Assembly: GCF_044704955.1 (NCBI RefSeq)
Contig: NC_092002.1
Coordinates: forward strand, 11,780,001-11,844,000
Origin: Pristiophorus japonicus
Lineage: Eukaryota
DNA: 64,000 nt
Direction of reading: 5' to 3'
The position numbers and the translations under genes were made by a program. The notes under the pieces were generated by a model. That model was not told where the DNA came from. It was given only the letters and a program-made list of their open reading frames with translations, and did not search any database. This document shows, piece after piece, positions 1 to 64,000 of the stretch. The number at the start of each line of letters is the position of its first letter. The stretch's first letter is position 1.

Positions 1-1003
1 CACACAGACACCGGTCAGTCCCACAGATACCGGTCAGTCCCACAGACACCGGTCAGATTCACACGGGCACTGGTCAGTATCACACAGACACCGGTCAGTT
101 TCACACAGACACCGGTCAGTCCCAAAGACACCGGTCAGTTTCACACAGACACCGGTCAGTCCCACAGATACCGGTCAGTCCCACAGACACCGGTCAGATT
201 CACACGGGCACTGGTCAGTATCACACAGACACCGGTCAGTTTCACACAGACACCGGTCAGTCCCAAAGACACCGGTCAGTTTCACACAGACAGCGGTCAG
301 TCTCACAGACACCGGTCAGTTTCACACGGACACAGGTCAGTATCACACAGACACCGGTCAGTTTCACACAGACACCGGTCAGTCCCAAAGAGACCGGTCA
401 GTTTCACACAGACACCGGTCAGTCCCACAGATACCGGTCAGTCCCACAGACACCGGTCAGATTCACACGGGCACTGGTCAGTATCACACAGACACCGGTC
501 AGTTTCACAGGGACACCGGTCAGTCCCAAAGACACCGGTCAGTTTCACACAGACACCGGTCAGTCCCACAGACACTGGTCAGTCCCATAGACACCGGTCA
601 GTTTCACAGAGACCGGTCAGTTTCACACAGACAGCGGTCCGTCTCACCGACACCGGTCAGTTTCACACAGACACCGGTCAGTCCCACAGACACCGTTCAG
701 TTTCACACGGACACCGGTCAGTTTCACACAGACATCGGTCAGTCCCACAGACACCGATCAGTTTCACACAGACACTTGTCAGTTTCACACAGACACTGGT
801 CAGTCTCACACAGACACCGGTCAATTTCACACAGACACCGGTCAGTCCCACAGACACGGTCAGTTTCACACAGACACCGGTCAGGTGCACACAGACACCG
901 GTCAGTTTCACACAGACACCGGTGAGGTACACACAGACACCAGTCAGTCTTACACAGACACCGACCGGTCAGGAACACACAGACACCGACCGGTCAGGAA
1001 CAC
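1..1003. repeat. Minisatellite, 19/21-bp units (CCGGTCAGTTTCACACAGACA and variants), within a MIA intron
   Basis: Direct tandem repeat from the window start; it explains the low-complexity ORFs at 678-978. Confidence 0.95.
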
Positions 1004-1159
1004 ACAGCCCAAACGCAGACACCAGACTGACCCTCGGCCCAAACACTGTCACTGGGCACCACTAGTGCCCGGGTCGATGCCAGAGACAAATGGTCCCATG
1101 AGGCAGCAGTCACCGAGCACCGAAACACAAACTGTGTGGAGACTCTGTCTCAGGCTCAC

Positions 1160-1293
1160 CGTCCCTTGCCAGAAATTGCGTCCCCTCCCTTTGAGTTTTC
1201 CATACACATAAACGATCTGTCCTTGACGGATGTTGATGAACCTGCAGTCTGGACGTGTGTAATCTGCCAGCGCTCGAGCCATTGAAATGGGAT
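1160..1293 (-). CDS. MIA: MIA (melanoma inhibitory activity / CD-RAP) coding exon 2, SH3-like domain; later exons lie before the window
   Basis: Acceptor ttccag|, 134 nt encoding (H)PISMARALADYTRPDCRFINIRQGQIVYVYGKLKGRGRNFWQGT, donor |gtgag; position downstream of SNRPA matches human order. Confidence 0.9.
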
Positions 1294-1544
1294 CTGGAAG
1301 AAAAACAGAAGGCAGGATGTTTAAACAGAGTGCGCAGTGTCCCAGGCCAGGCACAGCTGGCTCTGAGTGAGGCCCAGAATAAGCCAGCCATTATTGAGCA
1401 GTGCTCTGAGTGCAGGAAAATGTCAGACAGGGTCCCTGCTCCTGATCTCCATCCAGCGCACATATTTGAATGTTGGGGGAGGGCAAGATGTGTCTTGGCT
1501 GTGACAATCCTTGAAGAGAATACGCCTGCCAAGACTAATACAAA

Positions 1545-2190
1545 AGCAAAATACTGCGGATGCTGGAAATCTCAAAGAAAAACAGAAAATGCTTGGAAGT
1601 ACTCAGCGGGTCGGGCAGCATCTGTGGAGAGAGAAACCGAGTTAACGTTTCAGGTCGATGACCTTTCGTCAGGACTGGAAAAAGGTGGAGATGTAACAGG
1701 TTTTAAGCAAGTGCAGGGGGCGGGGAAAGTGGGGGAGGGGAGGGAAGAACAAAAGGGAAGGCCTGTGATAGGGTGGAAAGCAGGAGAGATTAAATGGCAA
1801 AAGGAAGGATGGTGCAAGACAGAAGGAGATGGTAATGGGCTAAGTAAAGTAACAGAAGATGGGTCTAGGGGAGGTGGAAAGATCGTCAACAGCTGCCATG
1901 TGAGAAATGGGGGCAGGGGTTAAGGTCTGAAATTGTTGAACTCGATGTTGAGCCCAGAAGGCTGTAAAATGCCTGAACGAAAGATGAGCTGCTGTCCCTC
2001 GAGCTTGCGTTGAGCTTCGTTGGAACAGTGCAGGAGGCCGAGGACGGAGAGGTCAGAGTGCGAGTGGGACGGAGAATTAAAGTGACAGGCGACCGGAAGC
2101 TCAGGGTCACCGTTACGGACTGAACGGAGGTGTTCCGCAAAGCGGTCACCCCAATCTGCGTTTGGTCGCCCCAGTGTAGAGGGGACCACA
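1545..2190 (-). mobile_element. Penelope-like retroelement 3' fragment (GIY-YIG endonuclease end plus 3' region)
   Basis: Translation GDRFAEHLRSV...PVACHFNSPSHSHSDLSVLGL...LQPSGLNIEFNNF; same terminal sequence recurs near 10000-10230 and 58960-60070. Confidence 0.75.
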
Positions 2191-2472
2191 TCGTGAGCAG
2201 CGAATACAGTGTACTGAATCGCTGTATAAGTACAAGTAAAATGGGGAAAGGGCGGGGGCATGGAGGTGGGGGCGGGGCGTACCAGCTGAGAGCCGGCACA
2301 GGCTCGATGGGCCAAATGGCCTCCTTCTGTGCTGCAACCGTGCTATGATTCCATTCTATAAAAGCTGCCAATGCTCTGTGTCTCGGCCCACATGTCAAGA
2401 ATGGTGAGGTAACTAAGGCCAGCCGTGGAACTGTTTCGTCCGCACAGAGACACAAGCCAGTGATGGACTGAC

Positions 2473-2990
2473 ATCATAGAATCACAGAAATTTACAGCGT
2501 GGAAGGAGGCCATTTCAACCCATCGTGTCCGTGCCGGCTGACCAAGAGCTACCCAGCCTAATCCCACTTTCCAGCTCTCGGTCCGTAGCCCTGTAGGTTA
2601 CGGCACTTCAAGTGCACATCCAAGTACTTTTAAAAGGTGGTGAGGGTTCCTGCCTCTACCACTCTTTCAGGCAGCGAGTTCCAGACCCCCACCACCCTCT
2701 GGGTGAAGAAATTTCCCCTCAAATCCCCTCTAAACCTCCACCCAATTACTTTAAATCTATGCCCCCTGGTTGTTGACCCCTCTGCTAAGGGAAACAGGTC
2801 CTTCCTATCCACTCTATCTAGGCCCCTCATAATTTTATACAGCTCAATAAGGTCTCCCCTCAGCCTCCTCTGTTCCAAAGAAAACAAACCCCAGCCTATC
2901 CAAACTTTCCTCAGAGCTATAATTCTCCAGTCCAGGCAACATCCTCGTAAATCTCCTCTATACCCTCTCTAGTGGGATCACATCTTTCCA
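2473..2990 (-). mobile_element. CR1-clade LINE 3' fragment
   Basis: FSLEQRRLRGDLIELYKIMRG...FFTQRVVGVWNSLP, the C-terminus of CR1 ORF2. Confidence 0.85.
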
Positions 2991-3053
2991 GAATGTCCAG
3001 CAAAGTTGCCCGCTTCCTACAGCAATGCACGGACCACAAAATAGACGAGGATT

Positions 3054-5855
3054 AGAAACATAGAAACATAGAAAATAGGTGCAGGAGTGGGCCATTCGGC
3101 CCTTCTAGCCTGCACCGCCATTCAATGAGTTCATGGCTGAACATGCAACTTCAGTACCCCATTCCTGCTTTCTCACCATACCCCTTGATCCCCCTAGTAG
3201 TAAGGACTTCATCGAACTCCTTTTTGAATATATTTAGTGAATTGGCCTCAACAACTTTCTGTGGTAGAGAATTCCACAGGTTCACCACTCTCTGGGTGAA
3301 GAAGTTCCTCCTCATCTCGGTCCTAAATGGCTTACCCCTTATCCTTAGACTGTGTCCCCTGGTTCTGGACTTCCCCAACATTGGGAACATTCTTCCTGCA
3401 TCTAACCTGTCTAACCCCGTCAGAATTTTAAACGTTTCTGTGAGGTCCCCTCTCATTCTTCTGAACTCCAGTGAATACAAGCCCAGTTGATCCAGTCTTT
3501 CTTGATAGGTCAGTCCCGCCATCCCGGGAATCAGTCTGGTGAACCTTCGCTGCACTCCCTCAATAGCAAGAATGTCCTTCCTCAGGTTAGGAGACCAAAA
3601 CTGTACACAATACACAATGCCCTGTACAACTGTAGCAACACCTCCCTGCCCCTGTACTCAAATCCCTTCGCTATGAAGGCCAACATGCCATTTGCTTTCT
3701 TAACCGCCTGCTGCACCTGCATGCCAACATTCAATGACTGATGTATTATGACACCCAGGTCTCTTTGCACCTCCCCTTTTCCTAATCTGTCACCATTCAG
3801 ATAATAGTCTGTCTCTCTGTTTTTACCACCAAAGTGGATAACCTCACATTTATCCACATTATACTTCATCTGCCATGCATTTGCCCACTCACCTAACCTA
3901 TCCAAGTCGCTCTGCAGCCTCATAGCATCCTTCTCGCAGCTCACACTGCCACCCAACTTAGTGTCATCCGCAAATTTGGAGATACTACATTTAATCCCCT
4001 CGTCTAAATCATTAATGTACAGTGTAAACAGCTGGGGCCCCAGCACAGAACCTTGCGGTACCCCACTAGTCACTGCCTGCCATTCTGAAAAGTCCCCATT
4101 TACTCCTACTCTTTGCTTCCTGTCTGACAACCAGTTCTCAATCCATGTCAGCACACTACCCCCAATCCCATGTGCTTTAACTTTGCACATTAATCTCTTG
4201 TGTGGGACCTTGTCGAACGCCTTCTGAAAGTCCAAATACATCAACTGGTTCTCCCTTGTCCACTCTACTGGAAACATCCTCAAAGAATTGCAGAAAATTT
4301 GTCAAGCATGATTTCCCTTTCACAAATCCATGCTGACTTGGACCTATCATGTCACCTCTTTCCAAATGCACTGCTATGACATCCTTAATAATTGATTCCA
4401 TCATTTTACCCACTACCGATGTCAGGCTGACCGGTCTGTAATTCCCTGTTATCTCTCTCCCTCCTTTTTTAAAAAGTGGGGTTACATTGGCTACCCTCCA
4501 CTCGATAGGAACTGATCCAGAGTCAATGGAATGTTGGAAAATGACTGTCAATGCATCCACAATTTCCAAGGACACCTCCTTAAGTACTCTGGGATGCAGT
4601 CCATCAGGCCCTGGGGATTTATCGGCCTTCAATCCCATCAATTTCCCCAACACAATTTCCCGACTAATAAGGATTTCCCTCCTCCTTACTAGACCCTCCG
4701 ACCCCTTTTATATCCGGAAGGTTGTTTGTGTCCTCCTTAGTGAATACCGAACCAAAGTACTTGTTCAATTGGTCCGCCATTTCTTTGTTCCCCGTTATGA
4801 CTTCCCCTGATTCTGACTGCAGGGGACCTGCGTTTGTCTTTACTAACCTTTTTCTCTTTACATATCTATAGAAACTTTTGCAATCCGTCTTAATGTTCCC
4901 TGCAAGCTTCTTCTCGTACTCCATTTTCCCTGCCCTAATCAAACCCTTTGTCCTCCTCTGCTGAGTTCTAAATTTCTCCCAGTCCCTGGGTTCGCTGCTA
5001 TTTCTGGCCAATTTGTATGCCACTTCCTTGGCTTTAATACTATCCCTGATTTCCCTTGATAGCCACGGTTGAGCCACCTTCCCTTTTTTATTTTTACGCC
5101 AGACAGGAATGTACAATTGTTGTAGTTCATCCATGCGGTCTCTAAATGTCTGTCATTGCCCATCCACAGTCAACCTCTTAAGTATCATTCGCCAATCTAT
5201 CCTAGCCAATTCACGCCTCATACCTTCAAAGTTAGCCTTCTTTAAGTTCTGGACCATGGTCTCTGAATTAACCGTTTCATTCTCCATCCTAATGCAGAAT
5301 TCCATCATATTATGGTCACTCTTCCCCAAGGGGTCTCGCACAACGAGATTGCTAATTAATCCTCTCTCATTACACAACACCCAGTCTAAGATGGCCTCCC
5401 GCCTAGTTGGTTCCTCGACATATTGGTCTAAAAAACCATCCCTTATGCACTCCAGGAAATCCTCCTCCACCGTATTGCTTCCAGTTTGGTTAGCCCAATC
5501 TATGTGCATATTAAAGTCACCCATTATAACTGCTGCACCTTTATTGCATGCACCCCTAATTTCCTGTTTGATGCCCTCCCCAACATCACTACTACTGTTT
5601 GTAGGTCTGTACACAACACCCACTAACGTTTTTTGCCCTTTGGTGTTCTGCAGCTCTACCCATACAGATTCCACATCATCCAAGCTAATGTCCTTCCTAA
5701 CTATTGCCTTAATCTCCTCCTTAACCAGCAATGCTACCCCACCTCCTTTTCCTTTTATTCTATCCTTTCTGAATGTTGAATACCCCTGGATGTTGAGTTC
5801 CCAGCTCTGATCATCCTGGAGCCACGTCTCCGTAATCCCAATCACATCATATTTG
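3054..5855 (-). mobile_element. CR1 LINE, 5'-truncated, frameshifted ORF2 (APE endonuclease + RT)
   Basis: Motifs [49 protein letters not shown]; (TTTCTATG)n tail at 3054. Confidence 0.95.
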
Positions 5856-5934
5856 TCAAAGTGAAATTAGCTGCTGTGTTTTGTAATTCGGTTAGTTTCT
5901 CCCACCAGTGGAAATGACCTCTCTGGATTGACTC

Positions 5935-6295
5935 GATCAAACATGAGGAGTTTTGATAGAGTAAATAAGGAGAAATTATTTGCACAGGCAGCAGGGTCGG
6001 TAAGCAGAGGACACAGATTTAAGATAATTGGCAGAAGTACCAGAGGGGGAAAATGAGACATTTATTTTTACGCAGTGAGTTGTTGTGATCGGGAATGCGA
6101 TCCGGAGGGCGGTGGGAGCAGATTCAATAGTAACTTTCAAAAGGGAAGTGGATACATACTTGAATGGGAAACGTTTGCAGGGCTATGGGGAGAAAGCAGG
6201 GGGAGGGGGTCGGGCACTGGGACTAACTGGACAGCTCTTTCAAAGGGCCGGCACAGACTCGATGAGCCGAATGGCCTCCTTCTGTGCTGTATGGT
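5935..6295 (+). mobile_element. Degraded CR1 3' fragment
   Basis: Similar to CR1 3' end; terminal GGCCTCCTTCTGTGCTGTA. Confidence 0.65.
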
Positions 6296-6454
6296 GAAAA
6301 ATGGATTTTCCCTTGTTGCATTTGTAAGTTCTTCGGTTAAACCGAGGAAGGCTCGATAAGGCTGCTACCTCCCGAGGTGCAGCATTGCATTCCAACCGAC
6401 TCCTGCAGTTCTGCGAACACCGTTCAGCCCAGCTGCTTTTTAGGAATTACTCAC

Positions 6455-6590
6455 GGCTGCATTCTTCGTCGGCACAGAGCTTCCTGTCCGCCAGCTTATG
6501 CATCACCTCGCCCCTCGCGGACAAGACACCCCCGGGGCCGAAAACCACCAGGCACCAGACCGCGACAGTCAGAGACATCCCAGTCTGCAT
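6455..6590 (-). CDS. MIA: MIA coding exon 1 (signal peptide and start of mature domain)
   Basis: MQTGMSLTVAVWCLVVFGPGGVLSARGEVMHKLADRKLCADEECS then C|gtgag, phase matches exon 1160-1293; an in-frame ATG at 6611 makes the start uncertain; not in the ORF track. Confidence 0.88.
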
Positions 6591-7056
6591 TTTGTCCCTT
6601 CCAGCAAACATTCTGAAGCCTCAGCAAACTGGGGGAGAGAGGAGGCAGCCTGGAGTGAAATACTGTTGCTGTGGAATCCCGGGAGCCCCTGCCAATGTTT
6701 GCTGAGCTGAATGGATTGGGTTTTGCAGCCGAAAAACTTTGTGGAATGTCCTTCCCGACGGGAACTGGCTCGGTGCAAGAAAAATCACAAGAACAATTCG
6801 CTTTTTATGAACTCTAAGCATGGTAGTTAGGTGTGTTTATATCTTCTATACACGGAATCTAAATATTTCTCTAAATCTGAGGTTTTGAGTTGGATTTCAA
6901 AAGCTTGAAGTATTGAAGGTTTGTTTTTAAAAGGTTTCTTAGGATGTATTAGAATGAACCACACCGACAGCAACCCTCACACCTGGCCTTCCCATAAACA
7001 CATCACCTCTCGCTCACACTCTTTGTCAAACTTGGTACTGTGTTGGGAATGGCCAC

Positions 7057-7439
7057 ACACTCCCAGGGCAGGTACAGCACGGGTTAGATACAGAGTAAAG
7101 CTTCCTCTACACGGTCCCATCAAACACTCCCAGGGCAGGTACAGCACAGGTTAGATACAGAGTAAAGCTCCCTCTACACAGTCCCATCAAACACTCCCAG
7201 GGCAGGTACAGCACGGGGTTAGATATAGAGTAAAGCTCCCTCTACACTGTCCCATCAAACACTCCCAGGGCAGGTACAGCACGGGGTTAGATACAGAGTA
7301 AAACTCCCTCTACGCTATCCCATCAAACACTCCCAGGGCAGATACAGCACGGGGTTAGATACAGAGTAAAGCTCCCTCTACACTGTCCCATCAAATACTC
7401 CCAGGGCAGGTACAGCATGGGTTAGATACAGAGTAAAGC
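7057..7439. repeat. Tandem repeat, 67-68 bp unit, about 5.5 copies
   Basis: ACTCCCAGGGCAGGTACAGCACGGGGTTAGATACAGAGTAAAGCTCCCTCTACACTGTCCCATCAAAC recurs at 7193, 7261, 7329. Confidence 0.95.
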
Positions 7440-9720
7440 CATGCCCTCTGCCTCCATGCATAAGTCTCCTTTTTGGTCCCTAATCGTCCCACCCCTCCTT
7501 TTACTACCCGTTACTATTTATATGCCTATAGAAGACTTTCAGATTAACTTTTTATGTTGACTGCCATTCTATTCTCATACCGTCTCTTTGCCCCTCTTAT
7601 TTGCTTCTTCACTTCTCCTCTGACCTTCCTATATATAGCTTGATTCTCAGGTGTATTTGCAACCTTACCTCTGTCATACCCGCTCTTTTTCTGCTTCATC
7701 ATATTCACTATCTGTTTCATCATCCAGGGAGCCCTGACTTGATTTGCCCTACCTTTCGCCTTCATGGGAATGTACCTCAACTGTACCTGAACTATTTCCT
7801 CTTTAAAGGCAGCCCATTGTTCCATTATAGTTTTGCCTGACAATCGTCGATTCCAGTTTACCCGGGCCTGATCCCATTCTCATCCCACTGAAATTGGCCT
7901 TCCCCCAGATAAACATTTTTACCTTAGATTGCTCCCTGACCTTTTCCGTAGCTAATCTAAACCTTACGATGCCATGATCACTGTTCCCTAAATGTTCCCC
8001 TACTGACACTTGCTCCCCTTTGACCCACCTCATTCCCCAGAACCAGATCCAGCAATGCCTCCGCCCTCGTCGGGCCGGAACCATACTGATCAAGAAAGTT
8101 CTTCTGAACGTACTTCAGAAATTCTTCCCCCTTCTCTGCCCTTTACACTGTTACGATCCCAATCGTTATTAGGATAGTTGAAGTCCTCCATTATCGTTAC
8201 TCTATAGTTCTTGCACCTCTCTGTAATTTCTCTGCAAATTTGCTCCTCTATATCTTTCCCACTATTTAGTGGTCTATAGAATACACCTAGTCGTGTAATG
8301 TCACCTCTATTATTTCTTAACTCTAGCCATATAAATTCTGTCCTTGATCCCTCCAGGACAGCGTCCTCTCCAGCACTGTTACATTCTCCTTAACCAATAC
8401 TGCCACACCACCTCCTAACTTTCCTCTGCACCTTACAACCAGGAATATTTAATACCCAATCCTGCCCTTTGTTGAGCCAGGTCTCAGTTATTGCCACAGC
8501 ATCATATTCCCATGTGGCTATTTGTGCCTGCAGCTCACTTACCTTGTTTACTACGTTTTGTGCATTCACATACACGCACTGTAAACCCATCTTGTATTCT
8601 CTCTTAGTTTGACCCCACCTTACTATTTCTTACTTTAGAGCTCTCTGCCTCTCCCAATCCTTTGAGCATTTCATTTCCCCTTTCTAATGTTAAATCCTGG
8701 TGCCCATCCACCTGCCAAATTCGTTTAAACTCTCCCCAACAGCACTAGCAAAACCTCCCCGCGAGGATATTGGTTCCGGCCATGTTGAAGTGCAACTCGC
8801 CTGTCGAGGTCCAACCTCCCCCAGAACAGGTCCCAAAACCTGAGTAATCTGAAGCCCTCCCACCTGCACCATCTCTCCAGCCACGCATTCATCTGCTCTA
8901 TCCTCCTATTTCTGTACTCAGTTGTGCGTGGCACCGGGAGTAATCTGGAGATGACTACATTTGAGGTCCTGCTTTTTAATCTCTTTCCTAGCTCCTTAAA
9001 ATCTGCCTGTAGGGAGTTAGGAAAAAGATTAAAAAGCAGGACCTCATCCCTCTTTCTACCTGTCATTGGTACTGATATGGACCACAACCTCTCTGGCTGT
9101 TCACCCTCTCCCCCTCAGAATGCCCTGCAGCTGCTCAAAGATATCCTTGACCCTGGCACCAGGAAGGCAACATACCATCCTGGAGTCACGTCTGCGGCCA
9201 CAAAAGCGCCCATCTATTCCCCTAACTATTGAATCCCCTACCACTATTGCTCTCCCACTCTTCTTCCTCCTCTTCCCCCCCCACCCGTGGTGCCATGGAC
9301 TTCGCTCTGGCTGTACTCCCCACAGGAACCAATCGTCCCCACCAGTACTGAGAGCAGAATACTGGTTGGAGAGCGCCATGCACTCAGGGGACTCCTGCAC
9401 AATCTGCCTGGTCCTCCTTTTCTGTCTGATGGTGACCCATTCCCTCTCGGCCTGCACATCCCTTATCTGCGGAGTGACCACCTCCTGAAACGTGCTATCC
9501 ACGAAGCTCCCAGCCTCCCAGATGCACCGCGGTGACACCAGCTGTCACTCAAGCTCCAAAACCCCGGAGTTTGAGCTCCTCCAGCTGATGGCACTTCCTG
9601 CACACATATAGTTGTCCAGGACACGGGAAGCATCATGGATTTCCCACATGGCACAGGATGTGCATTTCGTGGGACTGAGCTGTCCTGCTATGCTTCTATT
9701 TAATAGGCTAATAACTAACT
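7440..9720 (-). mobile_element. Older CR1 LINE: ORF1 (Cys-rich N-terminus, SGNH esterase) and ORF2 endonuclease region, degraded
   Basis: RAIVVGDSIVRG...VCCLPGA (esterase), YDAVAITETWL and HLGNSDH (APE) with frameshifts. Confidence 0.85.
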
Positions 9721-9929
9721 TACAGAAAGAAACTTAAGTCGAAGAGTCTTAGAAGTCAGATCTACCTTTATCTCCGGCTTCTTCTCTCGCTCTTAGTCAG
9801 TCTTTATTCACACTATTATCTATAGTTGTGTTAGTTTATCTAGTTACGTTAGAGAGAATAACACACTAACACACCCACCAATCATCTACCTGGAGTCCTG
9901 TGACATCAGTCTTTGCTTTTGCTGTTCCT

Positions 9930-10240
9930 TTGGAATTCAGCACCCCCACGCTCTTGTGCTGCCACCAATTCCTTTCAGGTCCTGTCCCATTACCATCTTC
10001 TTTTCGTTGCACCATCATCCCTTTTATCTTTTAATCTTTCCTGCCTTGAACTCTTATCACAGACCTGGCCTTTTGTTCTTTCATTCCTTTCCCTGCCTCG
10101 GCACTTGCTTAAAACCCGTTACATCTCTTAACATTTTCCAATTCTGATGAAATGTCATCAACCTGAAACATTAACTCTGTTTCTCTCTCCACAGATGCTG
10201 CCCGAATTACTGAGTATTTCCAGCATTGTGTGTCTTTATT
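9930..10240 (+). mobile_element. Penelope-like element terminal fragment
   Basis: Reverse-complement similarity to 1545-1900. Confidence 0.6.
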
Positions 10241-10554
10241 CCCTTATCTTGTGCTGCCTGGTGAATTTAGCACAAACCCCCCCCACTTTGCACAGGGCAA
10301 CACTCGAAACTCCCATTAAGGTTCAGAATTGATCTTGACACTGGGATGGAGAAAGGGAACAGGAACACCTTTGATTCAACTCTTTAAACAGGAGGTTCAC
10401 AGCTGTGAACACACGAGATCTTTGGTGCTTTTTGCTAATTGATCAGAAAATCTCTGAACCTGTTTCACTGCTCTCTGAGCACCCCTACACAAGCCCTCCC
10501 AGGGACTGCACGAACCGAGCCTGCAATAGGAATGAGCTCCTTGCACTATAAGGA

Positions 10555-10900
10555 ACAGTAGCATAGTGGTTGTTACTAGACTAGTAATCCAGGGCCTGGA
10601 CTAAATGATCCAGAGACACAAGTTCAAATCCCACCACTGCTATTAAATTCAGTTAATTAAATAAAGCTAGCATCAGTAATGGTGACCATGAAACTACTGG
10701 ATTATCATTAAAAACACATCTGGTTCACCAACGTCCATTAGGGAAGGAAATCTGCTGCCTGGCCTATAGGTGACTCCAGACCCACAACAATGTGGTTGTC
10801 CCTTAACTCCTCTCTGAAATGCCTAGCTAGCATTCAAGGCTCACCCTCTTTGAGGACAATTAGGGATGGCACTGTCTTGCCGGCAACGTCCACATCCCAT
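10555..10900 (+). mobile_element. tRNA-derived SINE with a LINE-shared 3' tail
   Basis: A-box-like TAGCATAGTGG, B-box-like GTTCAAATCCC; tail CAATTAGGGATGG...CCACATCCCATG resembles LINE ends at 57850-57910 and 43594-43660. Confidence 0.65.
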
Positions 10901-11499
10901 GGGTCAGTTTAAAAAAACGGGCTGATTAAATCAGCGGCAAACCAGGCCCAGTACACTGGGGTGGGAAAGGCTGGTGCTACTTTTCGGAGCGTACAGCCCA
11001 CTTGTACCCCTCCCCCTGCTGAACTTGCTGGTGCATCATTCCAGAGACTCCGTCCCATCACCGTGCAGGAACAGTGAGCAATGATAATCCCCATTAAGTA
11101 GTCCCTGCCCAACGCATCAGTCACCCTACAAAACTACTCCCAATAGGTTTATTCTACCGAGTCAGTGTGACTCTCTACTCCTACCTGAACATGTCTCGGT
11201 GTCAAGTACATGTACAGTACACAGGACTCCTGCCTGGTACTGTCACATTGTCAGCTCCTAGACTTGTACTGAGCACCGGGTAAAAGGGAACGATTCACTT
11301 CTGTCTGGTACTGTACAGCCAGTTCCTGTACATGTACAGTACACAGAACAATATACTCCTATCTGGTACTGTACAGCCCGTGTCTCATTGCCAGTTCCTG
11401 TACATGGACAGTGCACAGCAGGTAAAAGGGAATGACACACTCGTGACTGGTACTGTACAGCCCGTGTGTTTCACTGTGCCAGCTCCTGTATAGGCAGTG

Positions 11500-11850
11500 G
11501 CTCTTTTCCCTAGAAAAGAGACAACTGAGAGGTGATCTAATAGAGGTCTTTAATATTATGCAGAGGTTTGATAGGGTAGAGAGAGAGAAAATGTTTCCAC
11601 TTGTACAGAAGTCCTAATGTAGGGGCCATAATTATAAGATAGTCACTAATGAATCCAATAAAAAGAGTTCAGGAGAATCTTTACTTTAAGAGAGTGGAAC
11701 TTGCTACCACAGAGAGTGGGTGAGACGAATAGTATCGATGCGAGAAAGTACACGAGGGAGAAGGGAATAGAAGGATACGTTAATGGGGTTAGATGAAGGG
11801 TGGGGGGGACGCTTGTGTGGAGCATGAACACTGGCACAGACCTATTGGGT
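11500..11850 (+). mobile_element. Degraded CR1 3' fragment
   Basis: RRQLRGDLIEVF-like sequence and CR1 3'UTR similarity. Confidence 0.65.
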
Positions 11851-12038
11851 CTAATACATAAACAGGTCATTTGGCCCATCTCCCTGTTTAGGGTACAAGA
11901 CCCATCTCATTAACAGCAGCTTGAGATCCTGTGTTTCAAAGGCCAGACGGACCGGTCCAGCTCCGTAACCCTGTGAAGTACGAGAGCTCGGCGATAAATA
12001 AACACACACACACACACAGCGGGTTATAAAAAAAATTC

Positions 12039-12044
12039 TTTAAT
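12039..12044 (-). promoter_or_regulatory. SNRPA: SNRPA poly(A) signal ATTAAA
   Basis: ATTAAA 23 nt downstream of the PIE, followed by U-rich and (TG)n downstream elements. Confidence 0.8.
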
Positions 12045-12067
12045 TCTTCAGTTAGTTGAACAGGTTT

Positions 12068-12114
12068 GAAAGCTCCAGGTGCAATGTCGCGGAGACTCTG
12101 GGTGAAGAGCTTTC
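12068..12114 (-). promoter_or_regulatory. SNRPA: Polyadenylation inhibition element (PIE) of U1A mRNA
   Basis: GAAAGC-TCTTCAC-CCAG-A-GTC-TCCGC-GAC-ATTGCAC-CTGG-A-GCTTTC: PIE stem geometry with a perfect ATTGCAC box at 12079-12085. Confidence 0.85.
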
Positions 12115-12757
12115 TAACGGCGTGATAAAAGCCTCAGCCAGCCACATCCATTCACTCAACAACCGCAGCCAAACCCGGGGACTGCCAACTTTAAATAATG
12201 TAGCAGGAGCAGCGAGTAAAGTTCACCCAATTCCTCCAGGCAGGATAATCAGCTCCTGGACATCGTTCAAGGGGGGCAGGGGGGAATTATTCCGATTGGA
12301 CGTTCCCAGGGCTTGTGTTTCTTTTAAGCTGCACAGCTCCCTAGACCTCCCACGCAGTTCAACCCATATTTTGAATGGGCCGTGCACCCACCTCCCCCGC
12401 CAAAATACAAATAAACGGGAACATTGCCCTAGGCGGAATGGGGCAAGGAGAGGATACAACATCCACAGCACAATCTGAACAGAGCACACACCAACCCTCC
12501 CTCCCTCCCAAGCTCCCCTTGTTCGCACAGGGCCAGCGGGACGCTGCAGATCCGGTGAAGGGCGCGCCGGGAGATGGGAATGACCCTCTGAGGGGCAGGG
12601 TGAAGCCCAGGAGCCGCCTCACCCACTTACCTGAAGCATCAGAACTTTTAACTCTAATACACAAACCAGTCACTGAACTAATTAAAAAATAAAAACGCTG
12701 GGAACGGGCGTCGGAAAACAAAGCCGGAGTTAACCAGTTCGATCCTCCCGACCCCCA

Positions 12758-12946
<189 letters not shown>

Positions 12947-13249
12947 TCAGGGAGTGAGCGAGTGAGCAGGAGCGAGGGGGAGTGAGAAAGAGATAGAGAA
13001 ACACGGCTTACACAGAACCCAAAGCCAGTAAGTTTACTATCCCATGGCGAGTGCATATTGGACAAGGGGCACGTTCTATGCACACACCCCTGCAGTCCCT
13101 TCCTGGCCTATCCTCCCACTCCTGACTCCTAGAAAGTTGTGATTGACTCAAACAGCCCTTCAACTGAACCAGCTAAGTCCCTGAAGGAGTATGAGACTGT
13201 TCCCAGCAGCCAGACAGCTGAAGGCTACAGTGATCCAGTTGGAATGGAA

Positions 13250-13605
13250 CACAAAAATTAGGAGCAGGAGTCGGCCATACGGCCCCTCGAGCCTGCTCCA
13301 CCATTCAATAAGATCACAGCTGGTCTTCGACCTCAACTCCACTTTCCCGCCTAATCCCCATATCCGTTGATTCCCCGAGAGTCCAAAAATCTATCGATCT
13401 TCGCCTTGAATATATTGAGCATCCACAGCCCTCTGGGTCAAAGAATTCCAAAGACTCACCACCCTCTGAGTGAAGAAATTCCTCCTCATCTCAGTCCTAA
13501 ATGGCCGACCTTATCCTGGGACTGTGAGCCCTGGTTCTAGACTCTTCAGCCAGGGAGAATTATCCTACCTGCATCTACCCTCAGAATCTTATATATTTCA
13601 ATGAG
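13250..13605 (-). mobile_element. CR1 3' fragment
   Basis: Matches the CR1 3' ends elsewhere in the window. Confidence 0.8.
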
Positions 13606-13811
13606 AATGCACATTGTGCAGGAGGACACATCACCTCTCCAACACACTGGATGGCCAATCAGAGTGGAAGCACCATCACCCTGCCCCCAGCCCCAGTAAC
13701 TTCACTCGAGGCATTTGGCTCCCAGTCAAGAATATTCCTCCAAACCACACAGCCCAGGTAAACAGAGACAGGACCTGGAATATTCACCCACCGCCCCACA
13801 ATCTGTACTCA

Positions 13812-13922
<111 letters not shown>

Positions 13923-13974
13923 TTAACATCCCAGCACAAAGCAGGGCATCCCCTCTCCCACAGACAGACACTCT

Positions 13975-14560
13975 CCTCCTCAACAACCCCCCGTCCCCAC
14001 CTCCTCTCCTCCCCAACACACCACCCCCCTCAACACATACACCCACCGCCCCCTCTCCTCCACAACACCCCCCTCCCCAACACACACACACACACCCACC
14101 ACCCCCCTCAACACACACACCCACTGCCCCATCTCCTCCACAACACCACCCCCCTCCCCAACACACACACACACCCACCACCCCCCTCAACACACACACC
14201 CACCGCCCCCTCCCCTCCACAACACCCCCCCTCCCCAACACACACCCCCCTCCCCAACACACCCACCACCCCCCTCAACACACACACCCACCGCCCCTCT
14301 CCTCCACAACACCCCCCCCCCTCCCCAACACACACACCCACCACCCCCCCTCAACACACACACCCACCGCCCCCCTTCTCCTCCCCAACACACACCACTT
14401 CCCCCCCCCCCAACACACACACCTCCCTCTCCTTCCCAACACATACGCAGCCACCCCCTTCCCTCTCCAACACCGCCCCCCCCCCCAACCCTCCCTCTCC
14501 AACCCCCCCGACATACACCGCATGGAACCCCTCTGCCACCCCCCAGACACACACACCGCG
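13975..14560. repeat. C/A-rich low-complexity degenerate repeat (G-rich on the SNRPA sense strand)
   Basis: Repeated CCCCCCTCCCCAACACACAC motifs. Confidence 0.85.
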
Positions 14561-14765
14561 ATGCAATGAATGAGTCATACTCCAGGCTAATGGCTCCACT
14601 CTGAAAGCTACATCTCAAAGCTGCTGAATGCTCCAGCTCTGAACCCCTGCCGCACACAGCATGAATACCTCCTCCCCCACCCCCACCCCCACCCCCCCCC
14701 AATCCCGAGAGCAGCGAGGGCTCCGCGGCCGACTGCATCACCGCGCGCACCGACGGAACACTCAC

Positions 14766-14939
14766 CGGTTGAGCTGGGGGAGGCATCTGCCCAGGCATCA
14801 TCTGTCCGGGACCGAGGGAACTGGGCGGCATCTGGCCAGGCCCCATCCCCGGCGGTGGCATCATCCCAAGGGGCGGCATGTAGGGAGGCTGTCCCGGCAT
14901 CTGCATCATCCGCGGGGCCTGGTTCATCATGGGCATGCC
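14766..14939 (-). CDS. SNRPA: SNRPA coding exon 4 (Pro/Met-rich linker)
   Basis: cag|[20 protein letters not shown]...QMPPPAQP|gtgag, 174 nt, phase 0/0. Confidence 0.95.
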
Positions 14940-15689
14940 CTGCAACAGACAGCAGTGAATAAACGGCACCCTGGCTCACGGAACCGCTCACCCAAAGCTA
15001 CAAAACGGCTGAGAGCCATGAGTGATCACTTTACACCCCGAACAGCCAGACGGAAACTGAAAAAACTGTTACCATGGCAAAAAATCCAAAATACCACCCC
15101 CCCCCCCCCCCCCCACACAAATTCAGTGCAGCCGAGTCCTGCTGTTCTACGACGACCATTTAAACATCGCCGTTAATGTAGAAGCACCAGAGACACGCTC
15201 GGGAAACAAGGCAGCTCCCCAACCTGCGACAAGGCCAAAAGCAAGGTCAAAGGTGGGTCTTACGGGGTCAAAGAGCAGGGGACTGAGGTGGCTGAAGGCA
15301 CAGTTGCCCAATGGTGGTGTGAAGGGAGGCTTTGTTTTATCTCACCACCCCCTCACCCCCCGCCGCCAGGAGGAGGGGTGGGAAAGGAGGGCAGGCAGGG
15401 GGCAAGTGAAAATGTGCCAAACTCCACTGGCGTTTGGCCTGGCCTACAGCTCGAGCGCCTGTGGGGATGGTGAAACCAGCCACGAGAAGGCCAGCAGTTG
15501 AACTGGAGAATAATCACCAGCAGGGCAGAAGTTCAAATGCAACCATGAAACAGAGGGAGTTCTTGTCGATGGAAAGATCCAAATTAACCCCAAAGAGCCA
15601 GATGGGAATGTTCTTTAAAACCAGTTTAAAGTCGACTTTAAATCAAGCAAAAAAAAAAATTACAAAAACAATTTAGAAAGTGTTTACAC

Positions 15690-16085
15690 TTGCATTTATA
15701 TAGCGCCTTTCACGACCACCAGACATCTTAAAGCGCTTTGCAGCCAATGAAGTACTTTTGGAGTGCAGTCGCTGTTGTACTGTGGGAAACACAGCAGTCA
15801 ATTTGCGCACAGCAAGCTCCCACAAACAGCAATGCGACAATGACCCAGATAATCTGTTTTTGTTATGTTGGTTGAGGGATAAATATTGGCCCCAGGTCAC
15901 CAGGGAGAACTCCCCTGCTCTTCTTCGAAATAGTGTCACGGGATCTTTTACGTCCACCTGAGAGAGCAGACGGGGCCTCGGTTTAACGTCTCACCCGAAA
16001 GATGGCACCTCCGACAGTGCAGCACTGCACTGGGAGTGTCAGCCTGGATTTATGTGCTCAAGGACCTGGAGTGGGATTTGGAATA
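15690..16085 (-). mobile_element. Deu-domain tRNA SINE (SacSINE1/AmnSINE1-like); related copies near 18770-19175(-), 23050-23300(+), 33040-33460(+), 34010-34300(-), 36350-36860(-), 42795-43215(+), 55945-56405(-), 60300-60750(+), 60905-61360(-), 62105-62470(-)
   Basis: Shared core CACTGTCGGAGGTGCCGTCTTTCGGATGAGACGTTAAACCGAGGCCCC and tail AAGGCGCTATATAAATGCAAG; family name is from recall. Confidence 0.8.
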
Positions 16086-16374
16086 GGCTCTAAATGGCAG
16101 CACAGCAAGGGTCAACCAGAGGTAGCTGATCAAGCCCAGCGGCAATTCAAGCACTGCGTTTGGCATCACCGGAGAGGAGGTGGGGGGGAAGAGTTTGACA
16201 GAATCCCGAGCTGCCGGACTGCACCTTGCATGAAGACCGAGCCCACAGACCTCGCCCGAGACACGCGTCACTGTGACTAAAGGAAGGAAGCGGGTTACTC
16301 CAGTTCCAGTCAGTTGCTCACTTGCGCCCTGGCGCTATTTGCTGCATTGCCGGGCCGCCGGCGGGCACACTTAC

Positions 16375-16542
16375 CGAGACGTTAAGGGGCACGGCGTTGG
16401 CTGCCTGCGGGGCCGACACCTTCTTGTTGACCGAAGGCTCCGGGGCCTTGACCTTCCTCTTCTCCTTCTTCCGGTCACGCTCCACGTAGGTGCCCTTCAT
16501 CTTGGCGATGATGTCGGAATCTGACTTGGCGTACTGAATCCG
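16375..16542 (-). CDS. SNRPA: SNRPA coding exon 3
   Basis: cag|[30 protein letters not shown]...VPLNVS|gtaagt, 168 nt. Confidence 0.95.
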
Positions 16543-17193
16543 CTGTGGACAGGGATGAGGGGGGGGGGGGGGGGGCGGAAGAGGCGTCAAAGCGGTGAGA
16601 CACTGCAGGCCTGTTTGCGCAGGGGATTACCCCACGAGAGAGCGAGACACAATACATGAAACCCAGAGTCCAGGAGACCGGACTCGCCGGACCTCCGCCC
16701 ACTCACGCACGCAGTCAGACATTTTAAGTTGCTCTGGAGCCAAGAAAATCTACAAGAGAGGGTACAAGTTATACCAGTGAGGAAATGGGAACCAGCACTG
16801 GTTGGACTCTGACAGCTGGGATAAGGGCTTCATACCAGAGCCGAGACAATCATTAAATCTACCCGTAACTTTCTCTGGCCCAAGAACCTGCTGCGGCCAC
16901 ATGCAGCAGTTGAGGCAAATTGCCTTTAAGGGGGAAGCTAGATAAGTAGACGAGGGAGAAAATAGAAGGATATAGAGAGGAGATTTATCAGATGTTGCAA
17001 CTTTTAGCTGAGGAATGATTGGACAGGCTGGGGTTGATTTCTTTGGAACAGAGGAGGCTGAGGGGAGACCTTATTGAGGTGTATAAAATTATGAGGGGCC
17101 TGGATAGAGTGGATAGGAAGGACCTAGTTCCCTTAGCAGACGGGTCAACAACCAGGCGGCATAGATTGAAAGTAATTGGGGGGAGGTTTAGAG

Positions 17194-17495
17194 GGGATTA
17201 TTATTTGAATGGGGAGAAATTACAACATGCTGCGGTGCAGAGGGACCTGGGGGTCCTTGTGCATGAAACTCTTTTAGGAGTCTACCTGCAAAACATAAAC
17301 AACATTAAACTGTGCCACCCGACCTGGGTGACACAGCAGACATTTTCAATAGTCCCCCACTACCACAAATTCTGCAGTCGAGTATCCCGCATTTGGGGAC
17401 ATCGCAGGCGTCAGCACACCCGAAGTGCAATGGGCTAACCTCGTCCTGGGAGAACCACCTTCTTGATCATGGTTACTTCCCTGCCAGGTAAGTAT
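17194..17495 (-). mobile_element. SINEU-like chimeric retro-insertion: U1 snRNA head + Tx1-like 3' tail + 74 nt of CR1 target flank
   Basis: U1 at 17351-17495; tail 17268-17345 homologous to 48955-49030; 17194-17267 identical to 48881-48954. Confidence 0.8.
17351..17495 (-). ncRNA. U1 snRNA-derived sequence, nt 1-145, 3'-truncated (retrocopy or SINE head)
   Basis: ATACTTACCTGGCAGGG 5' end, SL1 loop GATCAAGAAG, SL2 loop ATTGCACTTC, Sm site AATTTGTGG, ends at GGGGGACT; lacks the 3' arm of SL4. Confidence 0.95.
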
Positions 17496-17778
17496 ATTTG
17501 AGGGGAAATGTCTTCACCTGGAACTCGCTGCCTGAAAGGGTGGTAGGGGCAGAAACCTTCACCACATTTAAAAAGTATTTGGATGTGCACCTGAAGTGCC
17601 GTAACCTGCAGGGCTACCGACAGAGCTGGAAAGTGGGATGAGGCTGGATAGCTCTGTCGGCCGGTGCGGACACGATGGGCCAAATGAGCTCCTTCCGTGC
17701 TGTAAATGTCTGTGATAGGCTGTATCACAATGGCCTGTCTGTGCTGTAAATTCCATGCAATTCTACGCACGCATTTCA

Positions 17779-18081
<303 letters not shown>

Positions 18082-18199
18082 TCAGCCTAAAGCAGCAGAC
18101 TCCAAAATCACTGCTCAGTTCTCATTCACTGGTGAAAGCCACAATTTAAGTTAATTAAATGTCCAGTAAATCGGGTTGACGGCAAATATTTTTTGCTCC

Positions 18200-18540
18200 G
18201 GATTGTGCCAGTCCTGCTCTCCATATTGCAAAGACAATATATAGAGGCACTGGAGAAGGTGAATGGAAGATTGACAAGAACGATACCAGAGCAGAGAGTT
18301 TATCCCCATCCGGAAAGACTGAACCGACTGGGGGCGCTTCTCTCCAGAAGAGAGAAGGCTGAGGGGTGACCCAATTGAGGTATTTAATATTATGAAGGAG
18401 TTTGATAGGGTAGACTTATGTTTCCAAATTGTTGGAGACTCCAAAACAAGGGGCCATAAATATATGATAGTCATTAATAAATCCAATAAAGAATTCAAGA
18501 GATTTCTTTACCCCAAGAGCGGTGAGAATGTGGAACTTAG
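18200..18540 (+). mobile_element. Degraded CR1 fragment
   Basis: RRLRGDPIEVFNIMKEFDRVD-like translation. Confidence 0.65.
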
Positions 18541-19403
18541 AAAAAGAAAAGCACCTTTCACGGCTACCGGATTTCCCAAAACACTTTACAGCCAGTATCA
18601 GCTGCAGTACTCTCTCTCGCCTGAGTCAGAAGGTCGTGGGTTCAAGTCCCACTCCAGGGACTCGAGCACAAAAATCTAGGCTGACACTCCCAGTGCAGTG
18701 TTTAATTGGTTGCAAAGCGTGTTGAAACGTCTGGTGGCACTATATAAATGCAAGTCTGTCTTTCCTTTCAATGAAGTACTTTTGGAGTGTAGTCACTGTT
18801 GTAATGTAGGAACCACGGCAGCCAATATGCACACAGCAAGCTCCCACAAACAGCAATGTGATAATGACCAGATAATCTGCTTTAGTGATGTTGATTGAAG
18901 GATAAATATTGGCCCCAGCATTCCAGGGAGAACTCCCCTACTCTTCATCTTCATCAAAATAGTGCCAAGGGATCTTTTACGTCCGCCTGAGAGCGCAGAC
19001 AGGGCCTCGGTTTAACGTCTCATTCAACAGACGGCACCTCCGACAGTGCAGCACTCCCTCAGCACTGCAGTGGGAGTGTCAATCTAAATTTTTGTGCTCA
19101 AGTCTCTGCAGTGGGACTCGAGACCACAACCTACTGGCTCAGGGGAGGGTGCTGCCCACTGGGTCACATCTGACAATCTTACTACCAAGGGGTAGCTAGA
19201 TAAATACACAAGGGAGAAAGGAATAGGTTATGTTGATGGGGTGAGATGAAGTGGGGTGGGAGGAGGCTCGCGTGGAGCATAAACACCGGCACGGACCAGG
19301 TGGCTTCCTTGCTGTAAAATTCGACACGATTCTATGCAACCCCCGTTTTCAAATGCTACCAGCTTCCAGTCAACGCAACACAGCTTCTCCTCTGAACAGT
19401 TAC

Positions 19404-19476
19404 CATCCTTTTTGATCTTCTCATTCAGATTGTTAATGTAGATGGTGTGATTTGGACGGGTCTCTTGGCCAGACAT
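19404..19476 (-). CDS. SNRPA: SNRPA first coding exon
   Basis: MSGQETRPNHTIYINNLNEKIKKD(E)|gtaac; an acceptor 15 nt upstream of the ATG implies a non-coding exon upstream. Confidence 0.96.
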
Positions 19477-19685
19477 ACTTCTTCGCCGTAGCTGAAAAAA
19501 ACAAAACGAGGAGAGAAAAAAAAACACAATGAAAGTCACAGCCTGATAGCAGCCCTCTTCACTGCCGGAGAAAATGTAACAAGGGTCAGTCACTCTAGTA
19601 AGGGTTATCGTCACGGTACTGAACTTACACGACCCCGAGCTCAGGAATTCAAATCCAACCACAACAAGCAGTGAAATTCAGTTCA

Positions 19686-19973
19686 GACACCTGGGAGTCC
19701 CTGGCCGAAGACCACCCTAAATGGAGGAAGTACATCCGGGAGGGCGCTGAGCACCTCGAGTCTCAACACCAAGAGCATGCAGAAATCAAGCGCAGGCAGC
19801 GGAAGGAGCGTGCGGCAAACCAGACTCCCCACCCACCCTTTTCTTCAACCACTGTCTGTCCCACCCGTGACAGGGACTGTGGCTCCCATATTGGACTGTT
19901 CAGCCACCCAAGGACTCATGTTTAGAGTGGAAGCAAGTCTTCCTCGATTCCAAGGCACTGCCTATGATGATGA
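19686..19973 (+). mobile_element. RTE-clade LINE 3' fragment
   Basis: TWESLAEDHPKWRK...VCPTRDRDCGSHIGLFSH C-terminal zinc-finger remnant; (GAT)n tail. Confidence 0.75.
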
Positions 19974-20169
19974 TCAGTTCAGTCCTGGATAAAAATCACC
20001 TGTAATACTCGATGGGGTCACCGACACCCTTCAGGGAACCCAACACCCACATGACTGAACGCCCCGTTCCAGCACCAACCCCCATCCCATAGGGAACAGC
20101 AAGAGATGAGGGCTCGCTCAGGGGAGGGCTGGGGCAGCTGGTGCCTCCATACCCGGCCCACTTACAGTC

Positions 20170-20470
20170 CGACCCCGGGAATGGGGCAACCCAAACCCTC
20201 TCTCTTCCCCACCCACCCCAGGAATGGGGCAACCCACTGTCTCTCTCCCCGTCCTGCCCTAGTGGAATGGGGCAACCACCCCCCCTTCAACCAACCCCGG
20301 GAATGAGGCAACCCACCGTCTCTCTCCTACCCCCTAGTGGAATGGGGCAACCCACCTACCCCCGCTAAACCACAGGAATGGGGCAACCTACCGTCTCTCT
20401 CTTCCCGCCCGAGTGGAATGGGGCAGCCCACCTCCCCCATTAGGAATGGGGCAGCCCAACAGCCCCCGCC
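20170..20470. repeat. Degenerate tandem repeat with GGAATGGGGCAACCC core
   Basis: Core recurs about 8 times at roughly 40-bp spacing. Confidence 0.7.
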
Positions 20471-20499
20471 CCCACACTGAGAATGGAGCAGCCTTCGAG

Positions 20500-21080
20500 C
20501 CCGCGGATGGCCGTCTGAGGCCCGCTCCCCACATACCGGTAAGGCGGCGGCGGCGGCTCCCCGGGCGCGGATCGCGGCGCAATATAGGCCACCCCAAGCT
20601 GGGAGGCCCGAGGTGGAACCGCCCGGCCCGCTGTGGGCCGCCGATGTCGCCGCGCACTCACCGATGGACACGGATTGTCCCGGAGACCCGACCGACCGAC
20701 AAACCACCCGCCCGCGCCGCCGCCGGATGTCCCGGCCCCGCTCCATCCTGATTGGTCCGCTGTCACCGAGCCACTTACCGATTGGCTGTTTCAACTGTCA
20801 ATCGCCTAGGGCGAGAAAGGCGCTAATTGAAGACCGTTTCTTTAAAGCGATGGAGCGGACGATTGGCCTTCCTCACAGGCCACCCACCCGACAGTGTTTT
20901 ATATCTAACACCGCCCCTCGGGCAGGGCTCAGAACTGATTGGTTGATGAACCCGATGCGCCGCCTTAATTGGCGGGTGTAGATGTCAATCAAAGACAATG
21001 ACCAATCACAGTGGGGCGGCAATCACCGAATGGCCCAGCGCAGGGGGCGGGTTCCAATAGTGACCCCGTGACCCCAAGCA
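20500..21080. promoter_or_regulatory. CpG-rich bidirectional promoter between SNRPA and ACTMAP; probable SNRPA non-coding exon 1 ending at 20662
   Basis: CpG-dense; ATTGG/CCAAT boxes near 20751, 20781, 20862, 20938, 21002; GC boxes; minus-strand donor gtgag at 20661. Confidence 0.75.
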
Positions 21081-21598
21081 GGCCCCTCCCCCTGACTACC
21101 AATTCTCCCCCTCAATCCCTCCCCCACCTCCTCACTCCACCCTTCCCCACTCCACCTCCCTTCTCCCACTCCACCCAATTGCCAGACCCACTCCGCCCCT
21201 ATTCCCCCCTCACTCCACTCCTCCATCCCCCTCTTCCCCCCCCTCCACCTTCGCCCATTCCACCCCCCTCCCACTCCCTCCCTAGTCCCCACTCCGCCTC
21301 CCCCCTGCCCCCAATCCACCCTCCGCCTACTCTGCTCCATTCCCCCCACCCACTCCACCGCCCCCTCACTCAGCCACTCCGCCCCTATCCCCCCTCCACT
21401 TTGCTCTCTCCTATTTCACCCTCCCCCTACTCCGCCGCACTCCCCTCCTTCACCCTGCCCCACTAACCATTCCACAACCCCTATTAAAGATGCGTGAATA
21501 GTTTTGGGAATTATAAGCGAGACTGATTTACTCTTTTTTTTCTCCCCCCCCCCCCCCCCCCAATGCAAGTTTCATACCTCAGTGTCACTGGAACCTCG

Positions 21599-21765
21599 AT
21601 GTCGCGGCTGCCCCCTCCCACTCCCCCTCCCCCTCCCCCTCCGTTTCCACTCGCGCCTTCTGAACCCGCAAAAAAGAAGTTGTACCAGATTCTGGCTGAA
21701 GGGCGATCGCCTGTGATCGGAGACTGTGAGGAGGTGAAGACGCTGCTCCAGAACCGACCGAGCAG
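21599..21765 (+). CDS. ACTMAP: ACTMAP (C19orf54, actin maturation protease) first coding exon; full CDS = join(21599-21765,22904-22972,26516-26640,27659-27788,32838-32908,35976-36301), 295 aa
   Basis: Poly-Pro N-terminus MSRLPPPTPPPPPPPF...; donor AG|gtac; an in-frame ATG at 21563 is also possible. Confidence 0.85.
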
Positions 21766-22031
21766 GTACACAACCCAAGGAAATGTCAGCCCGTGATATG
21801 CCGAGTGCTGTGTCCTCGCTACTCCTCCTCTGGCACACAGCGCTCCCAGGGTGAGCCCTGAATGGGACCGGTGGAAGCTGCACAAGAGCAGTGTAGCGTA
21901 ACCCCTATACTTTCCTTCCTGTGAGTGCAGCTCTCAGCCTCCCCTCCCTGCAGTGTAGTGAGCTAGGTGTGTGTTATTACAGATTAATTTCGCTCCCCCA
22001 TGTCTGCTATTGCCTGTTAAACGTGCACCCA

Positions 22032-22272
22032 CGGGTATAGATGTCAATCAAAGGCAATGACCAATCACAGTGGGGCGGCAATCACCGAATGGCCCAGCGC
22101 AGAGGGCGGGGGCAAGTTAGATGTAGTCCTTACTACTAGGGGGATCAAGGGGTATGGCGAGAAAGCAGGAATGGGGTACTGAAGTTGCATGTTCAGCCAT
22201 GAACTCATTGAATGGCGGTGCAGGCTCGAAGGGCCGAATGGCCTACTCCTGCACCTATTTTTTTCTATGTTT
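22032..22272 (+). mobile_element. Short CR1 3' insertion fused to a captured copy of promoter segment 20973-21051
   Basis: 79-bp copy with 3 mismatches, then CR1 3' end; TSD CACCCAC at 22026-22032 and 22273-22279. Confidence 0.8.
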
Positions 22273-22291
22273 CACCCACTGTGTGCTATTA

Positions 22292-22790
22292 CAACAACTT
22301 GTATTTATATAACACCTTTAACATAGTGAAACGTCCCAGGCCGCTTCACAGGAGTATTATAAGACATTAAATTTGATACCAAGCCACACAAGAAGAAATT
22401 ATGGAAGATGAATAAAAGCTTGGTCAAAGAGGTAGATTTTAAGGAGTGTCTTGAAGGAGGAAAGAGAGGCGGAGAGGTAGTTCCAGAGCTTGGGGCCCAG
22501 GCAACAGAAGGCACGGCCACCGATGAGCGATTATAATCAGGGATGTTCAAGAGGGCAGAATTAGAGGAGCGCAGACATCTCGGGGGTTATGGGGCTGTGG
22601 GAGATTACAGAGATAGGGAGGGGGCGAGGGCCATGGAGGGATTTGAAAATAAGGATGAAAACTTTGAAATCGAGGCGTTGCTTAACCGAGAGCCAGTGTA
22701 GGTCAGCGAGCACAGGGGGTGATGGGTGAGCGGGACTCGGTGCGAGTTAGGACGCGGGGGCAGCCGAGTTTTGCATCACCTCTAGTTTAC
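22292..22790 (-). mobile_element. L2-clade LINE 3' fragment; related pieces near 23330-23525, 33720-33980, 37810-38310, 52430-52800 plus 55675-55760 (all +)
   Basis: Tail ...GTTAAAGGCGCTATATAAATACAAGTTG-like and mutual similarity among the copies. Confidence 0.7.
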
Positions 22791-22903
22791 GTCGGGTATC
22801 ACGCAGCGTTACAGGTTAACATCAGAACCCTGCTCGCTTCAAAGTGACGGGTGCTCTTCCAGTGGCTGAGAATGTTTCTGATTTTCTTTGTTTCTCTCCA
22901 CAG

Positions 22904-22972
22904 TTTCAGTAAAGAATTGAAGTGGCTCCTTATTAATAAATATATCCCGTCACTGATCCAGGATGGCCCGCA
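22904..22972 (+). CDS. ACTMAP: ACTMAP coding exon 2
   Basis: cag|(S)FSKELKWLLINKYIPSLIQDGP(Q)|gtgag. Confidence 0.93.
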
Positions 22973-24641
22973 GTGAGTATCCTCAACCCGTTTCTATGGT
23001 GATGGAAACTTTCAGTTTGGTTCGGTTAGTGTCTCTGGGCTCCCTCCCTCGGAGTGGCGCGGTTGTGGGTTCAAGCCCCACTCCAGGGACACAAGTTAAG
23101 GGAGCACAGTGTTGAGGGAGTGCTGCACTGTCGGAGGGGCCGTGCCATGCATTGGAGGAGAAGTTAACCTGTCTGCCTGCTCGGGTGGCTGTTCAAAGAT
23201 CACCTGGCACTTAATGGAAGAACGTCAGGTTTCCCAGCACCCTGACCAATATTCATCCCTCAAATAAGGCCGCAAAAAACAGATTGACTGCCTATTCATC
23301 TTATTTTACCCTCCGAAATCTCGGCGCTCCTCTTGCGCGTCCCGATTTTCATCGTTCCACCATTGGCGGCCGTGCCTTCAGCTGCCTGGGCCCCAAGCTC
23401 TGGAATTTCCTCCCTAAACCTCTCTGGCTCTCGTTCGCCTTGTAAGACGCACCTTACCTACCTCTTTGACCAAGTTTTGATCATCTGCCCTAATTTCTCC
23501 TTTAGTGGCTCGCTGTCGAACTTTGTTCGAGAACATACCCACATACACACGCCTAACCACGCCCACGCCTAACCACGCGCACACCTACACACCCTCTCCC
23601 TCCCTCAGGTCCTCTCTCACTGGTTCCCTGGCTTTCTTATATGTATCTATCGCGTTACAAATATTTCTAATGTTTCCAGATTCCACTGCCTATGAAGCAC
23701 TTATTCCACTCCTAATGGGATCATGGAAATGCCATCGATTGAATGCAACCTGCCATAATAAAATAATATAACGTTCGATTGATAATCCTGGCATTTTTAC
23801 TGAGGTGCCCTCGGGGGTTAGGAAGAGGTTTCAAAGATCTTTTCTTGAAGGTTTCACCTCTCCTACAGCACCATCTAACCGAGGAAGGTATATGACAGAG
23901 TACACTGTTGTTTTATTGACAGAAGCAGGCTCAACAGGTTAAATGGTCTCTTCTTTTTCATGCCATGGGTTTCAGCATTTCAAACTCCAGATCATTTAGA
24001 AAAGGCAGGTGCCGTTTTCTTTTTATTACCCAGATGAAGTAATCCACCATCAGGAAAGGGACACCTACCTAACTATGGAAAACCCATGGACTAAACTCTT
24101 GCAATTGATGAGGTCACAAATTTTTCAGCTCGATTTCCCTCATAATCAAGTCCTCTTAGCTCTGTATAAACGGTAAGGTGATGGACAATTATAGTATTTG
24201 CATTTATATAATTTATTATGTCAAAACATCTCCAGTTACTTCACAATTAATTACTTTCAAATGCAGTGTTATTATTATGTAGGGAATTTTATATCGGTCA
24301 TTCTATGCAAGGAATGTCCCATAAGTAACCATGAGACAAATATGAGCAAATAACCTGATTCTTTTTTTAAAGGAAAGTTTGCAGATTTTAATAATTTTAT
24401 AGTTTTGAAAGAATCTGATATTTGCCTTAATATACAAACATCTGATTTATAATTACTGATAATCACTAGGCATAAATTCTCATCATAAGGTTACTTTTAT
24501 AACTAAGGAAAATGTCTAGCAAGAACTGTATGATTCAAATATGGAGTTCACTGTGAAAATGTAATATAGAACTGGACCTTTTACAAGAGACTGATTTAAT
24601 AATAAAATTCATGAAAATGTACTTGCTCAGTATAATCTTTA

Positions 24642-25373
24642 GGGGCAATTTTAGCTCCAGGGCAGAACGACCACCTGGAAGGTGCTACGAAAGGCCCCGT
24701 CATGTATCTCACACTACTGTACATAACTGTATCTTACCATGCTATACATGACTGTAACTAGAGATGACCTGTAACCACAAGCTTACCTTACCACCAGGGG
24801 TGCACTTGCAGCCCGACACTGGATACCTGTCCCAGACAGGTATATAAGGACAGGTCTCAGGCAAGTGTGGCATTCGAGAGCTGTGTAATAAAGGTGCAGG
24901 TCCTGAGTGACCTTGACTTCAACATGTACCTCGTGTGAGTCTGTACTGCAGGGACAGGACCTTACAGTCCCAGTCCATTTTAATAGCCGAGCCTCATTCA
25001 AATTCAGCAGGCGAGCTGCTGCCTGAAACAGGCATTCAGTCCGGCTCGGATCCAGGTAAGCCATTGGGTGGGGGCAGTGGTTTGGGATGGTTTTGTGAAT
25101 GCAGAACGGGGGTCGCCCGAGAGCCGGGGCGGGGGGGGGTGCAAAGGGCCAAACATTCTTTGTAGGACCTAGAGGAGCATGCCAGAGTGCCCACAGTGGA
25201 AGTTATATTCAATAGGCTGTTAAAATGGCTTCAGGATCCTAAGGGACCCCAATTTGCGTATATTTATGAAGTGATTGCCTGAGCTGCCCACACGTGAGAC
25301 GGAAACAGAAAAGTACATTTACCGCTTTCATCTCAACTCCTGTTACACCTGTAGAGAGAGTTAAAGTCTCCCC
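24642..25373. mobile_element. Putative non-autonomous DNA transposon (MITE-like), interrupted by a solo LTR
   Basis: Imperfect terminal inverted repeats GGGGCAATTTTA / TAAAGTCTCCCC flanked by TTTA on both sides. Confidence 0.45.
24698..24966 (+). mobile_element. Solo LTR (probably Gypsy-type)
   Basis: (C)GTCATG...CTTACA ends, TATATAA at 24841, AATAAA at 24887, near-TSD GGCCC/GTCCC. Confidence 0.7.
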
Positions 25374-26004
25374 TTTATGTTTCATGTGACAATCAGTATT
25401 TGAATTTCGAATGGAATCAGAGATGAAAGGGGCAGATAAATAGCAGGGTTACATTAGCTACCTTCCAATCTGTGGGAATCGTTCTAGAATCTATGGAATT
25501 TTGGAAGATGACAAATAGTGCATCCACTCTCTCTATAGCCACCTCTTTCAAAACCCTAGGATGTAGGTCACCAGGTCCAGGGGATTTATCGGCTTTCAGT
25601 CCATTAATTTTTCCAATACAATTTTTTTTTTTTTACTAATTCTAATTTCTTTCAGTTCCTCATTCTTGCTAGATCCCTGGTTCTCTTCTATTTCCGGGAG
25701 GTTTTTTGTGTCTTCTTCCGTGACGACAGACACATAGGCAGAGAAATTCAGTCGCACCTCATTTCACTAACATCACAACAGTGACTGCCCTTCAAGGTCT
25801 TTCATTGCACGCGGCGCCCTTTGAGCTGCGATAAGGCGCTCTGTGAAATCGAGTCTTTCTTTATAAATGTAATCCAAACATTCACAAACGCCTCCCCACT
25901 CACTTCCAATGGACGACATTCCAACAGGAGGCGCTTCCCTGATGGCATAATGGCTAAATGCCCCATCTGGCCTGCATCCTGCCTATGGTCTACGCCCTGT
26001 CTAC

Positions 26005-26395
26005 AAACGTAAGAATTAGGAGCAGGACTCGGCCATTCGGCCCTTCGAGCCTGCTCCGCCATTCAATAAGATCGCGGCTGATCTTCGACCTCAACTCCAC
26101 TTTCCTGCCCGATCCCTTGATTCCGCCAGAGTCCAAAATTCTGTCGATCTCAGCCTTGAATATACTCAAAGACTGAGCCTCCACAGCCCTCTGTGGTAGA
26201 GAATCCCAAAGATTCACAACCCTCTGAGTGAAGAAATTCCTCCTCATCTCAGTCCTAAATGGCTGACCCCTTATCCTGAGACTGTGCCCCCTGGTTCTAG
26301 ACATTCCAGCTCAGGGGGAAACACCCTCCCTGCAACTACCCTGTCAAACCCCCTCACAATCTTGTTTGTTTCAATGAGATCGCCTCTCATTCTTC
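26005..26395 (-). mobile_element. CR1 3' fragment (another CR1 piece at 25450-25735)
   Basis: SRTRGHSLRIRGQPFRTEMRRNFFTQRVVNLW. Confidence 0.85.
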
Positions 26396-26515
26396 CCTTC
26401 TACATTCCATCTGTGGACTGCATCGCACCCCTGCCCCCAAACACTATCCGTGGGCTCTCTCTCTCTCTCTCTCTCTCTCTCATGCTCCTGCTTTGTGTTG
26501 CTTCTTGTGTTTCAG

Positions 26516-26640
26516 GTGTGGGCTGGTCGCGCTGTGGATGGCCGGCCATTTGCTGAATGCGTGCGAGGTAATGGGCCTGCAGGGGATCGTGGACTGCGCG
26601 ATGGCCAGAGGCTACACTGCTCAGGGAGAGATGTTCTCGG
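26516..26640 (+). CDS. ACTMAP: ACTMAP coding exon 3 (contains the putative catalytic Cys, QCGLVALW)
   Basis: cag|CGLVALWMAGHLL...RGYTAQGEMFS|gtatgg. Confidence 0.96.
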
Positions 26641-26762
26641 GTATGGTTCAACACACACACTGCAGTCCGCTACCTCCTGACTCTGCTTGACCTCCTGCTC
26701 CTTGCTCTTTTTATCTGGTTTCTCCTCTCTCGTTCACAGTCTGGTCCTGTCTTTCTATCGTC

Positions 26763-27645
26763 CCACGGCTCAGTGGGCAGCACACTCGCCTCTGAGTCAG
26801 AAGGTTGTGGGTTCAAGTCCCACTCCAGGGACTTGAGTACATAAATCCAGGCTGACACTCCCAATGCAGGGCTGTGGGAGCGCCGCACTGTCGGAGGTGC
26901 CGTCTTTCAGATGAGACGTTAAACCGAGGCCCCATCTGCTCTCTCAGCTGGACGTAAAAGATCCCATGGCACTATTTCGAAGAAGAGCAGGGGAGTTATC
27001 CCTGGTGTCCTGGGGCCAATATTTATCCCTCAACCAACATCACTAAAAACTGGCCATTATCACATTGTTGTTTGTGGGAACTTGTCGTGCGCAAATTGAC
27101 TGCCGCGTTTCCCACATTAAAAGAAAGACTTGGATTTATATAGCGCCTTTCAAGACCACCGGACATCTCAAAGCACTTTACAGCCAATGAAGCACTTTTA
27201 GAGTGTAGACACTGTTGTAATATGGGAAATGCGGCAGCCAATATACACACAGCAAGCTCCCACACACAGCAATGTGATAATGACCAGATAATTTTTTTTT
27301 TAATTGTTATGTTGATTGAGAAATAAATATGGAATAACTCCCCTGCTCTTCGAAATAAGTGCCGTGGGATCTTTTATGCCCACCTGAGAGAAGACGGGCC
27401 TCGGTTTAATGTCTCAACCGAAAGACGGACCGTCCGACAGTGCGGTGCTCCCTCAGTACTGCACTGGGAGTGTCGGCCTGGATTTATGTGCTCAAGTCCC
27501 TGGAGTGGGACTTGAACCTTCTGACTCAGAGGTGAGAGTGCTGCCCACTGAGCCACGGCTGACAACAATGACCACACTTCAAATGTATTTTATTGGCTTC
27601 GGGATGTCCCGAGGCTGTGAAAGGCGCTATATAAATGCAAGTCCC
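26763..27645. mobile_element. Deu-SINE (+) with a second Deu-SINE (-, about 27120-27562) nested inside it
   Basis: Plus copy breaks after TTTCCCACATT and its tail resumes at 27563. Confidence 0.8.
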
Positions 27646-27658
27646 TTTCTGATTGCAG

Positions 27659-27788
27659 GTGCTAATATGGTGAAGCTGGCGGAGGAGGTTTTCCGGTGTC
27701 GCGGTGAACTGCTCAACAACGGCTTAATGGGAAGGAACAGAGCCAGAATAATGCACCACCTGTGGGCTGGCTATCCCGTATTGATACC
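27659..27788 (+). CDS. ACTMAP: ACTMAP coding exon 4
   Basis: cag|(G)ANMVKLAEEVF...HLWAGYPVLI(P)|GTATCCTT. Confidence 0.93.
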
Positions 27789-27855
27789 GTATCCTTGCAA
27801 CCGTTAACTACATTGGTGGTCAGATGGTCAAGGCGGCCTCTGCCTGTACAGGTCC

Positions 27856-27941
27856 CGGCTGTGAATCACTGGCCACGGCTGTGAATCACTGGCCACGGCT
27901 GTGAATCACTGGCCACGGCTGTGAATCACTGGCCACGGCTG
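27856..27941. repeat. 20-bp tandem repeat, 4 copies (CGGCTGTGAATCACTGGCCA)
   Basis: Exact direct repeats. Confidence 0.9.
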
Positions 27942-28094
27942 AGATGCAGCCTCAGGCTATCGGCGGCGTCCAGAGCTGCAGAATCTGCGTAAAATTCCTG
28001 GCTGCCGCCTCCAAGGGAGCTGGCAGGCTAGGTAAAGTTCCACGGGCGCTGTCTGCCCTCCCATAGCTCACCCAAGCCACACACGTAGGAAGCA

Positions 28095-30890
28095 AAGAGG
28101 AATGGTCGACTGGAAGGCTGTTTCCAGTGGGGTTCCGCAGGGCTCAGTACTAGGTCCCTCGCTTTTTGTGTTATATATCCATGATTTAGACTTCAATGTA
28201 GGGGACATGATTAAGAAGTTTGCAGATGATACAAAAATTGGCCGTGTGGTTGATAATGAAAAAGAAAGCTGCAGACTGCAGGAAGAGATCAATGGACTGG
28301 TCAGGTGGGCAGAACAGTGGCAAATGGAATTCAATCCCGAGTAGTGTGAGTTAATGCATCTGGGGAGGTCTAACAAGGCGAGGGAATTAACAGTCGGACT
28401 CGGGTGAATTTATAATGGGGAACAAAGAAATGGCAGACCAATTGAACAAATACTTTGGTTCTGTCTTCACGAAGGAAGACACAAATAACCTTCGGGATGT
28501 ACTAGGGGACCGAGGGTCTAGTGAGAAGGAGGAACTGAAGGATATCTTTTATTAGGTGGGAAATTGTGTAGGGGAAATTGATGGGATTGAAGGCCGATAA
28601 ATCCCCGGGGCCTGATTGTCTGCATCCCAGAGTACTTAAGGAAGTGGCCCTAGAAATAGTGGATGCATTGGTGATCATTTTTCAACAGTCTATCGACTCT
28701 GGATCAGTTCCTATGGACTGGAGGGTTGCTAATGTAACACCACCTTTTTAAAAAAAGGAGGGAGAGAAAATGGGTAATTATAGACCGGTTAGCCTGACAT
28801 CAGTAGTGGGGAAAATGTTGGAATCAATTATTAAGGATGAAATAGCAGTACATTTGGAAAGTAGTGACAGGATCGGTCCAAGTCAGCATGGATTTATGAA
28901 GGGGAAATCATGCTTGACAAATCTGGAATTTTTTGAGGATGTAACTAGCAGAGTGGACAAGGGAGAACCAGTGGATGTGGTGTATTTGGACTTTCAAAAG
29001 GCCTTTGACAAGGTCTCACACAAGAGATTGGTGTGTAAAATCAAAGCACATGGTATTGGGGGTAATGTACTGGCGTAGATAGAGAATTCGTTGGCAGACA
29101 GGAAGCAGAGAGTCGGGATAAACGGGTCCTTTTCGGAATGGGAGGCAGTGACTAGTGGAGTGCCGCAGGGCTCAGTGCTGGGACCCCAGCTCTTTACAAT
29201 ATACATTAATGATTTGGGTGAAGGAATTGAGTGTAATATCCAAGTTTGCAGATGACACTAAACTGGGTGGCGGTGTGAGCTGTGAGGAGGACGCTAAGAG
29301 GCTGCAGGGTGACTTGGACAGGTTAGGTGAGTGGGCAAATGCATGGCAGATGCAGTATAATGTGGATAAATCTGAGGTTATCCACTTTGGTGGCAAAAAC
29401 ACGAAGGTAGAATACTATCTGAATGGCGGCAGATTAGGAAAAGGGGAGGTGCAACGGACCTGGGTGTCATGGTTCATCAGTCATTGAAAGTTGGCATGCA
29501 GGTATAGCAGGCGGTGAAGAAGGCAAATGGCATGTTGGCCTTCATAGCTAGGGGATTTGAGTATAGGAGCAGGGAGGTCTTACTGCAGTTGTACAGGGCC
29601 TTGGTGAGGCCCCACCTGGAATATTGTGTTCAGTTTTGGTCTCCTAATCTGAGGAAGGACGTTCTTGCTATTGAGGGAGTGCATCGAAGGTTCACCAGAC
29701 TGATTCCCGGGATGGCTGGACTGACATATGAGGAGAGACTGGATCAACTGGGCCTTTATACACTGGAGTTTAGAAGGATGAGAGGAGATCTCATAGAAAC
29801 GTATAAGATTCTGACGGGACGGGACAGGTTAGATGCGGGAAGAATGTTCCCGATGTTGGGGAAGTCCTTAGGATAAGGGGTAGGCCATTTAGAACTGAGA
29901 TGAGGAGAAACTTCTTCACTCAGAGAGTTGTTAACCTGTGGAATTCCCTGCCGCAGAGAGTTGTTGATGCCAGTTCATTGGATATATTCCGGAGGGAGTT
30001 AGATATGGCCCTTATGGCTAAAGGGATCAAAGGGTATGGAGAGAAAGCAGGAAAGGGGTCCTGAGGTTGAATGATCAGCCATGATCTTATTGAATGGTGG
30101 TGCAGGCTCGAAGGGCCGAATGGCCTACTCCTGCACCTATTTTCTATGTTTTTATTAACAATAAATGGTAGGACACTGGGAAGTGTAGAGGAACAAAGAG
30201 ACCTTGGAGTGCATGGCCACAGATCCCTGGAGATAGCATGACGGGTAGATAAGGTGGTTAGGAAGTCATATGGAATACTTACCTTTATCAGCCAAGGCAT
30301 AGAATATAAGAGCAGGGGGTGGGGTTATGCTTGAACTGTATAAAACACTGGTTAGGCCACAGCTGGAGTACTGTGTGCAGTTCTGGTCACCACATTACAG
30401 GAAAGATGTGATTGCACTAGAGAGGGTGCAGAGGGGTTTTACGAGGTTGTTGCCTGGACTGGAGAATTTTAACTACAAGATTGGATAGGCTGGGGTTGTT
30501 TTCTTTGGAACAGAGGAGGCTGAGGGAAGACTTTATTGAGGTGTATAAAATTATGAGGGGCCTTGATAGAGTGGATAGGAAGGACCTATTTCCCTTAGTA
30601 GAGGGGTCAACAACTAGGGGGCATAGATTTAAAGTAATAGAGGGGATTTGAGGAGACATGTTTTCCACCCAGAGGGTGGTGGGTGTCTGGGACTCACTGC
30701 CTGAAAGGGTAGTAGAGGCAGAAACCTTCACCACATTTAAAAAATATTTGGATGTGCACTTGAAGTGCTGTAACCCACAGGGCTACGGACCGAGAGCTGG
30801 AAAGTGGGATTAGGCTGGATAGCTCTTTGTCGGCCGGCGCAGACACGATGGGCCGAATGGCGGCCTCCTGTGCTGTAATTTTCTATGGTT
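28095..30890 (+). mobile_element. Nested CR1 LINEs: younger copy 28393-30153 inserted in an older CR1-clade copy
   Basis: RT motifs GVPQGS and KFADD; TSD ATTAACA at 28386-28392 and 30154-30160. Confidence 0.9.
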
Positions 30891-31072
30891 CGATGTGTGT
30901 TTAGGCATTCTGCATCATGAGCATGCCGTAGCTTAGCCTGTCCCAGGCCTCGCCCATTGCCCACAGCAGGGGTCACTGGGCACTGATCAGGGGCAGGAAC
31001 CCTGGCTAATTTGTCCTCTAACTGTAGGAATCCCGACTGGTGCTTGAGCTGGAACAGCACAGATTGGGGAGG

Positions 31073-32540
31073 GGGTCACTGGGCAGTGATCAGGAGCAGA
31101 GTAACCCTGGCTGATTTCCCTGCTCTCTAACCCAGGGGTCACTGGGCAGTGATCAGGAGCAGGAACCCTGGCTGATTTCTCTTCTCTCTAACCCAGGGGT
31201 CACTGGGCAGTGATCAGGAGCAGGAACCCTGGCTGATTTCTCTTCTCTCTAACCCAGGGGTCATTGGGCAGTGATCAGGAGCAGTAATCCTGGCTGATTT
31301 TCCTTCTTTCTAACCCAGGGGTCACTGGGCAGTGATCAGGAGCAGGAACCCTGGCTGATTTCCCCTCTCTCTAACCCAGGGGTCACTGGGCAGTGATCAG
31401 GAGCAGGAACCCTGGCTGATTTCCCCTCTCTAACCCAGGGATCACTGGGCAGTGATCAGGAGCAGTAACCCTGGCTGATTTCCCTTCTCTCTAACCCAGG
31501 GATCACTGGGCAGTGATCAGGAGCAGAAACCCTGGCTGATTTCCCCTCTCTAACCCAGGGATCACTGGGCAGTGATCAGGAGCAGTAACCCTGGCTGATT
31601 TCCCTTCTCTCTAACACAGGTTGGCATACAGGTGCAGCAGGCGGTAAATAAGGCAAATGCTATGTTGGCCTTTATAGCTAGGGGATTTGAGTATAGGAGC
31701 AGGGAGGTCTTACTAGTTGTACAGGGCCTTGGTGAGGCCTCACCTGGAATATTGTGTTCAATTTTGGTCTCCTAATCTGAGGAAGGACGTTCTTGCTATT
31801 GCAGCGAAGGTTCACCAGACTGATTCCCGGGATGGCCGGACTGACATATGAGGAGACTGGAGCAACTGGGCCTTTATACATTGGAATTTAGAAGGATAAG
31901 AGGGAATCTCATAGAAACATACAAGATTCTGACGGGACGGGATGGGACAGGTCAGGTTAGATGAGGGCAGATTGTTCCCGATGTTGGGGAAGTCCAGAAC
32001 CAGGGGACACAGTCTAAGGATAAGGGGTAGGCCATTTAGGACTGAGATGAGGAGAAACTTTTTCACTCAGAGAGTAGTTAATATGTGGAATTCCCTGCTG
32101 CAGAGAGTTGTTGAGGCCAGTTCATTGGATATATTCAAGAGGGAGTTAGATGTGGCCCTTACGGCTAAAGGGATCAAGGGGTATGGAGAGAAAGCAGGAA
32201 AGGCGTACTGAGGTGAATGATCAGCCATGATATTATTGAATGGTGGTGCAGGTTCGAAGGGCCGAATGGCCTACTCCTGCACCTATTTTCTATGTTTCTA
32301 TCACTGGGCAGTGTTCAGGAGCAGGAACCCTGGCTGATTTCCCTTCTCTCTAACCCAGAGATCACTGGGCAATGATCAGGAGCAGAAACCGTGGCTGATT
32401 TCCCCCTCTCTCTAACCCAGAGATCACTGGGCAATGATCAGGGGCAGGAACCCTGGTTGATTTCCCTTCTCTCTAACCCAGGGGTCACTGGGCAATGATC
32501 AGGAGCAGGAACCTTGGCTGATTTCCCCCTCTCTCTAACT
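31073..32540. repeat. About 60-bp tandem array (GGGTCACTGGGCAGTGATCAGGAGCAGGAACCCTGGCTGATTTCCCTTCTCTCTAACCCA), split by a CR1 3' fragment at 31619-32300 (+)
   Basis: About 9 units before and 4 after the CR1. Confidence 0.9.
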
Positions 32541-32837
32541 GTAGGAATCCCGACTGCTGTTTGAGCAGGAGCAGCTCAGACTGGGGGCTGGATCCTAGGA
32601 CCATCCTGGTCTGTATGATTCAGTCCAACGCCTGAAGCTTCTCTGACGGTTTCATGAGAGCGCCAGCTCCAAGCGGGGTGGGGTCGGTCAGGCCACAAGA
32701 CCCGAGGTTAAATGGCTGCTCCACGTGAGGTAGCGGTTGGGGTGCTCCTGCTGACCTTGGTAACCCTGGGCCATAGGGAGCGCGTCACTAACAACCTGTT
32801 TTACAGTAAATTGGGGCAGCTCCTTAACTATCGGAAG

Positions 32838-32908
32838 GTACGACGAAGATTTCAACCATGAGCCCTGTCTGCGGAAGGGGCACAAAGCGCACTGGGCAGT
32901 GATATCAG
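32838..32908 (+). CDS. ACTMAP: ACTMAP coding exon 5 (contains HKAHW, putative catalytic His)
   Basis: YDEDFNHEPCLRKGHKAHWAVIS(G)|gtggg; not in the ORF track. Confidence 0.95.
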
Positions 32909-34654
32909 GTGGGAGCGCAATGCTAAGTGGATCTTTGTGCATAGCTGCTGTGTCACTGTCAATGTATTGCCTCCCTCTTCTCTGTAACTGATAACAGAGT
33001 GCTCCCCCCTCCTCCCTCCATAACGTCTCACTGCCTGCCCTGTGGGCAGCACACTCGCCTCAGAGTCAGCAGGTCGTGGGTTCAAGTCCCACTCCAGACA
33101 CTTGAGCGCATAAACCTAGACTGACACTCCCAGTGCAGTGCTGAGGGAGTGCTGCACTGTTGGAGGTGTCATCTTTTGGATGAAATGTTAAACCGAGGCC
33201 CCGTCTGCCCTCTCAGCATAAAAGATTCAATGGCAATATTTCGAAGAAGATCAGGGGAGTTCTCCCCAGTGTCCTGGGCCAATATTTATCCTTCAAATCA
33301 ACATCACTCAACCCAATGATCTAGTCATTATCACATTGCTGTTTGTGGGAGCTTGCTGTTTCCTACATTACAACAGTGACTACACTTCAAAAGTATTTCA
33401 TTGGCTATAAAGCACTTTGGGACATGCCGAGGATGTGAAAGACGCTATATAAATGCAAGCCAGTGGCAATTGCTCACACTAAGTCACGACTCACTGTAAC
33501 GTTACGTGATTGATCGCGCCATGTATTATCCTGCTGCGACGGTGCGTTCGTGTGTCCCCTCAGGCACAGGATCTCATTTCTGTGTCCATGAGGTCGGAGT
33601 TCAGTAGAAACCAGGAAGTGTCTATATCTCTTCATGGCCTCGCTCCCTCTCTTAACCCAACAGGCCTGCATGGCGCCCAACCTTGCTGTTCTTCCAACTC
33701 TGGGCACTTGGCACCTGTTCCCTCCCTTTGCTCCAGTACTGACGGCCGTGCCTTCAGCTGCCCAGACCCCACACTCGGGAATTCCCTCCCTAAACCCTTC
33801 TGTCTCCCCAACTCCCTCAAGACTCTCCTTAAAACTCAGACCTCACTGGGCAAGCTTTTGATCACCCGTCCCCATTTTCCTCCTTTAGCTCGGCATCCAT
33901 TTTATGATGTGCCTCTGCGAACCACTTAGATGTTTTGTCTACATTAAAGGTGCTTTGTAAATGTAAATTGTTGAATATATAATAGAGTGCCTATCGGGAC
34001 GATACCCCGAAGGGCTTCACTATAAAGTGTAGTGACAGTTATAATGTTGGCCAGCGTAGCAGCTAATATACACACACAAAGTAATGAGATAAATAACCAG
34101 ACCGTGCTGTTGGCGGAGGTTGAGCAGGACACCTGGGAGAACACCCCTGCTCATCCTCCAATAATGCCGTGGGATCTTAAACATCCAGCTGAGGGGGCAG
34201 ACGGGTCCTCGGTTTAATGTCTCGTCCGAAAGATGGCACCTCCGACAGTGCAGCGCTGTGCTGGCCCTGGGGTGGGGTTTGAACTGAGCCACAACTGAGA
34301 CAGCAGTTTCCAGTGTTGAATCGTGAGGGATGTGTCTTCAGCAGATCCCCCGTGGAGACTGAAGCAATTGTTTAAAAATGCATTCTCAGCATGTGGGCAT
34401 TACCGGCATTTATTGCCCATCCCGAGTTGTTCTGAAGCAGCACTTTGATACAACTGTGCGTGTTGTTCAGGTTGGAGCAGTCACATATCGGCCAGACCGG
34501 GTAAGGGCGGCAGATTTCCTTCTCTAAAGGACATTAGTGAACGAGATGGGTTATTATGGCAATCTTCCCACTTTTAATTCCAGATTTATTTTTTTAAAGA
34601 TTAAATTCAAATTCTCAAACTGCCACGGTGGGATTTTAACTCACATTCTCAGGA

Positions 34655-35160
34655 ACCCTCACCACTTTTAAGAGATGGTTGGATGGGCACTAAAAGTGCC
34701 GTAACCTGCAGGGTTACAGACCCAGAGCTGGTAATTGGGGATTAGACTGGATAACCTTTTGTTGGACGGTGCAGATATAATGGTAAGTACTGCAGGGAAT
34801 CGAATACGGCCAGGGTGATCTCCTGGACCAGTTTCGATTGCCTGGATGGGTCAGAGAGAAATTTCCCAGATTTTTTTTCCCCCTAAATTGGCCTGGGTTT
34901 TTAATCTGGTTTTTGCCTCTCCCAGGAGATCACATGGCTTCGGTTGGAGCGGAGTGTAGAATGTTTCAGTGTAAGGGGTGTCGCAGTTGTGTGGGGTGGA
35001 CTGGTTGGGCTGGGTGCTCTTTGCCTTTCTGTCATTGTTCATGGGTTTATATGTAACCTTCAGGGCTGCTGACTGAGGGCCGTGCGGCTCTTTGTCGGCC
35101 GGCGCGGACACGATGGGCCGAAATGGCCTCCTTCTGCGCTGTAAATTTCTATGTTTCTAT
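34655..35160 (+). mobile_element. CR1-clade 3' end with extended 3'UTR, inserted in a tRNA-SINE (-)
   Basis: End GGCCTCCTTCTGCGCTGTAAATTTCTATGTTTCTA is shared with copies at 2473 and 30890. Confidence 0.65.
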
Positions 35161-35477
35161 TAGTCGAGGCTGCTGGATCACTACTCCAGTAAGGTAACCA
35201 CTACACTGCCGTACCCTGCTACAAAAACCTGGCCTGTTGCGTTAAGACTAATGTTCAGGTACAAAGGTAGCCTACGTAGGGCCCAAGGTTAATCTGGTTA
35301 ATTGCTTTTTGGCAAGTTTACAGATTGCTAGGTGCTTGTAAATACCTGGGTGCAGCTCAGAAAAGAACATCCCTTTTTAAGTATAGTTTTGACACCTTTT
35401 CAGTATGATGCACACATTCGAAATGTTTGAGAATAGGTTGATTCCCAGTACTTGCTGGCCATTTAGCAGTTTAGCAA

Positions 35478-35949
35478 CCCAGAGAAGGTTCACGAGGTTG
35501 ATTCCTGAGATGAAGGGGTTGTCTTATGAAGAAAGATTGAGCCTATACTCATTAGAAGAATGAGGTGTGATCTTATTGAAACGTATAAGATTCTGAGGGG
35601 GCTTGACAAGGTAGATGCAGAGAGGATGTTTCCCCTCGTGGGGGAATCTAGAACTAGGGGGCATCGTTTCAGAATAATGGGGTGTCTATTTAAGACGGAG
35701 ATGAGGAAGAATTTCTTCTCCCAGAGGGTCGTGAATCTTTGGAATTCTCTACCTTAGACAGCTGTGGAGGCTGGGCCATTGAATATATTTAGGCGGAGAT
35801 AGATTTTTGAACGGTAGTGGAGTCGAGGGTAATGGGGAACGGGCGGGGAAATGGAGCTGAGGCCAAGATCAGATCAGCCGTGATCTCATTGAATGGTGGA
35901 GCAGGCTTGAGGGGCCGAATGGCCGACTCCTGTTCCTATTTCTTATGTT
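35478..35949 (+). mobile_element. CR1 3' fragment abutting the ACTMAP last-exon acceptor
   Basis: DLIETYKILRGLDKVDAERMFPLVGESRTRGH; tail TTCTTATGTT. Confidence 0.88.
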
Positions 35950-35975
35950 GGATTCTGTTTCTATTTGCTATCCAG

Positions 35976-36301
35976 GAGTGCTCCTGGGACTGAAGTGTGG
36001 ACTGTCGGAGGACACCTGTGAGGAAGATCCTGACATTCCCGGCCTCTTCCAGCTGCGAGCGGACGTGCCGGGAGCCAGATACCCCGAGGAGTGCGTTGTC
36101 CACACTCACCTGCTGGCCAAGCAAGGGAAGAGTTTGAAGTACCAGCTGTGGGAGTACGAGCGAGTGCACGCGAGCAATGCGCAGCTGACAGAGTTCAGCC
36201 CCAAGCGGGAGTCTGACGGGACAGTCTATGTGGTGCCCGCCGGGGGGGTGGAGTCAGGATTGTGTGGAGCTGTGATTCTCCTGCAACCGTTGTCTCAGTA
36301 A
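35976..36301 (+). CDS. ACTMAP: ACTMAP last coding exon
   Basis: cag|(G)VLLGLKCG...LLAKQGKSLKYQLWEYERVHASNAQLTEFSPKR...GLCGAVILLQPLSQ*; candidate AATAAA at 36952. Confidence 0.95.
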
Positions 36302-36656
36302 CCAACCCAAGGTTGGCTGCTTCCGCTAATATTGACCACAGAAAATAATTATTATACAGCACCTTTCAGGATCCTCTCAAAGTACAATTTTTTGGAGTGT
36401 AGTCACTGTTGTAATGTTGGAAACGCGGCAGCCAATTTGCGCACAGCAAGCTCCCACAAACAGCAATGTGACTGACCAGATCATCTGTTTTTAGTGATGT
36501 TGGTTGAGGGATAAATATTGGCCCCAGGACACCAGGGAGAACTCCCCCTGCTCCTCTTCAAAATGGTGCCATGGGATCTTTTACGTCCACCTGAGGGGGA
36601 AAGACTGTTTAACATATCCGAAAGACGGCACCTCCGACAGTGCAGTACTCCCTCAG

Positions 36657-36802
36657 TCATCATCATAGGCAGTCCCTCGAAACGAGGATGACTTGCTTCC
36701 ACGCCAAAAAGGGATGAGTTCACAGGTGTTTCAATGAAGGACCTAATATTCCAGATCTCGAACTACATGTTGAAGGGTGGAAGATGCCTGTGCGTGGATT
36801 TT
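36657..36802 (-). mobile_element. Non-autonomous element with RTE-type (GAT)n tail; other copies near 38310-38620 and 45793-46238
   Basis: CATCATCATAGGCAGTCCCTCG...GACTTGCTTCCAC matches the 3' end of the RTE at 19973; near-TSD TACTCCCTCAGT/TACTCTCTCAGT. Confidence 0.7.
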
Positions 36803-39629
36803 ACTCTCTCAGTACTGTGCCGGAGTGTCAGCCTGCCTGGATTATGAGCTCTATCTTGGGGTGGTTATACATTTTTAATTGAATTTGCCTTAACCAGGCA
36901 CAAGCCCTGTATGTGGAGGCTCACTGTCAATTTCACCAATAGAAGTGTTGTAATAAAACAGTTTCCCCTTGGTTTCCTCACACATTCCCTGCGGCTCATT
37001 CAACTCCACTCGAAAATCCACTTCGCATAATCACTTTGATCATTTACTATCGTTAAATATTGAGTGACTGGTTTTAGTAATCAGTTTAAATGTTTGGCAT
37101 ATACCTGTCACAAAACAAGGGAGGCTGTCTCTTAGCAAGGGAATATAAATGTTACCCTGGCATGACAGTAGCGGCAAATGGCCCAATTAGTGCCAGTGGG
37201 TGGTCTGGCCAGGGATTGAAAGTATTCGAGCTCATCACATTGGGGGAGTTGATCTCTCGCTGTGAGCCAGCTAATGGTGAGTGGCAGTGAGTGTCTTGGC
37301 CTGTGTCCCTCCTGCAGACATTGTCTCTGCTCCAGGGCCCCATATTGAGTGGGAGGTGCCGGTGCATAGACTTCAGGACGGTGCGTGGCTGTGACTCCCT
37401 CCACAGTCAAATATCCTACTGCCGTTCATTGTTTAGGATCACACGTCAAGAATGGGCATTTGGGAGAGGGAGTGGAGTGGAGGGAGGGGGGAGGGGGAGG
37501 GGGGGGGAGGGGGAGGGGGGGGGAGGGGGAGGGGGGGAGGGGGAGGGAGGAGGGAGGGGGGAGGGAGGGGGGGGGACCTCTGAGCAAGTTCTGAAAGGGG
37601 AGGGGTGAGGTGAAAAAATGAAGAGGGAAAAATACAAAATGAAAGCAAGTACACAGTGTAAACATAGTCACTCCCAGTCAGGTCAGTAATCCATTCCAAT
37701 CGGTTAACTGACCTCAGACTGGGTATCAAACCTGACATATTCTGGTTTCTTTGGCTTAGGAGCAGCCCTTCCTCCCTGAGCCAGCTTCCAGTGCTAGATT
37801 GATAGATTAAACTTCAGGTCGTCCAAAGCTCAGCAGCCCGTGTCCTAACTCGCACCAAGTCCCGCTCACCCATCACCCCCTGTGCTCGCTGACCTACACT
37901 GGTTAAGCAACGCCTCGATTTTAAAAATTCTCATCCTTATTTTCAAATCCCTCCGTGCCCTCACCCCCTCCCTATCTCTGTAATCTCCTCCAGCCCCACA
38001 ACACCCTCACCCACCCCAAGATGTCTGCACTCTTCTAATTCTGCATCCCTGATTATAATCGCTCAACCATTGGTAGCCGTGCCTTTTGTTGCCTGGGCTC
38101 CAAGCTCTGGAACTCCCTCCCTAAACCTCTCTGCCTCTCTTTCCACTTTTAGGATGCTCCTTAAAATCGACCTCTTTAACCAAGCTTTTGGTCACCTGCT
38201 GTAATTTCTTATGTGGCTCGGTGTCAAATTCATGTGTTTTGTCTGTAACACTCTTGTGAAGCGCCTTGGGACGTTTTACTACGTTAAAGGCGCTATATAA
38301 ATACAAGTTATCATAAGCGGTCCCTCGAACGAGGATGACTTGGGTTCACAGATGTTTCAATGGAGGACCCGATATTCCAGTCCTGAATTCCAATTGAATT
38401 GGGTGGAAGATGCCTGTGCGTGGATTTTTTTTAAACGTTGCACATCAGCCACCACACGGGGCTTGACAGAGCTAGGTCTTGGTCCAGTGGCAAGGGTTAA
38501 GCAGGACGACTGGAGACCTGCTCTGCTGCACGGACCGAGTGCGCACATATTGCACAGTGTGGGCTGGGCCCGTGCTGCCCCTGGGCTCTTCTGCACCCCG
38601 TACCCTCATTCGCCGCACTTCCGCCACACCCTGTTGAGCCCCCTCACTAAGCTAACGAGATGTTAGCTGCACCATAGGCAAATAAACCCACCAACAAATA
38701 GGTCAGCCTCCGAGGTTAGCCACAATTTGTGTTGGGTCCGTTTCACATGTTGCATAATGGCACAGTGATTGAGGTGCATCTGCTTTGTGCATCTGTGGTA
38801 AAGATGGCAAGTGGTGTCTTCCTGAAACCAGTGCGAATACTCCCAAGTCAGGCTCATCGCCATTTACATTTTAATTTATCCAATTCATTCTCCAACTGAA
38901 TTGCAAGGCCACAAATTGAGACCAGATTGTTATTCCTTTGTGAAGAAGTGCTTCTGACGTGGGTCGGGTCGGCTGTCAGTTAGTTAAATCTAACCCGGTA
39001 AATCCTCAGCGTTCACCAAGTGCTGACCAGACAAGGCACCTACTGGTTTAGCCGTTTTCAAACCAAGTCCTCTCAGACGGGCAAATGAACCGATGCGGCA
39101 GGTAAGGGAATCTAGCAAGTTGCCCCTACCGCACTGCAAATGGAAACTGAACTGTAAGCTGAAACTTGTGGAAAAACTGATGGGGAACCAACAGGAAAAA
39201 AAACGTTTTGACGCAAAAGTTTACAAAACAGAAAGGCTAAAAAAAAAGTGCCACACTTTCAACTGAGTGACTGAACACGGGAGGAGGTTTGTGCAATGCA
39301 TCGTGTGAGTAAAGCCAATTTTGCAGTCAAATTTTGCAAGGATAAATTCTATAATTTAAAATGCCCCCAAAAAATTAAGAAATAAATCCCTAAAAAATAA
39401 GGAATGGGTTTAATCCGTCACCTCCACTTGAGCAACACTGAATTCAAACTCCACCCACCTGACTAACCAAAGAGCTTGGTTATATATACGAAGCAATGTC
39501 CTCCCATATTCACACTAAGCTGTAGATAAGTTATTGTAGATTACAGATGTCTCGACTGATCTATGTTCACGCTTTATACTTTAGAACAGGCTGTTACGGG
39601 GAGCAGATATTTTGGGTAGAGTTTGCCCT

Positions 39630-40460
39630 CCAGCTGGACTAGTGTGTCCAATTCTGGGCACAGCATTTTCGGGAGGACGGGAAGGCTTTGGAGAAGGCGC
39701 AGAGGAGATTTACTAGGATGGGTCCAATGATTATAGTTGCAGACTGGGGAAACTGGGCTTGTTCTTAGAAGTTTAAAAGATTTGACAGGTGTATAAAATC
39801 ATGAAGGGGTTAGATAGAGTAAATAAATAAACTGTTTCCAGTGACTGAAAGGTTGGTTACGAGAGGGTGCAGATTTAAGGTGATTGGCAAAAGAACTGGA
39901 GGCAACAGGAGGAAAAGCTTGTGCAGCGGGTGGTTAGGATTTGGAATGCACTGCCTGATAGGGCGGTGGATACAGATTTAATAGCAGCCTTCAAAAGGGA
40001 ATCGGATAGATACTTGTAAGCAAAAATCATAGGGATATGGGGAAAGAGCGGGGGTAGTGGGACTGATTGGATGGCCCTTTGAAAGAATGGTGCAGACTGG
40101 ATGGGCCAAATCGCCACTTTCTGTGCTGCACTGTTCTATGATACTGGGAGTAGGAACGAGGTGTGACAAGCAGTACTCCATTTCATAGAACCATACAACA
40201 CGGGAGGCCATTCAGCCCTTACCCTGTGCTGGCCCCTTGGTAGAGCTATTCAGTTAGTCCCACTCCCGTGCTCTTTCCCCATGGACCTGGTCGTTTTCCA
40301 AATATTTATCAATTGCCTCTTGAACGTTACCATTGAATCTGCTTCCACCACCCTTCCCAGGGAGTGCGTTCCAGGCAATAATAACTGGTTGCACACGAAC
40401 ATTTCTCATCCACCGCCCCCCCCACCTCTGGTCCTTAAACCGACATTCTCTGGTTACCGA
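39630..40460. mobile_element. Two degraded CR1 3' fragments, tail to tail
   Basis: CR1 3' similarity on + (39630-40140) and - (40185-40460). Confidence 0.65.
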
Positions 40461-41413
40461 CCCATCAATGGGTTTTGCACGAAAGGCGGCAGGTTCTACA
40501 GACTGCTTCTCTCTGCCTCTAACGTACTTCAACGAGGGGAAACTGAAGAAATCCAATAATCTTACAGGTTGGGAGGGACGATGAGCAACGAAGTAGAACG
40601 TACTTCCCCTGAAACAATCACAACAACTGAACGGAATAGTATCCTTTACATATTTTATTTGCCCAACTTAAGTGTTTATAAATAGATATTAAAAAAGACT
40701 GCCACGGTGCGGACTGCAGGAAGTCGACACACAGCAGAAATGTCCATTAGCTTGTGCTTGCTTGCAGAGTATCTGGGACGGAGGCAGCGACTCTCAATGA
40801 ACTTGTTGCGTTTAAGGTTATATAGGCAGCCCAGCAGAAAAAGCTCTATCCGCGCTGGGAGGGAAAACGACCCACCCCCACCTCGGGAGATGGAGCAGTC
40901 CCTCACAGCCCTCACCCACACGGGGAGATAGTTTTACACCCCCACCCCATTCGGGGAGATGGGCTGGTCCTGCACCCTCCCCCCGAGGAGATGGACCCTT
41001 ACACACACACACACCCCCTCCCACACACCCCCACCCCGCGGGGAGATGGGCCGGTCCTGCACCCTTCCCTCCGGGAAGATGGACCCTTACTTACACACAC
41101 CACCCCCCGCTCCTTCCAGGAAATGGCCCCTCCCATACCAACCACCACCCAGCAAGATGGCCCCTCCCCCCCGGGAAGATAGAGCCTCCCACACCTCCCC
41201 CCACCCCACGGGGAGATAGACCCTCCCACACTCCCCCAGGGAGAGACAGCCCTGTGTTATACCCCCCACCTCAGGGAGACAAACCCATCCCATGCTCCCC
41301 ACCCCCCCCCCAGGGAGACAGATCCCCTGCGCTCCCCCGCACAGGGAGATGGATGCCCCCCCCCCCCCCCCCACCACAAAGCCCGCAGGGAACGCAGAGG
41401 TTGTCCAGCGTTC

Positions 41414-41569
41414 CTATCTGACCAAGTGAAAGGTGAGCCAGTACATGAAGAACGGCTGCACTGCGGCGATCGCCATGGTCAGGTACATCCGGAGCTGATT
41501 CCTTGTCCCCCGCACCAGAACTCCCTCAGCCGCAGCCTCTGACAGAATCTTCAGTCTCAACGTCCGAAT
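41414..41569 (-). CDS. YIF1B: YIF1B last exon; full CDS = complement join(63761-63797,56514-56746,51716-51820,44846-44924,43379-43436,42351-42506,42074-42167,41414-41569), 305 aa (308 with the distal exon-1 donor)
   Basis: [54 protein letters not shown]1B-type C-terminus; candidate AATAAA at 40654-40659. Confidence 0.96.
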
Positions 41570-42073
41570 CTGGGAAAACATTCGTTTACAAGCAAGAGCA
41601 TTATGGGATGGCAGTGAATAAATGCCCTATCCGGGCGATACTGAGCTTGACCGATCGGGAAGGTCCCGCGTGCTAGGTTTGTAATTCCAGCCAGGCCAGC
41701 AGCAGTTACCAGTTGGGCTCGGGAGAGGAACTCAGCCGGGATTCCTGCTACAGAAAGGTCAGCACGTGGACGTCAGACAAGGACCTGATCGGTAGAACTT
41801 CCAAGACCCGCAGTTGAATATCCTGCACACACACACATGACCAATGGCCACATGGCAGAAAGCAGTCACACCAGGCGATCTGTAGCCCAGGGAGAGTCGG
41901 TGCCCCTGGAACTGTACCCCAGGGAGAGTCAAAGTCCCTGGAACTGTACCCCAGGGAGAGTCAGCACCTCCAAGTAAAGTCAGGGAGAAAAGATGATCTT
42001 TGCCCCCCGCCGAAATGATAAATGTTAACGGGTTGTAAAGTGAAAGGAGAAATTGTTCAATCACTAAACTCAC

Positions 42074-42167
42074 CATGAACACCACGATCGAGATGCAGCA
42101 CCAGCCCAGAGCAACGTAATATCCTGTCCTCCCAAATATCAGGCCAGCCACCACTCCAGTGATCATC
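42074..42167 (-). CDS. YIF1B: YIF1B exon 7
   Basis: cag|(G)[31 protein letters not shown]|gtgag. Confidence 0.95.
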
Positions 42168-42350
42168 CTGTGGGTAAGAAAAGTGATATTAATCACATAA
42201 CTACAGACCTGCTGAACTGTGATGCCATCTGCATCTATACCCTCGCCCGACTCCAGTGCCCTCTCAGCACTCATACCCCCGCCTGGCACCCTCAGACACG
42301 CCCGACCTCAGCCCTCGCAGACTCCAGCCCCCCAGCCCTCACAAACTCAC

Positions 42351-42506
42351 CCGACATACTTGTACCCAGCAAAGGCAACCAGGTCGATGGTGGTTAGGTC
42401 TGTGTTCACCGTGACCAGGTAGAGACTGAGCAGGATAGCAAGCACCTCGATGACCAGCCAGATTAATGCCGAGCTGGCTTGCACGCCCAGCACCTCTGGA
42501 GAGAAC
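42351..42506 (-). CDS. YIF1B: YIF1B exon 6
   Basis: tag|(R)[22 protein letters not shown]...AFAGYKYV(G)|gtgag. Confidence 0.96.
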
Positions 42507-43378
42507 CTACAGGGAGAGAATAAAGTGCTGTCAGTCAGTGCTGGATACTGGGCTGGAGATGGACTTAACGCAGGTCTGCACCCTCGGGCAATGCCAGCCA
42601 CTCTGTGAGGGAGTACTTCCGCCAGAATTCTCCCTCAGGTATTCCCCAGCTGGGGAACAGCATTAGTCCGGAGCAAGTTGGCCCGAGGCTTTGGAACAGT
42701 GCGTCGTTTTAGGGAAAAAATGAACACAAGTGATTAAGTGCAATAAAGAATTATAAATCTAGGCACTGCTTGATGCTTGAAACAGGAAATGCTGGTCAGC
42801 TGTAACTCAGTGGGTAGCGCTCTCACCCGAGTCAGAATGTTGGGCAGGCTGACACGTAATACAGGCTGATGCTCCCAGTGTAGTACTGTAGTACTGTCAG
42901 AGGTGCAGCCTTTCGGGTGATACGTTAAACCGAGGCCCCGTCTGCCCTCTTGGGTGGATGTTAAATAGCCACGGCACTATTTCGAAGAGGAGCAAGGGAG
43001 TAATCCCTGGTGTCCTGGAAAATATTTCTCCCTCAAGCAACATCACACGCAGATTATCTGGTTATTATTGAGAGAGCTTGCTGTGCACAAATTAGGCTGC
43101 CACGTTTCCTACATTACAACAACGACTACACTTCAAAAAGTACTTCATTGGCTGTAAGGTGCTTTGGGACATCCTGAGATCATGCAAGGCGCTTTGGTAA
43201 AGGCAAGTTCTTTCTTAAAGCTAATCTCCCTTATCTAGAGCATAAAATTCGCAAAATTAAACATGAATGATGCTGACTGTCTCAGGCCATCCCACTGAAA
43301 CATGCTCAATGATCCGCCAGGTTAAAGCGGAGAAGCACTGAGTGATCGTGTGACTGCTGCGACACCAAGGATTCTCAC

Positions 43379-43436
43379 CTGCTCTGAGTTCCAAGGGCAA
43401 ACCCGGCCACCAGTAAATACGTGATGAACGCCATCG
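43379..43436 (-). CDS. YIF1B: YIF1B exon 5
   Basis: cag|(A)MAFITYLLVAGFALGTQS(R)|gtgag, 58 nt. Confidence 0.94.
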
Positions 43437-43593
43437 CTGGAGAGAGAAATAGGCATTAGACACGGCACGGACAGTGAACTGATCCACGGCACTGCAGCCC
43501 GTTAAACCAGGCTGTGATGTTGCGACCACATTGTTCATTGAGAACACTTAACCAACTATCACAATCCAGTGATCACGTGCGGATGCACTTTCT

Positions 43594-43790
43594 TTATTCG
43601 TTCCTGGGATGTGGGCGTCGCTGGCAAGGCCGGCATTTATTGCCCATCCCTAATTGCCCCTTGAGAAGGTGGTGGTGAGCCGCCTTCTTGAACCGCTGCA
43701 GTCCGTGTGGTGAAGGTGCTCCCACAGTGCTGTTCAGGAGGGAGTTCCAGGACTTTGACCCAGCGACGATGAAGCAATATATTGCTAAGT
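43594..43790 (-). mobile_element. LINE 3' fragment; longer copy at 57430-57910 (+)
   Basis: KSWNSL..STVGAPSPHGLQRFKKAAHHHLLKG. Confidence 0.75.
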
Positions 43791-44845
43791 CAGGAACTGA
43801 TCCAACGAAATGTGTAGTCACACAATCAAATATAACGCCTGACTTCGGCGTAACGTAAGGCTCTGCCCCCCGCCCCGTGGCTCAGTGGGTAAACACACAG
43901 CCATGTGCGAGTCTGAGCCGTATAGATTTAGAAGGACCCACATTGCATTCCTGTGGCAAGTCATCGGACCACAGTCGGGATGTGATCGAGACGTTACAAT
44001 TCAGTGCGAGTGAAGGAGGCAGCCGAAGTTGCTGTTCCCCATTGCCATCCAAAGCCCCCGTTGGAAAATGCACATGTGGCTGGCGGGGGCGGGCTCGGCT
44101 GCGATGCCATCCATGGTCAAATAACCAGCTAATACTGCCAGGCACAAAGAGTGTACGCTTGGCATGGACATCCCAGGGCGGCCAGCAATGTTCCCCGTCA
44201 TTTGGGTACTTGGCCCCTTTAAAGGGGCTGCGCGGCCCATTCAAATTACCACGCATGGGAACGCCGTGGGGGGCGACTGCGTGGGACCGGCAGATCACTG
44301 CGCGGCCGTGGAGCTAAGCGGGTATGTTGACGGCCAGCAACGTTCCCTCCAAGTTGCACGCAGGCCACTCACAAGCTGTTCCTGCTGAGGTACCGCCCAT
44401 GCGCGACCGCACAGCAAACTTAAAGGTACCGCGCGTACACAGAAACCCTTAAAGGGACACTCGCGGACAGTGGGAGCTGTAACCACAAAAAACACGGTAA
44501 CTAATTCACCAGAGACGCAGAGCTCAGGAAATGGCCGATGTTACTAATTCTACTGATCGAGACAAAACCAGTTTTGCGCTGTTGGGACGCGGGGCTCACC
44601 CACACTGTTCAGGGAGTGCGAACCCTCTCTCGAAGCCTGGACGTGATTGCAGATTCGCTCTTGGAGAATAGTGTGGTTAAACTCATCCTGCCTCAGCAGG
44701 AGCGTCAGTCGTTGTTAGACGCCAATTAAAACCTTGCATAATGTTGACTGGAGCCTGTCAGGGCACCCCCCCGCCCCGGCCAAAACACTTCACGGGCCCC
44801 CGATCCGACTATGGATAGCGCTGATCGCGTAGCGCCTGCTCTTAC

Positions 44846-44924
44846 CTGGAATATACAGGTCGGGAGCATTCACCTCCACCCGAGGGGCCACGGGCGTGTC
44901 CTGCTGGTACCGTACCTCCCAATT
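44846..44924 (-). CDS. YIF1B: YIF1B exon 4
   Basis: cag|[26 protein letters not shown]|gtaag. Confidence 0.95.
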
Positions 44925-45479
44925 CTGTAAACGCACAGACAGTTAGACATCGATCAATAGGTTAAGCACAGCCAACACGAGCGGAAGGGGGAGGACCCGA
45001 ATTGTCACGGCCAGATCCAGCTGACCTCCCGTGGGTCTTTGCTCTTTGATCATTATTTTTTTTTATATTCAAGCTGCTCCCTTTTGCCCTTCCGCCTGTA
45101 ATTGCCCATCCATCTCCCACTTTGGAATGTCATCACCCGGCTAACCCTCTTTCCTTCAACTACCACTCTCGGTTTTGTCGCTCACTTATTGCGTCTCTGC
45201 TCCCAACTCTTTTTCACCATGTTCCTAATGTCCTTCAGGGAAGGGAGGGAGCTTCAATCACCACAACCATTCTATTTCCCAGAGTCTCTCCAGTCCCACA
45301 CTGTGTGTGGTTGGCTTTTAATCCCCTCGGGCTAACCAAAAATGGGCAACGAGTTATTCCTTGGCAGCGCAAAGAACAGCAAAAAATGTTGCTGAACATA
45401 CTTGAGCACCGGGTACGGGAACAGTCATCGAGTGATGCAGGATATTGCCAGCTGGAGAATCTGAGGAACATTTGCTTAA

Positions 45480-46370
45480 GAATGTAAGAATTAGGAGCGG
45501 GAATCGACCATATGGCCCTCGAGCCTGGTCCGCCATTCAATGAGATCATGGCTGATATTCCACCTCAACTCCACGTTCCTGCCCAATCCCCATATCCCTC
45601 GATTCCCTTAATATCCACATATCTATCGATCTCAGCCTTGAATATACTCAACGACTGAGCCTCCACAGCCCTCTGGGGTAGAGAATTCACCACGCTCTGA
45701 GTGAAGAAATTCCTCGTCTCAGTCTTAAATGGTCGACCCCTTATCCTGAGACTGTGACTCCTGGTTCTAGACTCCCCAGCCCAGGGGAAACATCATCATC
45801 ATCATCACAGGCGGTCCCTCGATCGAGGATGACTTGCTTCCACACGAGTTCACAGATGTTTCAATGAAGGACCCGATGTTCCAGTCCTGAACTCCAGTTG
45901 AGGGGGTGGAAGATGCCTTTGCATGAATTTGAAAAAAAAACCGTGTGGTGACCGTTTCACACCAACCACCACACGGGCTTGACAGAGCTAGGCTTTTATC
46001 CAGTGGCAAGGGTTAAACCAGGACGACCGGAGGCCAGCTCTGCTGCACGGACCGAGTGCACACACATATCACACAGTGTGGGCTGACCCGTGCTGCCCCT
46101 GGGCCCTCGGCTCTTCTGGGCCCCGTACCCTCATTCGCCGCACCTTCACCCACGATGCTCCAAGGCCCAGCGCTCCAGCTCTATTTATAGCCCCGACCTG
46201 CAGGGCTGTTCTCACAGGTAGGGGCAGTCCACGAACAACTCCTCAGCATCTACCCTGTTAATCCTTCTCAGAATCGTTTCAATGAGATCACCTCTCATTC
46301 TTCTAAACTCCAAAGAGTATCTGCCTAATCCACTCAATCTCTCCTCATAGGACAATCCCTCTCATCCCAG
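45480..46370 (-). mobile_element. CR1 3' fragment interrupted by an RTE-tailed element
   Basis: CR1 sequence stops at GGGGAAACA (45792) and resumes near 46240. Confidence 0.75.
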
Positions 46371-46374
46371 GAAG

Positions 46375-49300
46375 ATGCTAGTCAGAGTAGGAATCGCAGG
46401 ATAGCTCAGATGAATACGTGGCTTGAGCAGTGGTGCAGCAGGGAGGGATTCAAATTCCTGGGGCATTGGAACTGGTTCTGGGGGAGGTGGGACCAGTACA
46501 AACCGGACGGTCTGCACCTGGGCAGGACCTGAACCAATGTCCTAGGGGGAATGTTTGCTAGTGCTGTTGGGGAGGAGTTAAACTAATATGGCAGGAGGAT
46601 GGGAATCAATGCAGGGAGACAGAGGGAAACAAAAAGGAGACAAAAGCAAAAGACAGAAAGGATTGGAGGGCAGAGAAACCCAAGGCAAGAAACAAAAAGG
46701 GCCACTGAATGTAAAGGGGCTGCAGGAGGGGTCAAAACTAAAAATCATGGTTTAAAAACTAGTATTAAAACACTCTACCTAAATGCATGTAGCATTCGAA
46801 ATAAAGTAAATGAGTTGACAGCACAAATCATTGCAAATGGGTATGATTTGGTGGCCATTACAGAAATGTGGTTGCAGGGGGGCCAAGACTGGGAATTAAA
46901 CATACAGGGGTATCTGACGATTCAGAAAGATAGACAAGGGAAAGGAGGTGGGGTAGCTCTGTTAATAAGGGATGATATCAGGGCAGTTGTGAGAGACGAT
47001 ATTGGCTCTAATGAACAAAATGTTGAATCATTGTGGGTGGAGATTAGAGATAGTAAGGGGAAAAAGTCACTGGTGGGCGTAGTTTATAGGCCCCCAAATA
47101 ATAACTTCACGGTGGGGCGGGCAATAATCAAGGGAATAATGGAGGCATGTGAAAAAGGATTGGCAGTAATCATGGGGGATTGTAACCTACATATCGATTG
47201 GTCAAATCAAATCGCACGGGGTAGCCTTGAGGAGGAATTCATAGAATGCATACGGGATTGTTTCTTAGAACAGTATGTTACAGAACCTACAAAGGAGCAA
47301 GCTATCTTAGATCTGGTCCTGTGTAATGAGACAGGAATAATAAACGATCTCCTAGTAAAAGATCCTCTCGGAATGAGTGATCACAGTATGGTTGAATTTG
47401 TAATACAGATTGGGGTGAGAAAGTAGTGTCTCAAACGAGCGTACTATGCTTAAACAAAGGGGACTACAGTGGGATGAGGGCAGAGTTGGCTAAAGTAGAC
47501 TGGAAACACAGACTAAATGGTGGCACAATTGAGGAACAGTGGAGGACTTTTAAGGAGCTCTTCCATAGTGCTCAACAAAAATATATTCCAGTGAAAAAGA
47601 AGGGCGGTTAATGAAGGGATAACCAAGGAAATAAAGGAGAGTATCAAATTAAAAACCAATGCGTATAAGGTGGCCAAGGTTAGTGGGAAAATAGAAGATT
47701 GGGAAAATTTTAAACGACAGCAAAGAATGACTAAGAAAGCAATAAAGAAAGGAAAGATAGATTACGAAGGTAAACTTGCGCAAAACATAAAAACGGATAG
47801 TAAAAGCTTTTACAGATATATAAAACGGAAAAGAGTGACTAAAGTAAATATTGGTCCCTTAGAAGATGAGAAGGGGGATTTAATAATGGGAAATGTGGAA
47901 ATGGCTGAGACCTTAAACAATTATTTTGCTTCAGTCTTCACAGTGGAAGACACAGAAACCATGCCAGAAATTGCTGGTCACAGGAATGTGGGAAGGGAGG
48001 ACCTTGAGACAATCACTATCACTAGGGGGGTAGTGCTGGACAGGCTAATGGGACTCAAGGTAGACAAGTCTCCTGGTCCTGATGAAATGCATCCCAGGGT
48101 ATTAAAAGAGATGGCGGAAGTTAGAGCAGATGCATTCGTTATAATCTACCAAAATTCTCTGGACTCTGGGGAGGTACCAGCGGATTGGAAAGCAGCTAAT
48201 GTAACGCCTCTGTTTAAAAAAGGGGGCAGACAAAAGGCAGGTAACTATAGGCCGATTAGTTTAACATCTGTAGTGGGGAAAATGCTTGAAACTATCATTA
48301 AGGAAGAAATAGCGGGACATCTAGATAGGAATAGTGCAATCAAGCAGATGCAGCATGGATTCATGAAGGGGAAATCATGTTTAACTAATTTACTGGAATT
48401 CTTTGAGGATATAACGAGCATGGTGGATAGAGGTGTACCGATGGATGTTGTGTATTTAGATTTTCAAAAGGCATTCGATAAGGTGCCACACAAAAGGTTA
48501 CTGCAGAAGATAAAGGTATGTGGAGTCAGTGGAAATGTATTAGCATGGATAGAGAATTGGCTGGCTAACAGAAAGCAGAGAGTCGGGATAAATGGGTCCT
48601 TTTCAGGTTGGAAATCGGTGGTTAATGGTGTGCCACAGCGATCGGTGCTGGGACCACAACTGTTTACAATATACATAGATGACCTGGAAGAGGGAACAGA
48701 GTGTAGTGTAACAAAATTTGCAGATGACACAAAGATTAGTGGGAAAGCTGGTTGTGTAGAGGACACAGAGAGGCTGCAAAGAGATTTAGATAGGTTAAGC
48801 GAATGGGCTAAGGTTTGGCAGATGGAATACAATGACGGAAAGTGTGAGGTCATCCACCTTGGGGAAAAAAAACAATAAAAGGGATTATTATTTGAATGGG
48901 GAGAAATTACAACATGCTGCGGTGCAGAGGGACCTGGGGGTCCTTGTGCATGAAACTCTTTTGAGTTTATCTGTGAAAACATAAAACATTAAACGGTGCC
49001 ACCCGACCTGGGTGACACTCCAGACATTTACAAGGCCCTTTTTTTTTCCCCCTTTTTTGTGTTTTTTTTTTGTGTTTTTTTTTTTTTTTTTTTTGTTTTT
49101 TTTTTGGGCACTAAAATCACAATTTTTCCCCAGTGCCCCCTATAAAAGGGAAGGGGACACTAAAAGCACCGGCAATTAAAACAAATTAACTTTAAAACGT
49201 AAAATCAAATTAAAATTTGGTTGCCGGGCGTGATGATGCACTCCAGTCCCTCCGGTGCCCACCTCTTCCTTGTGCATGAATCCCAAAAAGTTAGTTTGCA

Positions 49301-49972
49301 GGTGCAACAGGTAATCAGGAAGGCGAATGGAATGTTGGCCTTCATTGCGAGAGGGATGGAGTACAAAATTGGGAGGTCCTTCTGCAACTGTACAGGGTAT
49401 TGGTGAGGCCGCACCTGGAGTACTGCGTGCAGTTTTGGTCACCTTACTTAAGGAAGGATATACTAGCTTTGGACGGGGTACAGAGACGATTCACTAGGCT
49501 GATTCCGGAGATGAGCGGGTTACCTTATGATGATAGATTGAGTAGACTGGGTCTTTACTCGGAGTTCAGAAGGATGAGGGGTGATCTTATAGAAACATTT
49601 AAAATAATGAAAGGGATGAGAAGATAGAGGCAGAGAGGTTGTTTCCACTGGTCGGGGAGACTAGAACTAGGGGGCACAGCCTCAAAATACGGGGAAGCCA
49701 ATTTAAAACCGAGTTGAGAAGGAATTTCTTCTCCCAGAGGGTTGTGAATCTGTGGAATCCTCTGCCCAAGGAAGCAGTTGAGGCTAGCTCATTGAATGTA
49801 TGCAAGTCACAGATAGATAGATTTTTAACCAATAGGGAATTAAGGGTTATAGGGAGCGAGCGGGTAAGTGGAGCTGAGTCCACGGCCAGATCAGCCATGA
49901 TCTTGTTGAATGGCGGAGCAGGCTCGAGGGGCTAGATGGCCTACTCCTGTTCCTAATTCTTATGTTCTTATG
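46375..49972 (+). mobile_element. Relatively young CR1 LINE: end of ORF1 esterase plus near-complete frameshifted ORF2, interrupted by a Tx1-like insertion
   Basis: YKPDGLHL (ORF1); ORFs 46599-47426 (APE) and 47670-48878 (RT, KFADD); (TTCTTATG)n tail. Confidence 0.95.
48955..49266 (-). mobile_element. 5'-truncated Tx1-like (L1 clade) non-LTR element inserted antisense in CR1 ORF2
   Basis: 14-bp TSD TCCTTGTGCATGAA (48941-48954, 49267-49280); ORF end RWAPEGLECIITPGNQILI* resembles Tx1 ORF2 C-termini (recall); A-rich 3'UTR and terminal stem-loop. Confidence 0.75.
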
Positions 49973-50127
49973 AATCAATTCAGTCATGCCTATCCTCCCG
50001 TAGCACATCCGTCAGGCTCAATTTTCCCTCCTGAGGTGTCTCTCTGTGCTTGTCTGTACTGCAGCTATGCAATAGATTCACCCCCGCCCCCCGCATCATT
50101 CACATTACTAAGCACCATCCAATTACA

Positions 50128-50310
50128 ACATAGAAACATAGAAAATAGGTGCAGGAGTAGGCCATTCGGCCCCTCGAGCCTGCACCACCACTCAACGAGT
50201 TCATGGCTGAACATGCAACTTCAGTACCCCATTCCTGCTTTCTCGCCATACCCCTTGATCCCCCTAGTAGTAAGGACTACATCTAACTCCTTTTTGAATA
50301 TATTTAGTGA
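50128..50310 (-). mobile_element. Short CR1 3' end
   Basis: Near-identical to 3054-3240. Confidence 0.85.
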
Positions 50311-50648
50311 AGAGGCCATCGCCTGTCCCTTCGGCAGAGCTGGACGAGAGAGATAAACGAGGCAGTGCAGGCGGCTCCAATTTCCTGCCTCCGAGTGCAA
50401 CACACCCCCGGCAACCAAGATAATTAGTTTCTTGCCGCTGGAAACTTCATTTAACGAAGCGATGCCGCAACATAAAGGGGCACGAGTGGCCATACAGCAG
50501 CAGAAAACCCCTCCTCGGGGACAATCCTCAATTATTCTGCAGCTTTGTGCTTGAGAACCCGTCAGGTCGATTAACCTGCTCGCAGCCTGACTCACAGACG
50601 GCTGACCGACAAGTGCAACATCGCGCCACCCCCCACCAAAAACTCAAT

Positions 50649-51468
50649 GGCCCAGAAATCCCGGTCGGCTGCTTCCCGCGGGCTATCGGGTTTAAAAAAA
50701 ACTTTCCAAAAGATGTGCGCCCACCTGCTCCTGCTGCACCCACGCGAGTTCCCGGTCCTGAGGCCTCCACTGACGTGCACGCGCTGCGACGCACAGTCAG
50801 GACATGCGCAGGGCTGGAGCTGCAGTCACATGGCTCTGGGCAGCCAATCAGGGTACAGTATGTTCTCATTCGTAATAATGGGAACTCCGTAAGTTGGAAA
50901 ACCCTTTATTCTGAATGAGAAACAGCCGCCCCCCACTCCAAACACACAAAACTCCAATAAAAAATAGAAAAATACACCACATATTTTTATTAATTTAAAA
51001 TTAAAGTTACTTATGGATTGTAAAAGATATATTTTTCTGATTTTTTAAAAGTTTAAAAAAAATTATGGTGTAAAATAAACATACCGGAGTAGGGAGGGTT
51101 TTAAAACAATAAAATGTGTTTTTATAATTTTATTTTAAAATTGTTTGTGTATTTTAAAACTCTTCCGCCTGTAACAGTCGGCTATACGCCTGCTTTTATC
51201 AGGCACAAGAGTTTTGAGAATATCCGCTGGGCAAGATATGGGTAAATCCCGCAATCTTGGCCGTGCGAATGTCCTCGCTCCCGAGATACGGAGGATCTGT
51301 AGAGCTCCAGCCTGACAGATCGGAAAAGCCAGTTTTCAGTGCATGCGCATTGTGCGCCAAAAAACGGCTTTTGCGATGCCTCCCCGGGTCCACACGCACC
51401 CTGTACACATTCCATATACACTCCGCACGCACCCCGTACAGACCCAGGGAGGCCGGATTTTCTGGGCC
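50649..51468. mobile_element. MITE / non-autonomous DNA transposon, probably PIF-Harbinger-like
   Basis: TIRs GGCCCAGAAATCCCGG / CCGGATTTTCTGGGCC; 3-bp TSD AAT; AT-rich core. Confidence 0.75.
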
Positions 51469-51715
51469 AATGAAGACTTGCGCGTCCCTGGCCACCCGCC
51501 CTCTCCCCCCGGCGGCCACCCGCCATCTCCCCCCGACACCCCACTTCCCTCCTCTCCCCGGCACCCCACTTCCCTCCCTCCCCCTCCCCCACTTCCCTCC
51601 CTCAAGGACGGGTCACTGAGTTGCGAGGCTACAGCACGCTGCGCTTTGAACCGTAGCTTTCCTGGTTAATACCTCGCCGGTCAGAATCACTACCGACACT
51701 GGACACCGTCCTTAC

Positions 51716-51820
51716 CTGGTGCATGTAGGGAAAGACGAGGAGTCCCAGCTTCTTCCCGACGTAAATGGTGTCGACGGCAAAGTAATATTTCAGTCTGCTC
51801 ACTGGAATAAAGCGATCAAT
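51716..51820 (-). CDS. YIF1B: YIF1B exon 3
   Basis: cag|[35 protein letters not shown]|gtaag. Confidence 0.96.
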
Positions 51821-52806
51821 CTGCAGGAGTCAAGGGAAAAGGTTCAAATCGTTCTCCTCCATGTGGCTATCAAGAGCGGACGGAAGGGAGAGGGAACAGA
51901 AGGTTAAAAAACAACATGCAGACTTGATGTTAAGTACAGTACAGTGTTCTTAGTCAAAGTGTGCGACACTGTTGCTGAGGAATGGAACCTATGCTCAAAC
52001 TCGAAGGAGGTCAAAGTGAAGGACCTCTGCTGTTGGGTCAGTGATGAGGTGTTGGCTCTTTATGTTGCATGCATTAATTACTCGAAGGTGAGATAACCAT
52101 GTTTACGTGCTATCTGTAAAATAACGTAGCTGGTCCATTCATACTCGACCTCCTGTTACCAGCCCGCCGACTGAAAGACAACTGCACACGAGCGTACGTG
52201 TTAAAAGCACACAAGGCTCTCTGTTGTTCTACCCCAAGTTACGCTATCGTAGCATTGGATATCGGGCAGTGTGTGCACACTCGCTCGATCCACGTCGGCG
52301 CTGAAATACTGTCAATAAATCATGAAACTTCGCACCCCCCATTCACGAGTGGCTCTGCCCATTCGCTGGGCTCAGCAGAATTTTCTCAGTCGACAGTCTA
52401 CCAAAGGCTACCTAGCCCCTGTACCCACCTTAAACTCCAGCTCATCCAAAACGCTGCTGCCCCGTGTCCTAACTCGCACCGTCCCGCTCACCCATCATCC
52501 CCTGTGCTCGCTGACTGACACTGGGTCCCGGTCCGGCAACGCCTCCATTTTAAAATTCTAGTTTTCAAATCCCTACATGACTCGGCCCCTCCCTATCTCT
52601 CTAACCTTCTCCAGCCCCTACAACCCTCAGATGTCCGCACCCCTCCAATTCTGACCTCTTGCGCACCCCCCGGTTTTCATCGCTCCACCTTTGCCAGCCG
52701 TGCCTTCAGCTGCCAGGGCCCTGAGCTCTCCGCCTTTCAACCTCTCTCTCCTCCGTTAGGACCTCCTCTGCTTAAAACCTACCGGTTTGACTCAGCTGTC
52801 CCAATA

Positions 52807-55672
52807 TGAGGGGTATTAGTGCACTGAGGGGGGTATTAGTGCACTGAGGGGGGTATTAGTGCACTGAGGGGGGTATTAGTGCACTGAGGGGGGTATTAGT
52901 GCACTGAGGGGGGTATTAGTGCACTGAGGGGGGTATTAGTGCACTGAGGGGGGTATTAGTGCACTGAGGGGGGTATTAGTGCACTGAGGGGGGTATTAGT
53001 GCACTGAGGGGGGTATTAGTGCACTGAGGGGGGTATTAGTGCACTGAGGGGGGTATTAGTGCACTGAGGGAGGTATTAGTGCACTGAGGGGGGTATTAGT
53101 GCACTGAGGGGGGTATTAGCGCACTGAGGGGGGTATTAGCGCACTGAGGGGGGTATTAGCGCACTGAGGGGGGTATTAGCGCACTGAGGGGGGTATTAGC
53201 GCACTGAGGGGGGTATTAGCGCACTGAGGGGGGTATTAGCGCACTGAGGGGGGTATTAGCGCACTGAGGGGGGTATTAGCGCACTGAGGGGGGTATTAGC
53301 GCACTGAGGGGGGTATTAGCGCACTGAGGGGGGTATTAGCGCACTGAGGGGGGTATTAGCGCACTGAGGGGGGTATTAGCGCACTGAGGGGGGTATTAGC
53401 GCACTGAGGGGGGTATTAGCGCACTGAGGGGGGTATTAGCGCACTGAGGGGGGTATTAGCGCACTGAGGGGGGTATTAGCGCACTGAGGGGGGTATTAGC
53501 GCACTGAGGGGGGTATTAGCGCACTGAGGGGGGTATTAACGCACTGAGTGAGGTATTAACGCACTGAGTGAGGTATTAACGCACTGAGTGAGGTATTAAC
53601 GCACTGAGGGGTATTAGTGCACTGAGGGGTATTAGTGCACTGAGGGGTATTAGTGCACTGAGGGGTATTAGTGCACTGAGGGGTATTAGTGCACTGAGGG
53701 GTATTAGTGCACTGAGGGGTATTAGTGCACTGAGGGGTATTAGTGCACTGAGGGGTATTAGTGCACTGAGGGGTATTAGTGCACTGAGGGGTATTAGTGC
53801 ACTGAGGGGTATTAGTGCACTGAGGGGTATTAGTGCACTGAGGGGTATTAGTGCACTGAGGGGTATTAGTGCACTGAGGGGTATTAGTGCACTGAGGGGT
53901 ATTAGTGCACTGAGGGGTATTAGTGCACTGAGGGGTATTAGTGCACTGAGGGGTATTAGTGCACTGAGGGGTATTAGTGCACTGAGGGGTATTAGTGCAC
54001 TGAGGGGTATTAGTGCACTGAGGGGTATTAGTGCACTGAGGGGTATTAGTGCACTGAGGGGATTAGTGCACTGAGGGGGATTAGTGCACTGAGGGGTATT
54101 AGTGCACTGAGGGGTATTAGTGCACTGAGGGGTATTAGTGCACTGAGGGGTATTAGTGCACTGAGGGGTATTAGTGCACTGAGGGGTATTAGTGCACTGA
54201 GGGGTATTAGTGCACTGAGGGGTATTAGTGCACTGAGGGGTATTAGTGCACTGAGGTGGGTATTAGTTCACTGAGGTGGGTATTAGTTCACTGAGGGGGG
54301 TATTAGTTCACTGAGGGGGGTATTAGTTCACTGAGGGGGGTATTAGTTCACTGAGGGGGGTATTAGTTCACTGAGGGGGGTATTAGTTCACTGAGGGGGG
54401 TATTAGTTCACTGAGGGGGGTATTAGTTCACTGAGGGGGGTATTAGTTCACTGAGGGGGGTATTAGTTCACTGAGGGGGGTATTAGTTCACTGAGGGGGG
54501 TATTAGTTCACTGAGGGGGGTATTAGTTCACTGAGGGGGGTATTAGTTCACTGAGGGGGGTATTAGTTCACTGAGGGGGGGATTAGTTCACTGAGGGGGG
54601 GATTAGTTCACTGAGGGGGGGATTAGTGCACTGAGGGGGATTAGTGCACTGAGGGGGATTAGTGCACTGAGGGGGATTAGTGCACTGAGGGGGATTAGTG
54701 CACTGAGGGGGGTATTAGTGCACTGAGGGGGGTATTAGTGCACTGAGGGGGGTATTAGTGCACTGAGGGGGGTATTAGTGCACTGAGGGGGGTATTAGTG
54801 CACTGAGGGGGGTATTAGTGCACTGAGGGGGGTATTAGTGCACTGAGGGGGGTATTAGTGCACTGAGGGGGGTATTAGTGCACTGAGGGGGGTATTAGTG
54901 CACTGAGTGAGGTATTAATGCACTGAGTAGGGTATTAGTGCACTGAGTAGGGTATTAGTGCACTGAGGGGTATTAGTGCACTGAGGAGGGTATCAGTACA
55001 ATGAGGGAGGTATTAGTACACTGAGGGAGGTATTCGTGCACTGAGGGGGATATTAGTGCATTGAGGGGGTATTAGTGCACTGAGGGAGGTATTAGTGCAC
55101 TGAGTGGGGTATTAGTGCACTGAGGGGTATTAGTGCACCTTGGGGGTATTAGTGCACTGAGGGGGGTATTAGTGCACTGAGGGGGGTATTAGTGCACTGA
55201 GGGGGGTATTAGTGCACTGAGGGGGGCATTAGTGCACTGAGGGGGGCATTAGTGCACTGAGGGGGATTAGTGCACTGAGGGGGATTAGTGCACTGAGGGG
55301 GTATTAGTGCACTGAGGGGAGTATTAGTGCACTGAGGGGTATTAGTGCACTGAGGGGGATATTAGTGCACTGAAGGGTATTAGTGCACCGAGATGTATTA
55401 GTGCACTGAGGGGGGTATTAGAGCACTGAGGGGTATCAGTGCACTGAGTGGGTATTAATGCACTGAGGGGTATTAGTGCACTGAGGGAGGTATTAGTGCA
55501 CTGAGGGGTATTAGTGCACTGAGGGGTATTAGTGCACTGAGGGGTATTAGTGCACTGAGGGGTATTAGTGCACTGAGAGGGTATTAATGCACTGAGGGGG
55601 TTATTAGTGCACTGAGGGTTATTCGTGCACTGAGAGGTATTAGTGCACTGAGAGGTATTAGTGCACTGAGAG
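52807..55672. repeat. 2.9-kb minisatellite, 18-20 bp unit GTATTAGTGCACTGAGGG(GG)
   Basis: Roughly 150 direct units arranged in homogeneous variant blocks. Confidence 0.97.
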
Positions 55673-56364
55673 GCAGCTCGGTATCAAATGTGGCTTGATA
55701 ATCGCTCCTGTGGAGCGCCTTGGGAGGATTTACTGCGTTAAAAGGCGCTATATAAATATATATACACCAGTTGTTGTTGCCGTTGTAAGCAGCTCACATG
55801 AATTGAAGGCGGGTCGAGACAAGGAACGACAAACGGTCAACAGGTGCCGGGGATAAACGGGTCGGCTGACGGGGTTAGTGAGATCATGTGATGTTTTGGT
55901 GTGCTGAGCACGTGTGGTCCAGGAACCAATCGGTAAAGAAAGAAAAAAAAGACCTGCATTTATATAGCGCCTTTCACGACCACTGGACGTCTCAAAGCGC
56001 TTTACAGCCAATGAAGTACTTTTGGGGTGTAGTCACTGTTGCATTGTGAGAAACGTGGCAGCCAATTTGCGCACAGCAAGCTCCCACAAACAGCAATGTG
56101 ATAATGACCAAATCATCTTGTTTTTTTTTGTGATGTTGATTGAGGGATAAATATTGGCCGGGGAGAACTCCCCTGCTCGTCTTCAAAATCGTGCCGTGGG
56201 ATCTTTTACATCCAACTGAGAGAGCAGACGGGGCCTCGGTTTAACGTCTCATCCGAAAGACGGCACCTCCGACAGTGCGGCACCCCCTCAGCACTGCACT
56301 GGGAGTGTCAGCATAGATTTTTGTGCTCCAGTCTCTGGAGTGGGACTTGAACCCACAACCTTCG

Positions 56365-56399
<35 letters not shown>

Positions 56400-56513
56400 G
56401 CCGACACTCCGGATAGGGACAGACCCCTGTGCCGTGCGGAGAACGGCCTATCCCTAATTCCCCGATCCTGCCCCCCCCTCCCTCCCTCCCTCCCCCCCCC
56501 GTCGGACTCTTAC

Positions 56514-56746
56514 ATTCTGGCCGACGATGCTCTTCCCCTGACTCGCCAAGCTGCTCCCGTACGCCATTGCCAGGTTGGACATCATGGGGTCGCTGAGGAT
56601 GCCGGGTCTGGCGAGGCCAAAGCTCGCTGCGGAGCCCTCGTATCCCGGTCCCGACGGCGGAACCTCCATATTCCCGCTGGTGTCTTCAAAGAGGTGGCTG
56701 GGGTGTCCCAGGGAGTGCGTTGACCCCCTCGTTCTCACCTTGGCAG
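56514..56746 (-). CDS. YIF1B: YIF1B exon 2
   Basis: cag|(P)AKVRTRG...HLFEDTSG...LSDPMMSNLAMAYGSSLASQGKSIVGQN|gtaag. Confidence 0.94.
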
Positions 56747-56768
56747 CTGAAATTGAGAGGGAGAGAAG

Positions 56769-57178
56769 AAAGAACATAAGAAATAGGAGCAGGAGTCGGC
56801 CATTCAGCCCCTCGAGCCTGCTCCGCCATTCAATAAGATCATGGCTGATCTGATCTTGGGCTCAGCTCCACTTCCCTGCCCGCTCCCCATAACTCTTCAC
56901 TCCCTTATTGTTCAAAAATCTGTCTATCTCCACCTTAAATATATTCAATGAGAGAGTTCCAAAGATTCACGACCCTCAGAGAAGAAATTCCTCATCTTCG
57001 TTTTAAATGGGCGACCCCTTATTCTGAAACTATGCCCCCTAGTTCTAGATTCTCCCACGAGGGGAAACACCCTCTCTGCATCTACCCTCAGTATCTTATA
57101 TGTTTCAATAAGATCACCTCTCATTCTTCTAAACTCCAATGAGTACAGGCCCAACCTGCTCAACCTTCCTTCATAAGT
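56769..57178 (-). mobile_element. CR1 3' fragment abutting the YIF1B exon 2 acceptor
   Basis: LGLYSLEFRRMRGDLIETYKIL; tail ends about 22 nt before the AG. Confidence 0.88.
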
Positions 57179-58399
57179 TGGCCATTGTTGTAACCGAGCT
57201 ACGTATCTCAACCCTCGCCACCAATTTCAATCCTTCCGCGTCCCTCCTAAGCTGAATAAATAAAGTGTAAAGTTGTGTAGATGGGTTCATACTCGATGGT
57301 ACATTCTCATGCCCCATTCCCACCAGAAACTCAGAAACTGGGAATGAATTCCAGACATTCCGAAACGTGTGTAAAACACTGACATTCATCAGCTCCTGCC
57401 ACTGATTCCAGAGCAAAACAACCAACAAAGGATGAGTGCAGCTCCAACAACACAAGCTCGACACCATCCAGGACAAAGCAGCCTGCTTGATCGGCACGCT
57501 ACCCACCACCTTCAATATTCACTCCCTCCACCACCGGCACACCGTGGCTGCAGTGTGCACCATCTACAAGACACACTGCAGCAACTCGCCAAGGCTTCTT
57601 CGGCAGCACCTCCCAAACCCGCGACCTCTACCACCTAGAAGAACAAGGGCAGCAGGCGCATGGGAACACCACCACCTCCACGTTCCCCTCCCAGTCACAC
57701 ACCATCCTGACTTGTAAATATATCGGCCGTTCCTTCATCGTCGTTGGGTCAAAATCCTGGAACTCCCTCCCTAACAGCACTGTGGGAGCACCTTCACCAC
57801 ACGGACTGCAGCGGTTCAAGAAGGCGGCTCACCACCACCTTCTCAAGGGGCAATTAGGGACGGGCAATAAATGCCGGCCTTGCCAGCGACGCCCACATCC
57901 TGTGAATGAACAATAAAAGGAACTGTTTTGTCTGAGTGTGCATAAAAGTGCAGTAAGTCAGCAAGAGGCGAGATTGCACTAGAATTTTACTTCTAAATTG
58001 GGGCAAGTCAGCGTATATGTAGTTAAATCTGGGTTTCCTAAACACTTGCTGTCACAGGCAGACAAGAGTGAGAGAGGACTGGCAGTGGGTGAGAATCCAT
58101 CGGGGGGGGGGGGGGGGGGGGGTGGAGGAGGAGGAGGAGGAGTGCGTAGGGTGTGCAGTGGTTCCCTCGAGGGCCCTACCTTGGTAAATATGTTTTTAAT
58201 GCTGAATCCTTGTTCCCGATGCCTCAGGGAAGGGCATACATAAGAAATACCACAGCGCCGGGGGGGGGGGGGGGGGGGGGGAAAGGCTGCCCCAAGAGAA
58301 TGCAGGATAGTGAGAGATTCAGGAGATGGGGGAAGACAGGAGAGAGGTGGAGACACTCTCGAGAGCCCTGAATGATGTGTTGTCTCCTGGGTTACCGAG

Positions 58400-58790
58400 T
58401 CTACAGCACAGAAACAGACCATTTGGCCCAATGGGTCTCTGGCGGTGTTTATTCTCCATACAAGCTTCCTCCCACTCTTCTGCATCTAACCCGATCTGTA
58501 TTTCCTGTTCCTTTCTCCCTCACGTGTTTATTCCAGCTTCCTGCATCTATATTATTCGCCTCAACTACTCCAACCACATCGAGTTCACATTCTCACCACT
58601 CTCTGGGTAAAGAAGTTTCTCCTGAATTCTCCATTGGATTTATCAGTGACTGTCTTATATTGATGCGCCCTAGTTCTGGTCTTCCCCACAAGTGGAAACA
58701 TCTTCTCTACGTCTACCCTACTGAACCCCTTTCACAGTTTTGAAGACTTTGATGAGGTCATCCCTCAGCTTTCTCGTTTCTAGAAAAGGT
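58400..58790 (-). mobile_element. Degraded CR1 3' fragment
   Basis: Similar to the 11500-11850 family. Confidence 0.6.
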
Positions 58791-58959
58791 GTAGGGAAGG
58801 GACTTCTGTAACGAAGTGCAGAAGCTCCGGGGCGAGGGAGGGGTGCAGAGAGTGCAGGTGCAGTTCACGTCAAAAGTCAGCAACATAGGGAATACTTTGC
58901 AGACCCTGCAAAGAGTCCCAGGAGTTAGATCAAAAAGAACAACCTAAAGAAGGTAGTAA

Positions 58960-60070
58960 AAACAGAAGATGCTGCATATACTCAGGAGGTCAGGCAGCAT
59001 TTGTGGCGAGAGAAACATAAAAACATAGAAAATAGGTGCAGGAGTAGGCCACTCGGCCCTTCGAGCCTGCACGGCCATTCAATAAGATCATGGCTGATCA
59101 TTCACTTCAGTGCCGCTTTCCTGCTTTCTCTCCATACCCCTTGATCCCTTTAGCCGTAAGGGCCATATCCAACTCCCTTTTGAATATATCTAACGAACTG
59201 GCCTCAACAACTCTCTGTGGTAGAGAATTCCACAATTCTCTGAGTGAAGAAGTTTCTCCTCATCAAGGCTTACCCCTTATTCTTAGACTGTGTCCTCTGG
59301 TTCTGGACTTCCCCAATATCGGGAACATTCTTCCTGCATCTAACCTGTCCAATCCGGTCAGTATTTTATATGTTCCTATGAGATCCCCTCTCATTCTTCT
59401 AAACTCCAGGCCCAGTCGATCCAGTCTCTCCTCATATGTCAGTCCTGCCATCCCGGGAATCAGTCTGGTGAACCTTCGCTGCACTCCCTCAACAGCAAGA
59501 ATGTCCTTCCTCAGATTAGAAACAAGGGTTAACGTTTCAGGTCGATGTCCCTTCGTCAGGACTGGAAAAAGTTCGAGATGTAACAGGTTTTTAAGCAAGT
59601 ATAAGGGGCAGGGCAAAGAGTGAGGGGAGGAAAGAACTAAAGGGAAGGTCTGTGATAGGGTGGGAGGCAGGAGAGATGAGAGAGACAAAAGGGGATGATT
59701 GTACAAGGCAAAAGGAGATGGTAATGGGACAAGTTAAGAAACAAAAGATGAGTCTAGAGAGGGTGTAAATGGAGATAGCAGAATTAACAGCTGCCTTGGG
59801 AAAGAGAAAAAAAAACAGAAAAGAAAGAAATTGTCGAACTCGATGTCCAGAAGGCTATAAAGTGTTTAAACGAAAAATGAGCTTCATCGGAACAGTGCAA
59901 GAGGCCGCGAGAACCTATTGCATCTCGAACTTTTTCCAGTTCTGACGAAGGGTCATCGATTTAAAACGTTAACCGTTTCTCTCTCCTGTTTTTCTCTGCC
60001 TGACCTGCTGAGGATTTTCAACATTTTCTGTTTTTATTTCAGATTGCAGCGTCCGCAGTATTTTGCTTTT
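58960..60070. mobile_element. Penelope-like fragment with inverted terminal duplication, interrupted by CR1 (about 59018-59517, -)
   Basis: 59520-59580 is inverted at 59920-59985; CR1 flanked by AGAAACA direct repeat. Confidence 0.7.
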
Positions 60071-61474
60071 CTAAAAAAAAAGGTAGTAATGTCAAGATTA
60101 CTATGATCGCCATGCAGTAATCAGAACGGAACAGAACCAGCCAGAACAGCATGGTGCATGGGGAAAGGCGCAGATTCCTTGGGCAGTGGGAACTGAATTG
60201 TGGTAAAAGGGTGAAACTTGAGAAATAAGGACCGTTTCCGCTACAGCTGAGGTGGTTAAGGGGTAACCTGACAGAGGTCAAGATTGCCAACACAGCAAGA
60301 GGGGAAATGACCCCTCCCCCTGACTCAGGAGGTCATGGGCCCCATCTTGGAGTCTTGGGTCTCTTACAGCGCAGTACCGAGGGAACACCGCACTGTCGGA
60401 GATTGAGCCTTTCCAATGAGACGTTAAACCGAGGCCCCGTTGCCCCCTCAGGTGGACGCAAAAACGATCCCATGGCACTGTTTAAAGAAGAGCAGGGAGT
60501 TCGCCCCTGTGCCCTGGCCAACATTTGCCCTTCAACCAACATCACAGAAACAGAATATGTGGACAGTTCTCTCATTGATAATTTGTCAATCATCTAAAGT
60601 ACTGTTTGTGGGACCGGGCTGTGTGCTAATTAGCTGATGGGCATGACGTGCATAATGATTGCACTTCAAAAAATAATTCACTGGCTGTGAAGTGCTTTGG
60701 GGCATCCTGAGGACATTAAAGATGCTGCATAAACAGAATCCCGTTCTTTCTATATTCACACAAAATGGCTGCTATATCGGACCAAAGCACTGAACAAGGA
60801 ACCCTTTTACCATTGCGATATGCACCAGAAAGGCTGTGGGATATCACCGGGAGCTCCCAATCTCTTCAAACCCACAGCAAACCCTCATGCCGACCGTCTA
60901 TGAGAAGAAAAACTTGCCTTTCTATAGCGCCTTTCACAACCTCAGGACGTTCCAAAGCGCTGTACAGCCAAGGAAGTATTTTTGAAGTGAAGTTACTGTT
61001 GTAATGTAGAAAACACAGGCAGCCACAGCAAGCTCCCACAAACAGCATTGTGATAATAACCAGATAATCTGTTTTTGTTATGTCGATTGAGGAATAAATA
61101 TTAGCCCCAGGACACATGGAAAACTCTCCTGCTCTTCTTCGAAATAGTGCCATGGGATCTTTTACACCCACCTGAGAGAGCAGACGAGGCCTCGGTTTAA
61201 CATCTCATCCGAAAGACGGCACCTCCGGCAGTGCAGAACTCCCTCAGCACTGCACTGGGAGCGTCAGCCTAGATTATGTGCTCAAGTCTCTGGAGTGGGA
61301 CTTGAACCCACAATCTTCAGATCAGAGACGGGGTGCTGCCCACTGAACCACGGCTGAACCTATGTCACTCGAGCTAAAGAAATTCCAAGATTATGTCAGT
61401 ACTGCTCCAATGCATTTCATGAACAAAGCCTGTAAAAATTTTTAAAACTCAAACCCTAGAAAATCTCGTGCTCT

Positions 61475-61880
61475 ATTTCCCCTGCCCTAATCAAACCCTT
61501 TGTCCTCCTCTGCTGAGTTCTAAATTTCTCCCAGTCCCCAGATTCACTGCTATTTCTGGCCAATTTGTATGCCACTTCCTAGAACTAGAGGGCACGATCT
61601 TAGAATAAGGGGCCGCCCATTTAAAACTGAGACAAGGATGAATTTCTTCTCTCAGAGGGTTGTAAATCTGTGGAATTCGCTGCCTCAGAGAGCTGTGGAA
61701 GCTGGGACATTGAATAAATTTAAGACAGTTTCTTGAGCGATAAGGGGATAATGGGTTATGGGGAGCGGGCAGGGAAGTGGAGCTGAGTCCATGATCAGAT
61801 CAGCCATGATCATATTAAATGGTGGAGCAGGCTCGAGGGGCCGTATGGCCGACTCCTGCTCCTATTTCTTATGTTCTTTG
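61475..61880. mobile_element. CR1 3' end (+, 61578-61880) preceded by an inverted internal CR1 piece
   Basis: 61475-61580 matches 4925-5028. Confidence 0.7.
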
Positions 61881-62859
61881 AGAGAGAGCACGGGAAGTGA
61901 GTTTCAGCAAGGTATTCAACTATCTAGAGCAGCACTGCAGTCAGTGCTGACGGTTTCATAAACCAGCCATTGAATTTCACAGAAATCTCTTTTCATGGCA
62001 CACTTAAACATCACAAATTCATATCATCTTCTGTCCGACTTCACACAAGATTTGGTTATGCATTTAAACTCAATGGTTACCTATTTTTATCGGTTTGTTT
62101 ATATAGAAAGACTTGCATTTCTACACCGTCCTTCCTTACCTCAGGATGTCTCAATGAATTACTTTGGAAGTGAGGACATTGCTGTAATGACAGAAAAGCA
62201 GCAGCCAATTTGCGCACTGACATTGGATGAGGGATAAATATTAGCAAGGTCACTGGGAAACTCCCTTGCACTTTGTACAGCGCTGTGGGATCTTTTACGT
62301 CCACCTGAGAGAGCAGACGAAGCCTCGTTTAACGTCTCACCCAAAAGACGGCACTCCCTCAGCACTGCGTTGGAGTGTCAGGATTGATTTTTGTGTTCAA
62401 GTCCCTGGCATGGGGCTTCAAACTACAACCTTCTGACTCGGGCGAAAGTGCTACCAACTGGGCCACACCATTGAAGATTATTCAACTTCAGTGAAGATAA
62501 ACTTTAACCTGGCAGGGTAGGGGGAGGGGGGAGTGAGAGGTGTTCATCCATCCTGCAGCTGTCCCTGAAATTTGGGGATGAGCCTTGGTGTAAAAGGTCA
62601 GGAATGTAGTTCCCAAGAAATGAGGCACAGTGATCTGCCCCGCGGGCACGTGGCTCAAATAACTGGCTTGCACTCGAACCTTTCCCTCAAACTGAAGGGT
62701 CCCTGTGGTAACACACCTCCGCTCTTGCATTGGGGGAATCCCTGGGGTAACCCATTCAACCCCTCAAATCTGGGGGTGGGAGGTGTGCAGTCTGGCATTG
62801 CCCATTCTCCCCTCACATCTGGGGTGCGGGGGGGGGGGGGGGGGGGGAGATCTGGGATA

Positions 62860-63620
62860 TACCATTCTCATCTGGTCTGGGGGGGGGGGAATATCCCATT
62901 CCCCGAGTTGAGGGCGGGGGGGAATATCCCATTCCCCTGAGCCTGGGGGGAGGGGGAATATCCCATTCCCCCTGAGCCTGGGGGGAGGGGGAATATCCCA
63001 TTCCCCCTGAGCCTGGGGGGAGGGGGAATAACCCATTCCCCCTGAACCTGGGGGGAGGGGGAATAACCCATTCCCCCTGAACCTGGGGGGAGAGGGAATA
63101 ACCCATTCCCCCTGAACCTGGGGGGAGGGGGAATAACCAATTCCCCCTGAGCTTTGGGGGGGGGGGGGAGATAATAACCCATTCCCCGAGCCTGGGGGGA
63201 GGGTCTCCCAGGGACATCCCATTCCCCCTGAGCCCTGGGAGAGCAATATCCCATTCCCCCTGAGCCTGGGGGGGGGGAGGGGGAATAATCCCATTCCCCC
63301 TGAGCCTGGGGGGAGGGGCAGGGGAATATCCCATTCCCCCTGAGCCTTGGGGGGGGGGGGGGAAGAGAGGGCGGGGGGGGGGAAGAGAGGGCGGGGGGGG
63401 GGAAGAGAGGGCGGGGGGGGGGGAAGAGAGGGCGGGGGGGGGGGAAGAGAGGGCGGGGGGGGGGGAAGAGAGGGCGGGGGGGGGGAAGAGAGGGCGGGGG
63501 GGGGAAGAGAGGGCGGGGGGGGGGAAGAGAGGGCGGGGGGGGGAAGAGAGGGGGGGGGGGGAATATCCCATTCCCCCTGAGCCTGGGGGGAGGGTCTCCC
63601 AGGGACATCCCATTCTCGCC
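62860..63620. repeat. G-rich tandem repeats (about 33-bp GGGGGAATATCCCATTCCCCCTGAGCCTGGGGG and about 21-bp GGGAAGAGAGGGCGGGGGGG)
   Basis: Direct repeats in YIF1B intron 1. Confidence 0.9.
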
Positions 63621-63760
63621 TACCCCCTCAGTGCCGGGGGGGGGGGGGGGGGACTGGATTCCTCGCCCGCTGCTATATGTAGACGAGGAAGCGGACGGTG
63701 CTGGCCGCCTCTGCCGCCGCCTGAGGGGGGAAATAAAATCGGGCCACGTACGTAACTTAC

Positions 63761-63797
63761 GCTGTCGGAAGCCGTCCGCGGGGCGGCCGCTGTCCAT
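63761..63797 (-). CDS. YIF1B: YIF1B exon 1 (alternative donor extends it to 63752)
   Basis: Kozak gccATGG; MDSGRPADGFRQ then C|gtaagt, phase 1 matching exon 2; CpG-rich context. Confidence 0.8.
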
Positions 63798-63799
63798 GG

Positions 63800-64000
63800 C
63801 GAGAGGAGCGGGGCCCGGCCGCTCGCGCTCGGCCCCAACCGCCGGAGGGAGAGGGCGGTGCCTGCGTGCTGATCGACAGCCGCCTCGGCCAATCAGCGAG
63901 CGAGCGGCTCCTGGCTAACGCCTGCGCACTGCGAGCCCGGGCCGCCGGCTGATGGACAGCTGCTTCGGCCAATCAGCGAGCGGCCCCTGGCCAACGCCTG
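63800..64000 (-). promoter_or_regulatory. YIF1B CpG-island promoter / 5'UTR with duplicated CCAAT motif
   Basis: CGGCCAATCAGCGAGCG occurs twice (near 63886 and 63966). Confidence 0.65.

Follow-up and report, generated by a model that had tools for sequence, protein, structure and literature searches.

A probable one-off chimera of U1 snRNA and the 3′ end of a CR1-targeting Tx1-clade LINE within a U1A gene

The insert at 17194..17495 of the window (the whole 64-kb stretch of DNA that was analysed) is probably a single-copy chimera, in which nt 1-145 of U1 snRNA, the 82-nt tail of a Tx1 LINE and a CR1 flank of about 70 nt were put together in one reverse-transcription event. The earlier note had proposed a three-tier system, with a CR1 host, a Tx1 LINE that targets it and a U1-headed passenger. 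The CR1-like host and the CR1-targeting Tx1 both stand, and U1 was joined to this LINE repeatedly (at six loci), but a SINE family as the third tier is not supported; that tier is a set of one-off chimeras rather than a self-propagating passenger.

We analysed the composition of the insert, all parts of which read on the minus strand. As can be seen from the Rfam match (RF00003, 121 bits, E 5e-30, running from 17495), its head is U1 snRNA, with nt 1-145 at 17351..17495. This part has three mismatches (G18A, C58T, A124G) to 18 of the 29 U1 gene loci that we fetched, and four differences to the remaining 11. Whereas the gene loci extend through stem-loop 4 and are preceded by upstream sequence of their own, the insert shows neither feature and ends at nt 145. 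It keeps the exact 5′ end, the 5′ splice-site arm, stem-loops 1-3, the U1A-binding loop included, and the Sm site, breaks off within stem-loop 4 and lacks the upstream promoter. The head was thus as the earlier note had described it. The U1 part is followed by a single A (17350), which belongs neither to U1, whose genes continue with G, nor to the LINE, whose copies have C, and which is likely an untemplated base gained at the jump.

The next 82 nt (17268..17349) form the very end of the 3′ UTR in the Tx1-clade LINE, including its hairpin and its end AAAAGAGT. Each of the 39 other loci that were scored matches them at 100%, and in all 29 fetched loci the sequence upstream of them was the LINE's own A-rich UTR, so the tail of the insert is not distinct from an abundant LINE 3′ end (identical in 29/29 fetched). 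After AAAAGAGT the insert passes directly, with no poly(A) tail, into a carried-over 3′ target flank (17194..17267), 68-74 nt of CR1 ORF2 in antisense (17267 to 17194-17200) that opens with the 14-nt target and whose last 6 nt (17199-17194) are common to the host element. CR1 target sequence is present on this 3′ side only. Tail and flank together aligned to 48881-49033 with 145 of 157 identities (92%), in agreement with the earlier observation that an approximately 80-nt tail is homologous to the insertion at 48955-49266, that hairpin and end are shared by both and that both meet CR1 at the same base.

The element that the insert interrupts is of a different CR1-like family. Its left part (17496..17716, minus strand) is 87% identical to 2481-2684 and its right part (17008..17199, minus strand) 93% identical to 2722-2914; the family sequence split here (17716-17496 and 17199-17008) is unbroken in the intact window copies at 2481-2914 and 30479-30887. 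Since the two host halves flank the whole unit, U1, tail and target flank entered together, at a non-target site. At the junction 0-3 bp are duplicated, no host bases are lost, and there is a 6-nt microhomology on the 3′ side. We could not find the 14-bp target-site duplication at the insert, only these 0-3 bp, which goes against the expectation that the insert would be flanked by a duplicated target. Truncated LINE 5′ junctions often show short microhomology, and the 6-nt match resembles one; a 17-nt deletion also lies 22 nt upstream of the insert. It could therefore be argued that the locus arose in two steps, with a 5′-truncated target CR1 already nested in the host CR1, the chimera inserted into it, and a later loss of about 700 nt next to U1. 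Since the host is continuous across the unit, however, such a deletion would have needed one end precisely at U1 nt 1 and the other precisely at the former insertion boundary; we regard this history as very unlikely. Self-comparison of the window also revealed tandem repeats with a period of ~60-70 bp at 1-1007 and 7054-7439.

The related insertion at 48955..49266 (minus strand) is a 5′-truncated copy of the same Tx1 group but of a slightly different subfamily, comprising the end of ORF2 and the 3′ UTR at the canonical CR1 site. It was correctly described before, including its 14-bp target-site duplication (48941..48954, plus strand, with the second copy at 49267-49280). The possibility that it represents a short non-autonomous family was ruled out, as 29 of 29 other fetched loci extend upstream into ORF2. 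The element it sits in (47802..49979, plus strand; ORF2 and 3′ end, recognised by translation and by RVT_1 look-alikes) we provisionally assign to CR1, from sequence motifs. The Tx1 site in it lies directly past the reverse transcriptase core, within the RT-coding ORF, in antisense orientation.

The full Tx1 unit is ~7.2 kb long, and ORF1 (699 aa) and ORF2 (1299 aa) were open in both copies examined. Pfam matched ORF2 to Exo_endo_phos (APE endonuclease) and RVT_1, and its C-terminus to zf-RVT below the cut-off; Pfam gave no match for ORF1, where a CCHC knuckle was identified by eye. ORF2 is identical to Xenopus Tx1L (UniRef YTX2) at 642 of 1297 positions (49%) over the full length, the best named full-length match, and the most similar ORF2 fragments (69-70%) came from a ray and a shark, hinting, together with genome size and repeat content, at a cartilaginous fish. 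The domain content and the Tx1L match support the assignment of the parent LINE to the Tx1 clade, as the earlier note had proposed for the tail.

The 5.92-Gb genome contains 9,182 exact tail hairpins and 15,664 exact 3′ junctions of the LINE end with the CR1 target (genome-wide pattern). The 14-nt target, with up to two mismatches, followed 55 of 60 sampled hairpin ends, which were the first hairpin places listed, chosen regardless of target, and include tandem neighbours and three segmental duplicates. Of six distinct ordinary truncated copies whose 5′ junction could be seen, five had duplications of 14-15 bp. The elements have no terminal poly(A), and copies form head-to-tail arrays of 7.2-kb units, because the duplication recreates the target. 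Judged from its copies, the parent LINE is a young, two-ORF, site-specific and tandem-forming element. Like Tx1L of Xenopus laevis, which inserts into Tx1D (PMC4494074, PMC6719617), it targets another transposon; unlike Tx1L, it uses an antisense site in the RT ORF of a CR1-like element, duplicates 14-15 bp there, and has built up head-to-tail arrays and at least 15,664 junctions. We found no CR1-targeting Tx1 in the literature; Repbase and Dfam lie outside this comparison, and a CR1 target may be listed in supplementary data of PMC4494074. At L063, the 5′ ends of full-length Tx1 copies contain a region of short AGCAGTG/AGCTGTG repeats, which varies among array neighbours more than ORF2 does. 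Three loci considered as 3′ transductions (L155-157) were rejected, as their common downstream sequence marks them as duplicates.

We searched the genome for sister copies of the insert. A pattern of the U1 Sm-site region, up to 30 nt and the hairpin had a single match genome-wide, the insert at 17194..17495 itself, and not the many copies with a shared U1/tail junction that would have been expected of a family. Likewise, no match anywhere in the genome placed a U1 5′ end immediately behind a complete target duplication. A search with the whole element returned only itself and U1 genes among the 40 of 1,020 candidates that were scored, a result uninformative on sister copies. A census of exact U1 5′ 20-mers without a preceding C (a condition that drops most genes and roughly one in four retrocopies) yielded 15 places, four of them U1-Tx1 fusions. 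A search that took the CR1 flank as its anchor yielded five places with U1, of which two were new fusions. In the resulting six fusions U1 ends at nt 143, 145, 153, 156, 157 and 164, and the matching Tx1-side pieces are 12, 83, 18, 1030, 9 and 13 nt long. Six is a lower bound, as exact patterns miss diverged copies. Diverged or 5′-truncated sister copies of the insert could likewise have escaped, and a source copy may be absent from the assembly.

All six fusions start at U1 nt 1 without gene flank, a sign of an RNA template, even though nt 1 also served as the anchor of the searches. In five of five fusions at the CR1 site a Tx1 3′ remnant is kept between U1 and the target, indicating that synthesis began on Tx1 RNA. 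Four of these five have duplications of only 0-2 bp, well short of the 14-15 bp in most ordinary truncated copies and matching the 0-3 bp at the insert, and one (L148, at the target) has 10 bp. The criterion offered in PMC4494074 for telling a chimera from a SINE is the existence of an abundant LINE with the same 3′ end, together with variable junctions. All six U1-Tx1 junctions differ, which on the earlier note's own test speaks against a SINE family, and the parent LINE is abundant; by this criterion the fusions are a sum of independent chimeras, and from their structure they are likely to have formed by template jumping.

The insert might nevertheless belong to, or descend from, a U1-headed SINE family of low copy number that is moved by the CR1-targeting Tx1. 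A U1 head with a LINE tail and hairpin is the classic SINE layout, the carried flank would be expected from read-through of an on-target master, and the five on-target fusions have the U1 variant C44T in common. The insert lacks C44T, however, and the variant is present in 4 of 29 U1 gene loci, so that genes can supply it. The single junction match, the six different junctions and the absence of U1 ends right after a full duplication, as well as the criterion of PMC4494074, all go against such a family, which we consider highly improbable.

At 17 places examined for the base before U1 nt 1, this nucleotide was preceded by AT in 7 (at L112 clearly beyond the duplication) and by G in 7, counts that are conditioned by the exclusion of a preceding C from the search (the loci include L102, L106, L107, L111, L112, L114 and L149). 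They may stem from slippage over the first two bases and from a copied cap. At L110:1348-1900 a U6 match lies upstream of a short U1 piece, in which the 5′ end is joined to the stem-loop 2 loop; a repeat follows this U1 piece.

The structure of the insert is best accommodated by a jump of the Tx1 enzyme from a read-through Tx1 RNA onto U1 snRNA. In this scenario a Tx1 copy would have been transcribed beyond its own 3′ end into the CR1 flank, giving the presumed read-through RNA. A nick or break in a different CR1 family would then have primed synthesis off target through the 6-nt microhomology. Having copied about 155 nt, the enzyme would have added one A and switched to U1 at nt 145; synthesis would have reached U1 nt 1, and the end would have been joined almost blunt. 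Targeted integration can be reinforced when target sequence is transcribed along with the element (PMC4494074), and template-switch chimeras as well as U1 heads on Tx1 have been described (PMC4494074 and PMC4476161). The copy was likely dead on arrival, since it lacks the upstream snRNA promoter. Against this scenario, a second clear carry-over of 3′ flank to a non-target site was not seen among the 60 sampled ends, many of whose 5′ ends lie beyond the 1.5 kb fetched. The ordinary off-target copies at L163 and L174 have a TTCA start and a 14-15-bp duplication; because these are lacking at the site of the insert, its nicking step is unexplained.

A cleavage and ligation model exists for mammalian U6/L1 chimeras. 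By analogy, U1 and a Tx1 RNA fragment could have been cleaved and ligated as RNA before reverse transcription, with the rest proceeding as in template jumping. All six U1 ends fall within nt 143-164, the exposed 3′ stem-loop region, and the Tx1 remnants are mostly very short, both in favour of ligation. The extra bases at several junctions (one A in the insert, runs of A in others) fit untemplated addition at a jump instead. Sequence alone does not separate template jumping from RNA ligation, and we regard ligation as unlikely.

A jump from Tx1 RNA onto U1 would make the insert comparable to known snRNA/LINE chimeras. Like those of Doucet et al. 2015 (PMC4476161), it has the snRNA 5′ and a 5′-truncated LINE 3′ in the same orientation, with a junction of its own, and like their U5 chimeras its snRNA is 3′-truncated. 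In human chimeras the partner is nearly always U6 or U6atac, with no U1/L1 chimera among 33 human U1 copies in that paper, whereas here it is U1 at six loci. For U2 and U6 heads, one anchored search gave only the SINEU-like copy at L215 discussed below. The insert is unlike the chimeras of PMC4476161 in that it carries target flank and has no duplication. The lacking duplication lowers the case for a textbook chimera, not for an element that works like one.

The second system to compare is SINEU-1, -2 and -3 and Tx1-Mar of crocodilians (Kojima 2015, PMC4494074), where, as here, U1 occurs repeatedly at 5′ ends and the Tx1 machinery prefers another transposon as its target. The targets named in PMC4494074 are Mariner-N4, LTR elements, Harbinger and microsatellites, whereas the target here is a LINE ORF. 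The insert itself is unlike SINEU: it occurs in one copy, lacks poly(A) and ends 3′ in the same sequence as an abundant LINE.

The U1 census also brought up, at L103, L108 and L112, a separate family that closely matches SINEU as presented in PMC4494074, being a mosaic with poly(A), duplications and fresh U1 additions (the last in the copies at L103 and L108). Its copies (for example L123:1466-1815 and L103:1502-1830, with further loci in L116-L145) are ~350 nt long and consist of the U2 5′ end, a U1 5′ piece, the U2 3′ part, a second U2 piece, a tail of their own and poly(A). An exact 30-mer spanning a junction matched 1,984 times genome-wide and nowhere within the 64-kb window, and 39 other scored loci had 97-98% identity. 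The U2 head scored 57-62 bits (cut-off 46 bits) in all four copies scanned; the U1 piece, at 23 bits, was below cut-off and matched by BLAST at 84% over 50 nt. Direct repeats of at least 8 nt were found in 18 of 30 copies, after two element-internal matches had been dropped, and 6 of 30 stood in tandem with another copy. By head, copy number, size (<500 bp), poly(A) and duplications, it would qualify as a young family of the SINEU kind. SINEU was not found outside crocodilians according to PMC4494074, and we found no report of it outside crocodilians, sharks included, in the literature, with Repbase and Dfam outside the comparison.

None of 30 sampled copies of this family lies at the CR1 site, its tail is not shared with the CR1-targeting Tx1, and none of the fetched loci contains a LINE ending in that tail. 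At L215 (near 167649972), a SINEU-like copy is present at the CR1 site, its poly(A) separated from the target by the final 9 nt of Tx1; judged from this arrangement, the Tx1 enzyme likely jumped once onto SINEU-like RNA. Decayed LINEs of another L1/Tx1-like group, whose 5′ ends start with U1 and U2 pieces as in Tx1-Mar, were seen at L105/L151 and L113/L152. Those at L105 and L113 were rejected; they have ~30% identity to the CR1-targeting ORF2, and the SINEU-like tail is absent from them. A second short type, at L112:1502-1810, consists of U1 nt 1-44 and an almost complete U2 (125 bits), followed by a related tail with poly(A); it resembles SINEU-2, and the two types lie in tandem within a minisatellite. 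At L014, L025 and L026 a truncated SINEU-like copy lies in CR1 sequence ~1.3 kb from U1 genes, apparently within a duplicated U1 unit.

Chimeras, SINEU and transposon-targeting Tx1 elements are all kinds already known. We put at about even the chance that what is seen here is an undescribed LINE-on-LINE Tx1 parasite (with a site in CR1 ORF2, more than 15,000 insertions, and arrays) that has captured U1 repeatedly and a SINE RNA once, accompanied, outside crocodilians, by a young family of the SINEU type with some 2,000 copies, so that raw chimeras would stand beside a finished SINEU. A Tx1 aimed at the coding region of a dominant LINE would be a retrotransposon that exploits and disables another as a safe harbour, and the intact ORF2 and the 14-nt target make its specificity directly testable. 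The six U1 captures are a likely first step toward SINEU. A young SINEU-like family of near-identical copies outside crocodilians would make testable the questions that PMC4494074 leaves open, namely the origin of SINEU, its transcription without an internal promoter and its mobilising agent.

The insert lies in sense orientation in a 1,326-nt intron (17868-16543) of the gene for U1A (SNRPA), 374 nt downstream of the exon donor. The second coding exon (17869..18041, minus strand) matches the PDB U1A chains at 56 of 57 residues, and scores 109 bits to U1A against 84 bits to U2B″. Other exons, placed by short motifs, are presumably at ~19476, 16542, 13886 and 12874. We calculated the chance of landing in the 7.4-kb U1A gene as 2e-5 for 15-17 copies and 1e-3 for 1,020, a post hoc figure drawn from a very large scan; the position is probably due to chance.

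It could also be asked if the insert was retained or favoured because its U1A-binding loop and its complement to the 5′ splice site tune U1A autoregulation or the splicing of the intron. This concerns retention and not origin, and is compatible with a template-jump chimera. Besides the sense orientation and the low chance estimate, the insert has an intact ATTGCAC (the U1A-binding loop) at 17431, one of two such motifs on the minus strand in 11000-20500, and U1A autoregulates through such motifs in its own 3′ UTR (PMC5071671). However, the known autoregulation needs two sites beside the poly(A) signal (PMC5071671), and the insert is >5 kb upstream. The argument is also post hoc, from a very large scan; the insert is young, with a tail identical to an active subfamily; and in the predicted fold of the head or of the whole insert the native loop would be only partly formed. 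We find such retention quite unlikely, and similarly doubt that the insert placed a working (putative) U1A-binding site in U1A's own pre-mRNA. The other ATTGCAC, at 12085 on the minus strand, is past the U1A stop and ~40 nt upstream of an ATTAAA signal (12044), and is a candidate autoregulatory element.
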